In this document: in pieces, positions 1-64,000 of the stretch
How the letters are laid out: each line of letters opens with the position of its first letter
Position numbering within the stretch: position 1 is the first letter of the stretch
Virus record (IMG/VR): IMGVR_UViG_2778261164_000001
Coordinates: 1 to 64,000 of that record
DNA length: 64,000 bases
Origin: a virus
Taxonomy: Duplodnaviria > Heunggongvirae > Uroviricota > Caudoviricetes
Strand: one strand, 5' to 3'
The notes under the pieces: generated by a model
What the model was told of the DNA's origin: nothing
What the model saw: only the letters and a program-made list of their open reading frames with translations
Database searches by the model: none
Made by a program: the position numbers and the translations under genes

Positions 1-433
1 CTTTAAATACCTCCTCCATATTATTTAAGCCAGCTATCTTATTAATGGCTTCTGAGTGTTTTCGTAACGGCATAGCCATTTCAGCTTGATTTTTAATTAT
101 TTGAATATGCTCATTTGCATCACTGGGAAAAGCCGCCTGATACTGTTTCTGTAAAAATACCATTTGTTCACGAAACTGGTGTGCAATTCTCGTAACTTTT
201 GGTAAAGACTCAAGTTCTTTTCGAAAACAATCATTAATTAATTCTTGTTTTTTAACTGTTCCAAACTGTTTAACTAAACTCTTGTAAATATATTCTGAAT
301 TTAATAAACCACTTATCTTTTTATGCCTCACTCCTTTAATTTCATTTAAATAATCATAAAAGGCAGTGCCTTCAGCTTTATTATTAGAGTTAAGCGAAAT
401 GTGTTTAATATCCTTCACTTTATTCACCGTCAT
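1..433 (-). CDS. hypothetical protein, partial (C-terminus lies beyond window start)
   Basis: Minus-strand frame opens with ATG at 433 and runs to position 1 without a stop (at least 144 codons, MTVNKVKDIKHISLN...); Lys-rich, AT-rich; start overlaps stop of the 420-926 gene by 14 nt. Confidence 0.4.
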   Translation of the reverse strand, partial: MTVNKVKDIKHISLNSNNKAEGTAFYDYLNEIKGVRHKKISGLLNSEYIYKSLVKQFGTVKKQELINDCFRKELESLPKVTRIAHQFREQMVFLQKQYQAAFPSDANEHIQIIKNQAEMAMPLRKHSEAINKIAGLNNMEEVFK

Positions 434-926
434 CTTGTTTTAAACACCCGTCATTTTTAGCTTCTGTATAAATACTGGAAATACCATCCAGAGTGAATGA
501 TGTGATTCGACTCGAACCGATATATACATCTATGTTTTTTTCATTTGTAGATGACACTGCCTTCCAAAATGAATACCATTCCCTACGATTAGGAGCAGTG
601 TTTTGCGTGCCAATATTAAAACTATCCGGGCCAACAATTAAAGTAATTACATCTGCTTTACGTGATATTGTGTCGCGTGTAGAAAAATCGGCATTCTCTT
701 TTCCTCCGCTTACATACAAATTTCTTCCAGCGATATGATCTTCTGAACCTTCCCTTGCTCCAGCATCACAAGAAAAGTTAATTGTGTAACCATCGTCATT
801 GGTTGCAGAGATTTCTCTCCACCCTTGCTCACCTCCTACCGTCCAAACGGTAGAACCTGCCATTGCTGATAATGGCAGAAAAGAGGACATTAATAAAAAG
901 CTATACAATGACTTATACAATTTCAT
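420..926 (-). CDS. secreted/periplasmic protein of unknown function
   Basis: 168-aa ORF; N-terminus MKLYKSLYSFLLMSSFLPLSAMA looks like a cleavable signal peptide (hydrophobic core, A-x-A site); AT-rich. Confidence 0.55.
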   Translation of the reverse strand: MKLYKSLYSFLLMSSFLPLSAMAGSTVWTVGGEQGWREISATNDDGYTINFSCDAGAREGSEDHIAGRNLYVSGGKENADFSTRDTISRKADVITLIVGPDSFNIGTQNTAPNRREWYSFWKAVSSTNEKNIDVYIGSSRITSFTLDGISSIYTEAKNDGCLKQDDGE

Positions 927-1014
927 ATTTTTATCCTTTTGTTTTTAGATATTATAGGCATAGTCCATATTGTTAGATCCACTATGCCCGGAGAATTTAA
1001 TATTATTTATTAAA

Positions 1015-1506
1015 TTATGGGGCTACACCCGGCCCCCTAGCTCGTTCTTCAAGCGTACCCTGTACGTTTTGATGGCGCATTCCTGGGGCATTTCTTATTG
1101 AGTCAATGCCATTTCTTCCAACATCTTCTTTATTAACGGCATTGCTCGCCACCAGCACACCCCAGCTAGGGATAGCAAAATCAGGAGCGGTTTCGCATGC
1201 CTTTACCATATAATCGAAAGTGCTTCGATTGATCTCGTTTGCGTCGGGATTTAATAGGCGAGAATATTGATATTTAGCATTTTCGTTGGTTGCGACTTTA
1301 TATAGTTCTTGCTGCACCATCGCTTCAGAAAGTTTAAGACGTTTCATATCTGACAGTAACTTCTTGCGCATGGATTCGTCTTGACTGACAGCAAAGCCGT
1401 AAACGTGCCCAAGGTATTTCGTATAATCGGTACAAATCTCCTTTACGCTTGATGCTGCATTAACAGTCCCAGCCATAAATAATAACGGTAGTAATAGTTT
1501 TCTCAT
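1015..1506 (-). CDS. secreted/periplasmic protein of unknown function
   Basis: ATG at 1506 preceded by GGTGAGG; product begins MRKLLLPLLFMAGTVNA (signal-peptide-like); ORF-track start at 1533 is an in-frame alternative. Confidence 0.55.
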   Translation of the reverse strand: MRKLLLPLLFMAGTVNAASSVKEICTDYTKYLGHVYGFAVSQDESMRKKLLSDMKRLKLSEAMVQQELYKVATNENAKYQYSRLLNPDANEINRSTFDYMVKACETAPDFAIPSWGVLVASNAVNKEDVGRNGIDSIRNAPGMRHQNVQGTLEERARGPGVAP

Positions 1507-1602
1507 TATAACCTCACCTGCCTTATAACTCATTTAGGGTACATATTTTCGCCTTTAAAAAAAAGAGGTTATTAGATCCAATTGTGTATTTATTAAGCAT
1601 GC

Positions 1603-1619
1603 AGTGCTCTAATAAATTT
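1603..1619 (+). promoter_or_regulatory. C1 repressor operator-like 17-mer (AGTGCTCTAATAAATTT) upstream of c4-icd-ant
   Basis: One mismatch to P1 C1 operator consensus ATTGCTCTAATAAATTT; sits where P1 has Op51. Confidence 0.6.
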
Positions 1620-1794
1620 GTATTTTTAAGTCGCGAATGCTATCTTTTCGCATCATATTGACCTTTTAATCGTTCAGGCTTATAGTTCCGCCGTCGTAGC
1701 AAATTCTGCGACCGGGTTTAGCAGCCTGAATGATTGTGCGGACAGCCGCAGATATCCGATATTGCGGTATTTTTGTGTCCGTAAAACCGCGTTA

Positions 1795-1875
1795 CGCCCA
1801 AATTATGGTGGGGCGTGATGGGGAGGCTTCGGCCTGCTGGTTTCACAATCGCCAGTCTGCTAACCCCGTCACGTC
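1795..1875 (+). ncRNA. c4: candidate c4 antisense repressor RNA (bounds approximate)
   Basis: Noncoding segment between operator and icd; short repeats TTTAGCAGC and GATTGTG occur upstream (about 1716, 1731) and downstream (about 1886, 1917), with their complements CTGCTAA and CACAATC in between (about 1843-1864), matching the known c4 a/b target logic. Confidence 0.3.
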
Positions 1876-1933
1876 CTGCCACCTGTTTAGCAGCGGGTAG
1901 CAGGTTGTTAAACCTGATTGTGAGGCCGTAACT

Positions 1934-2155
1934 ATGGTTAATGCCAATCCTTGCGCACGCCCAGAATTCATCTGGCGTTTCTATTCCTGTAAAAAACACC
2001 ACTATCACTTCGTTATCGCAGCAACTGAAGACGAAGCACGCTCTCAATTGCCTGATGGCCCCTGCATTTTTACTGCCCGTTTTTCAACTGACTCGCGCAA
2101 TTCACTTAGTTACTGGAGCCTCCCCTTCTCTGCCAACGTTCAGGGGGGTTTATGA
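1934..2155 (+). CDS. icd: Icd-like protein (73 aa), translationally coupled to ant
   Basis: 73-aa ORF with GAGG RBS; stop overlaps ant start (ATGA); position between candidate c4 and ant as in P1 immI. Confidence 0.65.
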   Translation: MVNANPCARPEFIWRFYSCKKHHYHFVIAATEDEARSQLPDGPCIFTARFSTDSRNSLSYWSLPFSANVQGGL

Positions 2156-3189
2156 AAACACCTCTCGTCACCCGTAATGAAATAGCCGAAGCGATCGCTT
2201 TGCATACAACCTGTATGCCGACACGGGAGATCCCCGGCGCAATTGCCAACTATTTCATGATAACCAGACGTTTTTATACCCGAACAGATAAGGCTGTGAT
2301 CAACAGGCTACTGATAGCCGAGATCAGGGATTATTTGATTGAACAAGGACGTCTACGTTACGCAACAGTGGCAGCAGAAATGAGAAAGGAGGCGCGCAGA
2401 ATGACCGGTAATAATTTGAATGTTGAAAAACCAGCACCTGTTGCTTCAGCTACGCCATCACCAGCAGTGAATGTTATCTCCAACACCGGAGACACAATCG
2501 ACAGCCTGACACTGTTAAAGATGGTCAATGAAGCGCGTAAGTTATGTGGGGAACCAGAGGTTCGGAACAACAAATTCATCGAAAAAATACTCGATGAGCT
2601 TGATGGTGAGCACTACACAAAAAGTGTAGTGGAAAAAATGAACAAAACATCAATGCTTGTCATAACCATGACTTTCAAACAAGCCCTGCGAGTCGCCGCG
2701 CGCGAGTCAAAAGCGGTCCGCCGTTCGCTGATCGACAAACTGGAAGAATTGCAGCAGGCAAACTCCCCTACCCCATCGATCCCCCAAACATTACCAGAAG
2801 CTCTACGCCTGGCTGCCGAGTTAGCAGAACAGAAAATGCAGTTGGAACAACAGCTGGTGGCCGCAGCCCCTAAAGTCGATTTTGCCGACCGGGTATCAGT
2901 GGCCAATGGAATCCTGATCGGGAACTTTGCAAAGGTCGTTGGACTTAAGCAAAACGCCCTTTTCTCATGGTTGCGCCAGAACGGCATTCTCATGGCTTTT
3001 GGTGCGCGCAAAAACGTACCGCGCCAGCAGTACATTAACGCCGGGTATTTCACGGTGAAAGAAGTGGTGCTGGATGATGAAAATGGCTACCAGATACGGC
3101 TGACGCCCCAATTAACGGGTAAAGGCCAGCAGTGGTTAACTCGCAAGCTACTTGATGCTGGTTTGTTAAAACCAGTAGCAATAGGTTAA
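2152..3189 (+). CDS. ant: antirepressor Ant (Ant1 form; internal in-frame starts could give Ant2)
   Basis: 345-aa ORF; C-terminal region (PQTLPEALRLAAELAEQK...GKGQQWLTRKLLDAGLL) is an antirepressor-type domain shared with the KilA-like ORF downstream. Confidence 0.8.
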   Translation: MKTPLVTRNEIAEAIALHTTCMPTREIPGAIANYFMITRRFYTRTDKAVINRLLIAEIRDYLIEQGRLRYATVAAEMRKEARRMTGNNLNVEKPAPVASATPSPAVNVISNTGDTIDSLTLLKMVNEARKLCGEPEVRNNKFIEKILDELDGEHYTKSVVEKMNKTSMLVITMTFKQALRVAARESKAVRRSLIDKLEELQQANSPTPSIPQTLPEALRLAAELAEQKMQLEQQLVAAAPKVDFADRVSVANGILIGNFAKVVGLKQNALFSWLRQNGILMAFGARKNVPRQQYINAGYFTVKEVVLDDENGYQIRLTPQLTGKGQQWLTRKLLDAGLLKPVAIG

Positions 3190-3266
3190 CAAAAGAAAAA
3201 ACCTGCCAGCAAACTGGCAGGTTTCTGAGCAGATCGACCAACCCGATCTGGATCGAGTCAGAAAAA

Positions 3267-3283
3267 TTTGCTCTAATAAATTT
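3267..3283 (+). promoter_or_regulatory. C1 operator-like 17-mer (TTTGCTCTAATAAATTT) upstream of kilA
   Basis: One mismatch to consensus; TTGCTC could serve as -35 with TAAGTG about 17 nt downstream. Confidence 0.6.
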
Positions 3284-3352
3284 CGTTTTCTAAGTGCAAA
3301 GAATCACCATTTCGAGCTGGTGATTGAAGGTTGATGCAAATTTGGAGAAAAA

Positions 3353-4153
3353 ATGCAACAAACATTCAATGCGGATATGAATATATCAAACCTTCATCAA
3401 AATGTCGATCCTTCAACCACTCTGCCTGTTATTTGTGGTGTTGAAATTACGACCGACCGCGCTGGCCGTTACAACCTTAATGCTCTACACAGAGCGAGCG
3501 GACTCGGTGCCCATAAAGCGCCAGCTCAATGGCTAAGAACGCTGTCAGCCAAACAGCTCATCGAAGAGCTTGAAAAAGAAACTATGCAGAATTGCATAGT
3601 TTCGTTCGAAGGCCGTGGCGGCGGCACTTTTGCCCATGAATTGCTCGCTGTGGAGTACGCAGGCTGGATTTCTCCCGCGTTTCGGCTGAAGGTAAACCAG
3701 ACATTTATCGACTATCGAGCCGGAAGATTACAACCTGCTATTCCGCAGAGTCTCCCTGAAGCTCTCCGTTTGGCTGCCGACCTGGCAGAGCAAAAGCAAC
3801 GGCTGGAGCAAAAAATGCTTATGGATGCACCTAAAGTCGAATTCGCCGAACGCGTTGCTACCGCCAGCGGGGTTCTAATCGGCAACTATGCCAAAGTGCT
3901 CGGTCTGGGCCAAAACTATCTCTTCACCTGGTTGCGTGATAACGGAATTCTGATCGCAACCGGTGAACGCAGGAACGTCCCCAAACAAGAATACATATCC
4001 CGTGGGTATTTCACCCTTAAAGAAACCGTGATCGATACAAGCAATGGAAGCAGGATTTCTTTCACGACTCGTATAACCGGCAAAGGTCAGCAGTGGCTGA
4101 TGAAGCGATTGCTTGATGCTGGTGTGCTGGTACCTGTCGCGGCAACGCGCTAA
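3353..4153 (+). CDS. kilA: KilA (KilA-N domain protein with Ant-like C-terminal domain)
   Basis: 266 aa, the size of P1 KilA; C-terminal similarity to Ant; precedes repL. Confidence 0.75.
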   Translation: MQQTFNADMNISNLHQNVDPSTTLPVICGVEITTDRAGRYNLNALHRASGLGAHKAPAQWLRTLSAKQLIEELEKETMQNCIVSFEGRGGGTFAHELLAVEYAGWISPAFRLKVNQTFIDYRAGRLQPAIPQSLPEALRLAADLAEQKQRLEQKMLMDAPKVEFAERVATASGVLIGNYAKVLGLGQNYLFTWLRDNGILIATGERRNVPKQEYISRGYFTLKETVIDTSNGSRISFTTRITGKGQQWLMKRLLDAGVLVPVAATR

Positions 4154-4182
4154 CAGACGTAGTAAGAACCACCAGCATTGTA

Positions 4183-5028
4183 ATGCTGGCTAAAGTCACT
4201 TTCCTGAGCTGTATAACGATGAGCGATTTTACTTTTTCTGGCTATGAATTGGCCTGCTTTGTAACACACTCCGGTCTATCCCGTAGCGCCGGGCATATCC
4301 TGTCGCAATGTGCAAATCTCGCGGCAACAACCAGTGAATACTTCATTCACAAGCCTCACCGCCTGATCGCGGCAGAAACTGGTTATAGCCAATCAACCGT
4401 CGTTCGTGCATTCCGTGAAGCTGTAAACAAAGGAATTCTGTCTGTAGAGATTGTTATCGGCGATCACCGTGAACGTCGCGCTAACCTGTACCGGTTTACA
4501 CCATCCTTTTTGGCCTTCGCACAACAAGCCAAAAATGCGCTGATTGAAAGCAAATTAAAGATCTCTTCAGCGGCAACCAAGGTTAAAGCTGTTCTCGCTA
4601 AGACATTGGCTTTATTTAATTTTTTATCCACACCCCCATGTCAAAATGATACCCCCTCCCCCTGTCAGGATGACGTGGCAATAAAGAATAAGAAGTCACA
4701 AGTTAAAAAAACAAAAAGATCAGTTTCCGGCGGTGCCGGAACGACCAGACTCAAAAAATTGACTTCATGGATCGCTGAGGCAAAAGCAAAGGCTGACAAT
4801 CTGCGGTTATCCAAAAAACGCGCTCAAAAACATGAGTTCAAGCAGAAAGTAGAGGCGGCAGCGCGGAAATATGCTTACCTGAAGAACAAGCGTTCTCCTG
4901 ATATTGGCGGGGTATCAAACTTCGATAATTTGCCGCATTGCATGACGGTAAACGAAGCTCTTAATGCGGTTTTAGCCAAAAATAAAGATAACGAACAATG
5001 GGGTATACCGGCAGGATTTAGAGGGTGA
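4183..5028 (+). CDS. repL: RepL lytic replication initiator (oriL expected inside the gene)
   Basis: 281 aa, the size of P1 RepL, directly after kilA. Confidence 0.75.
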   Translation: MLAKVTFLSCITMSDFTFSGYELACFVTHSGLSRSAGHILSQCANLAATTSEYFIHKPHRLIAAETGYSQSTVVRAFREAVNKGILSVEIVIGDHRERRANLYRFTPSFLAFAQQAKNALIESKLKISSAATKVKAVLAKTLALFNFLSTPPCQNDTPSPCQDDVAIKNKKSQVKKTKRSVSGGAGTTRLKKLTSWIAEAKAKADNLRLSKKRAQKHEFKQKVEAAARKYAYLKNKRSPDIGGVSNFDNLPHCMTVNEALNAVLAKNKDNEQWGIPAGFRG

Positions 5029-5078
5029 TAGATTGCTCTAATCTGGAGTCACCTGGCGTTTTCAGTTTGAGGTCGGAG

Positions 5079-5324
5079 ATGCAATCTGATTTTTTACAGT
5101 TAGCGATCGCTTTTGCAGGATATGTTTGTATTGGCTTCTGTGTATACATGATCAGCCGAAAAATGCTTGTCGATATCGACCGCAAAGAACAAGCAGAGGA
5201 GATCTTAGTATGGATTTTCTTTGGCGCGGTCTGGCCATTAGGGATCATGTTTGCTGCAACATTTCTTCTGATGTGGATATTCACCCTTCCAGGTGATTTC
5301 TATAGAAAAAAAGCCAGACATTGA
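5079..5324 (+). CDS. small membrane protein (two predicted TM helices)
   Basis: ATG at 5079 with GAGG RBS 6 nt upstream; hydrophobic stretches AIAFAGYVCIGFCVYMI and ILVWIFFGAVWPLGIMFAATFLLMWIF. Confidence 0.45.
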   Translation: MQSDFLQLAIAFAGYVCIGFCVYMISRKMLVDIDRKEQAEEILVWIFFGAVWPLGIMFAATFLLMWIFTLPGDFYRKKARH

Positions 5325-5447
5325 TACAATCGTTGCGGGTGCTTGAGGCTATCTGCTTCAGGCATTACCCGAAAAGCAGATAGAAGAAAGCCCCAGATAA
5401 CATTACGCGTCCTGCAAGACGCTTAACATTAATCTGAGGCCATATCT

Positions 5448-5654
5448 ATGCTTAGCATACGTAGATTAGCCTCTTACCGACCAAAAGGTCAAGGAGAAGC
5501 AGGCTATGAAGCAGCAAAAAGCGATGTTAATCGCTCTGATCGTCATCTGTTTAACCGTCATTGTGACGGCACTGGTAACGAGGAAAGACCTCTGCGAGGT
5601 ACGAATCCGAACCGGCCAGACGGAGGTCACTGTCTTCACAGCCTACGAATCTGA
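5448..5654 (+). CDS. mok-like overlapping reading frame of the hok locus
   Basis: 68-aa ORF starting upstream of hok and overlapping it in another frame, the classic mok arrangement. Confidence 0.45.
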   Translation: MLSIRRLASYRPKGQGEAGYEAAKSDVNRSDRHLFNRHCDGTGNEERPLRGTNPNRPDGGHCLHSLRI

Positions 5655-5661
5655 AAGGTAA
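5506..5661 (+). CDS. hok: Hok/Gef family type I toxin (51 aa)
   Basis: MKQQKAMLIALIVICLTVIVTALVTRKDLCEVRIRTGQTEVTVFTAYESER; shares TRK-LCE-R-R-G-EV-F-AYES pattern with Hok; AGGAGAAG RBS; below the ORF-track size cut-off. Confidence 0.8.
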   Translation: MKQQKAMLIALIVICLTVIVTALVTRKDLCEVRIRTGQTEVTVFTAYESER

Positions 5662-5736
5662 GAGACCTGGCGGGGAGAGATCCTCGCCACTCTTCGTGTG
5701 TCAGGTATCCTCAATGCACCCTTTCCTCTCCAAATA

Positions 5737-5762
5737 AAAAAGCTCCCGAAGGAGCTTTAAAA
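5737..5762. terminator. bidirectional rho-independent terminator (AGCTCCC-GAAG-GGAGCT between A-run and T-run)
   Basis: Perfect hairpin between hok 3-prime end and the convergent tube gene. Confidence 0.6.
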
Positions 5763-5777
5763 TACAAGGGATGACTC

Positions 5778-6287
5778 TTAATCCCACTCAATCCAGTTGT
5801 AGACGATACGAAGTGACGGGCGCACAGCGGCAGTCACATCTTCGGTACTAAAGTCGATTGCATCACTGTAGATTTTGCAGTCCAACATTTCAATTGTTGT
5901 AGCAGCTTTTGTCACAGCGTTAACCCCGGAAGATTTGGATTCAGGGGTCGCAGCCATCGTGATATCAACATAGTCCTTCGCCGCAATGCGATCTTTAATG
6001 AACTGAAGAATATCGCCTTCGATAGTCTCCACGCACTGGACCTGGATTTCCCCAGAGTTTCGAATTGGACCGTGCTGGTTGAACTTCACACCATTCGGAC
6101 CATAGTCCTCCACATCCTCGCGGGTCATTTCAGGAATTTGCGACGTGCGAACCAGTACGCTGATATCTTCATGGCCTGCAAAAGTGAGCTGGAATTCAGA
6201 AGATACCAGTCGTTCGCCTTTGGCCGCGTTGGCAGTATAGCGGCCCTTAATAAATTTACGGTTTCCCTTAGTGTTATTGTGCCCCAT
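5778..6287 (-). CDS. tail tube protein (tentative)
   Basis: 169 aa, last gene of the minus-strand structural operon downstream of the sheath-like gene; size and C-terminal pattern (VYNWIEWD) resemble myovirus tube proteins. Confidence 0.5.
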   Translation of the reverse strand: MGHNNTKGNRKFIKGRYTANAAKGERLVSSEFQLTFAGHEDISVLVRTSQIPEMTREDVEDYGPNGVKFNQHGPIRNSGEIQVQCVETIEGDILQFIKDRIAAKDYVDITMAATPESKSSGVNAVTKAATTIEMLDCKIYSDAIDFSTEDVTAAVRPSLRIVYNWIEWD

Positions 6288-6298
6288 ATAAAATCCTT

Positions 6299-6880
6299 TT
6301 ACTGGAACGCCCGAACAATATCGGAGCTGTTATATATCGAAGAACCGGTCAACTGGAGGTTGACGGTGTTTTTCAGGAAATGCCCATTGCTGTCCCTGGG
6401 CGCATCGAGATCGAAACTTATGTCCTGGATAGCGACATCAATGATGTTGATCCGGCGACCAATGTTTAGCGTCACACGCTCCGGGATTCGACCACCAATG
6501 CTGGCATCTTTAAGTTCCGGGCTAATCATCGCTGACAATGCGGCGATAGCTCCTGAAACCTCCGTGAATGGGTCAAACAAAGCGATGAAAGTTACTGGCA
6601 GCGTGAAAGTCGGCGGTGTTCCCCCCTCCCAAACCATTAAGCTGTTCCAACGGGCCACCGACGTTGTTTCAGTACCAACCTGCGCAAAACCACTGAAAGC
6701 ACCAGCAACAGACCCCATGGACATACCGGTAAACGGCGCTTCCCAATTCTGGGCCATGTTCATTGCTGCCCCCTGGCTGATATATCCGGTAACCTGGTAC
6801 TGAGAGTTCGTTAAAGTAACTTTCAGAAATGGCGATACACCGTCAGCCTGGCTGTAAACCCCATAAGGTATAGGTGCCAT
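6299..6880 (-). CDS. hypothetical structural protein
   Basis: 193-aa ORF tightly packed between sheath-like and tube-like genes. Confidence 0.4.
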   Translation of the reverse strand: MAPIPYGVYSQADGVSPFLKVTLTNSQYQVTGYISQGAAMNMAQNWEAPFTGMSMGSVAGAFSGFAQVGTETTSVARWNSLMVWEGGTPPTFTLPVTFIALFDPFTEVSGAIAALSAMISPELKDASIGGRIPERVTLNIGRRINIIDVAIQDISFDLDAPRDSNGHFLKNTVNLQLTGSSIYNSSDIVRAFQ

Positions 6881-6915
6881 TCAAGTTAAAGGCCGGAGTT
6901 CTCCGGCCTCCTCCT

Positions 6916-7731
6916 TTAGCCAAGGCGCTTACGGCGCAGTTTCATTGACTTTTTGCGGGCAAGTTTTGCCGCGCCGGTCTGGGCTTTTCGACGCGCTTTT
7001 TTCAGCGCCGATTTTTGAGCCGCAGTCAGACGTTTTTTACGCAGGCGTTTACGGATGAGTTTGATCTCACCATTACGAACAACCTTCTTAAATGCTTCAG
7101 TCAGCATTTCATCAGAAGTGCCAGCAACAACAAACGCCGCTTCCAGTTCGTCGCGGTCGTCGCTATCTAAACCAGCGATAGAGGCACCAACATCAGCAGC
7201 TGCGTCGTCGTCTTCATCGTCAGCCAGTGCTTCGATCAGGTCATCATCTACACCGCATGCTGCGAGGAAGTCAGCAACATTTGCCCATGCTTCGTTATAG
7301 GCATCGTCCTGTTCTTCTGTAACTTCGGAGTCGTCGTCATCAGAGATACCAGCGATAGCCTGAACGAAACCATCAAGGGAGTCGAAAGTCAGATCACCGC
7401 TATCAGCCCAGGCGAAAACGGCGTCGGCCGCATCACTCAACGCATTCTGCATAGCACTTCGATTTGCAGCTTCCAGAATCATCTGGTGCGCCTGTTCGAC
7501 GGTCCATTCTTTACCGTCTTTCCCTTCCAGGATTTGCTCAGGAGCCGGGGCAGATGGAACGTTATCGTTAGTCTGTGCCGCCGGTTCCGGATTATTATTA
7601 ATAACCGGATCTGTTGGCGGTTCAGCGCTTGCTCGGGCAGACTCCATCAGCTGCACAGGATCAGAGTTCAAAGCGAAACGGGACAGTCCATTCCCCAAAA
7701 ATGCCCCGGATTGAAAAAAGTTTTTGCTCAT
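6916..7731 (-). CDS. acidic protein with strongly basic C-terminal tail
   Basis: 271 aa; Asp/Glu-rich centre and Lys/Arg-rich C-terminus (KLIRKRLRKKRL...RRKRLG). Confidence 0.45.
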   Translation of the reverse strand: MSKNFFQSGAFLGNGLSRFALNSDPVQLMESARASAEPPTDPVINNNPEPAAQTNDNVPSAPAPEQILEGKDGKEWTVEQAHQMILEAANRSAMQNALSDAADAVFAWADSGDLTFDSLDGFVQAIAGISDDDDSEVTEEQDDAYNEAWANVADFLAACGVDDDLIEALADDEDDDAAADVGASIAGLDSDDRDELEAAFVVAGTSDEMLTEAFKKVVRNGEIKLIRKRLRKKRLTAAQKSALKKARRKAQTGAAKLARKKSMKLRRKRLG

Positions 7732-7740
7732 TGTATTTCC

Positions 7741-9330
7741 TTACTTAATAAGCAGCGGTACGCCCTGGATACGACGGGCTACGCCAGTCGGGCAGCAGGC
7801 CCAGACTACTTCCCATTTATCGAATTCCGCCTGCGTAACTTTCAGCACATACGGTTCTGTACCGTCAGCATCAGGATCACGAGGAGCCACCAGAGCGCCG
7901 GAGGCGACAAAGCGATCCAAAAGTTTGGTCATCCCTTTAGTCAGGCCAGACTCAGTAATGCCGTCCGGGTTATGCTTCATCTGTCGGGCTAACTGGACAA
8001 AGAAACGGCTGATTGCATTCATCAGGGATGGGACGTGCTGGAAATGCAGATAGTTGTCCTGCGTGCAGCAAGTTAAAGCATCATCGATGATCATCTGGCC
8101 CGAAGTACCTACAGATACTTTATTGAGTCGGCCCTTGACCATAGCTTCTTCGTCCGGGGTGTCTTCCGGATACAGTGGTTGAAGTGATGCACGAGCAATG
8201 ACGGCACGTTCTTCACCAGCCGGTGAGTAATGCCAACCGCCGACATCGGAGTTTTTCTTGACGCCACGAGCTTTCGCCGCATACGCCGCGCCAGACAGAC
8301 CGAAGACCACGCGGGATTGGGTCCATTTGTCTTTGCAGGAGAACGGGAAATGATAGACAGCACAGCTTACATAATCGGTACCAAGTAAACCGGTATCTTC
8401 AACAGCAGAGATCGCTTCCGTGTACGTCAATGTCGGTTTGACATCAAAGAAGCCATCAATCAAGCGATCAGAACAGATATTACCTAACGCAGTGATCGCC
8501 GCATTGTCATAGCAACCCAGGCCGAGAACAGCGGTGTACATGTACGGCGCATTGTTCAGCACTTTCACCGCGCGCAGGTAAGCAGCAGTGGAAATGTTCG
8601 ACTGATCGCCGTTGGTACCGCCAGTGAACGCCAGCGATTTTTTATTTGTTACTTTCGCCGTCGAAATCAGCTCTTCATTAACAACCGCGCGCAGATATTT
8701 AGAACGGGCTTCCAGAGCCGTAGGCAGATAACACAAGCGGCCCATGTCATCTTTTGCTTCTTCCGCCAAAGACACAGTGTGTGTCTCCAGGGTCGTTACC
8801 ACGCCGAGCGAAGTCGTCTGGGTCAGTTTCAGGAGGAAGCGTTCATTACCTGCGCTGTCCGCTGTTGCCGTTTCGATGGTTAACTCACGGGTAGGTGAAA
8901 TACACGGATCACCATCATCAACGTAGATAGCAAAGGCTTCGCCGCTATCAAGTTCAATTTCAGAACCGTATGGCAACGCACTGTAAGCCGGTTCGCCTGA
9001 TTCATCGAACATAATAATCGGGAACTTCGCATCATCCGGAACAGCACGGACAACATAACCAGACGTTTGCTGAATAGCTTCGTACACATGGCGAATTGGT
9101 TCGAACTGTGAGCCGGAAGACGGCTTCAGCGGTTCGCCGAGAACATCTTCGTAATTGGACTCAGTAACCGCAAGAACAGTAAACGGCTTGCCACGCGCAA
9201 ATACGCCAATACCAGCCCACAAGCTGCTATTTAATGCAACACCGGTAGATAACGTCGCATCGGCATTGATCGGGCTAACAGCGACGCCGGATGCATTACC
9301 TAATGACTGTTGAATTGAATATTGAGACAT
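7741..9330 (-). CDS. tail sheath protein (contractile tail)
   Basis: 529 aa; size, position upstream of tube and C-terminal region (GWHYSPAG ... GVPLLIK) fit sheath proteins. Confidence 0.6.
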   Translation of the reverse strand: MSQYSIQQSLGNASGVAVSPINADATLSTGVALNSSLWAGIGVFARGKPFTVLAVTESNYEDVLGEPLKPSSGSQFEPIRHVYEAIQQTSGYVVRAVPDDAKFPIIMFDESGEPAYSALPYGSEIELDSGEAFAIYVDDGDPCISPTRELTIETATADSAGNERFLLKLTQTTSLGVVTTLETHTVSLAEEAKDDMGRLCYLPTALEARSKYLRAVVNEELISTAKVTNKKSLAFTGGTNGDQSNISTAAYLRAVKVLNNAPYMYTAVLGLGCYDNAAITALGNICSDRLIDGFFDVKPTLTYTEAISAVEDTGLLGTDYVSCAVYHFPFSCKDKWTQSRVVFGLSGAAYAAKARGVKKNSDVGGWHYSPAGEERAVIARASLQPLYPEDTPDEEAMVKGRLNKVSVGTSGQMIIDDALTCCTQDNYLHFQHVPSLMNAISRFFVQLARQMKHNPDGITESGLTKGMTKLLDRFVASGALVAPRDPDADGTEPYVLKVTQAEFDKWEVVWACCPTGVARRIQGVPLLIK

Positions 9331-9390
9331 AACTTTCCCTGTTATGCGCCCCGCACGGGGGCGCTATGTTAAACGGAGAACTTCCCCTGA

Positions 9391-11097
9391 TTACTCAGAG
9401 TCACCGGCATCAATCGTGTCGCCGCTTATAAAGTTAAGCCCGCCTTTTTTGGCCATTGTCAGCGTTACACGAGTGAAGTAATCAGCGCCGTTGCGTGGGT
9501 GCATATCGTTGATAGCCGAACCCCACAGCGTGGTACGGTTGACCAGCGCCGGAGTGGTCGGATGCTGGAACGGGATGGCCGGGACAGCATCACCAGTCAC
9601 GAAGCCTGCTTTACCCGGATTTTCATCACGGACGTAGCACAGCACATCCATCGAGCTGAACTGAATGTTCTCTGTCGTTAAGTTCTTACAAATACCAGCA
9701 GGTACTTCGTACACTTTCACGTTACCGAACAGGGTACCGATGTAGTGAACATACGGAGTCTGGATATAGTCTTCGGCTGGCTGGAAGAAATCCTTCGGCA
9801 ACTGTTTGAAGAAAGATGCTGCATCAGCACCAGCAAACATCCCCATCGCACCAGAAGATTTAACGCGCTCAATAATGTCGCGATATACAGTCTGGAATTT
9901 GCCACGAATGATGGTTGCCCATACATCAAAGGACTGGTTAACCGGCAGAGCGATGTCAAAGGTGTCGGTCGCAAGAGTACGCCAGATCATGATGCGGAGA
10001 CGCAACATATCCTGTTCATGGGACAGGTATTCTTTCAGGGTGCGGAACTGTAGGGAACCCAGGTCCAGACCAAATTCACGCTGTGCTTCATACGCCGCCT
10101 GTACCGTGTGCTCAGCCGCGATAACGAACTGGCTTGGGAACAGGGTGTATTTCTTCATTTCGTGGTTGATCAGCGGGATCAGCTCAGGAGCGGCTTCAAT
10201 ATTGATTTCCGTCTCAATTGCGATCTCAGTGCCTTTATCCGGCGCTTTGGAGAACGACAGGGCAATCTGACCAATGTTGTAGTTCAGAGAGCAAGTAACA
10301 GTGATTTGCTCACCAGCAGCATTAGTAAACGAGTGAAGTAGGCTGCCGGAACCGTTATCAACAACAGACTTAATACGGTTAACGTAGATGTTAGTGCGAC
10401 CTTTTCGGATTGGTACATTCTGGCCTTCGAAGTCTTCCATCTTGAAGGTTGCGGTTTTGCTGGTGCCATCGGAGCTTGCCACCAGCACATAGCGGCGGCG
10501 TAACTGGCTGTACACACCGACGGATTGCATGTCCAGAACATCACCAGCAGCATAAGAACCAAAAGAGGAACCTGCCACGTTAAAGACTTCATAGATGTCG
10601 GACTGGTCACGCGTAACCGGAATGAAGGTACACGCATCAGCGGTAGCTGCCCCCAACTGAACAGGCAGGATCATCGCGAGGAATAAAGGCAGACGCATAA
10701 CACCGTCAGAAACGCTCATCATCTCTGCTGCGACGGATTCCAGCATCGCTTTATTAGTGGCATCCATGCTGTTGCGGGTGGACTCAATCAGGCAGTTTTC
10801 CAGCGTCTGGTGGCAGGAGGCCAGAATTTCCGGACGCGGCATAGATTTATGTGCTGCGGCGTAGTCAGCCAGTGCACTTGCCCACGCTGTAGCGATTTGA
10901 GCGGTGGCATTATCAGAGATACCCGCAAAAACCGGGTCTTTACGTGCAGCTTCAAGGATAGATGCGGCACGCGCGGCATCATCTTTAATGAATTGGTTAT
11001 CAGTACCGAACTGCGCAGTGCTTGCCCAGCCAAGCACAGCTTTAGAGCGTTTTGCGATATCTGCAATACGATTCTGGTATTCGCGTAAGTTACTCAA
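9391..11097 (-). CDS. large structural protein, possibly major head protein (P1 gene 23-like)
   Basis: No in-frame ATG near the 5-prime end; TTG at 11097 has AGGAAG RBS 6 nt upstream (568 aa); ORF-track TTG at 11118 is the alternative; first gene of operon beside parS. Confidence 0.5.
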   Translation of the reverse strand: MSNLREYQNRIADIAKRSKAVLGWASTAQFGTDNQFIKDDAARAASILEAARKDPVFAGISDNATAQIATAWASALADYAAAHKSMPRPEILASCHQTLENCLIESTRNSMDATNKAMLESVAAEMMSVSDGVMRLPLFLAMILPVQLGAATADACTFIPVTRDQSDIYEVFNVAGSSFGSYAAGDVLDMQSVGVYSQLRRRYVLVASSDGTSKTATFKMEDFEGQNVPIRKGRTNIYVNRIKSVVDNGSGSLLHSFTNAAGEQITVTCSLNYNIGQIALSFSKAPDKGTEIAIETEINIEAAPELIPLINHEMKKYTLFPSQFVIAAEHTVQAAYEAQREFGLDLGSLQFRTLKEYLSHEQDMLRLRIMIWRTLATDTFDIALPVNQSFDVWATIIRGKFQTVYRDIIERVKSSGAMGMFAGADAASFFKQLPKDFFQPAEDYIQTPYVHYIGTLFGNVKVYEVPAGICKNLTTENIQFSSMDVLCYVRDENPGKAGFVTGDAVPAIPFQHPTTPALVNRTTLWGSAINDMHPRNGADYFTRVTLTMAKKGGLNFISGDTIDAGDSE

Positions 11098-11234
11098 TTT
11101 ACTCTTCCTTAAACACAAGGCACTTGTGTGAATCCCTTTTCGGAAGAGATTTTATTGAAAGTCACTTGTTGACTTTCTCGTGACAAGCAATTTTTTTATT
11201 TTTTTCGGGAGTAGGGGCGGAAGGTAAAATCCAA

Positions 11235-11320
11235 GGTGAAATCGTGGCGATTTCACCTTGAAATTTTAGATGGATTTACTTTAAAAACAGTATGTTAATA
11301 GTGAAATTTGAATGGCGAAA
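11235..11320. other. parS: parS partition site
   Basis: GTGAAATCGTGGCGATTTCAC palindrome carrying heptamer ATTTCAC and hexamer TCGCCA boxes, AT-rich spacer (IHF-like), second GTGAAAT...TGGCGA set; immediately downstream of parB. Confidence 0.8.
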
Positions 11321-11322
11321 GT

Positions 11323-12324
11323 TTAAGGCTTCGGCTTTTTATCGAGGCTCTTTCTAAGGATATGCCCAATCATCCTGTCGAGTTCTTCCTGTAGCTCTTT
11401 TGAAAGTCGATTAAACTCATAAGAAAATGCCCGGCCTTTCACGCGCTTCCTTGCAAAGCGATCCTTGTCCTCAAATTTCCATAATTCAGTAACTACGGAC
11501 TTATCTTTAGAACCTTTATCCGTGAGTAGTGAGGCTTCCTTTGTTATCAAGCGCAGGATTTTATTTTTAACTTCATCTTCGGCCATTTCTTCAATGGATA
11601 AGATGTCGTTTATTTCCGGGGATATGTTTTGAATAAGCTGATCAAACTCTAAATTCTTGTTCCCCATTTCGTCGCCAACAGCACAAAGCGTTTTGTAGTC
11701 CGAAAAGGTTAATTCCGACTGCACAGGGAAAAGGGCGACTAATTCTTCCGGAGCACTCGCTGCCTGGAGAGCACGCGTGACCTTCGCCTGAGACAGCCCT
11801 TCTTTGGCTGCAATATCCTTCTGACTCATCCCATCATTTTTCATTCGCATCAAACGCAGACCTATTTCTCGAATGCTGTGCTGCAATGCTGTCTGAACGT
11901 CTTTCGCTAAATTTTGCGCTTCCTGAACGCTGATCTCCTGGTCCGTGACTAAAACCCGCAACCCTACGTTCTCTAAGATGGCAGAAGCTCGACGCCGGGA
12001 ACCATCCAAAATTTCAATTTTCCCTGTAGCCCGTCTAACACCTATTGCAGGGTAAAATTGCTGATGCTTAATAGTGCTTCGGATACTTTTTAATGATTTT
12101 GGCGTAAGAGATGCCTGGTCACGCCCGTTGTTATGCTGATCAACAAAGGTATCGCTTTCTACCTGGTTCGGAGGTATTACCTCTTCAATAAATGTGGCCT
12201 GGCGACCAGTTGATAACTTGAATACCTGCTCGACTCGATCGCCAGAGGCTGAAGAACTATCAAATCCGCTTAATATTGAAGGATTAAGGGTTCGCCCAAT
12301 TGTTGGTCTGTTTTTCTTTGACAT
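11323..12324 (-). CDS. parB: ParB partition protein
   Basis: 333 aa, the size of P1 ParB; follows parA and precedes parS. Confidence 0.9.
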   Translation of the reverse strand: MSKKNRPTIGRTLNPSILSGFDSSSASGDRVEQVFKLSTGRQATFIEEVIPPNQVESDTFVDQHNNGRDQASLTPKSLKSIRSTIKHQQFYPAIGVRRATGKIEILDGSRRRASAILENVGLRVLVTDQEISVQEAQNLAKDVQTALQHSIREIGLRLMRMKNDGMSQKDIAAKEGLSQAKVTRALQAASAPEELVALFPVQSELTFSDYKTLCAVGDEMGNKNLEFDQLIQNISPEINDILSIEEMAEDEVKNKILRLITKEASLLTDKGSKDKSVVTELWKFEDKDRFARKRVKGRAFSYEFNRLSKELQEELDRMIGHILRKSLDKKPKP

Positions 12325-12340
12325 GGGGGGTTCTTACTCC

Positions 12341-13537
12341 TCAGTTAGATCTGATAAATTCAATACGGTCAAAAACTGCTTTAGCAAAATCTTCCGCGGC
12401 AATTCGCGCGTTCTTCAATGCATCAGCACTACCAACATACGTTGCCGGGTTAGCTGAAATAACAGTGTCAAAAGACTCGCCGCAACGTTCAAAACCGTCA
12501 AGGCGAGGGAGGACGACATCGAGCATATCCCCACCGAACACTTCTTTAGCCAGGCTATGGCAATACTTATGATCTGCCTTGTTACTCAACTTGGACATAA
12601 AACCAATGTTAGTCGCAAGCTGGCACTCGCAGCCTTCATCCGAAATGAGTTTTACCAACTCAGGAAGGCGGGCAACGTATTTAAGCGATGAGTGGAAATC
12701 GACAGTTGCTGGCGGCAGAGGTGTAAACAGTATATTGGCCGAGGCCAAAGCATTTTTCAGGAAGGCGTCAAGGTGAGGACCACTATCAACGAGGATAAAG
12801 TCATAATCGCTCTTCAGCTTATCAATCACATTTTCTTTCAGGACAGCATGGATGTTCTGACCCGGTAGATGCTCATTGCACAGCTCTCTCCAATCGGATG
12901 CAATAAAGGCATCGTCAATCGACGCAGGCATAACGTCAACCCCAGGTACAACAGAAGGAACAATAAACTCCTCTAACAGCTCTTCACGGCTTACATTCTG
13001 CAACATAGCCTGTGCAGATGTTGCGTTTACGATACCAATAGAGTGTTTATGGCTTAAAAACATCGTTGCGGAAGATTGCGGATCAAGGTCAATAACCAGA
13101 ATCCTTAAATCCTCCATAAGAAGATGAGGGTGAGCACGCATTGCATGCGCCAGAGAAACCGTCGATACAGTTTTTGACACACCGCCTTTAAGATTGGAGA
13201 TGAAAATCACATACGCTTCGCTGTAGCGATCCCGGTATTTTGGCACTCCGCGATGTTCATATATGTCAATGATGTTCTGAATTGACATCGCATATTTCAT
13301 TGAAGAGCCAGCAGGGCGTTTATCGAAAACATAACCCTTTTCTTCCATTTCACTTACGGCATAGTCAACGTTCGCTCGAGTCAGTAGAGGCAATTTTGCC
13401 AGTGCCGCTTTCGCATAGACCTGGTAAAACTCGTTCGCGTGTAGCTCATCCTTTTGCAACTGTACTTGTTCAGTCAGAACATTGAGCATTCTGTTTGCTC
13501 TTTGAGCAACCTTGTGAAGCTGGCTGGAATCACTCAT
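12341..13537 (-). CDS. parA: ParA partition ATPase
   Basis: 398 aa with Walker A KGGVSKT; matches P1 ParA in size and context. Confidence 0.95.
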   Translation of the reverse strand: MSDSSQLHKVAQRANRMLNVLTEQVQLQKDELHANEFYQVYAKAALAKLPLLTRANVDYAVSEMEEKGYVFDKRPAGSSMKYAMSIQNIIDIYEHRGVPKYRDRYSEAYVIFISNLKGGVSKTVSTVSLAHAMRAHPHLLMEDLRILVIDLDPQSSATMFLSHKHSIGIVNATSAQAMLQNVSREELLEEFIVPSVVPGVDVMPASIDDAFIASDWRELCNEHLPGQNIHAVLKENVIDKLKSDYDFILVDSGPHLDAFLKNALASANILFTPLPPATVDFHSSLKYVARLPELVKLISDEGCECQLATNIGFMSKLSNKADHKYCHSLAKEVFGGDMLDVVLPRLDGFERCGESFDTVISANPATYVGSADALKNARIAAEDFAKAVFDRIEFIRSN

Positions 13538-13810
13538 CGAAAGACATCCTTTATGCTGTATTTTTGAATTTAATTAAAAATGCTGCATAAAATAATAATG
13601 TATGCGTAGATGCTTGTACATAGCATTCTCTGCATGCTTACTCCTTTGCCAAGTGTGTCACAACATGCTTTGGCATCCTCCACGCATAAAGGACGCGGAT
13701 TTCTTCTACGTTCAGGTTGTAGCCTGAATCATTTTGGTGATTTCCTGCTTCAATGGGCAGCCAAGCTTCACTCTCTATCAACTGGTGAGAACGGCTTGCC
13801 CGGCAGCTTC

Positions 13811-14094
13811 GATGTGTGCTGGAGGGAGAATAAAAGTCTAAGATGTGCGATAGAGGGAAGTCGCATTGAATTATGTGCTGTGGAGGGATCGCTGGTATCA
13901 AATATGTGTGCTGGAGGGAAAGGCAGAGAATTACATGTGCACTGGAGGGAAAAGCGGATGGACAGATGTGTGCTGGAGGGAAAGTCTGGGCAAACTGAGG
14001 GGCGTTCCCCTCCAGCGCACATCAAAAACAGGAAATTGGACAAGCCTTCCCGGCAGCACACATCTTTTTAATGCGGTTTCCCTCCAGCACACAC
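13811..14094. repeat. incA: incA iteron array (nine 19-bp RepA-binding repeats, six direct and three inverted)
   Basis: Repeats of GATGTGTGCTGGAGGGAAA-like sequence downstream of repA. Confidence 0.85.
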
Positions 14095-14955
14095 TTATTC
14101 GGGGAGTTTCAGCTTTGGATTGCGAGAATGGACGATTACAAAACTTTCCCGGCCTTTCTTCTCAATAGAACAGTCGAGATAGCCGATTGTTTTAAGCTGT
14201 TCTATCGCTTTCTTAATGATACGGTTTTGCTCGCCAACAGCTGACTGCAAAGCCAGGCGCTCACGGATTCGCGCGAACGATAGCGGCAACGGGTTCTGCG
14301 GAAGGCTTTCGATGAAAGTGTAAATGGCTTGTGCAGCTTCTTTCTTCGGAAGGGCACGCAAGGCGTGGTGTTGCAACAGAACGCGATAATCAAGCTGGAA
14401 CAGCTCCCACAACTTCGAATCAGCCTCCAGCTCTATCAGATCAAGGTCAGCATCAAAACGCCCGACCTTCAGCAGACCAGTCTGATAGCCGCCTTTAGCA
14501 TCTTTTCCGCGCTTAAAAGCGATACCCTTGTTACGCAAGCGTCCAAGTGATTCATGAATGGTTAAACGCAGTTTCGCATCCAGACGTTTTGAGGGGAAAC
14601 CACAGGCTTTAGCGAATTCCTGAAACGATAACTGGATGGTGTTTGAGGACAAGCCGTATTTGCTGAACGCGTAGATGACACCGATCCACGTTTTGAAATC
14701 AGTATCCATATCGAGTCGAGGACCGGTGATTTTAATATCATCGTAACCCTCGGCTTTAGCTATCTCCAGCTGGGAAAACGCTTTGGTGGCATCAATCTCT
14801 TTACTTTCTCCTTTGCTCTTTGATGGCTTCGGCACGAATACCCCCAAGCGCATCAACGCTACAGGCTGCACAGTGTTGTTTGAATTAACTGTTAGTTCTT
14901 TTGCCTTACTTTCAATGTCTGCGTAAAGAATATCGGAGATAAATGATTGATTCAT
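14095..14955 (-). CDS. repA: RepA plasmid replication initiator
   Basis: 286 aa; flanked by incC and incA iterons. Confidence 0.95.
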   Translation of the reverse strand: MNQSFISDILYADIESKAKELTVNSNNTVQPVALMRLGVFVPKPSKSKGESKEIDATKAFSQLEIAKAEGYDDIKITGPRLDMDTDFKTWIGVIYAFSKYGLSSNTIQLSFQEFAKACGFPSKRLDAKLRLTIHESLGRLRNKGIAFKRGKDAKGGYQTGLLKVGRFDADLDLIELEADSKLWELFQLDYRVLLQHHALRALPKKEAAQAIYTFIESLPQNPLPLSFARIRERLALQSAVGEQNRIIKKAIEQLKTIGYLDCSIEKKGRESFVIVHSRNPKLKLPE

Positions 14956-14964
14956 ATTACTTTT

Positions 14965-15235
14965 TCCGAATTGTGTGGATAGTTTTTATAAGTGGTGATA
15001 ACTACCCAGGCTTTCCCGTCAGCACACATCCTATATCCCGCCAGCACACATTAGCAACCCGTCAGCACACATTTTTATCCCTCCAGCACACATCGGTTTC
15101 CCTCCAGCACACATCGCGATACACTTCTAAGCCAGACGTGGCGCGGCCTGCAACGATCTGGGATCTATATGGATCTAATTGGGATCTGTATGGACCTAAT
15201 TATTGGATCTACTCAGTGGATAATGTGGATAAGTG
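14965..15235. other. oriR: plasmid origin oriR (DnaA boxes, five incC iterons, GATC cluster)
   Basis: TGTGGATAG near 14974; five iterons (TTTCCCTCCAGCACACATC-like) 15012-15115; five GATC within heptamer repeats 15155-15209; TGTGGATAA at 15224. Confidence 0.8.
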
Positions 15236-15258
15236 AAAAACCGGCCAACAAAGCCGGT
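15236..15258 (-). terminator. rho-independent terminator after the 130-aa gene
   Basis: CCGGC-caacaaa-GCCGG hairpin followed by T-run on the minus strand. Confidence 0.55.
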
Positions 15259-15273
15259 TGGAAGGAAACCGTA

Positions 15274-15666
15274 TTATTCTACGCTTTCGATAAGAAGACC
15301 ATGTTCATAACATTTAAGCTCATCGCCTTCATACAGGAATTGGTATCCAACACCACCACCTTCCGGAACATTAGGGAATAAATCATCACTTACCGAAGAA
15401 CAAATCACACCAATGCAGCGATCAACGCCTTCTCGTTCTTCAGTGCTGAAAAAATCCTCTTCGGTAAGAACATGAGTACATTGCTCATCAGCATAGGTCG
15501 GAAATACATGCTCGATGCAATCCGGGTGTTTTAAACCAAGCTGATCGGCAAGCTCGAAAGCATGACGGTATTGTTCAGATCCTGGCTTGCCAACAGTGAT
15601 GTGCTCAATTTTGTAGATTGAAGTCGCTTTGTTGATAGTTTGCTTTACTGTTACTTTATCAGACAT
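15274..15666 (-). CDS. hypothetical protein (position of P1 upfA)
   Basis: 130-aa ORF adjacent to oriR. Confidence 0.45.
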   Translation of the reverse strand: MSDKVTVKQTINKATSIYKIEHITVGKPGSEQYRHAFELADQLGLKHPDCIEHVFPTYADEQCTHVLTEEDFFSTEEREGVDRCIGVICSSVSDDLFPNVPEGGGVGYQFLYEGDELKCYEHGLLIESVE

Positions 15667-15677
15667 AAAAATCCCTT

Positions 15678-16010
15678 TTAGTTACCGCTGATAGCGCGGT
15701 TGTAATCATTAACGTTGCGATTCTTCCTGTTAATCCCCATCAGCATCGTTTCTGTATCAAGGATATACGCTGGCAGATCATCAAAATATTCACTGCTAAA
15801 CTCTGGCATTCTGCACATAAATGCACTTTTGGGGGCAGGGTGGTTAACCTTTGTCGGCGTCGGCGTTAAATTCGCTGATCGACTCCCGGAGCAACCGCTG
15901 AGTGTCAGCAGGAATGCGCTGGCGAACATTACCCGCCGCAACCAGTTGTTTCTGAACTTCAGCTTTTCGTTCCATTTGCCTGTCAGCATATTTGGCTTGT
16001 TCTGATTCAT
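15678..16010 (-). CDS. lipoprotein, o-spanin (Rz1)-like; start uncertain
   Basis: Lipobox LTLSGC followed by proline-rich region (TPTPTKVNHPAP); starts inside the 3-prime end of the upstream gene in another frame. Confidence 0.5.
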   Translation of the reverse strand: MNQNKPNMLTGKWNEKLKFRNNWLRRVMFASAFLLTLSGCSGSRSANLTPTPTKVNHPAPKSAFMCRMPEFSSEYFDDLPAYILDTETMLMGINRKNRNVNDYNRAISGN

Positions 16011-16266
16011 TTTTCACTTCCTGGCTGTGAAAATGTTGCTCTGCTTTGTTCATCGTCTCAATGGTCTGGTTAAGATCCATTATTGACTTATCACGTTCCT
16101 TAACAGCCTGATCAAGACTGCCAATTTTCTCGATGGCTTGCTTTAGCTGATGACGTTCCCATGCAAACCCAGCACCAACAAGTGCGCAAATCAGAACAAG
16201 AACACCAGTAGCAGCAAGTTTCTCCTTCAAAGACAAAGCTGTTTTTAACGTAGAAAAGAATGACAT
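15844..16266 (-). CDS. membrane-anchored coiled-coil protein, i-spanin (Rz)-like
   Basis: Start at MSFFSTLK (ATG 16266); N-terminal TM segment GVLVLICALVGAGFAW, then charged helical region. Confidence 0.5.
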   Translation of the reverse strand: MSFFSTLKTALSLKEKLAATGVLVLICALVGAGFAWERHQLKQAIEKIGSLDQAVKERDKSIMDLNQTIETMNKAEQHFHSQEVKNESEQAKYADRQMERKAEVQKQLVAAGNVRQRIPADTQRLLRESISEFNADADKG

Positions 16267-16305
16267 GTCTTCCTCCTGAAGAAAAATTATCAATGAAGTC
16301 CTTTG

Positions 16306-17094
16306 TTACTGTGCCGCTTTGTTTAATTCATCAAGAACAGAATCAGGAACCAAAGCAGCAACTGCGCTGGCTGTGCTGGCCTTATTTGCTGATGCTTCCG
16401 CAAGCGCAGTACCGATAGCATGGTTATAAGCAGTTATGGCTACATTGGCGCTTTCATTCGCTCGTTCATACTGCTGTTGTAACGCAGTTGTGGGCGCTGT
16501 TGTCTGGTTGAAAACAACCCCAAACTGTTCAGTTGCTACTTTCAGAGATTCAATTTGCTCTTCTGTTAGTGCTGGTGGGGGAGTGGCAGTGCCGCCGCCT
16601 GAACCAGAGCCTGACGAGCTTCCTGAGCCAGTGTTAAGGGTCTGGTTAATCTCCCCCATAGCAGCGACTAAACTTGATGTATTAAGCGCGTTTACAGCGT
16701 CCTCAAGCGATTTAGTAATAGTCACATCACCAATGGCAATAGAGATCGGCAGTTCTGATACTTCTCGCTCATTAGCACGGCAGTAAACATCCCAACCAAT
16801 ATCGAGTTGAAGCAGCATTGACAGATCTGCATAACCAGCCAACAGGTCCGCGTGCTTAGTTGCCAGTTCTCCAATGTTCGTTAAGCCGGTTGTGGTTGTT
16901 CTGATCGTTGAAACATAGCTGGTAATAGTGTCGGGATAGACAATTGTATCCAGAATTAATCCGGTCAATTCTTCTGCAAGCAGTTTTGCTGTGTTAGCAC
17001 TGTTTCGTGCCGATGTTATGGCACCAGGTGTTTTCATCCCACCGGCGGCGGCCAATTTTTTATATGCGGATAACTGGTAGTCTTTTTCCAGCAT
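16306..17094 (-). CDS. hypothetical protein with Gly/Ser-rich linker
   Basis: ATG at 17094 with GGAG RBS 5 nt upstream (262 aa); GSGSSSGSGSGGG linker; follows PAAR-like gene. Confidence 0.5.
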   Translation of the reverse strand: MLEKDYQLSAYKKLAAAGGMKTPGAITSARNSANTAKLLAEELTGLILDTIVYPDTITSYVSTIRTTTTGLTNIGELATKHADLLAGYADLSMLLQLDIGWDVYCRANEREVSELPISIAIGDVTITKSLEDAVNALNTSSLVAAMGEINQTLNTGSGSSSGSGSGGGTATPPPALTEEQIESLKVATEQFGVVFNQTTAPTTALQQQYERANESANVAITAYNHAIGTALAEASANKASTASAVAALVPDSVLDELNKAAQ

Positions 17095-17102
17095 GATATC
17101 TC

Positions 17103-17387
17103 CTAACTTACCTGAACCAGGCCGTCTCCGGACGCTACGGTAGATCCGCATGAAACAGGGTCACCAACGCATACGATCCCTTTACCATTGACGGTAAACC
17201 ATGCCCTGGTTGATATAGCTTGCCCACCGTGCGTACTGTTTCCATCGGTATGCTGTGCATATTGCTTACCATCAACTAACACTTCGACTCCGTTGACTTT
17301 AAGTAGTGGTTCACTCTCTACAGGAGGCCTGGATGGGAATCCTCCGTGCCCCGAACAAATGCTGTCTTTTGTTGCAATACTTGCCAC
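17103..17387 (-). CDS. PAAR-like domain protein (possible spike-tip protein)
   Basis: 94 aa; repeated HGG and VNG motifs and GDPVSCG resemble PAAR repeats; GTG start with GGTGA RBS. Confidence 0.45.
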   Translation of the reverse strand: MASIATKDSICSGHGGFPSRPPVESEPLLKVNGVEVLVDGKQYAQHTDGNSTHGGQAISTRAWFTVNGKGIVCVGDPVSCGSTVASGDGLVQVS

Positions 17388-17468
17388 GTCATCACCAATT
17401 ATTTGCTCTGATTTTCGTTATTTTAACTCAGGTTGTTTGTGGTCTACACGGAGTTCAACTATTGCAAA

Positions 17469-17485
17469 ATTGCTCTAATAAATAT
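17469..17485 (+). promoter_or_regulatory. C1 operator-like 17-mer (ATTGCTCTAATAAATAT) upstream of uhr-hrdC-dmt
   Basis: One mismatch to consensus. Confidence 0.6.
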
Positions 17486-17556
17486 TGTTTTTTATGTCGT
17501 ATTTTCGGTACCATTCAGCCATCGCCCTTCAATGGGCATTTGTTTGGAGTCGTCAG

Positions 17557-17841
17557 ATGCAGATGGAGCTAATAAGCCGCAAAGAGTTCGATAGCCGTGT
17601 AACCAGCGGTGAACTCGACAACTTGCAGGCTATCAAGGTGAAAGAAGGCTTTTGCCTCATTGGGAATCAGAGCGGAACAAATCGCGTTTTTATGCTTCGC
17701 CGTACGGATTTGAAGCCATTTGTCTGGAAGAACGAAATTGGTCCCAGCTCATACGCTCAAACGAGGGGGTGCCACAACCTGGCCTTTTTCTACAAAGACG
17801 AGCTTTCTGTGGTTGATATTCAAGGGTTACAACATGTTTAA
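17557..17841 (+). CDS. uhr: small protein upstream of hrdC
   Basis: ATG at 17557 with GGAG RBS; 94 aa. Confidence 0.5.
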
Positions 17842-18739
17842 GCACTGGAAAAACATTACTATTTATAAACTTTCTCGTGAGGCGGATCTGACCGACTTAG
17901 AAGATAAAAAGAAAATGATCCTTTTCACGCCATGCGGTAGTCAGGATATGGCCAAGTTCGGTTTTGTATCTCCATTTGGTGATAATTCCGAAGTTATCGC
18001 TATGCATGGAAATGGTTTTATCCTTGTTGAAGCAAAGCGCGAAACAAAAATTCTTCCCCCGCCGGTTATCCAGCGAGCTATTCAAGAAAAAATTGAAAAA
18101 CTTGAGCAAGAACAAGCGCGTAAACTGAAGAAAACAGAGAAGGACTCCCTGAAAGACGAAGTTCTGCATTCTCTTCTGCCACGGGCTTTTTCAAAGTTTT
18201 CTGTTATCCAGGCGATCTACGACGGTTCAACTAAACGTATCTATATCAATGCCAGCGCGCGGCAGGCAGAGGATATGCTCGCGCTTATGCGTAAGTCTCT
18301 GGGTTCTCTTCCTGTTGTTCCCCTGAGTGTTGAAAATCCCATTGAATTAACGCTGACCGACTGGGTACGTGATGGTAGTGCTCCACAGGGATTTCAAATG
18401 GGGGATGCGGCAGAACTTAAGGCAGTGCTTGAGGATGGCGGTATTGCCCGGGTGAAAAAGCAGGATTTGGGAAGCGATGAAATTTCCACACACCTGGAAG
18501 CTGGCAAGCTCGTCACTAAGTTGGCACTCGACTGGCAGAACCGCATTAAATTTACACTGGACCATAACTTCAGCCTTACCAGCGTCAAATTTGCGGATGA
18601 ATTGCTTGAGCAGAACTCTGATATTGATAGTGAAGATGTTGCGCAGCGACTGGACGCAGATTTCTTCCTGTTGACCAGTGAAATTTCGTGCCTGGTTGAT
18701 GCTCTGGTAAATGCCCTTGGTGGAGAGGCTAAGCAGTGA
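17834..18739 (+). CDS. hrdC: RdgC-like recombination-associated protein
   Basis: Start [13 protein letters not shown]; motifs [13 protein letters not shown] and [22 protein letters not shown] match RdgC. Confidence 0.85.
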
Positions 18740-32056: not shown

Positions 32057-32635
32057 ATGTTGCGCTTTACTGAGGAAGAGTTTCAGGCTTTTAGTGAGCG
32101 TCGAAATAAGGGGCGGTCCAGGCCAAAAACCAAAAAGGATCCATTCTTATCGCTTGCGCCGGTAAAAGAAGTTTCTCCACATGCGAAGGCACTTGCAGCA
32201 CTGGCAAAAAATCCTGATCTGCGAGTAGGAAATTGCGAGCACTACGAACAGGTTTTCATTTTTGATTACTTCGAGCGCAATTACCCTGAAATTTATGAGC
32301 TGTTGCATGCAACGCCTAACGGAGGGAAGCGTTCAAAAGCAACCGCCGGGAAAATGAAGGCTGAAGGGCAGAAAAAAGGTTATCCGGACATGAGTCTCGA
32401 TAAAGCATGCGGTATTTATCACGGCATGCGAATTGAGCTTAAAGAACCAAATGGTAAAGCCCCGACGAAAGAGCAGATCGCCTGGATGCGCAGGCTTAGA
32501 GAGGAAGGGTACTACGTCGTTCTTGCGTATGGTGCAGAACAAGCGATAACCGCCATCCTGGAATACATAAGCCTTAAAAAGGGTGAGGCTATTGAGCATG
32601 TATTGAACGGCGACAAGTGGTTGCATGCTGCTTAA
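32057..32635 (+). CDS. VRR-NUC domain nuclease
   Basis: 192 aa; HATPNGG...GYPDMSL...ELK pattern typical of VRR-NUC (PD-(D/E)xK) domains. Confidence 0.55.
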   Translation: MLRFTEEEFQAFSERRNKGRSRPKTKKDPFLSLAPVKEVSPHAKALAALAKNPDLRVGNCEHYEQVFIFDYFERNYPEIYELLHATPNGGKRSKATAGKMKAEGQKKGYPDMSLDKACGIYHGMRIELKEPNGKAPTKEQIAWMRRLREEGYYVVLAYGAEQAITAILEYISLKKGEAIEHVLNGDKWLHAA

Positions 32636-32831
32636 AATAATAAATTAATTAGTGCATATCTACTCTTTGTGGTAGTGCGCCTTAACATCGGGAGAATAAT
32701 CGTGTCATCCAAGGTTAATTATGAGTCGCTGGCATCGGTCATGCCGCGTAATGAACAGGAAACAGATGCTGTAGTGGACCCTGTAATCGCTGAAATGAAT
32801 GCTCGCCTGGAGGCTGAATTTGCAGCTGAGA

Positions 32832-33461
32832 ATGAACATACCACCCAGGGCGACTAGGACTGTTTTTTGTGTCGGTAGCGGTCCTTCACTCACTCGTGAG
32901 GACTGTGCTGCTATAGAAAAAACTGGCTGTTCAATCATCGCGGTTAACAATTCCTGGCAGATGTTCGATGACATTTATGCCTTATACGCCGGTGATTTGT
33001 CATGGTGGAAGCAATACGGTTCCACCATACCGGGAGGGAGGTTCCGCAAAGTGACAGCCAACCTGGCAGCGGCGAAATCATTTTCGTTGGAGTACAGGCG
33101 ATATTGTGGACCGGCGGAAGGGGTAAATAGCGGCGCGCAGGCTATCAGTCTGGCGGCTGAATCAGGGGCTGAAGTAGTTGTATTAGTCGGCTATGACTGT
33201 TCTCTGCAAAACGGCCTTCATTGGCATGGGGCGCACCCTCAAGCACTACGGAATCCAACGCAGGTATCTATTTCAAAATGGCAACAGCAGTTCCTGGATA
33301 CCCGCAAAAAACACGCAGATTTACATATTTTGAATGCAAGTAGGAGCAGTGCAATTCAATGTTTCCCAAGAATAAATTTAGAGGCAGTGATCGCGTTATT
33401 ATCGTCGGCAGTGGCCCAAGCGCCGCAAACTTTGTTGCGCCGCGCGGAGTGCCGATTATAG
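32832..33461 (+). CDS. Rossmann-like protein with GSGPS motif (paralog A)
   Basis: ATG at 32832 (ORF-track start 32799 is the alternative); VGSGPSL...IIAVN...LVGYD motifs; paralog of the next ORF. Confidence 0.45.
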   Translation: MNIPPRATRTVFCVGSGPSLTREDCAAIEKTGCSIIAVNNSWQMFDDIYALYAGDLSWWKQYGSTIPGGRFRKVTANLAAAKSFSLEYRRYCGPAEGVNSGAQAISLAAESGAEVVVLVGYDCSLQNGLHWHGAHPQALRNPTQVSISKWQQQFLDTRKKHADLHILNASRSSAIQCFPRINLEAVIALLSSAVAQAPQTLLRRAECRL

Positions 33462-33985
33462 CGGTCAATGGGGCCATCGACTGGCTTAACCGCGCTTCTT
33501 ATTTTTTCACACTTGATCCATCGCCAGACAATATGCGGCGCGTTGGTCGTGGCCGCCGTCGCCGTGGTGTTTGTTATTGCATGGCACTACCCGATGTTAA
33601 AGAACGTGAAGTCAGAGATGGCGTTCTGTGCTTCCGTCGTGTGGCTGAACGCGGCACGGAGCCAAAAAATACGAATTCTCCCGAGTGGTGGGCGTGGCGC
33701 TGGTCCGCACATTTCGGCCTTTGCGAAGATGAGAATGAAATTGCCAGCGGCAATAGTGCATATGGTGCTCTGAACCTGGCTTTCCATATCGGATTCAAAC
33801 ATGTAGCCCTGGTGGGCGTTGACGCTACGCAAGAACCACGCGTTCACTCCGGCGGCACGCCAAAAAATCTAAGTCACCTGCCTTTGTTATTCCAGTCTGC
33901 GCGTGAACAGATTGACGTTGTTTCATGCGGGAAAATGGGAGGTATTCCGCAGATGACTCTTAAAGAATGGCTGAAGAATACATGA
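33359..33985 (+). CDS. Rossmann-like protein with GSGPS motif (paralog B)
   Basis: VGSGPSA...IIAVN...LVGVD; overlaps paralog A by about 100 nt. Confidence 0.45.
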
Positions 33986-34659
33986 TGGCACCCACAATTT
34001 ATCACCGTATCGACGGTACCAAATACAGGAATGTCTGGGTTGTTGGTGATCTGCATGGTTGCTACACCAGACTGATGTCCGAACTCCATCGTGTGGATTT
34101 TGACCCGGCGCAGGATTTACTGATATCGGTCGGCGACCTTATCGATCGCGGTACTGAAAATGTCGAATGTCTGGAACTATTGCAGATGCCCTGGTTCAGG
34201 GCAGTGATGGGGAACCATGAGCGGTTGATGCTCGATGCGTTAAGTCCTGATGGCAACGTGAATAACTGGCTAATGAATGGTGGACAATGGTTCTTCATGT
34301 TGGACACTGATCAGGAAATATTAGCCAGGGTGCTGGTGGAGCTGGTAAGACGTCTGCCCTATATCATTGAGTTGAACACCGGGCAAGAAACTATCGTTAT
34401 AGCCCATGCCGACTATCCGGATAATGAATATCAATTCGGTAAGGAGGTGCCGCTTTTCAACGTTGTCTGGGCGCGCGAGCGTATCAGTGATTCGATGGAT
34501 GATATTGGTGGCGAAATTTCTGGCGCAGATCGTTTTATCTTTGGTCACACTCCGGTGAAAAGCCCGAAGACATTCTGGAATCAGCATTATATCGACACTG
34601 GTGCCGTATTTTGCGGAAACCTGACATTGATGAAAGTGAAAGGTGATGGTGCAGCATGA
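33967..34659 (+). CDS. ppp: Ser/Thr protein phosphatase (lambda-PPase-like metallophosphatase)
   Basis: GDLHGC, GDLIDRG and GNHE metallophosphatase motifs; likely true start at MMAPTIY a few codons into the ORF. Confidence 0.75.
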
Positions 34660-35357
34660 AGATTGCTTTAGTTCTTCGCTCTGGTGGTGACTATAACGCT
34701 TCCGATGTGCAGTGGCTGGTTAATCAACTGCCAAAAGGCTATGAAATTATTTGCCTGACAGACCTGAAGCGTTTACATGTACCTGGCGTCAAAGTTGTCC
34801 CATTGATCAACCAGTGGCAAAAGTGCCGTGGCTGGTGGGCGAAAATCGAGTTGTTCCGACCGGATATAACCGATGATCTGTTCTATCTGGATTTGGACAC
34901 AGTTATTGCCGGTGATATACGCCCAATCCTTGAGAATCCACCAACCAGCTTCACCATGCTTAGGGATTTTTACCATCCACAATATCGTGGTAGCGGTGCC
35001 CTGTGGATACCAAATAGTGTAAAAGCACATATCTGGAGTTCATTCTGGCAAGATCCGGAAGGTTGGATTTCTCGTTGTGTCACTACTGAGTGCTGGGGTG
35101 ATCAGGGGTTCTTACGGAAGGTTATGGGCGATGATACACCAGCATTTCAGGATCTGTATCCAGGATGGTTTGTAAGTTACAAGGCCGATGTTGTGGAACC
35201 TGGTTCAAAATATGCGAGCGCGCGTTACTCCAGGGGGAATGGGACATTACCAAAGGACTGCCGAATAATCTTTTTCCACGGCAAACCGCGGCCTCGCGAA
35301 GTGTCAGAGGATTGGCTTCCCCTCATTAGCTCGTTTTTTGAGCGAGAATCAGAATAA
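34656..35357 (+). CDS. hypothetical protein
   Basis: 233-aa ORF, start overlaps ppp stop. Confidence 0.45.
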
Positions 35358-35358
35358 T

Positions 35359-35375
35359 ATTGCTCTAATAATTCC
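35359..35375 (+). promoter_or_regulatory. C1 operator-like 17-mer (ATTGCTCTAATAATTCC)
   Basis: Core TTGCTCTAATAA conserved; directly after stop codon of the preceding gene. Confidence 0.5.
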
Positions 35376-35384
35376 ATATTTTTA

Positions 35385-35413
35385 AAACGTGATGTACACT
35401 CATCACGTTTTTT
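35385..35413 (+). terminator. rho-independent terminator (CGTGATG-tacact-CATCACG plus T-run)
   Basis: Perfect 7-bp stem flanked by A-run and T-run (bidirectional potential). Confidence 0.6.
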
Positions 35414-35424
35414 ATTAGAGCAAT
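35408..35424 (-). promoter_or_regulatory. C1 operator-like 17-mer in inverted orientation
   Basis: Reverse complement reads GATTGCTCTAATAAAAA; forms an inverted pair with the operator at 35359. Confidence 0.45.
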
Positions 35425-35438
35425 CTATAAGGTGCACT

Positions 35439-35657
35439 ATGTGGCCATTCCGACGGAAATATCACTACTGGCTGATCGCCTTTGTTACGCCGACCGGCGG
35501 TATCAGGCATGTCATCACCAGGTATCGCAACAAGAGACTCACCTTAGCCAGAATTTTACAGGCTGCCATAGGTGAGGGACTGGATACAAATTGCGTAGTC
35601 CTTCCTCCTTCATACTTAGGAAAAATGACCGAAGCACAAGCTAATACGGAACTTTGA
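35439..35657 (+). CDS. small hypothetical protein
   Basis: 72-aa ORF with TAAGGTG RBS. Confidence 0.35.
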   Translation: MWPFRRKYHYWLIAFVTPTGGIRHVITRYRNKRLTLARILQAAIGEGLDTNCVVLPPSYLGKMTEAQANTEL

Positions 35658-35658
35658 A

Positions 35659-36921
35659 ATGAGCACTTCAGCACAAAACCAATCAATCGAAAATGTATCT
35701 ATTCCTGATGTCCTGAATGCCGGTATTCCGGCCATTATCCAGAACATCCGGGCCGCGCAACGCCGCGTTAGTTGTGATGACCTCACAGCACGTTTTTTTG
35801 ATAATGCGGTTCAGTCAGCGGAGATGCTTCACGCACAGCTTATTGATGTTTATAACGCAGAAGCTGATAGCCATAACTCCCTGGTAGATGCAGCTGAAAA
35901 TATGCAGTTGGATCTCGGTCTGAAGGGTAAAGAAATTGAAGAGCTTCAGCTGGAAATTGAACATTTGAAACGCCAGCAACAGGACGCGATCGAAGATGCG
36001 ACGCATGACGCCAACCAGCGTGCTGATAATGCCGAACGTATAAGCATTGAGCTGGAAACAAAACTCAATGAAATGACCGCGATGGTTGTGCTGCGGAACT
36101 CACAGATTTCAACTCTAAAATCTCAATATAAAGAGATCATGAAACTTGATCCTTTTAACCTTGAGAAACGCTATAACAAAGCTAAAAGCGAGCGACAGGA
36201 ACTGCGTAAGCAGGTCGCCGACCTTAACCAACAGCTCAAAAAAACTATTAAAGATGCAAGCGAGGCGCGCGTGGCATTTGCTAATAAAAAAGCAGAGGTT
36301 ACCGCGCTGGTTAATGAGAATGCCAAATTTGCGACGCTCAAGAAGGAAATGTATGGCATTACTGAGCGCCGTTTCCCTGCAAGCAAACTTCATCCGACGT
36401 TAGGGCAAATCTCCTTCTTCCCGCGCCTCCTGGCTTATGGGATCTCATCGCCTAAAGAGTTCAATAACGAGCGTCCTTATATCGTTTCTAAGCTGGACTT
36501 TGCTTATCAGTTCTGCTGCGACATGGGCTATGCCATTGATATCCGAATCAACGAATGGTTGATGCCAAACTTCCAGCCGTTGGCAATTTTCCGCGAGTTC
36601 CAGCCGGAAGGTTGGGTAGAGTTCTTCCATGAATTGATCTGTAAAGAAATGGAAAGCCGCCGCCCGGAATTGGTCCGTCGAGTTGAGTGGGCGCAAGAGG
36701 TTATGTTGGCAGATGCAGAGCTGCCGTTCGAACCGGAATTCATTGATGATCTGGCAACTAAAGGGTTGCATACCCTGTTTGATGTGGTTACCCGCCGTCA
36801 TGAGCAGTTGGTTGTCGAATTGGGTTTAGAGAAAACAGCGGCAAGAAGACTTCTTGATGTTTGCTATGCACGTAGCGATGCATGGGAAAAAGAGAACGGC
36901 GGCACTATTTACGTTCGCTGA
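35659..36921 (+). CDS. coiled-coil protein of unknown function
   Basis: 420 aa; long charged heptad-like stretch. Confidence 0.5.
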   Translation: MSTSAQNQSIENVSIPDVLNAGIPAIIQNIRAAQRRVSCDDLTARFFDNAVQSAEMLHAQLIDVYNAEADSHNSLVDAAENMQLDLGLKGKEIEELQLEIEHLKRQQQDAIEDATHDANQRADNAERISIELETKLNEMTAMVVLRNSQISTLKSQYKEIMKLDPFNLEKRYNKAKSERQELRKQVADLNQQLKKTIKDASEARVAFANKKAEVTALVNENAKFATLKKEMYGITERRFPASKLHPTLGQISFFPRLLAYGISSPKEFNNERPYIVSKLDFAYQFCCDMGYAIDIRINEWLMPNFQPLAIFREFQPEGWVEFFHELICKEMESRRPELVRRVEWAQEVMLADAELPFEPEFIDDLATKGLHTLFDVVTRRHEQLVVELGLEKTAARRLLDVCYARSDAWEKENGGTIYVR

Positions 36922-36993
36922 TAGTTACAGTGTCACTTTTAATGCTGGTGGAGTGCGCCCACCAGCATTTTTTTCGTCCAATGAGGAGGGCAT

Positions 36994-37500
36994 TTGAGTA
37001 TTTTCAATAAACACGCACGCCAGGAACGTCCGTACATCGTCATAGTAGATATTGATGGGACGATATCAGAGGCAACGGAAGACAGGCTGCATTTGCTTCC
37101 ACCACCAGGTAAAGGTGCATTAACAAAGGACTGGAACGAGTTTAATCTCGCCTGTGACACCGATACTCCCATCACTCCAGTTATTGATATGGTGCGCCAG
37201 TTATTTAACGTTTACACGGTCTGGTTTGTAACCGGGCGCTGTGAGATCGCAAGGGATAAAACACGAGCTTGGCTGCGGAAGTACGTAACAAACGGGGCTG
37301 AGCCTTTGCTATCTATGCGTCCTGCCACCGATGACAGAAATGACGGCCCAGCAAAGATTGATCTCCTTAAGAAAATTGGTCTAAGTAAAATTGCGTTCGC
37401 GCTGGAAGATAAGATTGAAGTGGCGCGTGTTTTCAGGAGACACGGCGTACTTACGTTAATGGTCAGGGAGTATGAAAATGCGCTTCTCCATCAGCAATAA
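36994..37500 (+). CDS. HAD-superfamily phosphatase-like protein
   Basis: IVIVDIDGT motif near N-terminus (HAD motif I DxDGT); 168 aa. Confidence 0.55.
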   Translation: MSIFNKHARQERPYIVIVDIDGTISEATEDRLHLLPPPGKGALTKDWNEFNLACDTDTPITPVIDMVRQLFNVYTVWFVTGRCEIARDKTRAWLRKYVTNGAEPLLSMRPATDDRNDGPAKIDLLKKIGLSKIAFALEDKIEVARVFRRHGVLTLMVREYENALLHQQ

Positions 37501-37516
37501 TTGCTCTAATAAATCT
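37500..37516 (+). promoter_or_regulatory. C1 operator-like 17-mer (ATTGCTCTAATAAATCT)
   Basis: One mismatch to consensus; overlaps stop of the HAD-like gene. Confidence 0.6.
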
Positions 37517-37694
37517 TGATTTTTAAAACAGAGAAAGTGAAAATAAAAACATGCCGCAAGACGCGGCATGTATCCAATCAATCACAGGAGCTGAAAATAT
37601 GAACACGGCATTCAAAATCATTATGGCCGCGATCTATTTCTGGCTGTTCTCTATCACTTTTGGCGGCATCGTCGCACATGGGTAAGGGGGATGC

Positions 37695-38420
37695 ATGAAA
37701 GGCGAAGTGAAAGAGCGCGGCATGATTTTCAACGATGAGATGGTCCGGGCCATCCTCGAAGGAAGGAAAACGCAGACGCGGCGGATAATGAAAAATCAGC
37801 CTGCGGAAGTTGGTCCAGAAGCACCAGTGATGGTTAGAAAAATTGGTGCAGGTTTTCAGTGGTACGGGGCTGATGGTGTAAGCAGTGTTTTCAATTGCCC
37901 CTTTGGTATCGTCGGCGATCGAATTTGGGTTCGTGAAACATGGGCGATATTAGGCAATGAGGATGGTTGCAGTGTGGACTGGAACGACAACCTTTGTCGT
38001 GGCGATGAGAAGAACGCAGCAAGGATTTATCGGGCCAGTTGCGAGCAAAAACCTGGTGATTACGGCTTATGGTCGATACCCGATGATGCCGACTGGAAAC
38101 CTCACACTGTGAATGAAAAGTTTGATGGTGGGTGGCGTCCATCAATTCACATGCCGCGATGGGCATCACGCATCCTGTTGGAAATTACCAACGTGCGCGT
38201 TGAGCGGTTGAACGATATCAGCGAATGCGATGCAAGGGATGAGGGCGTTCCGCCTGCTGGAAGTTTGCTTCCTGATCACCCGGGAACATTCCTTACTCCC
38301 AAGGGGGATTTCGCAATGGCCAAGGTTGCGTTCCAGCGCCTGTGGGAATCCATCTACGGCGAAGAAAGCTGGAGTGCTAATCCCTGGGTTTGGGTAATCG
38401 AGTTTGAGCGTATTCAGTAG
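37695..38420 (+). CDS. hypothetical protein, possible ASCH-like domain
   Basis: 241 aa; N-terminal MIFNDEMVRAILEGRKTQTRR pattern; start may be 37722. Confidence 0.4.
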   Translation: MKGEVKERGMIFNDEMVRAILEGRKTQTRRIMKNQPAEVGPEAPVMVRKIGAGFQWYGADGVSSVFNCPFGIVGDRIWVRETWAILGNEDGCSVDWNDNLCRGDEKNAARIYRASCEQKPGDYGLWSIPDDADWKPHTVNEKFDGGWRPSIHMPRWASRILLEITNVRVERLNDISECDARDEGVPPAGSLLPDHPGTFLTPKGDFAMAKVAFQRLWESIYGEESWSANPWVWVIEFERIQ

Positions 38421-38429
38421 GGCGAGCGT

Positions 38430-38651
38430 ATGCAATCAGTTATTTGTGAGGAAGTCGGCCTGAATAAAGCATCCCCAGCAGAGTTAAGAACAAGTCTCGA
38501 AATGGCGCATAGCCTTGCTCAAATTGGTGTCAGGTTTGTACCAATTCCAGTTGAAACAGATGAAGAATTTCACAGGTTAGCGGCATCGGCAGCACAAAAG
38601 CTGGAAATCATGGCAGCGAAAGTAGAGAAAGCTGAAGGAGCGACAAAATGA
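38430..38651 (+). CDS. small hypothetical protein
   Basis: 73-aa ORF in operon. Confidence 0.35.
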   Translation: MQSVICEEVGLNKASPAELRTSLEMAHSLAQIGVRFVPIPVETDEEFHRLAASAAQKLEIMAAKVEKAEGATK

Positions 38652-38863
38652 GCAAGCCAACCGACGAAGAAATAGTTCGGGTGTTGGAAGAACACGGGCG
38701 CTGTATGACTTACGTCGTGACCAACTGGCTTAGGGATAAATATCGCACACTCAAAACGGCATACGTTTTGCGTCGTCTAAAGAAACTGGAGTTCGACGGG
38801 AAAGTAAAGCGCGTTAACAGTTCTTATATAAGACAAATTTGCTGGGAGGCATCCAGTGAGTAA
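38648..38863 (+). CDS. small putative DNA-binding protein (winged-helix-like)
   Basis: 71 aa, basic, start overlaps preceding stop. Confidence 0.35.
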   Translation: MSKPTDEEIVRVLEEHGRCMTYVVTNWLRDKYRTLKTAYVLRRLKKLEFDGKVKRVNSSYIRQICWEASSE

Positions 38864-39500
38864 CCGTTTTTACATGATGTGCTTGCGTGAAACTGTGGGT
38901 AATAACGCCTCATTCCATTGCCATAACGGCAATGGTTACAGTTCTGATATCGATCGCGCTCATGTTTACACGCTGGAAGAAGCCCAAAAAGCCTGGAATT
39001 GTGGGCGAGATATCGATCAGCCTGTTTGTGCCGATAGTGTGGATGCAATGGCTGTGTGGCACGTTGATTGCCAGTACATCCCTACAGAAAGCCTGATTGA
39101 GTCAGATTGCACTGAGTATGTGGCCTACAAAAAAGGTAGCTGGAACGGCAACGATGTTTACTGGCTTCAACACGGTGGATTGCCAACAGATGACTTCAGT
39201 AAAGCGACCATCTTTAGCGTCGTCAACAAAAACGAACCAGGAATAGTTTGGTTGCCATTTTCCATTGCTGATGCAGCAAAGCGCCGGACGTTCAATATCA
39301 ATAACTTTAACCGCAGAACAATGGTTCAGGGCGCAGGTTTGGTCATGCCTGACTGGTTGAAAGAGCAGAACAGAAGAAAGAAGTCGCGAAGCGGGAAGGT
39401 GCGTTGGAATTGTCCGCATTGCGGAAAAATAACCTGGCAGTACAGCCCATATGATTTTGAAGGCTGTAGTGATTACAACTGTGAAGGATGGCGAGAATGA
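38856..39500 (+). CDS. Cys-rich hypothetical protein
   Basis: 214 aa with C-terminal CPHCGK...C-x4-C (zinc-ribbon-like). Confidence 0.45.
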   Translation: MSNRFYMMCLRETVGNNASFHCHNGNGYSSDIDRAHVYTLEEAQKAWNCGRDIDQPVCADSVDAMAVWHVDCQYIPTESLIESDCTEYVAYKKGSWNGNDVYWLQHGGLPTDDFSKATIFSVVNKNEPGIVWLPFSIADAAKRRTFNINNFNRRTMVQGAGLVMPDWLKEQNRRKKSRSGKVRWNCPHCGKITWQYSPYDFEGCSDYNCEGWRE

Positions 39501-40150
39501 CAATTGACTATCAGGTACTGCGTGAGGCGGCAGAAAAGGCAACACCAGACGAATGGGTCGCATTTATTTCGACGGATACTGGTACTTATGCGGTGCACAC
39601 GCCCGGTGATGAACGATGTGAAGACGTTATCAAATGGACCGGCTTTGATGGACAGAAAAATGCAGAGAACAACGCTCGTCATGTTGCCGCGTTCAACCCA
39701 AAGGTTGCACTGGAGCTGCTTGGTGAAATTAAGTGCTTGGAGGACACAAATATTGATGCCACGTGCCGAATTTCAGAGCTTGAGACTAATCTCGCTGCGC
39801 TGGTGGCAGAGAACGCTGGGCTGAAACACGCAATGGCCGTAACTCTTGAGCATGTGTCGGTCACGGATGCAGGGCAGGCCGGAGTTGCTGCAATGATTAT
39901 CAACGATGCCCTGCACCACAGCGAAACTCCAGCTACCGATGCTTTCCTGTCTGAAGTGCGGGCGCAGGGGGTGGATGCTGCTATAGAAGCTGCAAAAAAT
40001 CTGGTGGCCCAAGAATATGAGTATAAGGATTTCAAAGCGGCGCAGAGTGATTGCTGTATGCACCCTGGTTCAGACCTGGTAGGGAAGGTTGAAATGACTG
40101 AGTGGTTAGTTGACTTTGCTGCCCAGCTTCGCAAAGGAGGCAACCAGTGA
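39488..40150 (+). CDS. hypothetical protein, tandem paralog 1
   Basis: N-terminus MARMTIDYQVLREAAEKATP shared with next ORF. Confidence 0.45.
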   Translation: MARMTIDYQVLREAAEKATPDEWVAFISTDTGTYAVHTPGDERCEDVIKWTGFDGQKNAENNARHVAAFNPKVALELLGEIKCLEDTNIDATCRISELETNLAALVAENAGLKHAMAVTLEHVSVTDAGQAGVAAMIINDALHHSETPATDAFLSEVRAQGVDAAIEAAKNLVAQEYEYKDFKAAQSDCCMHPGSDLVGKVEMTEWLVDFAAQLRKGGNQ

Positions 40151-40899
40151 GCGAAATTAATTACCAGGCACTGCGTGAGGCGGCGGAACGTGCAATTCCA
40201 GCAATGGAACGCCTGTTAATGTTGCCAGCTGATGATGATTTGTTAAGTGAACAGGAACTTAAAGATTACGGTGTGGATATTGATGCGCTCAACGCCTTCA
40301 AATTTCTGACCGGACCAGAAACCGTGCTGGCGCTGCTGGATGAACGGGAAAGAAACCAGCAATACATAAAACGCCGCGATCAGGAGAACGAGGATATTGC
40401 GCTAACGGTAGGGAAGCTGAGAGTTGAGCTTGAGGAAGTAAAACAACACGCTGAAGAATTATCCGAAACCAAGGCTGTTCGTAACCAATGGCGGCCAGAT
40501 ATTTGCCCAATAACCGGACGTGCATTTTTCATGTGGATTGAGCATCCAACATTGGGAAATGTGCCGACATATGGTGGCCCATTAGATAGTTACACCATTC
40601 CAACAAAGGACGGTGACGGTGAGTTTTCATGTGAGCGTTACGATCATGATTTTGGCGGTTGGGTAGAAAGCGAATGTCTTGGGTTATATCTGATTGATGA
40701 TAGAGAACAATGCAGGGTCTACGAACTGGAGGAACGCGTTAAGGAACTGGATGCTCGGGAAATATCGCTCCCGGAACGTAGCAGCATGCTTCATCGAACA
40801 GATTTTCACGATGATTACCAAACGGTAATGGCATACAAAGTTTCTGAAGTCATCGCTGCAATCCGCGCCGCAGGCATTCGCATCAAAGGAGGTGAGTAA
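40147..40899 (+). CDS. hypothetical protein, tandem paralog 2
   Basis: N-terminus MSEINYQALREAAERAIP; start overlaps previous stop. Confidence 0.45.
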   Translation: MSEINYQALREAAERAIPAMERLLMLPADDDLLSEQELKDYGVDIDALNAFKFLTGPETVLALLDERERNQQYIKRRDQENEDIALTVGKLRVELEEVKQHAEELSETKAVRNQWRPDICPITGRAFFMWIEHPTLGNVPTYGGPLDSYTIPTKDGDGEFSCERYDHDFGGWVESECLGLYLIDDREQCRVYELEERVKELDAREISLPERSSMLHRTDFHDDYQTVMAYKVSEVIAAIRAAGIRIKGGE

Positions 40900-41434
40900 T
40901 GCGTGTGGCATGTATCGGCTTGTTACCGTACCCGACTCGTTTTTGGGCTTCTGCGCTAATTGCAAAGCCGTATGTCCTGATGGCTGACAACATCATCCCG
41001 GCACCAAAGCGCCGCCATACCGGTATTGCAGCGGCACGACGAGCAGCAAAGAGACGCAGGAGAGCAAAGCGATGAAAAACCGTAAGGCAAAACGACTTTT
41101 TTTACAGCGACCTGTGCGTGTGGTGGAGCTGGTTATTAGCAACCATAAGATAGCGGTACTCCATCCATTTGGTCAGGTGGCTTTTGCCGCAAAGCGTAAG
41201 CCTACTGCGTCACAGAACAGGCGGAAGAAAGGGTACGCTGTAAGATGAAAAACCGTAAAGCAAAGATTCTGTTAGTTCGTAGAAACGCTCCTGGCGTCTG
41301 GCAGTGGGTGAGACTCAGCAACCGACGGATGGGGTTGATGAAATATTACGGGATGATGGATTGTGGTTTTTGCAAAAAGCCCAGCGCGGCGCAAAACCGC
41401 TGGAAAAACCACTTGCGCACTAAAGGAGAGTGAT

Positions 41435-41950
41435 ATGGCGTTAACACACCGCGAACTCTGTCAGATTGCGTATAAGTTCCTTAAGCGCAACGGGTTCAAG
41501 GTTTGTTTTCATGACCGCTTTATAGCTGTAACCAGTACCGGAGAACAGCCAGATGCTATGGGATTCAGAAATTCAGCATCATGCCTGATAGAGGCGAAGT
41601 GTTCTCGTGCTGACTTGTTGGCAGATAGAAAAAAGCGTTTTCGTAAAAATCCATCTCTTGGAATGGGCGACTGGCGATTCTTTATTAGTGAGCCGGGAAT
41701 TATTTCAGTTGAGGATTTACCACCTGGCTGGGGATTACTTCACGTTGTTAACGGAAGAGTACGGAAAGTACATGGGTGGCCCAAGGGTAATTGCTGTTGG
41801 GGTAATCCTGACGATAAGCCATTTACTGGAAATAAGCAGGTTGAATGCGATTACATGTTATCTGCATTAAGGCGCATGGAGTTGAGAGGGCACCTTAATG
41901 AAATATATGACGGTGTAATTGTTAATAAGAAAGAAGGAAACGCGGCATGA
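41435..41950 (+). CDS. putative PD-(D/E)xK-type nuclease-fold protein
   Basis: ATG at 41435 with AAGGAGAG RBS; GEQPD...IEAKCS pattern suggests a PD-(D/E)xK core. Confidence 0.4.
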   Translation: MALTHRELCQIAYKFLKRNGFKVCFHDRFIAVTSTGEQPDAMGFRNSASCLIEAKCSRADLLADRKKRFRKNPSLGMGDWRFFISEPGIISVEDLPPGWGLLHVVNGRVRKVHGWPKGNCCWGNPDDKPFTGNKQVECDYMLSALRRMELRGHLNEIYDGVIVNKKEGNAA

Positions 41951-42663
41951 TCACTATTACCAAAGAGCGACTACTGACAATCAAGCAGTGGCGCGAAACA
42001 TACGGACCTGGTAGCAACGTTGTACTGCCAGCAGAAGAGGCGGAAGAACTGGCACGAATTGCGCTGGCATCGCTGGAAGCAGATCCAGTTGCTTATATTT
42101 TCAAACATCCGGCCGGGAAATTATTCTGGTCTTTAACGGATGAAAGCAATAAAGAGCAAGCGGACGTTATTCCTGTTTATGCTGCCGCGCCTGCGTCGGT
42201 TGTGCCGGATAATGCATCAGAGCCTCTTGCTTATGCTTACAAAGAGCTTACGCCTGAGATTATGCGCAACCATTTAGCTGTATTCGAGCGATATGGAATA
42301 GCCCCAAACGATAGCTCTACCACAATTCAGGCACTGCGAATCGCGCTGGATGGCATAGAGCGGAGCGACGCCATGCTTCATGGTGCCGAACCTGTAAGCC
42401 AAACTTACAAGTTGAACCAGCTATCGGGCAACTCTCCGGCAACTCCGGATGGTTGGATAAGCTGTAGTGAGCGAATGCCGAATACCAAAACAGCCGTTCT
42501 TGTTGCCGTGGAGTTTGACAGGAAAGGTGACTGGCGAATGAAATGGGCTACTTACATCCCCGGGCATCCTGACGCTAATGATGGGTGGATAATTCCTGGT
42601 GCGTCGTGGAAACCGTCACACTGGATGCCGCTACCAGAACCGCCGCAGGAGGTGAATCAATGA
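41947..42663 (+). CDS. hypothetical protein
   Basis: 238-aa ORF with overlapping start/stop. Confidence 0.45.
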   Translation: MITITKERLLTIKQWRETYGPGSNVVLPAEEAEELARIALASLEADPVAYIFKHPAGKLFWSLTDESNKEQADVIPVYAAAPASVVPDNASEPLAYAYKELTPEIMRNHLAVFERYGIAPNDSSTTIQALRIALDGIERSDAMLHGAEPVSQTYKLNQLSGNSPATPDGWISCSERMPNTKTAVLVAVEFDRKGDWRMKWATYIPGHPDANDGWIIPGASWKPSHWMPLPEPPQEVNQ

Positions 42664-42727
42664 GCTGGCCTGAAGCATTCACCACGGTAGGAATTGTGAT
42701 GGCGGCAGCACTGGGTTTGTATTCAAT

Positions 42728-42979
42728 TTGTCGCTGGTGGTAACGATGGGAAAAATAACTTTTGTAGTCGAATTTGAGGATGGCAAAGAGCCACCTGTTA
42801 GCGCCAATCTTGATGTTGCTGGTGGCAGGCTGGTTTCGGTTCTATTTGGTGATTACCGCGACGACTTCTTTCAGCCTGAAGAAGTTGATGTAGTGCGAGA
42901 AGCATTAAACGAGCTAAGTGTTGATAACGATGATGCTCATGCGGAAATCATCAAAAAAATGGAACTGCTAACTCACTAA
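42728..42979 (+). CDS. small acidic hypothetical protein
   Basis: 83-aa ORF. Confidence 0.35.
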   Translation: MSLVVTMGKITFVVEFEDGKEPPVSANLDVAGGRLVSVLFGDYRDDFFQPEEVDVVREALNELSVDNDDAHAEIIKKMELLTH

Positions 42980-43027
42980 ATTATCAATTATGGTGCTATC
43001 ACCTACGACACCGAGAGAAAATTTATA

Positions 43028-43150
43028 ATGTCAAAAGTAAATGTTTTGATTTTTTCAGCAATTGTTGGCTTTGGTTTTACTGCCGGAGTGCAGATTTATA
43101 TTGCGTGGGAAAAAATCATCAACTACGCATGGAGTTGTTTTATTAAGTGA
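43028..43150 (+). CDS. small hydrophobic peptide (40 aa), candidate membrane peptide
   Basis: MSKVNVLIFSAIVGFGFTAGVQIYIAWEKIINYAWSCFIK; below ORF-track cut-off; AT-rich; weak RBS. Confidence 0.25.
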   Translation: MSKVNVLIFSAIVGFGFTAGVQIYIAWEKIINYAWSCFIK

Positions 43151-43157
43151 GGTAAGT

Positions 43158-43451
43158 ATGTGGAGAGGTAATAGTCATGGCAAAAGCCAGATGATACTTA
43201 CCGAATATAAGCTAGACCACAAAACCAATAAATCACGCTCAGTATATTTGCTCCGGCACAATAGCCGCGTAAGAAATACCGTGCTGGAACAAAATCTGAC
43301 AGTTGAAATGGATAATTACGGTGGATTCAAGCCAACAATTTCGCTTGATGATTTTCCTCGTGGTTTAAGCGAAAGAGAAGCAATGCTGAAATTAGCAGAA
43401 TGGCTACAAAGATTAAGCATTGCTATTGAAGATAACTGGTCTGAACCTTAA
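43158..43451 (+). CDS. hypothetical protein
   Basis: ATG at 43158 with GAGGT RBS; 97 aa; AT-rich. Confidence 0.4.
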   Translation: MWRGNSHGKSQMILTEYKLDHKTNKSRSVYLLRHNSRVRNTVLEQNLTVEMDNYGGFKPTISLDDFPRGLSEREAMLKLAEWLQRLSIAIEDNWSEP

Positions 43452-43457
43452 ATTTAT

Positions 43458-43832
43458 ATGATGACACTAAAACATTTTCTTGACCGCCCATTATGGGCGG
43501 CAGCCGCAGGCTATGACTTTAATTATATGGATTGCATGTCTTATACTGCCAATGCATACGACCATTCGTTCAGCCTGCTGTTTAATTCTTTAAGAATATT
43601 GCCGGAAACAGAAGTTGGAGAGCTTCATTTATGGATATTGGGCTTTATCGCGGCTGTCGTTGGTATTGCTGTATGGCCTTTTATTTTCTGGCTGGTGGCT
43701 GTTGTAGTGTGGTTTAAGTGCAAGACATACCGGAGAAAGTATTTCTTAGGTGATGGAATGACCGATATTGCCAAAATGAACATTGAAAAATGGACTAAGG
43801 AATGTGAAAAGAAATGGCGCAAAAAGAAATGA
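43458..43832 (+). CDS. membrane protein
   Basis: 124 aa; strongly hydrophobic WILGFIAAVVGIAVWPFIFWLVAVVVWF. Confidence 0.45.
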   Translation: MMTLKHFLDRPLWAAAAGYDFNYMDCMSYTANAYDHSFSLLFNSLRILPETEVGELHLWILGFIAAVVGIAVWPFIFWLVAVVVWFKCKTYRRKYFLGDGMTDIAKMNIEKWTKECEKKWRKKK

Positions 43833-44488
43833 CTACTCTAACGACAGCATACTTACAGCAATTGGTATTTTTTGCAGGCGAGGCTACTTGTCATCCTGAC
43901 GCAAACTATTTATTGGAATTTGAGAGGTTAGCGTCACCCGGTATCGTTCTGGAACTGGCCCAACAGGTGCTGGCCTTGAGACAAAAAGAGCAACATGAAA
44001 GTAATACGTGTAGATTGAATTTTGAGCAGTGGCTGGAACAGCAACGCGGAAAAATCGATGTGGACTGTGGTTGTGTGTCCACTGAAACATTCATGCACTG
44101 GCTGCGGGTAGCTTACGAGGCTGGCAACTATCCGGATATTCCGGATAGTTCGGTGCCAGCGCCAGGAAAGGGCGTCACCGGTGAACGTATCCGCATTAAG
44201 CCGCATGTTTATCGCGAACTGGTTAACCGTCTCCACGATACAGCGATCAAGTGTGCTGGCACCCAGCAATTACGAGAAAGAATTAGCCGTGTTTTGGGCG
44301 ACGTTATTACGCCAGATCATCATAAACAAGCCGAGAAAAGTGACCTGGAAAGGTGTCACCTTGAGGCGGCATTAAACATTAAGCCGGGGCATACGCTTGG
44401 CATTATCGATGCTCTGTTGGTTCATAAGATGGCCAGGGCTTTATTGTCGTTGGTGGACGCTGGTGATACAAGCGAGGGTGAAGTATGA
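43814..44488 (+). CDS. hypothetical protein
   Basis: 224-aa ORF. Confidence 0.45.
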   Translation: MAQKEMTTLTTAYLQQLVFFAGEATCHPDANYLLEFERLASPGIVLELAQQVLALRQKEQHESNTCRLNFEQWLEQQRGKIDVDCGCVSTETFMHWLRVAYEAGNYPDIPDSSVPAPGKGVTGERIRIKPHVYRELVNRLHDTAIKCAGTQQLRERISRVLGDVITPDHHKQAEKSDLERCHLEAALNIKPGHTLGIIDALLVHKMARALLSLVDAGDTSEGEV

Positions 44489-44847
44489 GAGTTGCAGATC
44501 ACATCAAACACCTTGAAAGAATTATCGAAAACGGTGAACTCTTAAGAGATCAGATGAGACGCACGGCAGAAGCCAGGGAGGCGATAATCCGCAGTCAGGC
44601 TGGTAAATTAAAGCAATTGTCAGAGATTAACACGCTATACAAGAACAGACGTAACCGGGCGGTGATGCGGCTTCAGAAAGCACGTAATGAAATTAAATTG
44701 GTGGAGGCAAAACTGAAAAAACAGATCCAGCGTTACGATCAGCAAGATGCTTTTTATGCCGCCATCAAGGCGGCTGCTAATGAAATAGGCATCTGGAAGT
44801 TGCTGGTGGAGAAAGCAAAGACGAAGTTAAATGCCAACGAAAGCTGA
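44485..44847 (+). CDS. hypothetical coiled-coil protein
   Basis: 120-aa ORF; last gene of the plus-strand operon. Confidence 0.45.
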   Translation: MRVADHIKHLERIIENGELLRDQMRRTAEAREAIIRSQAGKLKQLSEINTLYKNRRNRAVMRLQKARNEIKLVEAKLKKQIQRYDQQDAFYAAIKAAANEIGIWKLLVEKAKTKLNANES

Positions 44848-44922
44848 ACTACAGGTGCCCACCAGCACATACAGAAAATGATTGTTTCCACATCAAGGAG
44901 ATTTTAATGTTTCACTGAAACA

Positions 44923-45060
44923 TTAAGTAAGCCAGTGCATAATTCCATTTTTTACTGACCTTAAAAGCAAAATCAAAACGATGATGAGGATAATAGCCAG
45001 AATCTGGCTAATAATAGGCGCATCTAAAAATGCACTCAGGAACTGAAAAAAAGCGTTCAT
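44923..45060 (-). CDS. small hydrophobic peptide (45 aa)
   Basis: MNAFFQFLSAFLDAPIISQILAIILIIVLILLLRSVKNGIMHWLT; AGGAA RBS 8 nt upstream; in AT-rich intergenic region. Confidence 0.25.
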   Translation of the reverse strand: MNAFFQFLSAFLDAPIISQILAIILIIVLILLLRSVKNGIMHWLT

Positions 45061-45921
45061 TCAGGTGGTTCCTTGTCAAATGTAAAGGTGCACTTGCTCA
45101 CGTTGACGTAGAAACCCAACCCCTATATAGTTGGATTCGGTGAATGAAAGTCGTTAACGTGAGCTTACGGCACATGTTTTCGGAAAAACATCAGGGAACG
45201 GCTAATTCCTTGATGCGGGTGGGGTCTGTAATGCAGACCCTATCTATTAACGTCATGATTGCATCTCAAATTTTCTCCTTATCTTCAATTAATCTACATT
45301 CATTTCATCTGTTAGCCACCACAATATGTAGAAAATGGCCCTCTTGCAAGTGCATAACTTTGTGGATAACTCAGGAAGGAAAAAGTGGCTTTCGCGCACC
45401 TTCGGTCAGACAAGGTGTCCGGGAAAGTCAACGCAAAGAAAAAATTGTTAAAAATAACGTTTGTTGGAATTGTATATTTTTATCCCCTTCAATGGTTAGC
45501 ATTCTATTAACATCTTTTTTTAGAGACAGAAAAACATATCGTAACAACATATATACAGTATTAAGAGGCGAGTATTATCCTGCGGTGGGAATTCTGGGCG
45601 CTGTTAGATTCGACTTTCTCAGCAGGATTACATCGTCAACTTGCGACGTTGCCGTATGACTTTCGTGTAATAGGTGACAATGATGCGGCTAGTGAGTTAC
45701 TTGTGAAGTTTTTCGGAAAAGGTTTTGTGGCCTCGGATCTTGATGAGCTACAGCAACATGAAGTGTCTAATTTGATTTTTAGCCATAGCCAATAAGCCTC
45801 CCTCCTCCATCAAGGCCACAATTTGTGACCTTAAACAATTTGTTTTCTGCTTTTTCTTATTTGAGAAAATAACGTTGTTGACAGCTAATAGGCTCGTTGT
45901 TGTTATACATGCCTGTATAGA

Positions 45922-46278
45922 TTATGACCGTAAATTATTAGCGGATTTTAAGCCATATTCACCGTTGTAGAAATTACTCATGTTCCATTCATTAGGAAGT
46001 TCTTTTCTGTCCAATGTATAGTGGCGCACGATATAACGATCTTCATCTTCTTCGATGGACAGGCGGACATAGCCAATGTGAATCACCGATACGGGCGGTG
46101 TTCGTATTGCATAGATGTCGCGGAGATATACCGGCAGCTCGACAAATGCATCAGGTGCATCTGTGATGCTCGTTTTTTCACAGTATTCATATAACGCATC
46201 GTTGATATCGTTAAGAGATTCATGATCGTATATTTCCAGGTAATTACCGCGATCGCGATGGTACTCGATTTTAGCCAT
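45922..46278 (-). CDS. hypothetical protein
   Basis: 118-aa ORF immediately after the 194-aa gene. Confidence 0.4.
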   Translation of the reverse strand: MAKIEYHRDRGNYLEIYDHESLNDINDALYEYCEKTSITDAPDAFVELPVYLRDIYAIRTPPVSVIHIGYVRLSIEEDEDRYIVRHYTLDRKELPNEWNMSNFYNGEYGLKSANNLRS

Positions 46279-46863
46279 TCAAAATCCCCTGTTATCGTTT
46301 TGCATTTCTCTAATCCGGTTCAGAACTACTTCGTGCTGGACTTGGATAGCGGCTTTTTCGTTTTCAAGCCGGGCAATAGACATCTCTAATTCTTTGCTGT
46401 ACCAGGCGAGCTGGGCCAGGTTCATCCGGTTGTGGTCGAGAGTTGGAGACACTTCGACGCGATCCCTTTCTTCCTGCTTTAATGAGAAGAGATTCATCTC
46501 ATCCCTTGAGGAAAATTCAGCAACAATTTCTTGTTGATGATCCGGTCGCTGCGGCATCCTCGCCAGTATAAATGGCGGTTCTTTTGAAAACATGAATGAC
46601 GGTTTAGACCGTGTTTTGACCCATCTAGCTTGCTGTCTTTCGGCAAGTTCACAGGCTTCATCATAGTTATCTACAAAACCAAGCACGGATGGACGGTCCC
46701 ACGCGCCACCATTCAGACAATAAACAAGAATTTTCCCGTCAGGTTCTGTAACTCCATAGGGATGGTCCCACCAGGCGTCCAGCTGGGCTTTGGAGCGTTT
46801 CTCGTTAGGAGTGCAGTCAAAATTTTTGGGCAATGCAGGATCGAGAGGAATGCGGGCAGGCAT
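46279..46863 (-). CDS. hypothetical protein
   Basis: 194-aa ORF divergent from humD. Confidence 0.45.
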   Translation of the reverse strand: MPARIPLDPALPKNFDCTPNEKRSKAQLDAWWDHPYGVTEPDGKILVYCLNGGAWDRPSVLGFVDNYDEACELAERQQARWVKTRSKPSFMFSKEPPFILARMPQRPDHQQEIVAEFSSRDEMNLFSLKQEERDRVEVSPTLDHNRMNLAQLAWYSKELEMSIARLENEKAAIQVQHEVVLNRIREMQNDNRGF

Positions 46864-47036
46864 GGCTAATTCCTTATTAATTGATTAGTAACGAGGTTAC
46901 GCTGATCCAGCGGTGATGAATAGTAGCAAAGCGCACAAAGTCATCAGAGGGGTTAAGATCCATAACGCGTTTGCACCAAAGGTGTCTCTTTAATGTATAC
47001 TGTATAAATGAACAGTATTATTGAGGTGAAAACGCT

Positions 47037-47426
47037 ATGGGCTTCCCTTCTCCTGCGGCGGATTATGTTGAAAGCCGAATTTCTCTTGATCAGCAACTAA
47101 TCAGGCATCCATCAGCAACCTACTTCATGCGGGCAGCTGATAGCCATCACCGTGAGGGAATATTGCAGGGTGCTTTGCTGGTGGTTGATTCTTCGCTTAC
47201 TCCAGTTGATGGTTCGCTGCTTGTGTGCGCTATGGAGGGTGAATATCGCATAAAGAGATACCGAAAGTATCCGCGCCAGCACCTGGAGGATTTAAGCACC
47301 GGGAAGAAAGAGGCGTTACCAGTAGATGACGATGGATGCACGGGCAGTAATGCTGTGTTTGGTGTGATCACTCATGTCATTAATGATGCCCGAAGTGGGG
47401 AATTTGATGATTGTCCGGTGATTTAA
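47037..47426 (+). CDS. humD: UmuD-like protein
   Basis: 129 aa, UmuD-prime-like; position before phd-doc as in P1. Confidence 0.75.
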   Translation: MGFPSPAADYVESRISLDQQLIRHPSATYFMRAADSHHREGILQGALLVVDSSLTPVDGSLLVCAMEGEYRIKRYRKYPRQHLEDLSTGKKEALPVDDDGCTGSNAVFGVITHVINDARSGEFDDCPVI

Positions 47427-47498
47427 GCTGCAAAGTGCTGGTGCTTTATGCCTGTGACGTTTATAATTGTGTACACATAACGAGTACACGAGGTGTTT

Positions 47499-47720
47499 AT
47501 GCAATCCATTAACTTCCGTACCGCGCGCGGCAACCTTTCTGAAGTGCTCAACAATGTTGAAGCCGGGGAAGAGGTTGAAATCACCCGCAGAGGCCGTGAG
47601 CCAGCAGTAATTGTCAGCAAGGCTACTTTCGAAGCCTACAAAAAAGCGGCGCTGGATGCTGAATTTGCATCCCTGTTTGACACCCTGGACTCCACCAACA
47701 AGGAACTGGTTAACCGATAA
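47499..47720 (+). CDS. phd: Phd antitoxin
   Basis: 73-aa product [39 protein letters not shown]... matches P1 Phd. Confidence 0.93.
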
Positions 47721-48100
47721 TGAGGCATATATCACCGGAAGAACTTATTGCGCTTCATGATGCGAATATAAGCCGCTACGGCGGCCTGCCTGGCATGTCA
47801 GATCCGGGCAGGGCAGAGGCCATTATCGGGAGAGTTCAGGCCAGAGTTGCCTACGAAGAGATCACCGACCTTTTCGAAGTCTCCGCCACCTACCTAGTGG
47901 CTACAGCGAGAGGGCATATATTCAATGATGCCAATAAGCGTACCGCGCTAAACAGCGCGCTGCTATTTCTACGCCGTAACGGGGTGCAGGTATTTGATTC
48001 ACCTGAACTGGCAGACCTTACTGTAGGCGCTGCGACTGGCGAGATATCTGTATCTTCTGTCGCCGACACGTTACGTAGATTGTATGGTTCTGCGGAGTAG
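47720..48100 (+). CDS. doc: Doc toxin (Fic-fold kinase)
   Basis: 126 aa; start overlaps phd stop (ATGA); sequence matches P1 Doc. Confidence 0.93.
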
Positions 48101-48104
48101 ATTA

Positions 48105-48284
48105 ATGGCACGTAAATACAACAAGTTGTCCCGTGAAGCGTTAAAGATGCTTCTTGATGGCGTGAGTCGCCGCGAGGTAAAGCAATACCTGGTTGGTAAG
48201 CAAGTTGGTGTCAGGACCGCTATTGCTGTGTTATGCCGTCAGGAAATGGTTGTGCTTAAACAGAGAATGCCGGGCAGCAGATAA
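48105..48284 (+). CDS. small protein downstream of doc
   Basis: ATG at 48105 with GGAG RBS (59 aa); ORF-track start 48084 is the alternative. Confidence 0.35.
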   Translation: MARKYNKLSREALKMLLDGVSRREVKQYLVGKQVGVRTAIAVLCRQEMVVLKQRMPGSR

Positions 48285-48311
48285 AGCCCAATCAGTGATG
48301 AAAGGTGTGAT

Positions 48312-49355
48312 GTGAAAGCCGTAATTACTCCCTTTGTACAAAAAGAGCTTGGCGTCGCCACATTCAAAGTGGATCAGGAGGTCAGAAAGCTGGTGGAGGC
48401 TGGCCGTAAATTTATTATGGAGCCGGTGCCGCGTGAGTTAATCGAGCACATGGACGACGGCCTCGTTGTTTCCGAGCAAACTATGGCAACAAATGAGGCG
48501 TTGCAGCCGTTTTTTAACAGCGATGAACTGTTTCGCCGTATTGGTGGGATTGACTCGCTGGTGGCGTGGTTGCGCAGGAAAGAGGGGCAATGCCAGGCCG
48601 CAGATCGTAGTTGGTGTGACAACCATATTGTCCACGCTGAACGAGACAATAGCGCGGTGTTGTTGTGCTGGCATCACGATAACCATTACCGGATGCGTGG
48701 TTTTAATGAGCTGAAAGAAACGCTGCATAATAATCGCGTTAACTGGATACTGGATGTCGCCCGTCAGGAAATGGGGCTTTCAGATGGCCATGATTTAAGT
48801 ATTCAGGAACTGTGCTGGTGGGCTTTCATGCGCAACATGATGCACCTGATGCCGGAAGAAGTTTGCCGTATATCAATAAATAAGATGAAAGCCGCAACGC
48901 AGGATAGCGGACCTCTGAAAGAGGCGGATATTCGCCCGTATGACGATCGCGCTACAGCATATGTTCAGATGATGGAAGAACGCGCCGCGCCGATGCGTGC
49001 AAAAGTATGCCCTGTGGATGTTGACTCCGACCCTGGCATGGCGCATTTCAAAATACCAAAACTGCAATCGCTAAAATTACCTGAGTACATGGACTTTGTT
49101 GCTTCCCGTCCATGCTGTGGGTGTGGAGCGGCGGGAGCTGGCGCTCACATTATGCCTTATATCGTTCGTCATAGTCGATTATGCGCGCATGACATTTACG
49201 CAATTCCTCTGTGCCAGTCATGCCAGCGTGATATTGAGCGTGACCGCGATAATTGGGAGAAGACGCACGGTAGGCTGGCGATGCATCAACGATTGTTCTT
49301 TGATTACGCGCTTGGAGTCGGCGCTATCACAAGTCACTCGTCGAGCGTTAGATAA
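48312..49355 (+). CDS. Cys-rich protein downstream of doc (P1 pdcB position)
   Basis: 347 aa with several C-x2-C pairs. Confidence 0.5.
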
Positions 49356-49356
49356 A

Positions 49357-49373
49357 ATTGCTCTAATGTATTG
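49357..49373 (+). promoter_or_regulatory. C1 operator-like 17-mer (ATTGCTCTAATGTATTG) upstream of lpa
   Basis: Conserved ATTGCTCTAAT half; fits the known C1 control of the late activator gene. Confidence 0.5.
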
Positions 49374-49443
49374 CTATTTCTTTAATCGATGGTATTATAT
49401 TCCACGTTGATTAGTTGACATGGGCTAATCAGTAGGTGACAGG

Positions 49444-49896
49444 ATGTTACTTAACTGGCAGGGACGCCACTTCATGGAAATAAATCACTCACGAATAACA
49501 TCGTACGAGATTGCGGATTACATGATCCGCACTAAATCTCTTCTATCAGCGAAAGAACTCGCAGCAATTCTTGAAAAGGAATACCCGCATCTGGATGTCG
49601 ATAAGCGCGATGTTTATCTGCGCTTAAAGGCTATCGCTGTGTCTAAGTATTCGTCTGTTTTGATTGATGACAGTACACGCCCACGTAGATTTCAGATCCA
49701 CTCTCTGAATCCTGAATTCTTTCGCCGTAGCCGCGCTCCGCGCCGGTTTGATGAAAAACTCCAGAACGAACTCTATATGACGCAGGACGAAAAGGAACGC
49801 CGGGAGCACCAGCCTTGGGTAATGGCGCGTCAACTTTTCAATAAGGTGGCCCGTCAGCACCGTCATTACGGTAATGCCACATCCGCACGTATCTGA
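49444..49896 (+). CDS. lpa: late promoter activator Lpa
   Basis: 150-aa ORF with AGGTGA RBS, immediately upstream of pacA. Confidence 0.65.
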   Translation: MLLNWQGRHFMEINHSRITSYEIADYMIRTKSLLSAKELAAILEKEYPHLDVDKRDVYLRLKAIAVSKYSSVLIDDSTRPRRFQIHSLNPEFFRRSRAPRRFDEKLQNELYMTQDEKERREHQPWVMARQLFNKVARQHRHYGNATSARI

Positions 49897-49981
49897 TTGA
49901 TTGCTTGCCCGTTCCGGGCCTTTTGACATGTGACTTTCGTTACCCTCGCGTCAAAAAGAGTTTTTACGAAAGGAAGCATAA

Positions 49982-51175
49982 GTGACCTGGGACGATCACA
50001 AGAAGAATTTTGCTCGCCTGGCGCGAGATGGTGGTTACACCATCGCACAGTATGCCGCCGAGTTTAATCTTAACCCTAATACTGCACGTCGTTATCTCCG
50101 TGCCTTCAAAGAAGACACCAGGACAGCGGACAGCCGCAAGCCAAATAAGCCAGTCAGGAAGCCACTAAAAAGCATGATCATTGATCACTCTAATGATCAA
50201 CATGCAGGTGATCACATTGCGGCTGAAATAGCGGAAAAACAAAGGGTTAATGCCGTTGTCAGTGCCGCAGTCGAGAATGCGAAGCGCCAAAATAAGCGCA
50301 TAAATGATCGTTCTGATGATCATGACGTGATCACCCGCGCCCACCGGACCTTACGTGATCGCCTGGAACGCGACACCCTGGATGATGATGGTGAACGCTT
50401 TGAATTCGAAGCTGGCGATTACCTGATAGATAACGTTGAAGCGCGGAAGGCCGCGCGCGCTATGTTGCGTCGGTCCGGGGCCGATGTTCTGGAAACCACT
50501 CTTCTGGAAAAGTCTCTTTCTCATCTCCTTATGCTGGAGAATGCCAGGGATACGTGTATTCGTCTGGTGCAGGAAATGCGCGATCAGCAAAAAGACGATG
50601 ATGAAGGGACTCCGCCTGAATATCGTATCGCGAGCATGCTAAACAGCTGTTCCGCGCAGATAAGCAGCCTGATCAACACCATTTACAGCATCCGGAATAA
50701 CTATCGAAAAGAAAGCCGGGAGGCGGAAAAGCACGCTTTATCTATGGGGCAAGCTGGCATTGTTAAGCTGGCATACGAACGAAAGCGTGAAAATAACTGG
50801 TCAGTGCTGGAAGCAGCTGAATTCATCGAGGCGCATGGCGGAAAAGTGCCGCCCCTGATGCTGGAGCAAATCAAAGCCGATCTGCGTGCTCCTAAGACCA
50901 ATACCGATGATGAGGAAAGGCAAACAGCCGTCGGTGGCCCTTCTCTTGAAGATCTGGACAAAGTTGCGCGAGAACGGGCCGCCAACCGCCGCGCCGATGC
51001 CGCATTGTGGATTGAGCAGCGTAGGGAAGAAATCGCCGATATCGTTGATACAGGCGGTTATGGAGATGTTGATACTGAAGGTGTATCAAACGACCCATGG
51101 CTGGAACAAGACCTGGACGAAGACGAGGAGGAAGACGAAGAAGTTACCCGCAAGCTATACGGGGATGATGATTAA
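49982..51175 (+). CDS. pacA: terminase small subunit PacA
   Basis: 397 aa, the size of P1 PacA; contains the pac site; acidic C-terminus. Confidence 0.9.
50175..50333 (+). other. pac: pac packaging site (hexanucleotide TGATCA/G elements, Dam GATC sites)
   Basis: Four TGATCA elements at 50175-50214 and three to four at 50305-50333 flanking a central region. Confidence 0.85.
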
Positions 51176-52659
51176 TGGCCAGAAGTTGCGTAACGGATCC
51201 ACGTTGGCGCGAGCTGGTGGCGCTATATCGTTATGACTGGATTGCTGCCGCTGATGTTTTGTTCGGCAAAACACCTACCTGGCAGCAGGATCTGATTATT
51301 GAGTCTGTGCAGGAACAGGGTAGCAAGACATCTGTTTCGTCTGGTCACGGTACCGGGAAATCAGACATGACTTCTATCATGATCATGTTGTTCATAATCA
51401 TGTATCCCGGTGCCCGCGCCATTATCGTTGCGAACAAAATTCAGCAGGTAATGACCGGTATATTCAAGTACATCAAGATAAACTGGGCTACTGCCACCAG
51501 CCGTTTTCCATGGCTTGCTGATTATTTTGTTCTGACAGAAACCGCTTTCTATGAGGTTACTGGTAAAGGTGTATGGACTGTAGTACCGAAGGGCTTTCGT
51601 CTGGGAAGTGAAGAAGCTCTCGCCGGTGAACACGCAGATCATCTTCTGTATATTATCGATGAAGCCTCCGGTGTCAGTGATAGAGCTTTCGGTATCATCA
51701 CCGGTGCTCTTACCGGACAGGATAACCGCATCTTATTACTGTCACAGCCTACACGCCCAAGCGGCTATTTCTACGATACTCACCATAAACTGGCCAAGCG
51801 TCCTGGTAACCCTGATGGCGTTTATACGGCGATCACGCTTAACAGTGAGGAATCACCGCTGGTAACGCCAGCATTTATCAAAATGAAGCTGGCGGAGTAC
51901 GGCGGGCGTGATAACCCTATGTACATGATTAAGGTACGCGGACTATTCCCTAAATCACAGGATGGCTTCCTTCTTGGACGTGATGAGGTTGAACGTGCGA
52001 CGCGGCGGAAAGTCAAGATTGCCAAAGGATGGGGCTGGCTTGCATGTGTGGACGTTGCTGGTGGTACGGGACGGGATAAGTCCGTTATCAATATCATGAT
52101 GGTGTCCGGCCAGAGAAATAAACGCCGTGTAATCAACTATCGAATGCTGGAATACACAGACGTTACAGAAACGCAGCTTGCCGCCAAAATTTTCGCAGAA
52201 TGTAATCCTGAGCGATTCCCAAATATCACCATAGCGATAGACGGCGATGGGCTGGGTAAAGCAACGGCGGATCTGATGTACGAGTATTATGGTATTACCG
52301 TACAGCGTATACGCTGGGGTAAAAAGATGCATAGCCGTGAAGATAAGAGCCTGTACTTTGATAAACGTGCTTATGCCAACGTTCAAGCCGCAGAGGCCGT
52401 AAAATCAGGTCGTATGAGACTGGATAAGGGTAATGAAACTATTGAGGAAGCGTCGAAAATCCCTGTAGGGATTAACTCCGCAGGTCAATGGAAGGTGATG
52501 AGTAAGGAGGATATGAAGAAAAAACTCAACCTGCACTCACCAGACCATTGGGATACATATTGTTTCGCTATGCTGGCGGATTATGTTCCCCAGGATGAAG
52601 TGCTTAGCGTCGAAGACGAAGCGCAGGTTGATGAAGCTCTGGCATGGCTTAATGAATAA
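51175..52659 (+). CDS. pacB: terminase large subunit PacB
   Basis: 494 aa; start overlaps pacA stop. Confidence 0.9.
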
Positions 52660-52683
52660 CTCATTGACCATGCCGGATGGAAA

Positions 52684-53535
52684 CTATTGCGCGCTTTCGG
52701 GGTTGTCGTTTACTGGCTGCCCTTTCTTAGTTTTACGGCTGCGCGTAACTGATGCGGCTGATTTGACCTTTTTCTCTTCGCGAGTGATGGCAATTTGTTT
52801 TTTTACATTTTCAATATCTGCCAGGCGATATATTTTTGCCTGCGGCCAGCGGTCGCAGATGATCGGTTCTATAGAGTCATAAAGGCTAAATTTTGCTTTC
52901 TCGAATTCACCGTTGATGATAATTCCATCACGGAGAGTTTCATCGCAGATAAACACACCACATAGCGGCACATGGTAACTAACTGATTTACCATCATTGT
53001 AGTTAGGGCTACTAGAAATGTAATGGACGCGCAGCATTGTTTCGCTAAAGCCGTGTACGCGCATACGGAATTTTTCATCCTCCGGGTACTGCTTCATTAG
53101 CTCTTTTGTTGCTTCCAGGTTCTCTATGTATTTCGCACTGTGCTCATTGATCCCTGCGCTTTTCTGGATGCGAATGTCCTTATCAATCAGATGAATAATG
53201 CGGCCAGCGGTCATGTTGACGCTGTTCACAGCTTCTGTCTGATAAGTCGTAACCTTACGCACACCGCGAAGGATGTTAGGCACTGGATATAAAATAGTCT
53301 TTGGGATATTGAGGTCTGGGTACTGTTCCAGTTCCCGCGCCATTAAAGTCCATTTATCAATTTCAGCCTGAATGCTGTCAGTTTCTTTGAACGGCAGAAC
53401 GACAACCGGGCGTACAGGACGACCGTCGCTGGCGGCATCAACGTGTTGGGCGCGTGCAACAGCTTTTTTTAGAAAGAGATCCCTGAAGCTGACGAACTCC
53501 TGGTACAGTTGTTCGCCGTAGACATAATTTATCAT
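52684..53535 (-). CDS. c1: C1 repressor of lysis
   Basis: 283 aa from MINYVYGEQLYQEF (ATG 53535, GGAGGAGG RBS); matches P1 C1. Confidence 0.93.
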   Translation of the reverse strand: MINYVYGEQLYQEFVSFRDLFLKKAVARAQHVDAASDGRPVRPVVVLPFKETDSIQAEIDKWTLMARELEQYPDLNIPKTILYPVPNILRGVRKVTTYQTEAVNSVNMTAGRIIHLIDKDIRIQKSAGINEHSAKYIENLEATKELMKQYPEDEKFRMRVHGFSETMLRVHYISSSPNYNDGKSVSYHVPLCGVFICDETLRDGIIINGEFEKAKFSLYDSIEPIICDRWPQAKIYRLADIENVKKQIAITREEKKVKSAASVTRSRKTKKGQPVNDNPESAQ

Positions 53536-53628
53536 TGATCCTCCTCCAGAATTGACATGGCCAACAACTAACAGCGGATTACACTGGGAGTTGTTGGCCA
53601 CCATTATAGAAGGATCCAACGAAAATAA

Positions 53629-53645
53629 TAGATTTATTAGTGCAT
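53629..53645 (-). promoter_or_regulatory. C1 operator-like 17-mer (ATGCACTAATAAATCTA) between coi and c1
   Basis: Core CTAATAAAT conserved, abuts coi stop. Confidence 0.45.
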
Positions 53646-53855
53646 TTATTGTGAGTCTGGCTGGTTAGTGGCCATGAGATATTCGATTGTGTCAGTGAGA
53701 TCATCCAGGTCGTCTTGAGTGATGCGGTACTCCTGATTGGATATCTTTGAGTAGTGTTCAGCAATGGCGCGGGCAGCGTCGGTTTCGGCGGGGTCTACAG
53801 ATAAAGCGTTAGAGCAATGTCTAACGTCGTCGATGGTTGGTGGAATGAAAGCCAT
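53646..53855 (-). CDS. coi: Coi, C1 inactivator
   Basis: 69 aa immediately upstream of c1. Confidence 0.85.
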   Translation of the reverse strand: MAFIPPTIDDVRHCSNALSVDPAETDAARAIAEHYSKISNQEYRITQDDLDDLTDTIEYLMATNQPDSQ

Positions 53856-54093
53856 AATTATGCCTCACTGTATTGACAACACAGAGCCTGAAGCTCTGAC
53901 CTACTGTTTCACCCATGTTCCATGCTGGGGTAATCTAACAACATTGCGCTGTGTGTAAGATGAGCAATGCATAGCTGTAATGCCGTTGTATAAGGTTTCC
54001 CTGTTTGCTCATTTCCTTCTGAGCCGCTCTACAACGCTGAAGACACATTAAATAGTGAATCCAAAGTCGTATTACGAAACGGCGGCAAAACTA

Positions 54094-54110
54094 TAATTTA
54101 TTAGAGCAAT
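54094..54110 (-). promoter_or_regulatory. C1 operator-like 17-mer (ATTGCTCTAATAAATTA), inverted orientation
   Basis: One mismatch to consensus. Confidence 0.5.
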
Positions 54111-54176
54111 TGTCAAACAACTATGAAAAACAATCCAGTTTTTAGCTGGTGGAGTGGGATTTTTCTCTCAAAATTT

Positions 54177-54193
54177 ATTGCTCTAATAATTCT
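54177..54193 (+). promoter_or_regulatory. C1 operator-like 17-mer (ATTGCTCTAATAATTCT) upstream of loxP
   Basis: Conserved ATTGCTCTAATAA. Confidence 0.5.
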
Positions 54194-54236
54194 TGATTTT
54201 TGTGCGCAGCTGGACGTAAACTCCTCTTCGGACCTG

Positions 54237-54270
54237 ATAACTTCGTATAGCATACATTATACGAAGTTAT
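54237..54270. other. loxP: loxP site-specific recombination site
   Basis: Exact ATAACTTCGTATA-GCATACAT-TATACGAAGTTAT (13-bp inverted repeats, 8-bp spacer). Confidence 0.98.
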
Positions 54271-54459
54271 CTTAAGGGTTATTGAACATGATCAATTTAC
54301 CTGTAAATCCATACAGTTCAATACCTTATCAGGTCAAATAGTGATCACTTGATCATTTGATCAAGGTTGTGCTACGTAAAATCTGCGAAATGTTGGCAGT
54401 GTTAGTGCTCCAGATTTCGCGTAGCGCACTTAGCACCACCAATCAATCAGAGGTGAAAA

Positions 54460-54681
54460 ATGGGATATTCAGCTGCTAAAGTGTCCACTCATATTGAGCT
54501 TGAGAAAAACCGTGGTTACTGGCGGGCAAAAGGGTTTGATCGTGATAGTTGTCAACTGTCATTATCGCGCGGTGAAGAGAAAATAGAACGCACGCGCGGT
54601 CGCTGGCGTTTCTATGACGAGAACCATAAACAGGTAAAGGCAGAGCCGATCCTGTACACTTTACTTAAAACCATTATCTGA
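54460..54681 (+). CDS. small hypothetical protein between loxP and cre
   Basis: 73-aa ORF with strong GAGGTG RBS; ends 8 nt before cre start. Confidence 0.4.
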   Translation: MGYSAAKVSTHIELEKNRGYWRAKGFDRDSCQLSLSRGEEKIERTRGRWRFYDENHKQVKAEPILYTLLKTII

Positions 54682-54688
54682 GTGTTAA

Positions 54689-55720
54689 ATGTCCAATTTA
54701 CTGACCGTACACCAAAATTTGCCTGCATTACCGGTCGATGCAACGAGTGATGAGGTTCGCAAGAACCTGATGGACATGTTCAGGGATCGCCAGGCGTTTT
54801 CTGAGCATACCTGGAAAATGCTTCTGTCCGTTTGCCGGTCGTGGGCGGCATGGTGCAAGTTGAATAACCGGAAATGGTTTCCCGCAGAACCTGAAGATGT
54901 TCGCGATTATCTTCTATATCTTCAGGCGCGCGGTCTGGCAGTAAAAACTATCCAGCAACATTTGGGCCAGCTAAACATGCTTCATCGTCGGTCCGGGCTG
55001 CCACGACCAAGTGACAGCAACGCTGTTTCACTAGTCATGCGGCGGATCCGAAAAGAAAACGTTGATGCCGGTGAACGTGCAAAACAGGCACTAGCGTTCG
55101 AACGCACTGATTTCGACCAGGTTCGTTCACTCATGGAAAATAGCGATCGCTGCCAGGATATACGTAATCTGGCATTTCTGGGGATTGCTTATAACACCCT
55201 GTTACGTATAGCCGAAATTGCCAGGATCAGGGTTAAAGATATCTCACGTACTGACGGTGGGAGAATGTTAATCCATATTGGCAGAACGAAAACGCTGGTT
55301 AGCACCGCAGGTGTAGAGAAGGCACTTAGCCTGGGGGTAACTAAACTGGTCGAGCGATGGATTTCTGTCTCTGGTGTGGCTGATGATCCGAATAACTACT
55401 TGTTTTGCCGGGTCAGAAAAAATGGTGTTGCCTCGCCATCATCCACCAGCCAGCTATCAACTCGCGCCCTGGAAGGGATTTTTGAAGCAACTCACCGATT
55501 GATTTACGGGGCTAAGGATGACTCTGGTCAGAGGTACCTGGCCTGGTCTGGACACAGTGCCCGTGTCGGAGCCGCGCGAGATATGGCCCGCGCCGGAGTT
55601 TCAATACCGGAGATCATGCAAGCTGGTGGCTGGACCAACGTAAATATTGTCATGAACTATATCCGTAATCTGGATAGTGAAACGGGGGCAATGGTGCGCC
55701 TGCTGGAAGATGGTGATTAG
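54689..55720 (+). CDS. cre: Cre tyrosine recombinase
   Basis: 343 aa beginning MSNLLTVHQNLPALPVDATSDEVRKNLMDMFRDRQAF; matches Cre. Confidence 0.98.
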   Translation: MSNLLTVHQNLPALPVDATSDEVRKNLMDMFRDRQAFSEHTWKMLLSVCRSWAAWCKLNNRKWFPAEPEDVRDYLLYLQARGLAVKTIQQHLGQLNMLHRRSGLPRPSDSNAVSLVMRRIRKENVDAGERAKQALAFERTDFDQVRSLMENSDRCQDIRNLAFLGIAYNTLLRIAEIARIRVKDISRTDGGRMLIHIGRTKTLVSTAGVEKALSLGVTKLVERWISVSGVADDPNNYLFCRVRKNGVASPSSTSQLSTRALEGIFEATHRLIYGAKDDSGQRYLAWSGHSARVGAARDMARAGVSIPEIMQAGGWTNVNIVMNYIRNLDSETGAMVRLLEDGD

Positions 55721-55737
55721 CCGTCAATGTACAATAA

Positions 55738-55754
55738 ATTGCTCTAATTATTTG
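55738..55754 (+). promoter_or_regulatory. C1 operator-like 17-mer (ATTGCTCTAATTATTTG) upstream of cra
   Basis: Conserved ATTGCTCTAAT. Confidence 0.45.
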
Positions 55755-55770
55755 ATATTTATGGTGGCAT

Positions 55771-56082
55771 ATGAGAAAGGATTTCAACATCGACGGAAAA
55801 TATGTAGTGCTGTCTGTAAGCACTAATATTCAGTCGCCAGCCGTCATTGTCACTGTAAAGCTGAGCGATAGAATGCCTGATATTGACTCAATATCCGTTG
55901 CGTTTCCTGTCAAAAGTATGCGTAGTGCTGAACATTTCGTAATGAATGCCACCGAGGAAGAAGCACGGCGCGGTCTTGGTAAAGTGATGTCTGAGTTTGG
56001 CGAATTTCTGGGGCACGTTAACAAAGCCCTCACAATCAGTTCAGCAAGGTCCAAAGCGTTAACAGCTTCCATGATGAAATAA
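55771..56082 (+). CDS. cra: cre-associated small protein
   Basis: 103-aa ORF directly after cre. Confidence 0.5.
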   Translation: MRKDFNIDGKYVVLSVSTNIQSPAVIVTVKLSDRMPDIDSISVAFPVKSMRSAEHFVMNATEEEARRGLGKVMSEFGEFLGHVNKALTISSARSKALTASMMK

Positions 56083-56213
56083 AAAAAGCCTGGCAAGGAG
56101 CCAGGCTGCACAAAAGAGCGGGTTTGTATTCCGCATCCAATCAATCAAGAAGGAGTATAGCACACAGGTACTGAAGTGAAAAAATGTGATTCGCGATAAA
56201 CAAAATATCTACC

Positions 56214-56230
56214 ATTGCTCTAATTGATTG
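56214..56230 (+). promoter_or_regulatory. C1 operator-like 17-mer (ATTGCTCTAATTGATTG) with adjacent TATAAT, upstream of ref
   Basis: Conserved operator half followed by CTATAAT. Confidence 0.5.
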
Positions 56231-56298
56231 CTATAATTGAGCCGCAGTTTTTGTCAACTACGAAGACGTTGCCATTACTTCACTCCTTGACATCATTG

Positions 56299-56324
56299 GC
56301 GGCCATTAGGCCGCCTTTTTTTTG
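56299..56324 (+). terminator. terminator-like hairpin (GGCGGCC-atta-GGCCGCC plus T8) directly upstream of ref start
   Basis: Perfect GC hairpin and T-run ending 6 nt before ref ATG. Confidence 0.5.
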
Positions 56325-56329
56325 ACCAT

Positions 56330-56890
56330 ATGAAAACAATCGAACAAAAAATTGAACAGTGCCGCAAGTGGCAGAAGGCAGCCAGAGAACGAGCGATCGC
56401 TCGGCAACGGGAGAAGTTGGCTGATCCGGTCTGGCGAGAATCTCAATATCAGAAAATGCGGGATACTATCGACCGCCGTATCGCTAAACAGAAAGAACGC
56501 CCACCAGCCAGCAAAACGCGGAAAAGCGCGGTAAAAATAAAATCTCGTGGCTTGAAGGGGAGAACACCAACGGCGGAGGAACGGCGCATCGCCAATGCTC
56601 TTGGCGCTCTCCCCTGCATTGCCTGCTATATGCATGGAGTAATATCTAATGAGGTGTCTCTGCACCATATCGCCGGTCGTACCGCGCCGGGTTGTCATAA
56701 AAAGCAATTGCCACTTTGTAGATGGCACCACCAGCATGCAGCACCGGCTGAAGTAAGAGCAAAATACCCCTGGCTGGTCCCTGTTCATGCCGATGGTGTG
56801 GTTGGAGGCAAGAAAGAATTCACCCTGCTGAACAAGTCAGAGATGGAGTTACTGGCTGACGCCTATGAGATGGCAAACATCATGCACTAA
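56330..56890 (+). CDS. ref: Ref recombination-enhancement HNH endonuclease
   Basis: 186 aa; HNH-like motif HHIAGRTAPGCHKKQLPLCRWHH. Confidence 0.9.
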   Translation: MKTIEQKIEQCRKWQKAARERAIARQREKLADPVWRESQYQKMRDTIDRRIAKQKERPPASKTRKSAVKIKSRGLKGRTPTAEERRIANALGALPCIACYMHGVISNEVSLHHIAGRTAPGCHKKQLPLCRWHHQHAAPAEVRAKYPWLVPVHADGVVGGKKEFTLLNKSEMELLADAYEMANIMH

Positions 56891-57079
56891 TAAATATATT
56901 ATTTTTAATGATAAATGATTGACAACTGACAAGTGACTTCAGTCAGAATCATCACACGCCCGGTACGGATGGATCCCTTTTCAAATATTCCATGGACGGC
57001 ACAGTCTGAGTACCGGGCGCTACCTTCAGTTGTATTGCTAAGCCGCCGCTGGTGGCTTTTCTTTTTTGTAGGGGGCGCT

Positions 57080-57721
57080 ATGGATAAGAAAATATGCGTT
57101 GTTTCGATGAGCGTCGGCAAACCGGCGTCAATGACTGCTGCATGGATCAATAACGAGCTGATAATGGCTGAGCGGACCAGCTACCCTGAACGCCGCCGCG
57201 ACATGGAACTCCAGCTGCTGCGCGAATTGCGAGAAAAAGAGGAAAAGGGTTTTATCGTGCTGGTGGAAGAGGAAAACAGCTTTATTACTGGTCGAGTTGG
57301 CCAGCGTGTAAGGTTGCGCGATCCCTTCATGAACGGCAGGCCGGTACTAATTGAGGCAATGCAGATTTATAAGGAGCTAGAACGCCAGAAAGCAATCAAG
57401 TTACCGCGCAAGGAATCCGGCAAATACATCCTCCACCAAAGCATCTTCGATTCCGAACACGATAAAAAAGGCGATGAATTTTTCAACATCAACTGGAGCG
57501 AAATAACGACAGAGCATGTTCTGACGTTACTATGTTGCTTTGCGACGGAATACAACAACGTTGCCAGCGCCGACTACATCAGGGCAATGGTTGGAGAAAT
57601 TGATGCCCGCCAAGAACCGTCGTTACTAAGCTCCCTTGTGAATATAATTCAAGCTACTCATGAAATGACCGCACGGAAAGTGCCTCAAGGTTCATTAACC
57701 GGCAGAGATAATTATCTTTAA
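57080..57721 (+). CDS. mat: particle maturation protein Mat (tentative)
   Basis: ATG at 57080 with AGGGGG RBS (213 aa); ORF-track start 56933 lacks an RBS; synteny after ref. Confidence 0.55.
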   Translation: MDKKICVVSMSVGKPASMTAAWINNELIMAERTSYPERRRDMELQLLRELREKEEKGFIVLVEEENSFITGRVGQRVRLRDPFMNGRPVLIEAMQIYKELERQKAIKLPRKESGKYILHQSIFDSEHDKKGDEFFNINWSEITTEHVLTLLCCFATEYNNVASADYIRAMVGEIDARQEPSLLSSLVNIIQATHEMTARKVPQGSLTGRDNYL

Positions 57722-57763
57722 ACTTCTTGGGCGCTAACTATGCGCCCACGCCCATTACATTAA

Positions 57764-58714
57764 TTAATCAATAAATACACGGAATGGCTCAAGCATCCCT
57801 TCAGGATCTTTATCCTCGTCACCAAGTGATATTAGTCTTCTGGCGAGTAGTTTTACGTCATCATCATCTTTAATGAAGCCAACCTGATCATTATTAAAAT
57901 AGATATCGATTATTTTTAGGATTTGCTCTTGTGTAAAATGATTGAATTTTAATAACTTTGCTACAACTCGATGTGTTGTGGCAAAACTGCCTGAGCGGCG
58001 TAATTCATCTATAGTGAAATTAACTTCCATTTCCGCTAAGTTACTGGCTTGAGGAAAGTGCTCACCTATAAACTCTGATAAGCGGGCATAGATATGTGGT
58101 TCTGAATCTTTCTTCTTTTTCCACTCGTACTTCAAATACTCATTCATATCATCCTTTATAAAGGCACTTTTATAATCACCATCTTCAGTTATAATGTATA
58201 TATCCTCTCCGTTTGGTATCGCCTTTAGCAAACACTCCCAATTGACTGCATCACCATATGATTTATTTTTACCCGGAGGGTTGCCAAGATCGAATCGGCG
58301 TTTCCCTTTTTCTATTGTTTCATCATCAGCCTCTATCTTAGACGCTGCATCAAAAATCCTTTTAATTACAACATCGGCAGCTAAAGACTCTTCTTTAAAT
58401 AAGTTCTGTATATCGGTAATAATTTCATTCTTTAGCCGACTAGCTTCTATAACCTTATCATTAAATAGTGAATGTTTTTCATGCTGCCTGAAAATCTGTG
58501 GTAGCGCGGGCTTGTAGTCTTTTGCAATTTCCTTTATGGTTTCAGAGAGAACTTTAGAACGATTTCTCCAGAACTCATTCACTAAAAGTTCTGGCAACCA
58601 AAGTTTTAAACGACCATATTGATGTAAGGCAAATACTTTATCTAGCTCATCTAGTTTATCCTTACCCATTCGATAAAATTCCAAATATAGATTTGTATCA
58701 ATAAAAACATTCAT
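57764..58714 (-). CDS. PIN-like nuclease domain protein (316 aa), candidate defence or exclusion gene
   Basis: N-terminus MNVFIDTNLYLEFY carries the PIN hhhDTN motif; further acidic positions (ITEDGD, GDAVNW); AT-rich, Lys-rich; AGGA RBS; occupies the slot between mat and lxc. Confidence 0.65.
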   Translation of the reverse strand: MNVFIDTNLYLEFYRMGKDKLDELDKVFALHQYGRLKLWLPELLVNEFWRNRSKVLSETIKEIAKDYKPALPQIFRQHEKHSLFNDKVIEASRLKNEIITDIQNLFKEESLAADVVIKRIFDAASKIEADDETIEKGKRRFDLGNPPGKNKSYGDAVNWECLLKAIPNGEDIYIITEDGDYKSAFIKDDMNEYLKYEWKKKKDSEPHIYARLSEFIGEHFPQASNLAEMEVNFTIDELRRSGSFATTHRVVAKLLKFNHFTQEQILKIIDIYFNNDQVGFIKDDDDVKLLARRLISLGDEDKDPEGMLEPFRVFID

Positions 58715-58775
58715 ATCACATCCTAATTATAAGTAATTTAGGCCACTCTAAAAAATAAAGTGGCCTAATAAGAAA

Positions 58776-59024
58776 TCAATCAGCATTCAGAAGCAATGCG
58801 TTATCTATGATGATCTGCTCCCATTCTTCGAATGCCCGATCGCGGACACCTTGGGGAACACTGTTAGTTTTGAAATCGACGACCGTCCGCCATTTCCCGT
58901 CCGGGCGGTACATGCGCAGAGCTTTACTTCCCCCTTCCCTGCGCACCTCAACGTTATGCTTGTCAGCAAACTCTTGTAATGCTCGTAGCGTCCCATGCTT
59001 TACTGTGTAGTATCGCTTTTTCAA
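58776..59024 (-). CDS. lxc: Lxc/Bof, C1 co-repressor
   Basis: 82 aa, the size of P1 Bof; lies downstream of ulx and darB-like gene. Confidence 0.7.
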   Translation of the reverse strand: MKKRYYTVKHGTLRALQEFADKHNVEVRREGGSKALRMYRPDGKWRTVVDFKTNSVPQGVRDRAFEEWEQIIIDNALLLNAD

Positions 59025-59461
59025 GTTTTCTCTCCAGCCTGTGCCAAGGCTTCAACTTCCAAATCGTAAGACTCAAACTCATAGTCCTGGTCGTCAACTT
59101 CTTCAGGCACTGGCAGTAAATGCCAGGCTGAGTATATCTGACCATTATCAAAACGCTCCTGGCTGTAGAGCGTCGCGGCTATGAGTGTTAGCGCCGGGCG
59201 GTCATAACGGTAAATTTTGCGAACGTCACGGTCAACGAGACGACCGAAATTACCATAACCGCGCTCCAGTAATAATTTTTTAATTTCCGGCCAGTATGGA
59301 CCATAGCTGCGGTACAGGCGGGGATTTTTCAGTAATCGCCCGCGTAGCCCTGACAGGAAGAAATCAACGTATTCGTCTTCTGTCTTTCCTAACAACGCCG
59401 TACGCAGTACCGCCTCAAGATATGTTTTATTCGGTTTTATTGTATCAGATAGTGTGGCCAT
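59021..59461 (-). CDS. ulx: small protein upstream of lxc
   Basis: 146-aa ORF overlapping lxc start. Confidence 0.5.
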   Translation of the reverse strand: MATLSDTIKPNKTYLEAVLRTALLGKTEDEYVDFFLSGLRGRLLKNPRLYRSYGPYWPEIKKLLLERGYGNFGRLVDRDVRKIYRYDRPALTLIAATLYSQERFDNGQIYSAWHLLPVPEEVDDQDYEFESYDLEVEALAQAGEKT

Positions 59462-59494
59462 ATTATGCGACGCCCGGCGAACCGGGCGCTCCTG

Positions 59495-62400
59495 TTATGC
59501 GTATTGTTGGATGACGGCCAGAACGTCCGCCACGTTGTGTTTTGTCTCGATAATCCACCAGTTACCCGGGAAATCGCTGTTCTTTGCCTTCGCTGGCAGC
59601 CAGCGAGCGCCGAATTTCGCCTTGATTGCGTCTTTCGCACGGAAAAGAATGCCTTTCATGCCGGACGCCTCCTGAAGCCCAAATACCTCGCCAGCGGCGA
59701 ATTTTGGTGCGTACATCATCTTCAGGTCGGCGGTGGATACGCGATAATTCAGACCAAGAGACTGAGCTATGCTGGTGGCATCACCCTGTATTGATGATAA
59801 CTCTTCTTGTTTCTCGTTTCTGGCGGCAATTTCTTCCTCCGAGATGTTGCCAAGGGCCAGGTTTATCCGATCAGCGTCTGCCTGTTTCTCTTCATCGGTG
59901 CGCCCGGAAAGTACCGTGTTAATTCTGTGCAATATCTCCACATGATTCTTGCGCATGCTGAGTAATTCCGGCGTAACCTCGTTAAGGTCCACCAGCCCAA
60001 GGATGGCAAGGTCAGTAAACATTGATACCAGGTTGTAGGTCATGCGATAGCTGAGTTGGCCATAGGCTGATGGCAACTGCACCGCATCCATTTTATAGGC
60101 ATCCATAAATTTAGAGCCGTCGTTTACGACATCCGCAATTGCCGGTGTGATTTTTCCTGTGGTGGCGGCCTCCCTGATTGCTGTTACCCACGATTGAGTC
60201 AGCACGGCGACTGCATGATTCAGATTGGCTTTCCGTTCTGCTGCAATGCGCGCACTTGCTGCGTCCATTGCCTGCTTGATCTCGTCTTTATTACTGTAAA
60301 TGCCAATGGTGCCAAACTGTGCTGTGGTGATCTCATAATCTGACGCCCGGAACTCATTGGTACCGAAAATGGCATTGGTGACTTCAAGTTCAGAATCCCC
60401 GTTACGAGTAGCCCCCTGGCTTGTTTTTTCCGGCATTCTGGCGATCGCATCCGCTATTTTCTCCTGAATTGCTTCAGGGGATAGCGTATCTCCGTATGAC
60501 GCGATTACATCGCCATAATTGGAGCCAAACAGTTCAACCAGGAATGTTTCTGCCGAACGGATCTGGCGGTTATTCCCTTCCGACATCATACTAAGCACCC
60601 ATTTTGCAATTGACGACTTCAGCGCGCCGTCACGGCGATCCGGGTAAACCGCATGCTTCAGTGGGTCCGTATAGGTACCAACAAAATCAATGCTATAGCC
60701 TGACTCTGTAGTCTGAACGCCGTATGAGTCAGTGATTTTGATCATGCCGCGCTGCTGGAAACGGTAGAAATCGTCACAGGAAATGATGTCGTTAATCCCG
60801 GCGATGGAGACGCCGCCACTGATTTTCTGCATAACAGCATCTTCATCGGGAGTTACATCAACCTGTTTATCCAGCGTCTTCACATCCCAGTTACCCGATT
60901 TGGTGCCTTTGAAGGTAAAGATGATCTCCACGTCTGCGCGCTGGCTGTCGAAGTCCAGCGACTTAATGCGAACGATATCACCGGCACAATCGTAGTATTG
61001 GCCTACACGCCATGAGCGATCGCCGATAACAAGGAACTCACTCGCATGATTAACCAGGTCAGGATCAACATCCAGAATGCCTTTATTTATTGCATCCTCC
61101 ACCAGCGGGCGCAGGCGTTTGATATCCGTCGCGGCCTTCTGAGTACGGTTCAATAATTTCTCATAGCGGGAGATGGCTTGAGAGATATTAGCCTTGCGCT
61201 GAATGGCACTTTTCAACGACGCGCGATACTGTGCTAACAACGTACGGTCTGTGTGATGGACGCTACCCCAGCGGGCTTTCCAGTCTGCGTTATCAGCTGC
61301 TTTGGCCTTTACCGCCTGTTTGAATTTAGCTACCTCGGCGGTGGTCTTTTCAAGTTCCGCTTTGCTTCGCTCTAATTCAGCGGTAAGTACCTCCACATCC
61401 TCGCCAGCTGCGTGCTGCGCCTTGATGTAGTTCTGAAGGTCGATAGTAGCCTGTTCTTTCTGGCGAGCGCGTTGCGCGGCTTTCGCCTTATCCATTTGAA
61501 CCTGCATCATTGCCAGACGTTCGCCATCATCCTTAGCGGTATACATCTGCATTTCGATCATATCGTTGGCGTCGGCGTTCTCCATTTCTGACTTATCTGA
61601 ACGGAGGATATCGGAGATCCAGCCTGCTTTACGCTTCAGCGTCTTCAGTCGGTATTCATCGAAAGAACCCTTGCCGCAGTAGTAGTGAACGCGAACGCTT
61701 GCACGGTTGGAGCCAACTCGGGCACCGCGACCGTTACGTTGTGCGATACTGGCTGGAGTCCACGGCAACGTCAGATGATGGATGTCAGTCGTTCCTCGAT
61801 GCAGGTTGATACCCACCTCTGCCTTTTTGTTGCAGATGATGATCGGAGTCCGGCCCTCCTGGAAGTCTGCTGCAATCTTTTCCAGACCGCCCAACGACAT
61901 TTCATTTTGCTGCGCGATATAGGCGTCATACAGAGCCATTTGCTCGTTGTATTTCGCTATCTGTGCATCTGTTGGTTCATCCGGTAACTCTTTCGGCGGT
62001 TTAACCGCTTTCAGTTTCTTACCGGTTTTACCTGCCTCGGCAACCGTCTGAGCATTCAGGATCCCCACCTTTGAAGGTTCAAGGTTAAGAGCATTGCAGA
62101 TAATGCGCTTGAGCTTCTGGTGCTGCGTTTTTTCGTCCGTGAAGATGATTTGCTTACCTTCCGGGAAAAACTCCTTCAGCGTGGCGATCAGCTTCGCGTA
62201 TTTGGGTGTAACGGGGTGAGTTACGGTCTGTTCGTCAATGCCAAAATTGGCCAGGCGCTTATTCACTTCCTGCTCGAACGCTTCCGGAACCTGCAACTGA
62301 ATAAACTCGCCCTTATCTATCAGGGAGTATTGCGATTGCTGCGTGATAGAATCATCACTGTCGTCGTCTTCGCTGGTGGCTTGTTTAGGCAAACTGTCCG

Positions 62401-64000
62401 CCAGCTGCTGCACCGCATCGGCGTACTCCGGCAGGAAACGATAGGTGATCCGGCGATAGTACAGGTCCATGTCAGTACATACGCGGTCCATATCCCTGAT
62501 TATTGAGAAGATCGGACGGGCTTTCTCGTGCTCAATCACGCCGTCTTCATTGACCGAGGACGTTACGCCATTGTTGGCTTTGGCTGCCGCTTCCGCCTGC
62601 TGACGCAATTCTTCATACGCCGCCAGTTGTTCTTCAGTAAGTGGTGCATCCTGCTGGTGTTCGTCCAGCTCCGGGATCTCCACGGTATCCTTAACGTCTT
62701 CCGCCGTTTTAAGCGTTACCCAGCGATGGAATATACCGCGCAGCGCATCAAGGTTTTCAAAGCCCACCAGCGCCATTTTTTCTTCAACTTCACCGCTGAT
62801 TTTCTGTACCGTTTCCAGCCTGGTCTTGCCGAAGAATTTAACGAAGTCATCAGGACTGTAGATCCCCATCTTCTGCCAGTATTCCTTCGGCAGAACATGA
62901 GAAAGCATGTTGTATGCATCGATCGGGGTGTTAACGACTGGCGTTGCAGTCAGGAGAACCGGTCCGCGCCCGCCATTCTTTTTCATCAGGTACGCGTTTT
63001 TGATTGCCATATCTCGCGCCGATTGCGCCACCGCGCTGGTGGGCAGATAGGCCAACTGTGACGCTTCGCGACCATTTTTATAGCTATTGCGGTAGTTGTG
63101 GCCTTCGTCAACGATCACGCTATCGAAGCCCATATCCTCAAAGTACGGATACTTATCTGATTTTTCGGTGCCGGTATCTGAATACTCCGACAATATACGG
63201 CGACGCGCGGCCTCTTTGCGGTGGGAGTCGGAGTCCATTGCGCTGGCTACACGCCCGGCGGCAACAAAGTCCAAAAGCATATCTTGAGCATGCTCATCTA
63301 CGGTTTCATCGCGTAGAGGAAGGCGGAAGTATTGTTCTTTGGTGAGCACTACAGCACGGTAATTTGAGTGCGGGATAGCGTTTATCCGCGCCGTGATAGT
63401 GGCTTCATCAGCCAGCTTAAGGGCATCGCGCATAACGGGAGTGCCATCTGCACCAACGACAGGTTTACCGTTCTCATCGAGTACCGGCACCTGGCGAATC
63501 TGATCGCCATCCATCAGCACATCAAGACCGACAAACAGGTAGTTACTGAATGCCTCTTCACTCAGGAACTCTTTTGCCTCGTAATACCAGTTTTCCAGCA
63601 CTGATTTAGGTACTACATACAAAGTTCTGGTTGATCGGCCATTCTCATAGTTGAACGCCTCAAGCGCCAGCGCGGTCGTCGTTTTACCCAGCCCGGTGCC
63701 GAAGCCCAGGATGCCGCGCCCATCTTCGGACAGTCGGCGTACCTCGCTATTCTGGTAATCAAATGGCTGGCGCTTACCGCTTAATCCCTTCAACCCAAGC
63801 GGATCGCCAGAGTGTTCATACGGGATATTGCTATTGAACACATCGTTGTATTTGGCAACCAGTTCATCGTAGCGATCGTGCGTCTTGATCCACTTATTGA
63901 ACTGGTCCTCAAGCAGTGCCATCTGCTCGCGGTAGCCGTTCGCCGTCGCGCTATCTTTGCCACCGATACGCGCACCATTGAGATACTTTTCCAGCTGTGC
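59495..64000 (-). CDS. darB: DarB-like SF2 helicase protein, partial (N-terminal part beyond window end)
   Basis: Frame stays open through the window end upstream of the listed ATG at 63922; helicase motifs GTGLGKTT, DEGH and QRNGRGARVG. Confidence 0.75.
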   Translation of the reverse strand, partial: AQLEKYLNGARIGGKDSATANGYREQMALLEDQFNKWIKTHDRYDELVAKYNDVFNSNIPYEHSGDPLGLKGLSGKRQPFDYQNSEVRRLSEDGRGILGFGTGLGKTTTALALEAFNYENGRSTRTLYVVPKSVLENWYYEAKEFLSEEAFSNYLFVGLDVLMDGDQIRQVPVLDENGKPVVGADGTPVMRDALKLADEATITARINAIPHSNYRAVVLTKEQYFRLPLRDETVDEHAQDMLLDFVAAGRVASAMDSDSHRKEAARRRILSEYSDTGTEKSDKYPYFEDMGFDSVIVDEGHNYRNSYKNGREASQLAYLPTSAVAQSARDMAIKNAYLMKKNGGRGPVLLTATPVVNTPIDAYNMLSHVLPKEYWQKMGIYSPDDFVKFFGKTRLETVQKISGEVEEKMALVGFENLDALRGIFHRWVTLKTAEDVKDTVEIPELDEHQQDAPLTEEQLAAYEELRQQAEAAAKANNGVTSSVNEDGVIEHEKARPIFSIIRDMDRVCTDMDLYYRRITYRFLPEYADAVQQLADSLPKQATSEDDDSDDSITQQSQYSLIDKGEFIQLQVPEAFEQEVNKRLANFGIDEQTVTHPVTPKYAKLIATLKEFFPEGKQIIFTDEKTQHQKLKRIICNALNLEPSKVGILNAQTVAEAGKTGKKLKAVKPPKELPDEPTDAQIAKYNEQMALYDAYIAQQNEMSLGGLEKIAADFQEGRTPIIICNKKAEVGINLHRGTTDIHHLTLPWTPASIAQRNGRGARVGSNRASVRVHYYCGKGSFDEYRLKTLKRKAGWISDILRSDKSEMENADANDMIEMQMYTAKDDGERLAMMQVQMDKAKAAQRARQKEQATIDLQNYIKAQHAAGEDVEVLTAELERSKAELEKTTAEVAKFKQAVKAKAADNADWKARWGSVHHTDRTLLAQYRASLKSAIQRKANISQAISRYEKLLNRTQKAATDIKRLRPLVEDAINKGILDVDPDLVNHASEFLVIGDRSWRVGQYYDCAGDIVRIKSLDFDSQRADVEIIFTFKGTKSGNWDVKTLDKQVDVTPDEDAVMQKISGGVSIAGINDIISCDDFYRFQQRGMIKITDSYGVQTTESGYSIDFVGTYTDPLKHAVYPDRRDGALKSSIAKWVLSMMSEGNNRQIRSAETFLVELFGSNYGDVIASYGDTLSPEAIQEKIADAIARMPEKTSQGATRNGDSELEVTNAIFGTNEFRASDYEITTAQFGTIGIYSNKDEIKQAMDAASARIAAERKANLNHAVAVLTQSWVTAIREAATTGKITPAIADVVNDGSKFMDAYKMDAVQLPSAYGQLSYRMTYNLVSMFTDLAILGLVDLNEVTPELLSMRKNHVEILHRINTVLSGRTDEEKQADADRINLALGNISEEEIAARNEKQEELSSIQGDATSIAQSLGLNYRVSTADLKMMYAPKFAAGEVFGLQEASGMKGILFRAKDAIKAKFGARWLPAKAKNSDFPGNWWIIETKHNVADVLAVIQQYA

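Follow-up and report, generated by a model that had tools for sequence, protein, structure and literature searches.

An AT-rich form of the P1 sim locus encodes three envelope-targeted proteins, two of them with sequence-level links to the tape measure Sit

Some exclusion proteins have the tape measure, or its partner in the membrane, as their target. The prophage-encoded bitopic membrane protein gp15 of HK97 mediates exclusion at a DNA-entry step involving the tape measure. Ltp of Streptococcus phage TP-J34, a lipoprotein also encoded by the prophage, likewise excludes at a step of DNA entry in which the tape measure is involved (PMC3952083). In phage T4, the tail lysozyme gp5 is inhibited in the periplasm by the protein Spackle, gp61.3 (PMC7677548, PMC7650644). 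Superinfection exclusion has been reported as an effect of the P1 sim locus (Kliem & Dreiseikelmann 1989, as cited in PMC8546580) and is attributed to SimC, made as a 264-aa precursor with a signal peptide. That this locus is low in GC and a hypervariable hotspot of recently acquired genes has already been published (PMC9603915, PMC6906374); the alternative cassette genes themselves have had no earlier study.

The window analysed here comprises 64,000 nucleotides (positions 1 to 64,000 of the Caudoviricetes record IMGVR_UViG_2778261164_000001). At its left end, ORF calls and sequence agree on the three packed minus-strand genes that an earlier note on this DNA had described: orfA (1015–1506; 163 aa, or 172 aa from an alternative ATG at 1533), orfB (420–926; 168 aa) and the 5′ part of orfC (1–433), which holds the first 144 of 357 codons with its ATG at 431–433 and continues to the left of the window. 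The last two share positions 420–433, read directly as the 14-nt overlap noted before. The cassette lies between pmgC and the C1 operator/c4/icd/ant region, which is the slot of simC-simB-simA in P1, on the same strand as those genes and divergent from c4 (P1 annotation). By position, namely in the interval from pmgC to Oc4/c4 and transcribed away from c4, it is a sim locus. Its placement beside the immunity region, also claimed earlier, is confirmed by the P1 annotation, the Rfam C4 assignment and the mapping of Oc4. This operator (1603–1619, plus strand; AGTGCTCTAATAAATTT), mapped from the P1 annotation via alignments, forms the right-hand edge of the variable locus, where phage P7 rejoins in the DNA alignment; the c4-a1b1 targets follow at 1680–1732 and the C4 RNA at 1801–1886 (Rfam). 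The same synteny at the sim slot is seen in NZ_CP103741, and the close relative L002 is 99.75% identical across positions 1–1596. Sit is encoded outside the window, and the arguments about Sit rest on near-identical relatives such as L002.

The AT-richness suspected in the earlier note is real. GC content is 0.312 in the orfC part, 0.385 in orfB and 0.437 in orfA, against 0.475 for the whole window, and GC3 is 0.26, 0.28 and 0.38, respectively, compared with 0.43–0.50 in ant, kilA and repL. A mosaic junction with P1 is found at 1367: rightward, identity to P1 DNA is 95%, and leftward P1 has simB-simC instead. DNA and protein comparison places another junction at 1027, with the A215-B haplotype of phage Ro157c2YLVW, whose orfA is 98% identical up to this point and whose ~52-aa coiled tail and orfB allele differ beyond it. 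The cassette is a real, AT-rich allelic form of the P1-family sim locus, a low-GC module that is swapped by recombination and encodes three envelope-targeted proteins. A scan for sigma-70 promoters upstream of orfA gave no convincing site. NCBIfam searches with the cassette proteins and PDB sequence searches with orfA and orfC gave nothing useful, and PADLOC-DB 2.0 gave no match at E ≤ 1 for orfA, orfB or orfC, nor for SimB or SimC.

Comparison with P1 sim gave a divided picture. Both loci have the same slot and orientation and agree in the sequence upstream and over the initial ~45 codons of simA/orfA, and the P1 genes, like those of the cassette, encode signal-peptide proteins in low-GC DNA. 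However, SimB and SimC are unrelated in sequence to orfB and orfC and fall into different PHROGs (all-against-all BLASTP against P1 SimA, SimB and SimC, E < 0.01), and neither SimB nor SimC has a hit among orfA, orfB and orfC. The earlier note had recognised none of the three proteins and had taken a match to P1 Sim as evidence against its proposal. Each can in fact be placed: orfA begins with SimA, orfB belongs to the YfjT/YkfB family and orfC has a probable SH3b domain. A match to Sim exists for the first ~41 residues of orfA only, which are 93% identical to SimA (residues 1–41 against SimA residues 10–50; 92.7% by BLASTP). P1 SimA has just 52 aa and, unlike orfA, carries neither the helical domain nor the Sit-like motif described below; because orfA is three times longer, SimA is, on sequence comparison, more aptly seen as a fragment, the 5′ remnant, of orfA. 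In PLSDB, 84 plasmids have a full-length orfA gene, ~35 have the window type and ~150 have only a 48-aa remnant.

For orfA, a GGTGAGG placed 5 nt before the ATG at 1506 favours the 163-aa start, which RefSeq also calls. The signal peptides that the earlier note had seen on orfA and orfB stand: both have one or two basic residues, a hydrophobic core and an AXA-type site, and both proteins reach their top hydropathy there. That of orfA (1456–1506, minus strand; MRKLLLPLLFMAGTVNA) has its predicted cut after VNA, with A as the next residue, and coincides with low pLDDT over residues 1–15 of the AlphaFold model. The model suggests an architecture of signal peptide, a new-looking helical periplasmic domain (residues ~20–130) and a flexible, disordered tail. 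A PTP-like phytase (PF14566) was considered for orfA on a score of 26.8 bits, just under the cut-off of 27 and with partial coverage of the profile; it is ruled out by the all-helical model and by the absence of a CX5R loop and of any PTP fold match.

The tail of orfA, which follows the confidently predicted helical domain and is itself of low confidence, carries a motif of 22 residues (residues 139–160; coding region 1027–1092, minus strand; NAPGMRHQNVQGTLEERARGPG) that resembles the tape measure Sit. In hmmscan searches orfA matched phrog_2533 at this motif with an E-value of 3.2e-5, and among PHROGs the motif was specific to that family, which is probably the Sit family, judging from its 1130-position profile and a BLASTP match at the equivalent Sit residues. 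BLASTP of orfA against P1 Sit gave 51% identity over 41 aa at Sit residues 937–973, including VQGTLEERARG. The Smith-Waterman score is 90, compared with 37.8 ± 5.1 for shuffled sequences, and 0 of 2000 shuffles reached 90. The two coding regions have no nucleotide identity beyond 8 nt, which excludes a recent DNA duplication as the origin of the motif. Divergent orfA homologues keep the motif, one of them at only 23% overall identity, and so does the Sit of those divergent elements whose contigs are long enough to include it (in L017, NAPGMRHQAVQGTLAERAYGKG in Sit and NAPGMRHQKVEGSLMERARGPG in the orfA homologue). No similarity to Sit was found in SimB, SimC, orfB or orfC. A link between the presence of orfA and the form of Sit's second motif copy (RNSP or INAR), with a Cramér's V of 0.58 in 43 loci, vanished once the set was widened to P1- and P7-type loci: RNSP is no more than the form that most loci carry.

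The signal peptide of orfB (858–926, minus strand; MKLYKSLYSFLLMSSFLPLSAMA) has a predicted cut after AMA, followed by G; pLDDT is below 50 for residues 1–23 of the AlphaFold model. PF27224 (YfjT) is precomputed on the orfB cluster and on nearly all its relatives, RefSeq uses the same name, and BLASTP against K-12 YfjT gives an E-value of 1.6e-4. The protein is like its K-12 relatives YfjT (CP4-57) and YkfB (CP4-6) in length, signal peptide and two conserved Cys, but its identity to YfjT is only ~24–28%. The context also differs, since K-12 yfjT follows ypjK-yfjS in an integrative island without tail genes; no similarity was found between YpjK or YfjS and the upstream cassette genes. A text search of the literature found no functional study of YfjT or YkfB. 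The predicted orfB fold does not resemble known lysozyme or transglycosylase inhibitors, and neither family models nor fold comparison gave a match to Ivy, MliC/PliC, PliI or PliG. Structural comparison with the invasion-associated locus B (IalB) fold of 3dtd gave no clear assignment. Alleles of orfB are 27–51% identical to one another next to orfA genes that are 98% identical.

The orfC part within the window matches WP_077717761 (NZ_CP103741) from its start at 100% identity, and this record supplies the complete 357-codon gene. By family alignment and prediction, the cytoplasmic N-terminal region is variable and rich in Lys/Gln; a single transmembrane helix follows (residues ~226–244, the Kyte-Doolittle maximum at 1.83), and the predicted SH3b domain at the C-terminus is conserved. 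The Lys-richness pointed out in the earlier note amounts to 12.5% in the window part. SH3_3 (PF08239) scores 26.3 bits against a cut-off of 27 at residues 297–351, left of the window (hmmscan); PF08239.18 is precomputed on 39 of the 42 orfC-family clusters, and the RefSeq name of the protein agrees.

As the tape measure, Sit is presumed to open the wall at injection by means of its SLT domain (PMC9024508, PMC12810830); a Pfam match locates this domain at residues ~750–900. The orfB allele tracks the allele of Sit residues ~695–905, a lytic-transglycosylase block ~6–8 kb away. Cramér's V for this pair is 0.84, with 0 of 2000 permutations reaching it. Part of the sample is clonal (8 E. fergusonii plasmids, for instance, have apparently consecutive accessions), so that permutation figures overstate independence. 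The Sit regions between orfB and the SLT block give values of only 0.17–0.30, and when five cassette types are compared V is 0.58–0.60, at the SLT block only. Window-type orfB occurs with an SLT block of 39% identity in 9 of 11 IMG/VR loci, and in PLSDB at least 33 of the 35 plasmids with this orfB carry the same 39%-identity allele, with ~3.6 expected by chance. Differences in the second SLT allele cluster directly after the presumed catalytic Glu770. The covariation is not absolute, with 4 exceptions among 43 loci, and the SLT-c allele also accompanies other cassettes (~27 of 61 plasmids). Import of the SLT-c block together with the AT-rich cassette is excluded by the normal GC content of the block (0.459).

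These data are consistent with a model, which we hold with middling confidence as the best explanation, in which the three proteins act in the periplasm of the carrier cell on the Sit of incoming P1-like virions. The cassette would then serve superinfection exclusion or self-protection aimed at incoming Sit. In such a model orfB would bind or inhibit the SLT block in an allele-specific manner, and the orfA tail would present a copy of Sit's most conserved post-SLT motif, acting as a decoy or competitor for the contact that this motif makes. Anchored in the inner membrane, orfC may reach the peptidoglycan with its predicted SH3b domain and possibly serve as a scaffold. The outcome would be a block to cell-wall passage and DNA entry, less wall damage from the element's own kind of virion, or both. 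The model presupposes that the genes are expressed in lysogens and that their products physically contact and inhibit Sit, and it predicts an exclusion phenotype. The stronger version, a modular periplasmic anti-injection system co-adapted to the element's own tape measure, with a YfjT-family allele-specific SLT inhibitor and a secreted motif-mimic decoy, we advance only tentatively. The earlier proposal of exclusion or envelope-level defence gains indirect support from the Sit motif in orfA and the orfB–SLT covariation, and none from homology to SimC.

The proposed logic would be like that of T4 Spackle, with a small secreted protein of the resident phage neutralizing the tail muralytic domain of a superinfecting relative, but no relation in sequence or fold was found between Spackle and the cassette proteins. 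The target of Spackle is the spike lysozyme, whereas that proposed here would be an SLT-type transglycosylase inside the tape measure, and the cassette, unlike Spackle, consists of three genes from a temperate phage-plasmid. HK97 gp15 and TP-J34 Ltp resemble the cassette proteins, as proposed, in being envelope proteins that act at DNA entry; they are single proteins with no homology to those of the cassette, and the literature searched held no report of motif mimicry or muralytic-domain covariation for either.

The cassette could instead be generic 'moron' cargo, unrelated to Sit, that alters the host envelope to the benefit of the lysogen (stress or serum resistance, adhesion, protection from unrelated phages or colicins). 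The orfB–SLT association would then reflect lineage structure, and the motif would be a common peptidoglycan- or envelope-binding element. This fits the character of the locus as a low-GC hotspot for recent acquisitions (PMC9603915, PMC6906374), the content of this slot in P7 (a lipoprotein of the outer membrane and a coiled-coil protein that is secreted), the YfjT and YkfB homologues in K-12 cryptic elements without tail genes, and the P1-type and P7-type cassettes, which show no association with SLT alleles. However, plain linkage or clonality does not predict an association that peaks at the distal SLT block while the nearer parts of sit show little of it. The orfA, orfB and orfC families are, moreover, almost confined to P1-like ~90-kb elements, and the specificity of the orfA motif for the Sit family speaks against a common binding element. 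We regard both the cargo role and this account of the association and motif as rather unlikely.

If the cassette has to fit the enzyme of its own element, the presence of cognate orfB and SLT alleles on one genome is directly explained. The proteins, made constitutively or soon after entry of the element's own DNA, would neutralize the element's own Sit transglycosylase left in the periplasm and limit damage to the wall ('lysis from without'), with any exclusion as a side effect; resistance to lysis from without has likewise been ascribed to T4 Spackle (PMC7650644). Against this, simA, simB and simC of P1 are dispensable for plaque formation in a CRISPRi map (PMC10695390), and orfB homologues are missing from many P1-like elements that carry these SLT alleles. 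Self-protection as the primary role is unlikely in our view, and sequence data alone do not separate it from exclusion. Far less probable is that the proteins help virion assembly or injection as chaperones or processing factors for Sit that act on the common motif. On its own strand the cassette does have pmgC-tub-pmgB-sit immediately downstream, and orfA and Sit do have the motif in common. Yet signal peptides would export orfA and orfB, whereas tails assemble in the cytoplasm; in P1 the sim genes, which are non-essential (PMC10695390), have the late promoter LPsit downstream of them; the P1 virion proteome paper makes no mention of Sim, SimB or SimC (PMC9024508); and many P1-like phages are viable with another form of the locus or none at all.

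Among phages P1 is a workhorse, and resistance genes in Enterobacteriaceae are commonly carried by phage-plasmids of the P1-like type. The Sit motif on a secreted protein and the matched orfB and SLT alleles, two links at the level of sequence, turn a vague idea into one that is specific and cheaply testable. If action on incoming Sit is correct, exclusion between particular P1-like elements could be predicted from the cassette alleles, and these alleles would account for the mosaic SLT domain of Sit. A role would follow for two uncharacterized E. coli K-12 genes, yfjT and ykfB. On the stronger version of the model, the 40-year-old 'superimmunity' locus would have its first mechanism, and the tape-measure alleles would record an arms race between enzyme and inhibitor.

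The DNA of the window is that of a P1-like (IncY-type) phage-plasmid. Rfam hits comprise the c4-a1b1 targets (1680-1732) and the C4 antisense RNA (1801-1886), and comparison with annotated P1 maps the C1 operator Oc4 to 1603-1619; icd, ant1/2, kilA and repL follow beyond the C4 RNA. In the P1 annotation simC, simB and simA lie between pmgC and Oc4, all on the strand opposite c4, and the window cassette therefore fills the sim slot with its orientation unchanged. The earlier note had guessed from location at superinfection exclusion or envelope-level defence; the guess was sensible and the finding is real. The locus itself is already known. Post-adsorption superinfection exclusion has been credited to P1 sim (Devlin 1982; Kliem & Dreiseikelmann 1989, both as relayed by PMC8546580), and simA, simB and simC are non-essential, lytic growth being possible without them (PMC10695390). 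Two comparative studies name the sim genes or region when listing where P1-like elements are variable and low in GC, and neither describes replacements of sim genes (PMC9603915, PMC6906374). Across window 1-1596 the nearest plasmid, NZ_CP103741, has 99.75% identity; its third cassette gene is complete (357 aa, 'SH3 domain-containing protein'), and pmgC, tub, pmgB and sit come next. Elsewhere in the window, a hok/sok-type toxin-antitoxin locus occupies 5337-5661, with sok at 5337-5511 (Rfam, 114.9 bits) and a 51 aa Hok-like ORF at 5506-5661 (+), annotated hokD in NZ_CP103741. ORF translations of Ant1 and KilA (2152-3189 and 3353-4153) have clearly homologous C-terminal halves, LPEALRLAA(E/D)LAEQK…GKGQQWL…LLDAG; their relatives are annotated as KilAC-domain antirepressors.

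The three packed minus-strand ORFs were re-found where they had been claimed: orfA (1015-1506), orfB (420-926) and a partial orfC, with its ATG at 431-433 and a frame open to the left window end, which lies inside this minus-strand gene and leaves its first 144 codons in the window. The 14-nt orfB/orfC overlap was also seen. An in-frame ATG at 1533 would give orfA nine extra residues; the 163 aa form is favoured because the ATG at 1506 has a GGTGAGG Shine-Dalgarno sequence 5 nt upstream, and a near-identical plasmid has this start in its RefSeq annotation. The signal peptides proposed for orfA and orfB are of typical Sec type, ending VNA/A and AMA/G respectively; the hydropathy maxima of both proteins are their N-termini, and AlphaFold confidence is low over exactly those residues. 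The suspected AT-richness is borne out by GC contents of 0.437 (orfA), 0.385 (orfB) and 0.312 (orfC part) against 0.475 for the window, and by third-position GC of 0.38, 0.28 and 0.26, where ant, kilA and repL have 0.43-0.50. The orfC fragment, described as Lys-rich, contains 12.5% Lys. A further low-GC dip at 11000-11800 in the composition profile (0.39-0.44 vs ∼0.50 on both sides) may, like sim, be a hotspot for cargo genes.

Comparison with P1, P7, phage Ro157c2YLVW, several plasmids and 93 IMG/VR loci revealed recurrent alternative cassettes in this slot. P1 has a 52 aa SimA, then SimB and SimC; P7 has an outer-membrane lipoprotein and a secreted coiled-coil protein. Type I combines a 215 aa orfA with an orfB allele, type II (the window) the 163 aa orfA with a different orfB allele and orfC, and type III a 116 aa multi-pass membrane protein with a third orfB allele and either orfC or an opposite-strand DUF4760 gene. 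Divergent orfA-orfB pairs occur in Salmonella arizonae and Klebsiella-type elements. Mosaic junctions in the window lie at 1367 (vs P1), 1027 (vs type I) and ∼1605, at the operator (vs P7). One chimeric locus (L033, IMGVR_UViG_2913167280_000003) carries a 5′-truncated window-type orfB, orfC, a type III orfB fragment and the DUF4760 gene, and looks like a recombination scar joining two cassette types. The orfC family (42 clusters, 64 PLSDB plasmids) was found only on P1-like elements. An N-terminal region of variable length with degenerate Q-K-Q repeats precedes an LPxPxQ element and a single hydrophobic helix (Kyte-Doolittle 1.83); the C-terminal SH3b domain hardly varies and ends in GWITRTYTKPLK. 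Because orfC is without a signal peptide, its N-terminus is likely inside and its SH3b domain periplasmic.

The first ∼41 residues of orfA, signal included, share 93% identity with P1 SimA, and SimA ends there. Among PLSDB plasmids, 84 carry the 215 aa orfA gene, ∼35 the window form and ∼150 a 48-residue stump alone. From the shared 5′ end and this distribution we conclude that P1 SimA is a remnant left by cassette replacement. The tail of orfA bears a motif, NAPGMRHQNVQGTLEERARGPG, that matches the PHROG taken to be the Sit family (E 3.2e-5). Sit is the P1 tape measure, with a lytic-transglycosylase (SLT) domain at ∼750-900, and is presumed to breach the cell wall at injection (PMC9024508, PMC12810830); Pfam also matches this domain. 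The motif aligns with P1 Sit residues 946-973, NGRGMRREVVQGTLEERARGKGTA, ∼80 residues beyond the SLT domain, with a Smith-Waterman score of 90 against 37.8 ± 5.1 for shuffles, none of 2000 reaching 90. It is retained among orfA homologues of as little as 23% identity, and Sit proteins of divergent elements also carry it, some nearer the orfA form (NAPGMRHQAVQGTL in the Sit of locus L017). Loss of the coiled tail of orfA in the window came by a recombination that ended directly after the motif. That the motif is a recent copy was ruled out, because DNA-level identity is absent. Sit has a second, partial copy, G(I/V)DGL(Y/F)DKL(INAR/RNSP)GMR (P1 Sit residues 1016-1026), in RNSP (majority) and INAR forms, which in L002/L007-type Sit lies ∼68 residues past the first, so the region beyond the SLT domain contains an internal repeat. 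In Escherichia albertii plasmid NZ_CP126910 (L009 2210-2885) a frameshift splits orfA into 66 aa and 162 aa ORFs, and other database copies (P0027, P0030) have tails frameshifted downstream or upstream of the motif; decay of orfA thus seems frequent.

The predicted secreted product of orfB has ∼145 mature residues, two invariant Cys and a WYxFW/DGCLK signature, and belongs to Pfam PF27224 'YfjT' (RefSeq 'YfjT/YkfB family phage-associated protein'). K-12 YfjT is a distant relative (BLASTP E 1.6e-4 to 6e-11); a literature text search found no functional study of YfjT or YkfB. Outside K-12, all relatives found (26 clusters, 177 PLSDB plasmids) are on ∼90 kb P1-like contigs of Enterobacteriaceae. 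The orfB alleles are only 27-51% identical to one another, against 98% for the adjoining orfA. In K-12 CP4-57 (L011 14446-15616) yfjT follows ypjK, encoding a 78 aa glycine-zipper membrane peptide, and yfjS, encoding an inner-membrane lipoprotein; the trio loosely recalls the membrane-protein plus orfB arrangement of type III, and a search for sequence similarity between the two found none.

For allele typing, Sit proteins from IMG/VR loci were divided into regions. Little variation, or alleles of their own that assort freely, was seen in the first 694 residues, in pmgC and in the last 235 residues. The block at ∼695-905, which includes the SLT domain, comes in discrete alleles: a is P1-like, b is set apart mainly by a deletion of 8-10 residues and by substitutions directly after the presumed catalytic Glu770, and c has just 39% identity over the block, with a sharp right edge at PDNAVIDQSTGLAFTPGDSPFEKGG. 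Five loci (L047, L049, L057, L067, L019) encode a Sit longer by ∼100-130 aa (1229-1263 aa) with a second tblastn match to P1 Sit residues 1-139, which points to an N-terminal tape-measure duplication and would predict a longer tail. Across the 43 IMG/VR loci with an orfB homologue, type I was paired with allele b in 22/23, type II with c in 9/11 and type III with a-like alleles in 8/9 (exceptions: L023, L031, L063 and L073). Cramér's V was 0.84, which 0/2000 permutations reached, with the caveat, for all these association figures, that many sampled elements are near-clonal; Sit regions physically between cassette and SLT block gave just 0.17-0.30. When P1- and P7-type loci, whose cassettes are scattered across SLT alleles, were added (74 loci), V reached 0.58-0.60 at residues 695-867 and stayed at 0.20-0.32 in most of the other regions. 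PLSDB provided a partly independent replicate: window-type orfB DNA occurs in 35 plasmids and SLT-c DNA in 61, with both in at least 33 of the 35, where ∼3.6 would be expected by chance among ∼600 P1-like plasmids. The relation is asymmetric, because SLT-c is also found with other cassettes.

The most economical reading, to which we give about an even chance, is that the cassette acts in the periplasm on the part of Sit that enters it at injection; the interaction steps are ones we infer. OrfB would bind or inhibit the SLT block in an allele-specific manner, and orfA would be a decoy showing the conserved post-SLT motif. It is rather unlikely that the genes are instead generic envelope cargo whose pairing is a lineage artefact. 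A strong distal association with a weak nearer one is a prediction of selection for a matched pair, not of plain linkage, and co-import of the SLT-c block with the AT-rich cassette was ruled out by the ordinary GC of SLT-c. Matching its own SLT allele makes sense for the cassette both because the commonest superinfecting phage is kin and because the cell needs protection from an own-kind transglycosylase; T4 Spackle serves both ends (PMC7677548, PMC7650644). Self-protection only, which keeps just the latter, seems improbable to us. A role as assembly helper, for genes in a slot whose P1 occupants are non-essential, we regard as very improbable. For action on incoming Sit, the closest known kind is periplasmic superinfection exclusion directed at a tail muralytic enzyme. 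Within the literature searched, three points appear to be new: P1 SimA is the stump of a larger gene, the full-length gene carries a tape-measure motif, and the adjoining YfjT-family gene is matched to the muralytic domain of the tape measure.

Follow-up and report, generated by a model that had tools for sequence, protein, structure and literature searches.

Post-segregational killing by a hok locus has been proven experimentally for hok/sok (parB) of plasmid R1. In the R1 model, from which the mechanistic terms used here are taken, the full-length hok mRNA is kept inert by two sets of elements, tac with fbi and the Shine–Dalgarno (SD) sequence with ucb (PMC9841398). Cassettes of the same kind are carried by integrating lambdoid prophages; the record of phage 933W annotates hokW, mokW and sokW separately, and Rac-type and other lambdoid phages have further copies. 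Another relative, hokD (relF) of Escherichia coli K-12, lies directly after relBE and is regarded as inactivated by rearrangement (PMC12214031).

We have analysed a 64,000-nucleotide stretch of DNA from a virus of the Caudoviricetes, referred to as the window, and consider it likely that positions 5303–5721 hold an intact hok/mok/sok type I toxin–antitoxin cassette of the hokD/hokW subgroup that acts as a post-segregational killing module. The 933W, Rac-type and other lambdoid cassettes are 87–91% identical to it in DNA over window positions 5325/5334 to 5721, the homology ending with fbi. In both, tac, ucb, the Sok hairpin, the SD and fbi are the same elements in the same order, and 47–48 of the 51 Hok residues are identical. 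The lambdoid cassettes reside on integrating prophages, whereas that of the window is on a plasmid prophage. They also differ among themselves in the reading frame of mok, which is in frame with hok in 933W and Rac-SA53 (one T missing) but out of frame in the window, Rac 442/2 and strain E02.

The homology to K-12 hokD (91%) covers window positions 5492–5721, including the 3′ UTR with fbi, which is conserved. However, K-12 hokD is without the hok promoter, tac, the mok start and sok, all of which are present in the window. The R1/F-type hok/sok (parB) loci have the same gene organisation as the window cassette and both match Pfam PF01848 and the same Rfam family; an addiction-module role on a low-copy replicon is to be expected for both. 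The two are set apart by the strong terminator of R1 hok/sok, which has no equivalent of its own in the window cassette, and by the experimental proof of post-segregational killing for R1.

The repL–bplB interval of P1-like phage-plasmids

The window belongs to a P1-like phage-plasmid. Its first 25 kb are ~98% identical to E. coli and Salmonella plasmids of ~92–98 kb, and it also encodes the C4 antisense RNA of immI, P1-type tRNAs and parB. The genes and boundaries that define the setting of the cassette are as follows.

3353–4153: kilA, preceding repL
4183–5028, plus strand: repL, left neighbour of the hok segment
5043–5735: segment replacing rlfA–rlfB–pmgF; homology to NC_005856 stops at 5042 and resumes at 5736
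5079–5324: 81-residue ORF for a two-helix membrane protein (PHROG 3772), function unassigned, within 5043–5735 and ahead of the hok cassette
5778–6287, minus strand: bplB (‘tail tube protein’; tail tube or baseplate in reference records), right neighbour
47499–48097: phd-doc

The locus therefore has the position given for it in the original prediction, between repL on the plus strand and the tail tube gene on the minus strand, and the phd-doc and par systems that the element was said to carry are both there. In NC_005856 the replaced genes rlfA, rlfB and pmgF occupy 1.8 kb. The left junction retains the 11-nt core of the C1 operator Op55 (ATTGCTCTAAT, 5032–5042). A search with the PADLOC defence models gave no match for Hok or for the neighbouring 81-residue ORF.

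The place itself had been thought unusual, a view that does not hold. [quoted passage not shown] 2019, PMC6906374). The states of the site in the plasmid database PLSDB were counted as follows.

repL present (all P1-like plasmids): 507
intact hok arrangement at repL–bplB: 229
hokD::IS421 junction at window position 5683: 161
reference rlfA–rlfB–pmgF segment: 99

The hok arrangement is thus the commonest state of the repL–bplB site among P1-like plasmids, and most sequenced P1-like phage-plasmids differ here from the laboratory reference P1. The copies of the cassette on P1-like plasmids are 99–100% identical to each other, so that their conservation says nothing about selection. In the 161 interrupted plasmids, about four in ten copies, the IS421 sits between hok and fbi. 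The insertion site of IS421/IS186 in other plasmids is GGAGAGATCC (5674–5683), within a hairpin at 5668–5689. In pSvP1 an IS186B with the direct repeat GGATCTCTCC is found at the hok spot (Venturini et al. 2019, PMC6906374), and the reverse complement of this repeat is window 5674–5683. Of 5426 complete E. coli genomes, 235 have the whole 5025–5800 stretch and 4748 some related hokD-type sequence.

The hok gene of P1-like plasmids is already known and annotated. Many RefSeq plasmids contain an identical stretch of 501 bp, in which PGAP names the product ‘type I toxin-antitoxin system toxin HokD’ (WP_001313475.1), and the depositors of P1-like phage records name the gene MokW. The earlier description of the locus as unlisted reflects an ORF-length cut-off only. 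The plasmid records that we inspected have no annotation of mok, Sok, tac or fbi, and a literature search turned up no work on the function of hok in P1-like plasmids. As a discovery the locus has little significance, hokD being named in RefSeq and the 933W homologues being annotated as hok, mok and sok; what is new is limited to details, namely the loss of the terminator, the position of the junction at the core of the C1 operator, and how often the intact and the IS-disrupted alleles occur.

Toxin gene, leader and antisense RNA

The elements of the cassette, in order along the window, are listed below together with the hairpin that follows it.

5303–5330, plus strand: predicted hok/mok promoter from a consensus scan (TAGAAA, 16-nt spacer, TACAAT, with TG before the −10)
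5337–5348, plus strand: tac element (GGGUGCUUGAGG), 5′ end of the hok mRNA; pairs with 5709–5721 in the minimum free energy (MFE) fold
5386–5456, minus strand: predicted Sok antisense RNA, ~71 nt
5390–5395, plus strand: ucb (anti-SD) box; pairs with 5435–5440 in the MFE fold, sequestering the mok SD in the full-length mRNA
5436–5439, plus strand: mok SD (GAGG), 8 nt upstream of the mok ATG and paired with ucb in the full-length fold
5448–5654, plus strand: mok leader ORF, 68 residues, from the ORF list; overlaps hok out of frame
5463–5492, minus strand: predicted Sok promoter (−35 TTGACC at 5492–5487, 18-nt spacer, −10 TAATCT at 5468–5463)
5491–5496, plus strand: hok SD region (AAGGAG), from the sequence
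5506–5661, plus strand: hok, hokD-type toxin gene, 51 residues, identified by Pfam PF01848, identity to K-12 HokD and plasmid annotation
5643–5649, plus strand: CUACGAA motif around the Tyr47 codon (TAC, 5644–5646), candidate TadA A-to-I editing site
5668–5689, plus strand: GC-rich 3′-UTR hairpin just past the hok stop, from MFE pairs
5709–5721, plus strand: fbi, the fold-back inhibitory element (CCUCAAUGCACCC); forms 12 bp with tac, interrupted by one bulge
5739–5758, minus strand: P1-backbone hairpin terminating the convergent bplB operon; terminator-like on the minus strand only, by scan

An extent of 5440–5765 had been proposed. The locus was found there, but it starts further upstream, with the promoter at 5303–5330 and the 5′ end of the mRNA at about 5337.

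The 51-residue product of 5506–5661 matches the Pfam HOK_GEF profile (PF01848) with 78.7 bits, where the cut-off is 22 (E = 2.4e-22), over profile positions 1–42 of 42, and 48 of its 51 residues (94%) are identical to those of K-12 HokD/RelF. This bears out the assignment of the ORF to the Hok/Gef family, and the resemblance is not a matter of chance. PHROG 251, ‘MokW-like host killing’, also matches the peptide (E = 4.9e-32), and the identity to the R1/F-type Hok protein is 42%. Two NCBIfam Hok models scored below their curated cut-offs, NF007279 (Hok family) at 49.5 bits against 73 and NF007290 (HokA) at 38.1 against 89, so the PGAP name hokD on WP_001313475.1 must rest on other evidence or rules; these sub-threshold scores leave the Pfam family membership of Hok unaffected. 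A second Hok-family gene was not found by tblastn within the window.

The peptide has the family features of a hydrophobic stretch (LIALIVICLTVIVTALV) and a cysteine, Cys30, within DLCEV. In HokC, HokD and HokE the pattern is a conserved Cys in LCE and, close to the C-terminus, another Cys or a Tyr that can be edited (PMC12214031), and editing at the Tyr position has been reported for hokC, hokD and hokE (PMC12214031; bioRxiv 10.1101/2025.08.07.668861). The Tyr47 codon of the window hok is TAC and lies inside CUACGAA; this motif is a candidate for editing by TadA, which would recode Tyr47 to Cys. Toxicity was found in 42 of 45 diverse Hok peptides tested (bioRxiv 10.1101/2025.08.07.668861), among which the window allele was not identified. 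The hok SD, AAGGAG, is kept in eight of nine relatives; in strain 135 one G is replaced by T.

The 68-residue frame at 5448–5654 had been taken for mok, and this identification is correct to the exact coordinates. It is homologous to annotated mok genes; compared by eye with the Mok annotated in phage Rac, it has 63 of 68 residues in common (~93%). The Mok peptide matched neither a Pfam nor an NCBIfam family, as would be expected because only the translation of mok matters.

The Rfam model RF01794 (‘sok’) matches 5337–5511 of the plus strand over its full length with 114.9 bits, the gathering score being 59. The match runs as far as the hok AUG, and what the model represents is therefore the leader of the sense strand, with the Sok target in it; the Sok antitoxin is transcribed from the strand opposite to this match. 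We dismissed several low Rfam matches in the region, namely CRISPR-DR46, ceN48, sbrA and, at 21 bits, a ‘sok’ on the minus strand, since none came near its gathering score. The −10 of the predicted hok promoter aligns with TAGAAT of the relatives, and the RF01794 match begins 7 nt downstream of it, at 5337.

The ends of the predicted Sok RNA were mapped from the annotated sokW of phage 933W, with which they coincide. In this RNA an unpaired 5′ tail leads into a long hairpin, which is followed by a U-rich 3′ end; the sequence to which it is complementary includes the SD and start codon of mok. Its hairpin folds with −32.9 kcal/mol (z = −6.0), and none of 200 shuffled sequences folded equally well. 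A Sok-like antisense promoter had been suggested for the opposite strand near 5420–5520, where we place a predicted one (5492–5463) by eye and by homology to 933W sokW; its −10 is weak, TAATCT agreeing with the consensus in only three of six positions, and the consensus promoter scan did not flag it. The region of the Sok 5′ tail and the mok start (5437–5456) varies among the relatives at 11 of 20 columns and is among the three most variable 20-nt bins, whilst the bins of the hok coding sequence mostly have 0–2 variable columns of 20, the last of them (5637–5656) reaching 7 of 20. From the variable Sok tail and mok start we can only infer a possible fit with diversification of Sok specificity.

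Fold of the mRNA and its 3′ end

The predicted mRNA, 5337–5765, has an MFE of −165.7 kcal/mol (z = −8.25) and is closed by the tac/fbi helix of 12 pairs. The pairing of the mRNA ends, for which folding had been suggested as a check, is present in the fold, between 5337–5348 and 5709–5721. The helix is invariant in eight of nine relatives and the bulged base of fbi is the variable one, being T or C. As a folding control we used an R1-type hok/sok sequence, which was verified against NC_004998 and many other plasmids (100% identity in each case) and the DNA of which can be aligned to the window only in short patches. In the same test the control behaved as the window did, with closure by tac/fbi, pairing of the mok SD with ucb and formation of a 5′ tac hairpin after truncation.

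When the window RNA is truncated at its 3′ end, the 5′ tac hairpin forms in the MFE fold and the mok SD remains paired; forcing the tac/ucb fold on this RNA gives a structure 9–13 kcal/mol worse. The mok SD of the truncated R1-type control is likewise paired in its MFE fold (the forced-fold penalty refers to the window RNA only), so the MFE test cannot discriminate here and its outcome does not count against the locus.

Conservation of the fold was assessed in nine hokD/hokW-type loci with the structure derived from the window. The proportion of cells forming a standard pair was 93% for the structure as given, 92.5% in shuffled controls and 36–42% in slid controls, a percentage that leans in favour of the structure because this was taken from one of the aligned sequences. 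The count of pairs changed on both sides is the better evidence: there are 9 for the structure as given, against 3.1 ± 1.4 in shuffled and 0–1 in slid controls. The fold is thus conserved among the relatives. One of these 9 double changes, U–A for C–G at 5357/5375, is that of the window itself and maintains the leader helix, and the hairpin at 5668–5689 (helix 16) shows both double and one-sided changes among the relatives.

The 3′ end is where the window cassette departs from its relatives. Five of the eight aligned relatives carry their own terminator (AACCCGCTTCGGCGGGTTTTT) right after fbi, whereas the alignment shows no intrinsic terminator of its own after fbi in the window, where the cassette abuts the P1-backbone hairpin at 5739–5758. 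This is the ‘strong hairpin terminator’ of the original prediction. The hairpin exists, but as a hok terminator it was misread: it lies within DNA homologous to reference P1, where it is found between pmgF and bplB, and TTTATTTGG follows it on the minus strand, whilst the plus strand has UUU and then AAAA. With its T-run on the minus strand, it serves as the terminator of the convergent bplB operon. It is nevertheless the sole candidate for a 3′ end signal of the hok mRNA, and would be a weak one on the plus strand. Judged from the alignment, the lost terminator is the main structural departure from the hok family. Activation of hok mRNA begins at its 3′ end.

Role of the cassette on a plasmid prophage

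The mechanism we propose follows the R1 paradigm. The analysis shows which sequence elements are there, how the full-length mRNA folds and that this fold is conserved, and from the paradigm we infer transcription, 3′ processing, Sok turnover, toxicity and a stabilisation phenotype for the window cassette. A stable mok–hok mRNA would start at about 5337 and be untranslatable owing to the pairing of 5′ tac with 3′ fbi and of the mok SD with ucb. Slow trimming of the 3′ end would remove fbi, upon which the leader would refold and mok become translatable, the translation of hok being coupled to that of mok. As long as the plasmid is present, the short-lived Sok RNA (minus strand, about 5456–5386) would pair with the mok start region and RNase III would cleave the duplex. 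Were the plasmid lost or transcription shut off, Sok would decay first, and Hok would be made, enter the inner membrane and kill the cell. The cassette would thereby add a second addiction module beside phd-doc on a low-copy plasmid prophage, and post-segregational killing alongside phd-doc is its most likely role. The further killing or abortive module of the original prediction is thus the natural reading.

Several observations weaken this explanation. The terminator of most relatives is absent, so that the 3′ end, from which activation starts, can be placed only tentatively; the −10 of the predicted Sok promoter is weak; and MFE folding of the truncated RNA did not reproduce the opening of the mok SD. 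Chromosomal hok loci were reported not to bring about post-segregational killing (bioRxiv 10.1101/2025.08.07.668861). Related sequences are present in 4748 of 5426 E. coli genomes, and a resident Sok might suppress hok in trans; and the 161 IS421-interrupted plasmids mean that the intact state is often lost.

Some of these observations also bear on the chief rival, according to which the cassette is structurally intact but silent cargo, poorly transcribed or never activated, hitch-hiking on a successful P1-like lineage. We regard this as rather unlikely, though it has several points in its favour. The chromosomal hokA, hokB and hokC gave no post-segregational killing (cited in bioRxiv 10.1101/2025.08.07.668861), and the closest protein with a name, K-12 HokD, comes from a truncated remnant that covers only window 5492–5721. 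The native terminator has been lost, an IS421 between hok and fbi is tolerated in 161 plasmids, the near-identity (99–100%) of the P1-like copies makes their conservation uninformative about selection, and copies in resident prophages could provide a cross-reacting Sok. On the other hand, all the regulatory elements known from R1 are there in their proper places, the compensatory double change of the window allele keeps the leader helix, and 42 of the 45 diverse Hok peptides tested were toxic.

A less probable alternative, which we think unlikely, is that the main benefit of the cassette is abortive infection protecting the lysogen: an infecting phage would stop transcription, Sok would decay and Hok would kill the cell, with stabilisation of the plasmid a secondary effect. 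The hok/sok locus of R1 excludes T4, and the cassette family is found in many integrating lambdoid prophages, which have no need of plasmid addiction. However, there was no match in the PADLOC models, a survey of Hok found no enrichment near defence systems (bioRxiv 10.1101/2025.08.07.668861), and the element is a low-copy plasmid, to which post-segregational killing is of direct use. Abortive infection and post-segregational killing also share one mechanism and are not exclusive.

It is much less probable again, indeed very improbable, that the cassette is wired into the P1 lytic switch and does not serve addiction only. Features that point this way are its position directly downstream of the C1-controlled kilA–repL operon, the retained Op55 core, and the loss of its own terminator, with its end now at that of bplB. 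If this were true, read-through from the lytic replicon or collision with late transcription could shift the balance of hok to Sok, and Hok would contribute to host shut-down or to the timing of lysis after induction. The idea that the short ORF is no gene and resembles Hok by coincidence has nothing to recommend it beyond the general unreliability of short ORFs, and is refuted by the Pfam match (E = 2.4e-22), the Rfam match (114.9 bits), the 94% identity to K-12 HokD and the hokD annotation of identical sequences.

As a post-segregational killing module, the cassette would be a second potential addiction module beside phd-doc, which could help to explain the stable maintenance of these carriers of resistance genes. 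The interruption by IS421 at one hairpin offers a natural comparison of intact and disrupted alleles with respect to function.

Variation among hokD-type cassettes

The hokD/hokW cassettes fall into two types according to a 1-nt indel, a T at window position 5489 (within AAAGGTCAAGG; column 213 of the alignment). The T is present in the window, in Rac 442/2 and in strain E02, where it places the mok/hok overlap out of frame, the same arrangement as that of R1. It is missing in 933W, Rac-SA53 and others, where the mok start shares the reading frame of hok and yields a Hok with an N-terminal extension.

When the nine relatives are compared in bins of 20 nt, the bin at 5437-5456, which holds the 5' tail of the predicted antisense RNA Sok and the start of mok, has 11 of its 20 columns variable. 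This places it among the three most variable bins, level with 5357-5376 and below 5677-5696. Compensatory changes are seen in the matching 3' region (helix 6). Since up to 9 related hokD-type places are found in a single genome among 5426 complete E. coli genomes, a possible reason for the variability at 5437-5456 is specificity of Sok among copies that share a cell.

The 3' end of hok

The codon for Tyr47 of hok lies in a short motif located in the sequence:
5643-5649, + strand: CUACGAA, containing the Tyr47 codon

CUACGAA is also the anticodon-loop sequence of tRNA-Arg(ACG), the natural substrate of TadA. The stem flanking it, judged by eye, is of 3 bp only. Recoding of Tyr47 to Cys by A-to-I editing has been reported in hokC, hokD and hokE (PMC12214031; bioRxiv 10.1101/2025.08.07.668861), and by analogy editing within 5643-5649 would turn Tyr47 of the window Hok into Cys.

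Directly 3' of the hok stop codon, a GC-rich hairpin (5668-5689) is a hot spot for IS421/IS186 insertion, with the insertion point at 5674-5683. In PLSDB, the hokD::IS421 junction falls precisely at the position equivalent to 5683 in 161 plasmids, and 229 have the intact arrangement. An IS421 at 5683 separates hok from the 3' fold-back inhibitory element, and these plasmid loci parallel the IS-inactivated chromosomal hokA, hokC and hokE (PMC12214031).

The replaced segment and other P1-like features

On its left side, the replaced segment meets the sequence shared with reference P1 at a recombination junction (5032-5048) that lies in the C1 operator Op55/Orlf. Its 11-nt core, ATTGCTCTAAT, is kept and divergence begins right after it, the window continuing with CTGGAG where reference P1 has TATAAC. 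Because the core is retained, a C1 binding site may, from the sequence, still precede the replaced segment. The segment standing in for rlfA-rlfB-pmgF also includes a further frame:
5079-5324, + strand: 81-aa ORF with two hydrophobic helices, between repL and hok

This ORF matches PHROG 3772, labelled as of unknown function, with E=3e-54, and searches of Pfam, NCBIfam and PADLOC gave no family for it.

Two further features lie elsewhere in the window:
22445-22531, + strand: tRNA Ser(tga), 87 nt, the fourth tRNA (ARAGORN)
1680-1886, + strand: P1 immI region, C4 antisense RNA (69.6 bits) and a1/b1 target (55.5 bits) (Rfam)

The Ser(tga) tRNA was not reported by the Rfam tRNA model at the gathering score; the three tRNAs adjoining it (Asn, Thr and a Met-type CAT) were called by ARAGORN and Rfam alike. 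The ant/kilA genes are preceded by the C4 RNA and its a1/b1 target, in keeping with a P1-like element.

What the first reader, a model, noticed from the sequence alone, without database searches (positions are those of the whole stretch)
57722..58775. Single AT-rich PIN-like gene occupies the restriction-modification slot between mat and lxc
In P1 the interval between mat and lxc-ulx-darB holds the EcoP1I res-mod genes and IS1. Here the conserved flanks (ref, mat on one side; lxc, ulx, darB-like on the other) bracket one 316-aa minus-strand gene instead. Its product starts MNVFIDTNLYLEFY, a PIN-type hhhDTN signature, with further acidic candidate catalytic residues (ITEDGD, GDAVNW), followed by a roughly 150-aa Lys-rich region I cannot assign. 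By eye the gene is much more AT-rich than the backbone and is bounded by inverted repeats (57729-57747 and 58740-58766). A standalone nuclease-fold gene at a defence hotspot, next to the Dar antirestriction genes, is a plausible new single-gene anti-phage or exclusion determinant.
Basis: partly seen in the sequence, partly recalled or inferred. Interest (0 to 1): 0.85.

Follow-up and report, generated by a model that had tools for sequence, protein, structure and literature searches.

The report
Standalone PIN nuclease in P1 defence slot
A P1-like phage-plasmid carries, in the swappable slot where phage P1 keeps its restriction enzyme, a single foreign gene for a PIN-type RNA-cutting enzyme fused to a helical sensor-like tail; it is very probably an untested anti-phage immunity gene, and a published machine-learning screen has already flagged it as one.

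Summary

The gene is not core. About 30 of 699 P1-like elements in complete E. coli genomes carry it. The same mat-lxc slot elsewhere holds EcoP1I, CapRel-SJ46, SIR2 or other cargo, or nothing.

No antitoxin or partner gene is present. The best reading is a self-contained, infection-activated PIN RNase that aborts infection. This has not been tested.

A near-identical allele, WP_033545800.1, is already listed as a top-scoring "predicted novel defense gene" in DefensePredictor Table S10. The closest validated relative, DS-5, uses a PIN_12 nuclease but needs a partner that is absent here.

The two "inverted repeats" are unrelated local hairpins. The C-terminal region is not Lys-rich. P1 has no IS1 in this interval.

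Verdict: new variant of a known kind, moderate interest.

The parts
57764..58714 (-). Complete CDS (316 aa plus stop) of the PIN_12-family protein. It is identical to RefSeq WP_023153803.1, 'PIN domain-containing protein'.
   Evidence: ORF. Accession. The exact sequence is seen on 927 contigs. Between the two P1-borne alleles, 58 codons differ synonymously and 21 nonsynonymously.
58085..58714 (-). N-terminal VapC-like PIN nuclease domain (aa 1-210) with a long helical insert at about aa 42-110. Catalytic candidates and their codons: D6 (58697-58699), E47 (58574-58576), D114 (58373-58375), D155 (58250-58252), D178 (58181-58183).
57767..58081 (-). C-terminal all-helical HEAT/ARM-like module (aa 212-316). 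Conserved residues: F215, S241, F244, L254, N275, Q277, I281, D284, D286.
57728..57748 (.). GC-rich hairpin (7-bp stem) in the 42-bp gap between the convergent stop codons of mat and the PIN gene. It is probably a shared transcript end.
   Evidence: Fold energy -14.2 kcal/mol, z = -4.05. Present in both PIN alleles.
58738..58768 (-). Hairpin with a 13-bp stem between the lxc stop (58776) and the PIN start (58714). It is part of the cassette. It is terminator-like but has a weak T tract.
   Evidence: Fold energy -19.7 kcal/mol, z = -5.87. Flagged as terminator-like. Shared by both PIN alleles and absent from other cargo types.
57590..57721 (+). Divergent 3' end of mat that travels with the cassette. 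This is the left recombination boundary.
   Evidence: megablast homology to other Punavirus mat genes stops at window position ~57590 or ~57650.
56933..57721 (+). mat, the conserved left flank.
58776..59024 (-). lxc, the conserved right flank. Homology among all cargo types resumes at about its stop codon.
59021..59461 (-). ulx, part of the conserved backbone.
   Evidence: lxc-ulx is found in 699 of 5426 complete E. coli genomes.
59495..64000 (-). darB, intact, running off the window end.
   Evidence: Ungapped 97.4% alignment to JL22 darB, and the open frame continues to the window edge.

Best explanation
The gene is single-gene cargo of the P1-family mat-lxc defence hotspot. It encodes a self-contained abortive-infection-type immunity protein.

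Proposed mechanism:
1. The N-terminal VapC-like PIN_12 domain is a metal-dependent endoribonuclease. Its most likely targets are tRNA or rRNA, as for VapC toxins.
2. The protein is made in the lysogen. It stays inactive because no antitoxin exists, so control must be built into the protein itself.
3. The C-terminal HEAT-like helical module is the regulatory and sensing part.
4. On infection by another phage, a trigger binds that module, or changes the oligomeric state, and switches the RNase on. Translation stops and the infection is blocked.
5. By analogy with DARNA/PD-T7-3, the trigger may be phage-SSB-presented ssDNA.

Shown here:
- The fold and an intact catalytic set.
- The single-gene architecture with no partner.
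- Hotspot position, horizontal acquisition and purifying selection.
- Relatedness of the tail to PDC-S34, and weakly to PD-T7-3.

Inferred:
- RNase activity and its substrate.
- Autoinhibition and the identity of the trigger.
- The defence phenotype.
For: - PIN_12 and PIN_8 score above Pfam gathering cut-offs.
- D6, E47, D114, D155, D178 and D180 are invariant in 70 homologs spanning Gammaproteobacteria and Bacteroidota.
- The slot is variable: P1 and two other plasmids carry type III R-M. SJ46 carries CapRel-SJ46, whose slot gene matches PDB 7ZTB over its full 373 aa (E 1e-250), a validated defence. Others carry a SIR2 gene that hits ThsA, LmuA and Dsr2 models. RCS47 has an empty slot.
- PIN is present in 30 of 699 P1-like backbones.
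- GC3 of 0.30 marks the gene as foreign DNA.
- The synonymous-to-nonsynonymous count of 58:21 shows purifying selection on both domains.
- Distant homologs sit in an island next to hsdM, HNH, Mrr and McrA-like genes, at the integrase end of a prophage, and beside DUF4011 helicases.
- There is no partner or antitoxin, and no neighbour is conserved across contexts. The family was reported as monocistronic.
- DefensePredictor gives allele WP_033545800.1 a mean log-odds of 14.1 and labels it 'Predicted novel defense gene'.
- Validated precedents exist. DS-5 has a PIN_12 nuclease whose catalytic mutants lose defence. DS-3 is a single-protein PIN with no antitoxin.
- The tail hits PDC-S34 in every member and PD-T7-3 in 8/36 members. 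An independent HHblits result gives 79.6% probability to a PD-T7-3 homolog.
- The DARNA C-terminal domain senses ssDNA and activates a tRNase.
Against: - There are no experimental data for this protein or its subfamily.
- PDC-S34 is itself an untested candidate.
- The PD-T7-3 similarity is weak: best E 1.3e-4, in a minority of members, over about 50-90 residues.
- The HEAT-like fold is generic.
- The C-terminal module is locked to this PIN domain and is not visibly shuffled among effectors.
- No convincing sigma-70 promoter lies upstream, so expression in the lysogen is assumed and not shown.
- Several other cargoes of the slot (EAL+HTH, YaaC, GNAT, icd/ant) match no defence model. Slot residence alone therefore does not prove defence.
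Confidence: 0.6

Rival explanations
1. It is a plasmid-addiction or toxin module. The PIN protein would be a VapC-type toxin that stabilises the phage-plasmid by killing segregants, with an antitoxin encoded elsewhere or acting in cis.
For: The VapC-like fold is the classic type II toxin fold. The element is a low-copy plasmid prophage.
Against: No antitoxin-sized ORF fits in the cassette: there are 42 bp and 61 bp of intergenic DNA on the two sides. No Rfam RNA is found there. Homologs are monocistronic with no conserved neighbours in chromosomal islands and prophages. Sibling cargoes in the slot are defence systems, not addiction modules.
Confidence: 0.1
2. It is a phage offensive or counter-defence function. 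The nuclease would be used by the P1-like phage during its own lytic growth or entry, for example for host RNA shut-off, and would be functionally linked to the neighbouring Dar antirestriction genes.
For: It is co-directional with lxc-ulx-darB and lies 61 bp downstream of lxc, with no clear promoter of its own. One BFVD viral protein (E 5e-4, PIN-like) and PHROG 9788 show related proteins in phages.
Against: About 96% of P1-like elements lack it, so it is dispensable for the phage. Cargoes in this slot point in either direction. Homologs occur in non-phage islands beside restriction genes. A context-aware defence predictor scores it very high.
Confidence: 0.1
3. It is a passenger gene with no function related to phage conflict, or one that is decaying. 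For example, it could be an RNA-processing PIN protein, as in the JGI label 'rRNA-processing protein FCF1'.
For: Some homologs carry automated FCF1 or 'nucleic acid-binding' labels. Several other cargoes in the slot have no recognised defence role.
Against: The ORF is intact in all 30 or so copies and is under purifying selection. The catalytic set is invariant. Its distribution is sporadic, mobile-element-borne and AT-rich.
Confidence: 0.1

Closest known systems
DS-5 ('PN12') of DefensePredictor (DeWeirdt et al., Science 2026, PMC13092281): WP_021513008.1 plus WP_021513009.1
   Same: The nuclease protein belongs to the same Pfam family. DS-5B scores 64.4 bits on PIN_12 and the window protein scores 65.9 bits. 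DS-5 comes from E. coli. Its PIN catalytic mutants lose anti-phage defence.
   Different: DS-5 needs a second protein of 166 aa (DUF5830 plus an AcrIF4-like domain). That protein is absent from the window and from the neighbourhoods of homologs. DS-5B is 376 aa with an unrelated C-terminal half. Only residues 1-59 align to this subfamily's profile, at 82% probability. DS-5B does not hit PDC-S34.
DARNA (formerly PD-T7-3; RCP48690.1; bioRxiv 10.64898/2026.02.22.705581)
   Same: It is a single-protein abortive-infection RNase: an N-terminal nuclease followed by a C-terminal helical HEAT/Pds5-like domain. The distal part of that tail is the region weakly matched by this family: PD-T7-3 profile positions 323-414 of 432, and HHblits 79.6% probability. 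In DARNA that region binds ssDNA and switches on tRNA cleavage.
   Different: The DARNA nuclease is a HEPN domain with an Rx4H motif, not a PIN domain. DARNA is 456 aa with a helical domain of about 300 aa, against about 105 aa here. Sequence similarity is marginal and was not verified residue by residue. Oligomeric state and trigger are unknown for the window protein.
PADLOC phage-defence candidate PDC-S34 (Payne et al., bioRxiv 10.1101/2024.01.29.577857)
   Same: All 70 family members hit the PDC-S34 model, best E 3e-17, always with their C-terminal module.
   Different: Only positions 297-380 of the 384-position profile are matched, so the N-terminal 300 positions are not shared at HMM level. 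PDC systems are untested candidates. I could not find what PDC-S34 looks like.
DS-3 of DefensePredictor (WP_022645725.1)
   Same: It is a one-protein PIN-RNase defence with no antitoxin. Its authors propose that it is auto-inhibited until infection. The working principle matches the one proposed here.
   Different: There is no detectable homology: hhalign probability 1%, and no PIN_12 or PIN_8 Pfam hit. Its PIN domain is split between the two termini.
CapRel-SJ46 (Zhang et al., Nature 2022, PMC9712102)
   Same: It occupies exactly the same mat-lxc slot in the P1-like phage SJ46. It is a single polypeptide with a toxic N-terminal enzyme and a C-terminal regulatory and sensor domain.
   Different: Its enzyme is unrelated: a toxSAS tRNA pyrophosphokinase. 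Its sensor is also unrelated. It is encoded on the opposite strand.
VapC toxins of VapBC type II toxin-antitoxin systems
   Different: There is no VapB antitoxin gene. The protein has a helical insert of about 65 aa and an extra domain of about 105 aa. VapC proteins are about 130 aa.

Membership tests
PIN domain-like superfamily, VapC group, Pfam PIN_12 (PF16289, formerly DUF4935) | Profile match above the curated threshold | tested here: met
   PIN_12 scores 65.9 bits against a cut-off of 32 and covers profile positions 1-172 of 172. PIN_8 scores 55.1 bits against 26.1.
PIN domain-like superfamily, VapC group, Pfam PIN_12 (PF16289, formerly DUF4935) | Conserved acidic residues of the metal-binding active site | tested here: met
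   D6, E47, D114, D155, D178 and D180 are invariant in 70 sequences that are 34-95% identical to the query.
PIN domain-like superfamily, VapC group, Pfam PIN_12 (PF16289, formerly DUF4935) | PIN alpha/beta fold | tested here: met
PIN domain-like superfamily, VapC group, Pfam PIN_12 (PF16289, formerly DUF4935) | Metal-dependent nuclease activity | not testable with these tools
   This needs biochemistry.
DS-5 (two-gene PIN_12 defence system) | PIN_12 nuclease protein homologous to DS-5B over its full length | tested here: not met
   It is in the same Pfam family, but hhalign aligns only residues 1-59. tblastn of DS-5B finds nothing in the window at E <= 10.
DS-5 (two-gene PIN_12 defence system) | Adjacent DS-5A partner (DUF5830 / AcrIF4-like), which is required for defence | tested here: not met
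   tblastn of DS-5A against the window and loci L008, L011, L012 and L013 gives only hits with E above 1. The cassette has room for one gene only.
DARNA / PD-T7-3 | N-terminal HEPN RNase with an Rx4H motif | tested here: not met
   The N-terminus is a PIN domain and there is no HEPN hit.
DARNA / PD-T7-3 | C-terminal helical domain whose distal part binds ssDNA (F368, D372, Q403, W406) | tested here: inconclusive
   The PD-T7-3 HMM is hit by 8/36 C-terminal segments, best E 1.3e-4, over profile positions 323-414 of 432. Table S10 reports an HHblits probability of 79.6%. The fold class is the same.
DARNA / PD-T7-3 | Dodecameric assembly and activation by ssDNA presented by phage SSB | not testable with these tools
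   This needs biochemistry or cryo-EM.
PADLOC PDC-S34 | Full-length match to the PDC-S34 model | tested here: not met
   Only profile positions 297-380 of 384 are matched.
VapBC type II toxin-antitoxin | Cognate antitoxin gene adjacent to the toxin | tested here: not met
   There is no ORF in the 42-bp and 61-bp flanking gaps. Homologs have no conserved neighbour.
Cargo of a prophage-encoded defence hotspot | Alternative, unrelated gene sets between the same conserved flanks, including an empty site | tested here: met
   The slot holds EcoP1I, CapRel, SIR2, YaaC plus a partner, EAL plus HTH, GNAT, icd/ant or IS elements, or is empty.
Cargo of a prophage-encoded defence hotspot | Sibling cargoes include experimentally validated defence systems | tested here: met
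   The SJ46 slot gene matches PDB 7ZTB (CapRel-SJ46) over its full 373 aa, E 1e-250. Its defence function is reported in PMC9712102. EcoP1I is annotated in P1.
Cargo of a prophage-encoded defence hotspot | Anti-phage phenotype of this cargo | not testable with these tools
   Only a computational prediction exists.

The most novel reading that the evidence does not exclude
The helical tail of about 90 aa is a portable ssDNA-sensing (or phage-SSB-ssDNA-sensing) module. It would be shared by at least three otherwise unrelated immunity proteins: DARNA with a HEPN effector, PDC-S34 with an unknown N-terminus, and this family with a PIN_12 effector. The window protein would then be an effector-swapped DARNA, that is, a PIN tRNase switched on by ssDNA that is exposed during replication of an infecting phage. 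It would also show that the P1 mat-lxc slot exchanges whole sensor-effector fusions of this kind.
Probability: 0.2. Interest if true: 0.7.

Novelty: new variant of a known kind. Interest (0 to 1): 0.45.

Why it matters
If confirmed, this would be a compact anti-phage system of one gene and 316 aa carried by a transducing phage-plasmid family. That family is present in about 13% of complete E. coli genomes. The gene would add a third architecture to PIN-based immunity, next to DS-3 and DS-5. It may also show that the DARNA-type sensor tail can drive a different nuclease, which bears on how bacterial immune sensors and effectors are recombined.

It also marks the P1 mat-lxc interval, which is the native home of EcoP1I and CapRel-SJ46, as a high-turnover hotspot. 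About half of its cargo types are still uncharacterised (EAL+HTH, YaaC plus a partner, GNAT). This makes the interval a cheap place to look for new systems.

Tried and rejected
- **Cassette-bounding inverted repeats (mobile-element ends).** Rejected. The two elements share no sequence and each folds on itself.
- **RNA antitoxin or riboregulator in the cassette.** Rfam finds nothing at E <= 1. There are no tandem or direct repeats of note.
- **darB disruption.** This was suggested by an ORF that starts at 63922. Rejected: the frame is open to the window edge and aligns without gaps to JL22 darB.
- **Other effectors fused to the C-terminal module.** A phmmer search of 1.84 billion representatives found essentially only the same architecture of about 320 aa, plus fragments. 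A profile search returned only 15 short fragments.
- **Sequence search of the PDB.** Neither the whole protein nor the C-terminal profile gave a meaningful hit.
- **Getting the DARNA sequence or structure.** The PDB entries are not in the local copies. The ECOR30 contig is not in the collections. No supplement text is held. AFDB50 was unavailable.
- **Identifying PDC-S34.** Neither the literature nor the PDC paper's supplements mention it by name, model id or Pfam id.
- **One wasted literature search.** PIN_8 and PIN_12 collided with plant PIN-FORMED papers and with journal DOIs.
- **Promoter search.** No sigma-70-like site was found upstream of the start. By eye, the P1 P2mod -10 element at the lxc stop is not conserved here.
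Full report
**1. The observation**

A 951-nt minus-strand ORF (57764-58714, 316 aa, start MNVFIDTN) lies between mat (56933-57721, +) and lxc (58776-59024, -). ulx and darB follow lxc. The order cre, ref, mat, X, lxc, ulx, darB matches Punavirus records.

The gene is clearly foreign in composition. Its GC is 0.354 and its GC3 is 0.30. The flanking genes have GC 0.48-0.51 and GC3 0.53-0.58.

- The two 'bounding inverted repeats' share no sequence. Each is a stable local hairpin. One is at 57728-57748, in the 42-bp gap between the convergent mat and PIN stop codons (-14.2 kcal/mol, z = -4.1). The other is at 58738-58768, between the lxc stop and the PIN start (13-bp stem, -19.7 kcal/mol, z = -5.9).
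- The unassigned C-terminal part is about 105 aa and is not Lys-rich (5.7% K, net charge -7). The PIN half is the Lys-rich one.
- The P1 reference record has IS5 inserted in mod. It has no IS1 in this interval.

**2. What the protein is**

Pfam places residues 3-181 in PIN_12 (PF16289, formerly DUF4935) at 65.9 bits against a cut-off of 32, covering the whole profile. PIN_8 also matches, at 55.1 bits. NCBIfam has no model. PHROGs gives only a family of unknown function.

A database search returned 157 homologs. Nearly all are 315-335 aa and align over their full length. They come from Enterobacterales, Vibrio and many Bacteroidota.

In a 70-sequence alignment (34-95% identity to the query) these residues are invariant: D6, N8, E47, R50-N51-R52, D114, R140, P146-P-G-K149, S152, G154-D155, W159, D178, D180, E197-W198, F215 and N275. 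This is a full PIN acidic set plus family-specific motifs.

The 2017 PIN classification already described DUF4935. It called it a VapC-group PIN domain with a long helical insert and an unassigned C-terminal region, usually monocistronic, of unknown function.

**3. The C-terminal module**

A sequence search with this part alone against 1.84 billion representatives found 545 hits. These were essentially always at residues ~198-300 of proteins of ~320 aa, or fragments of them. A profile search added only fragments. So the module is tied to this PIN domain.

At HMM level it is related to two defence families.
- All 70 members hit the PADLOC candidate PDC-S34, but only positions ~297-380 of its 384-position profile.
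- 8 of 36 C-terminal segments hit PD-T7-3 (best E 1.3e-4), over positions 323-414 of its 432-position profile.
- Independently, DefensePredictor Table S10 reports an HHblits match of this protein to a PD-T7-3 homolog, with 79.6% probability over 16% of the query.

**4. The locus is a hotspot and the gene is accessory**

The 1054-bp interval is found in one phage record (JL22, annotated as hypothetical), in 23 PLSDB plasmids, and in 30 of 5426 complete E. coli genomes. It is always on plasmids of roughly 90-108 kb. It occurs as two alleles, 99-100% and 90% identical. The lxc-ulx backbone is present in 699 genomes. The PIN gene is therefore in about 4% of P1-like elements.

Other occupants of the slot, among the records I inspected:

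| Occupant | Records |
|---|---|
| EcoP1I-type res/mod | P1 and two plasmids |
| Nothing | RCS47 |
| CapRel-type RelA/SpoT gene | SJ46, 673R5, AR_0372 |
| SIR2 protein | LR-21-1 |
| YaaC plus a partner | UK_Dog_Liverpool |
| EAL plus HTH | S56, TOK-001 |
| Uncharacterised gene plus HTH | Ro157c2YLVW |
| GNAT | NCCP15648 |
| icd/antirepressor module | 95JB1 |
| IS elements | MEW |

The SJ46 gene matches PDB 7ZTB, CapRel-SJ46, over its full 373 aa (E 1e-250). CapRel-SJ46 is a validated fused toxin-antitoxin defence. The SIR2 cargo hits the ThsA, LmuA and Dsr2 models, and the RelA/SpoT cargo hits PDC-S33. The other cargoes hit nothing in PADLOC.

Rough genome counts for each cargo's DNA are below. 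Slot position was checked only for the sampled records.

| Cargo | Genomes (of 5426) |
|---|---|
| EAL | 137 |
| YaaC plus partner | 109 |
| EcoP1I res | 88 (57 on plasmids) |
| SIR2 | 70 |
| PIN | 30 |
| CapRel-SJ46 allele | 14 |

Junction alignments show that conserved backbone resumes at about the lxc stop codon. On the left, homology breaks inside the last ~70-130 nt of mat. A diverged mat 3' end therefore travels with each cassette.

**5. Standalone architecture**

The cassette has room for one gene. tblastn with the DS-5 partner protein finds nothing in the window or next to distant homologs. The neighbours of homologs in Klebsiella/E. coli islands, a Pantoea prophage and a Vibrio island share no similarity with each other. 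Those contexts look like defence settings: hsdM, HNH, Mrr and McrA-like genes; the serine-recombinase end of a prophage; and large DUF4011 helicases.

Between the two P1-borne alleles, 58 codons differ synonymously and 21 nonsynonymously, spread evenly over both domains. The whole protein is under purifying selection.

**6. Comparison with what is known**

- *DefensePredictor (Science 2026).* It validated two PIN systems from E. coli. DS-3 is a 340-aa single protein with a split PIN domain and no antitoxin, proposed to be auto-inhibited. DS-5 is a PIN_12 protein of 376 aa plus a 166-aa partner, with both needed for defence. In both systems, catalytic mutants lose defence.
- *My tests against these.* DS-5B is in the same Pfam family (64.4 bits). 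Only its first 59 residues align to this subfamily's profile (82% probability). It has a different C-terminal half and does not hit PDC-S34. DS-3 is unrelated.
- *Same paper, Table S10.* It lists WP_033545800.1 among uncharacterised clusters, with a mean log-odds of 14.1 and the label 'Predicted novel defense gene'. It is about the 15th row. It was not among the cloned systems. This is the JL22/CP041922 allele, one residue different from the window protein.
- *PDC systems.* They are explicitly untested candidates.
- *PD-T7-3.* It has been characterised as DARNA. It has a HEPN tRNA anticodon nuclease domain. Its Pds5-like helical C-terminal domain binds ssDNA through F368, D372, N402, Q403, Y405, W406 and N408. 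ssDNA presented by phage SSB activates the dodecamer.

**7. Mechanism proposed**

*Shown.* The protein has an intact VapC-like PIN active site. It has a conserved, independently folding helical tail. There is no partner gene. It sits in a hotspot, was acquired horizontally and is under purifying selection.

*Inferred.* The protein is a metal-dependent endoRNase that stays inactive in the lysogen and is switched on by infection, giving abortive infection. The tail is the regulatory and sensing element.

*Speculative.* The tail senses ssDNA as in DARNA. The family-conserved F244, H248, N275, Q277, W/F280 and D284 have spacing similar to that of the DARNA contact residues. I could not obtain the DARNA sequence or coordinates to check this. 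The HMM similarity is weak.

*Open.* How the gene is expressed. No sigma-70-like promoter was found. Read-through from the lxc promoters across the upstream hairpin is possible.

**8. Verdict**

The finding is real, and the core of its interpretation is reasonable. This is an accessory, horizontally acquired, single-gene PIN nuclease in a true defence hotspot. It is not a member of DS-5, DS-3, DARNA, PDC-S34 or VapBC by their defining features. It combines a nuclease family and, probably, a tail type that are each already linked to defence.

A published model has already predicted it to be defensive, and no experiment exists. I rate it a new variant of a known kind, with moderate interest. The most valuable follow-ups are a phage-panel test with catalytic and tail mutants, and a structural comparison with DARNA.

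Noticed in passing
window 57590-57721 (3' end of mat); loci L002-L007: The last ~70-130 nt of mat diverge between P1-like elements in step with the cargo type. The two PIN alleles share one mat tail, and other cargoes have other tails. So the recombination that swaps cargo seems to break inside mat, and Mat C-termini differ between elements.
   Followed up: partly
mat-lxc slot of P1-like elements: L005, L006, L014-L023: The native locus of the well-studied CapRel-SJ46 is this same slot. The slot also recurrently carries uncharacterised cargoes with no PADLOC match: EAL plus HTH (137 genomes), YaaC plus a 169-aa partner (109 genomes), and GNAT. I found no paper that describes this P1 interval as a defence hotspot.
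   Followed up: partly
window 58715-58775: Only 61 bp separate the lxc stop from the PIN start, and a hairpin with a 13-bp stem fills most of it. A perfect TATAAT lies 11 nt before the ATG in this allele, which is too close for a normal leader. In the 90% allele it reads CTTAAT. How the gene is transcribed is unclear.
   Followed up: partly
window 58194-58517 (+): A 107-aa ORF runs antisense inside the PIN gene. It is probably an artefact of the AT-rich, stop-poor opposite strand. I did not examine it further.
   Followed up: no
P0275 (118 aa, Flavobacterium, on a 3.47-Mb contig) and other 110-200-aa hits: Some proteins consist of the C-terminal helical module alone. At least one is on a long chromosomal contig. 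These may be split genes or free-standing copies of the module.
   Followed up: no
L008-L011 (Klebsiella/E. coli integrative island): A 63%-identical homolog sits in a CP4-57-like island (AlpA, YfjT, DUF905, DUF932, KlcA-like antirestriction, RadC, CbeA/CbtA). It lies between an HNH_2 gene and a YeeP-like GTPase and is flanked by hsdM, Mrr_cat and ScoMcrA-like genes. In one variant an IS66 has replaced the HNH gene but left the PIN gene intact.
   Followed up: no
L021 (p95JB1A), mat-lxc slot: In this element the slot holds a second icd-like gene and a KilAC antirepressor gene, a copy of an immunity-region module, in place of a defence-type gene.
   Followed up: no
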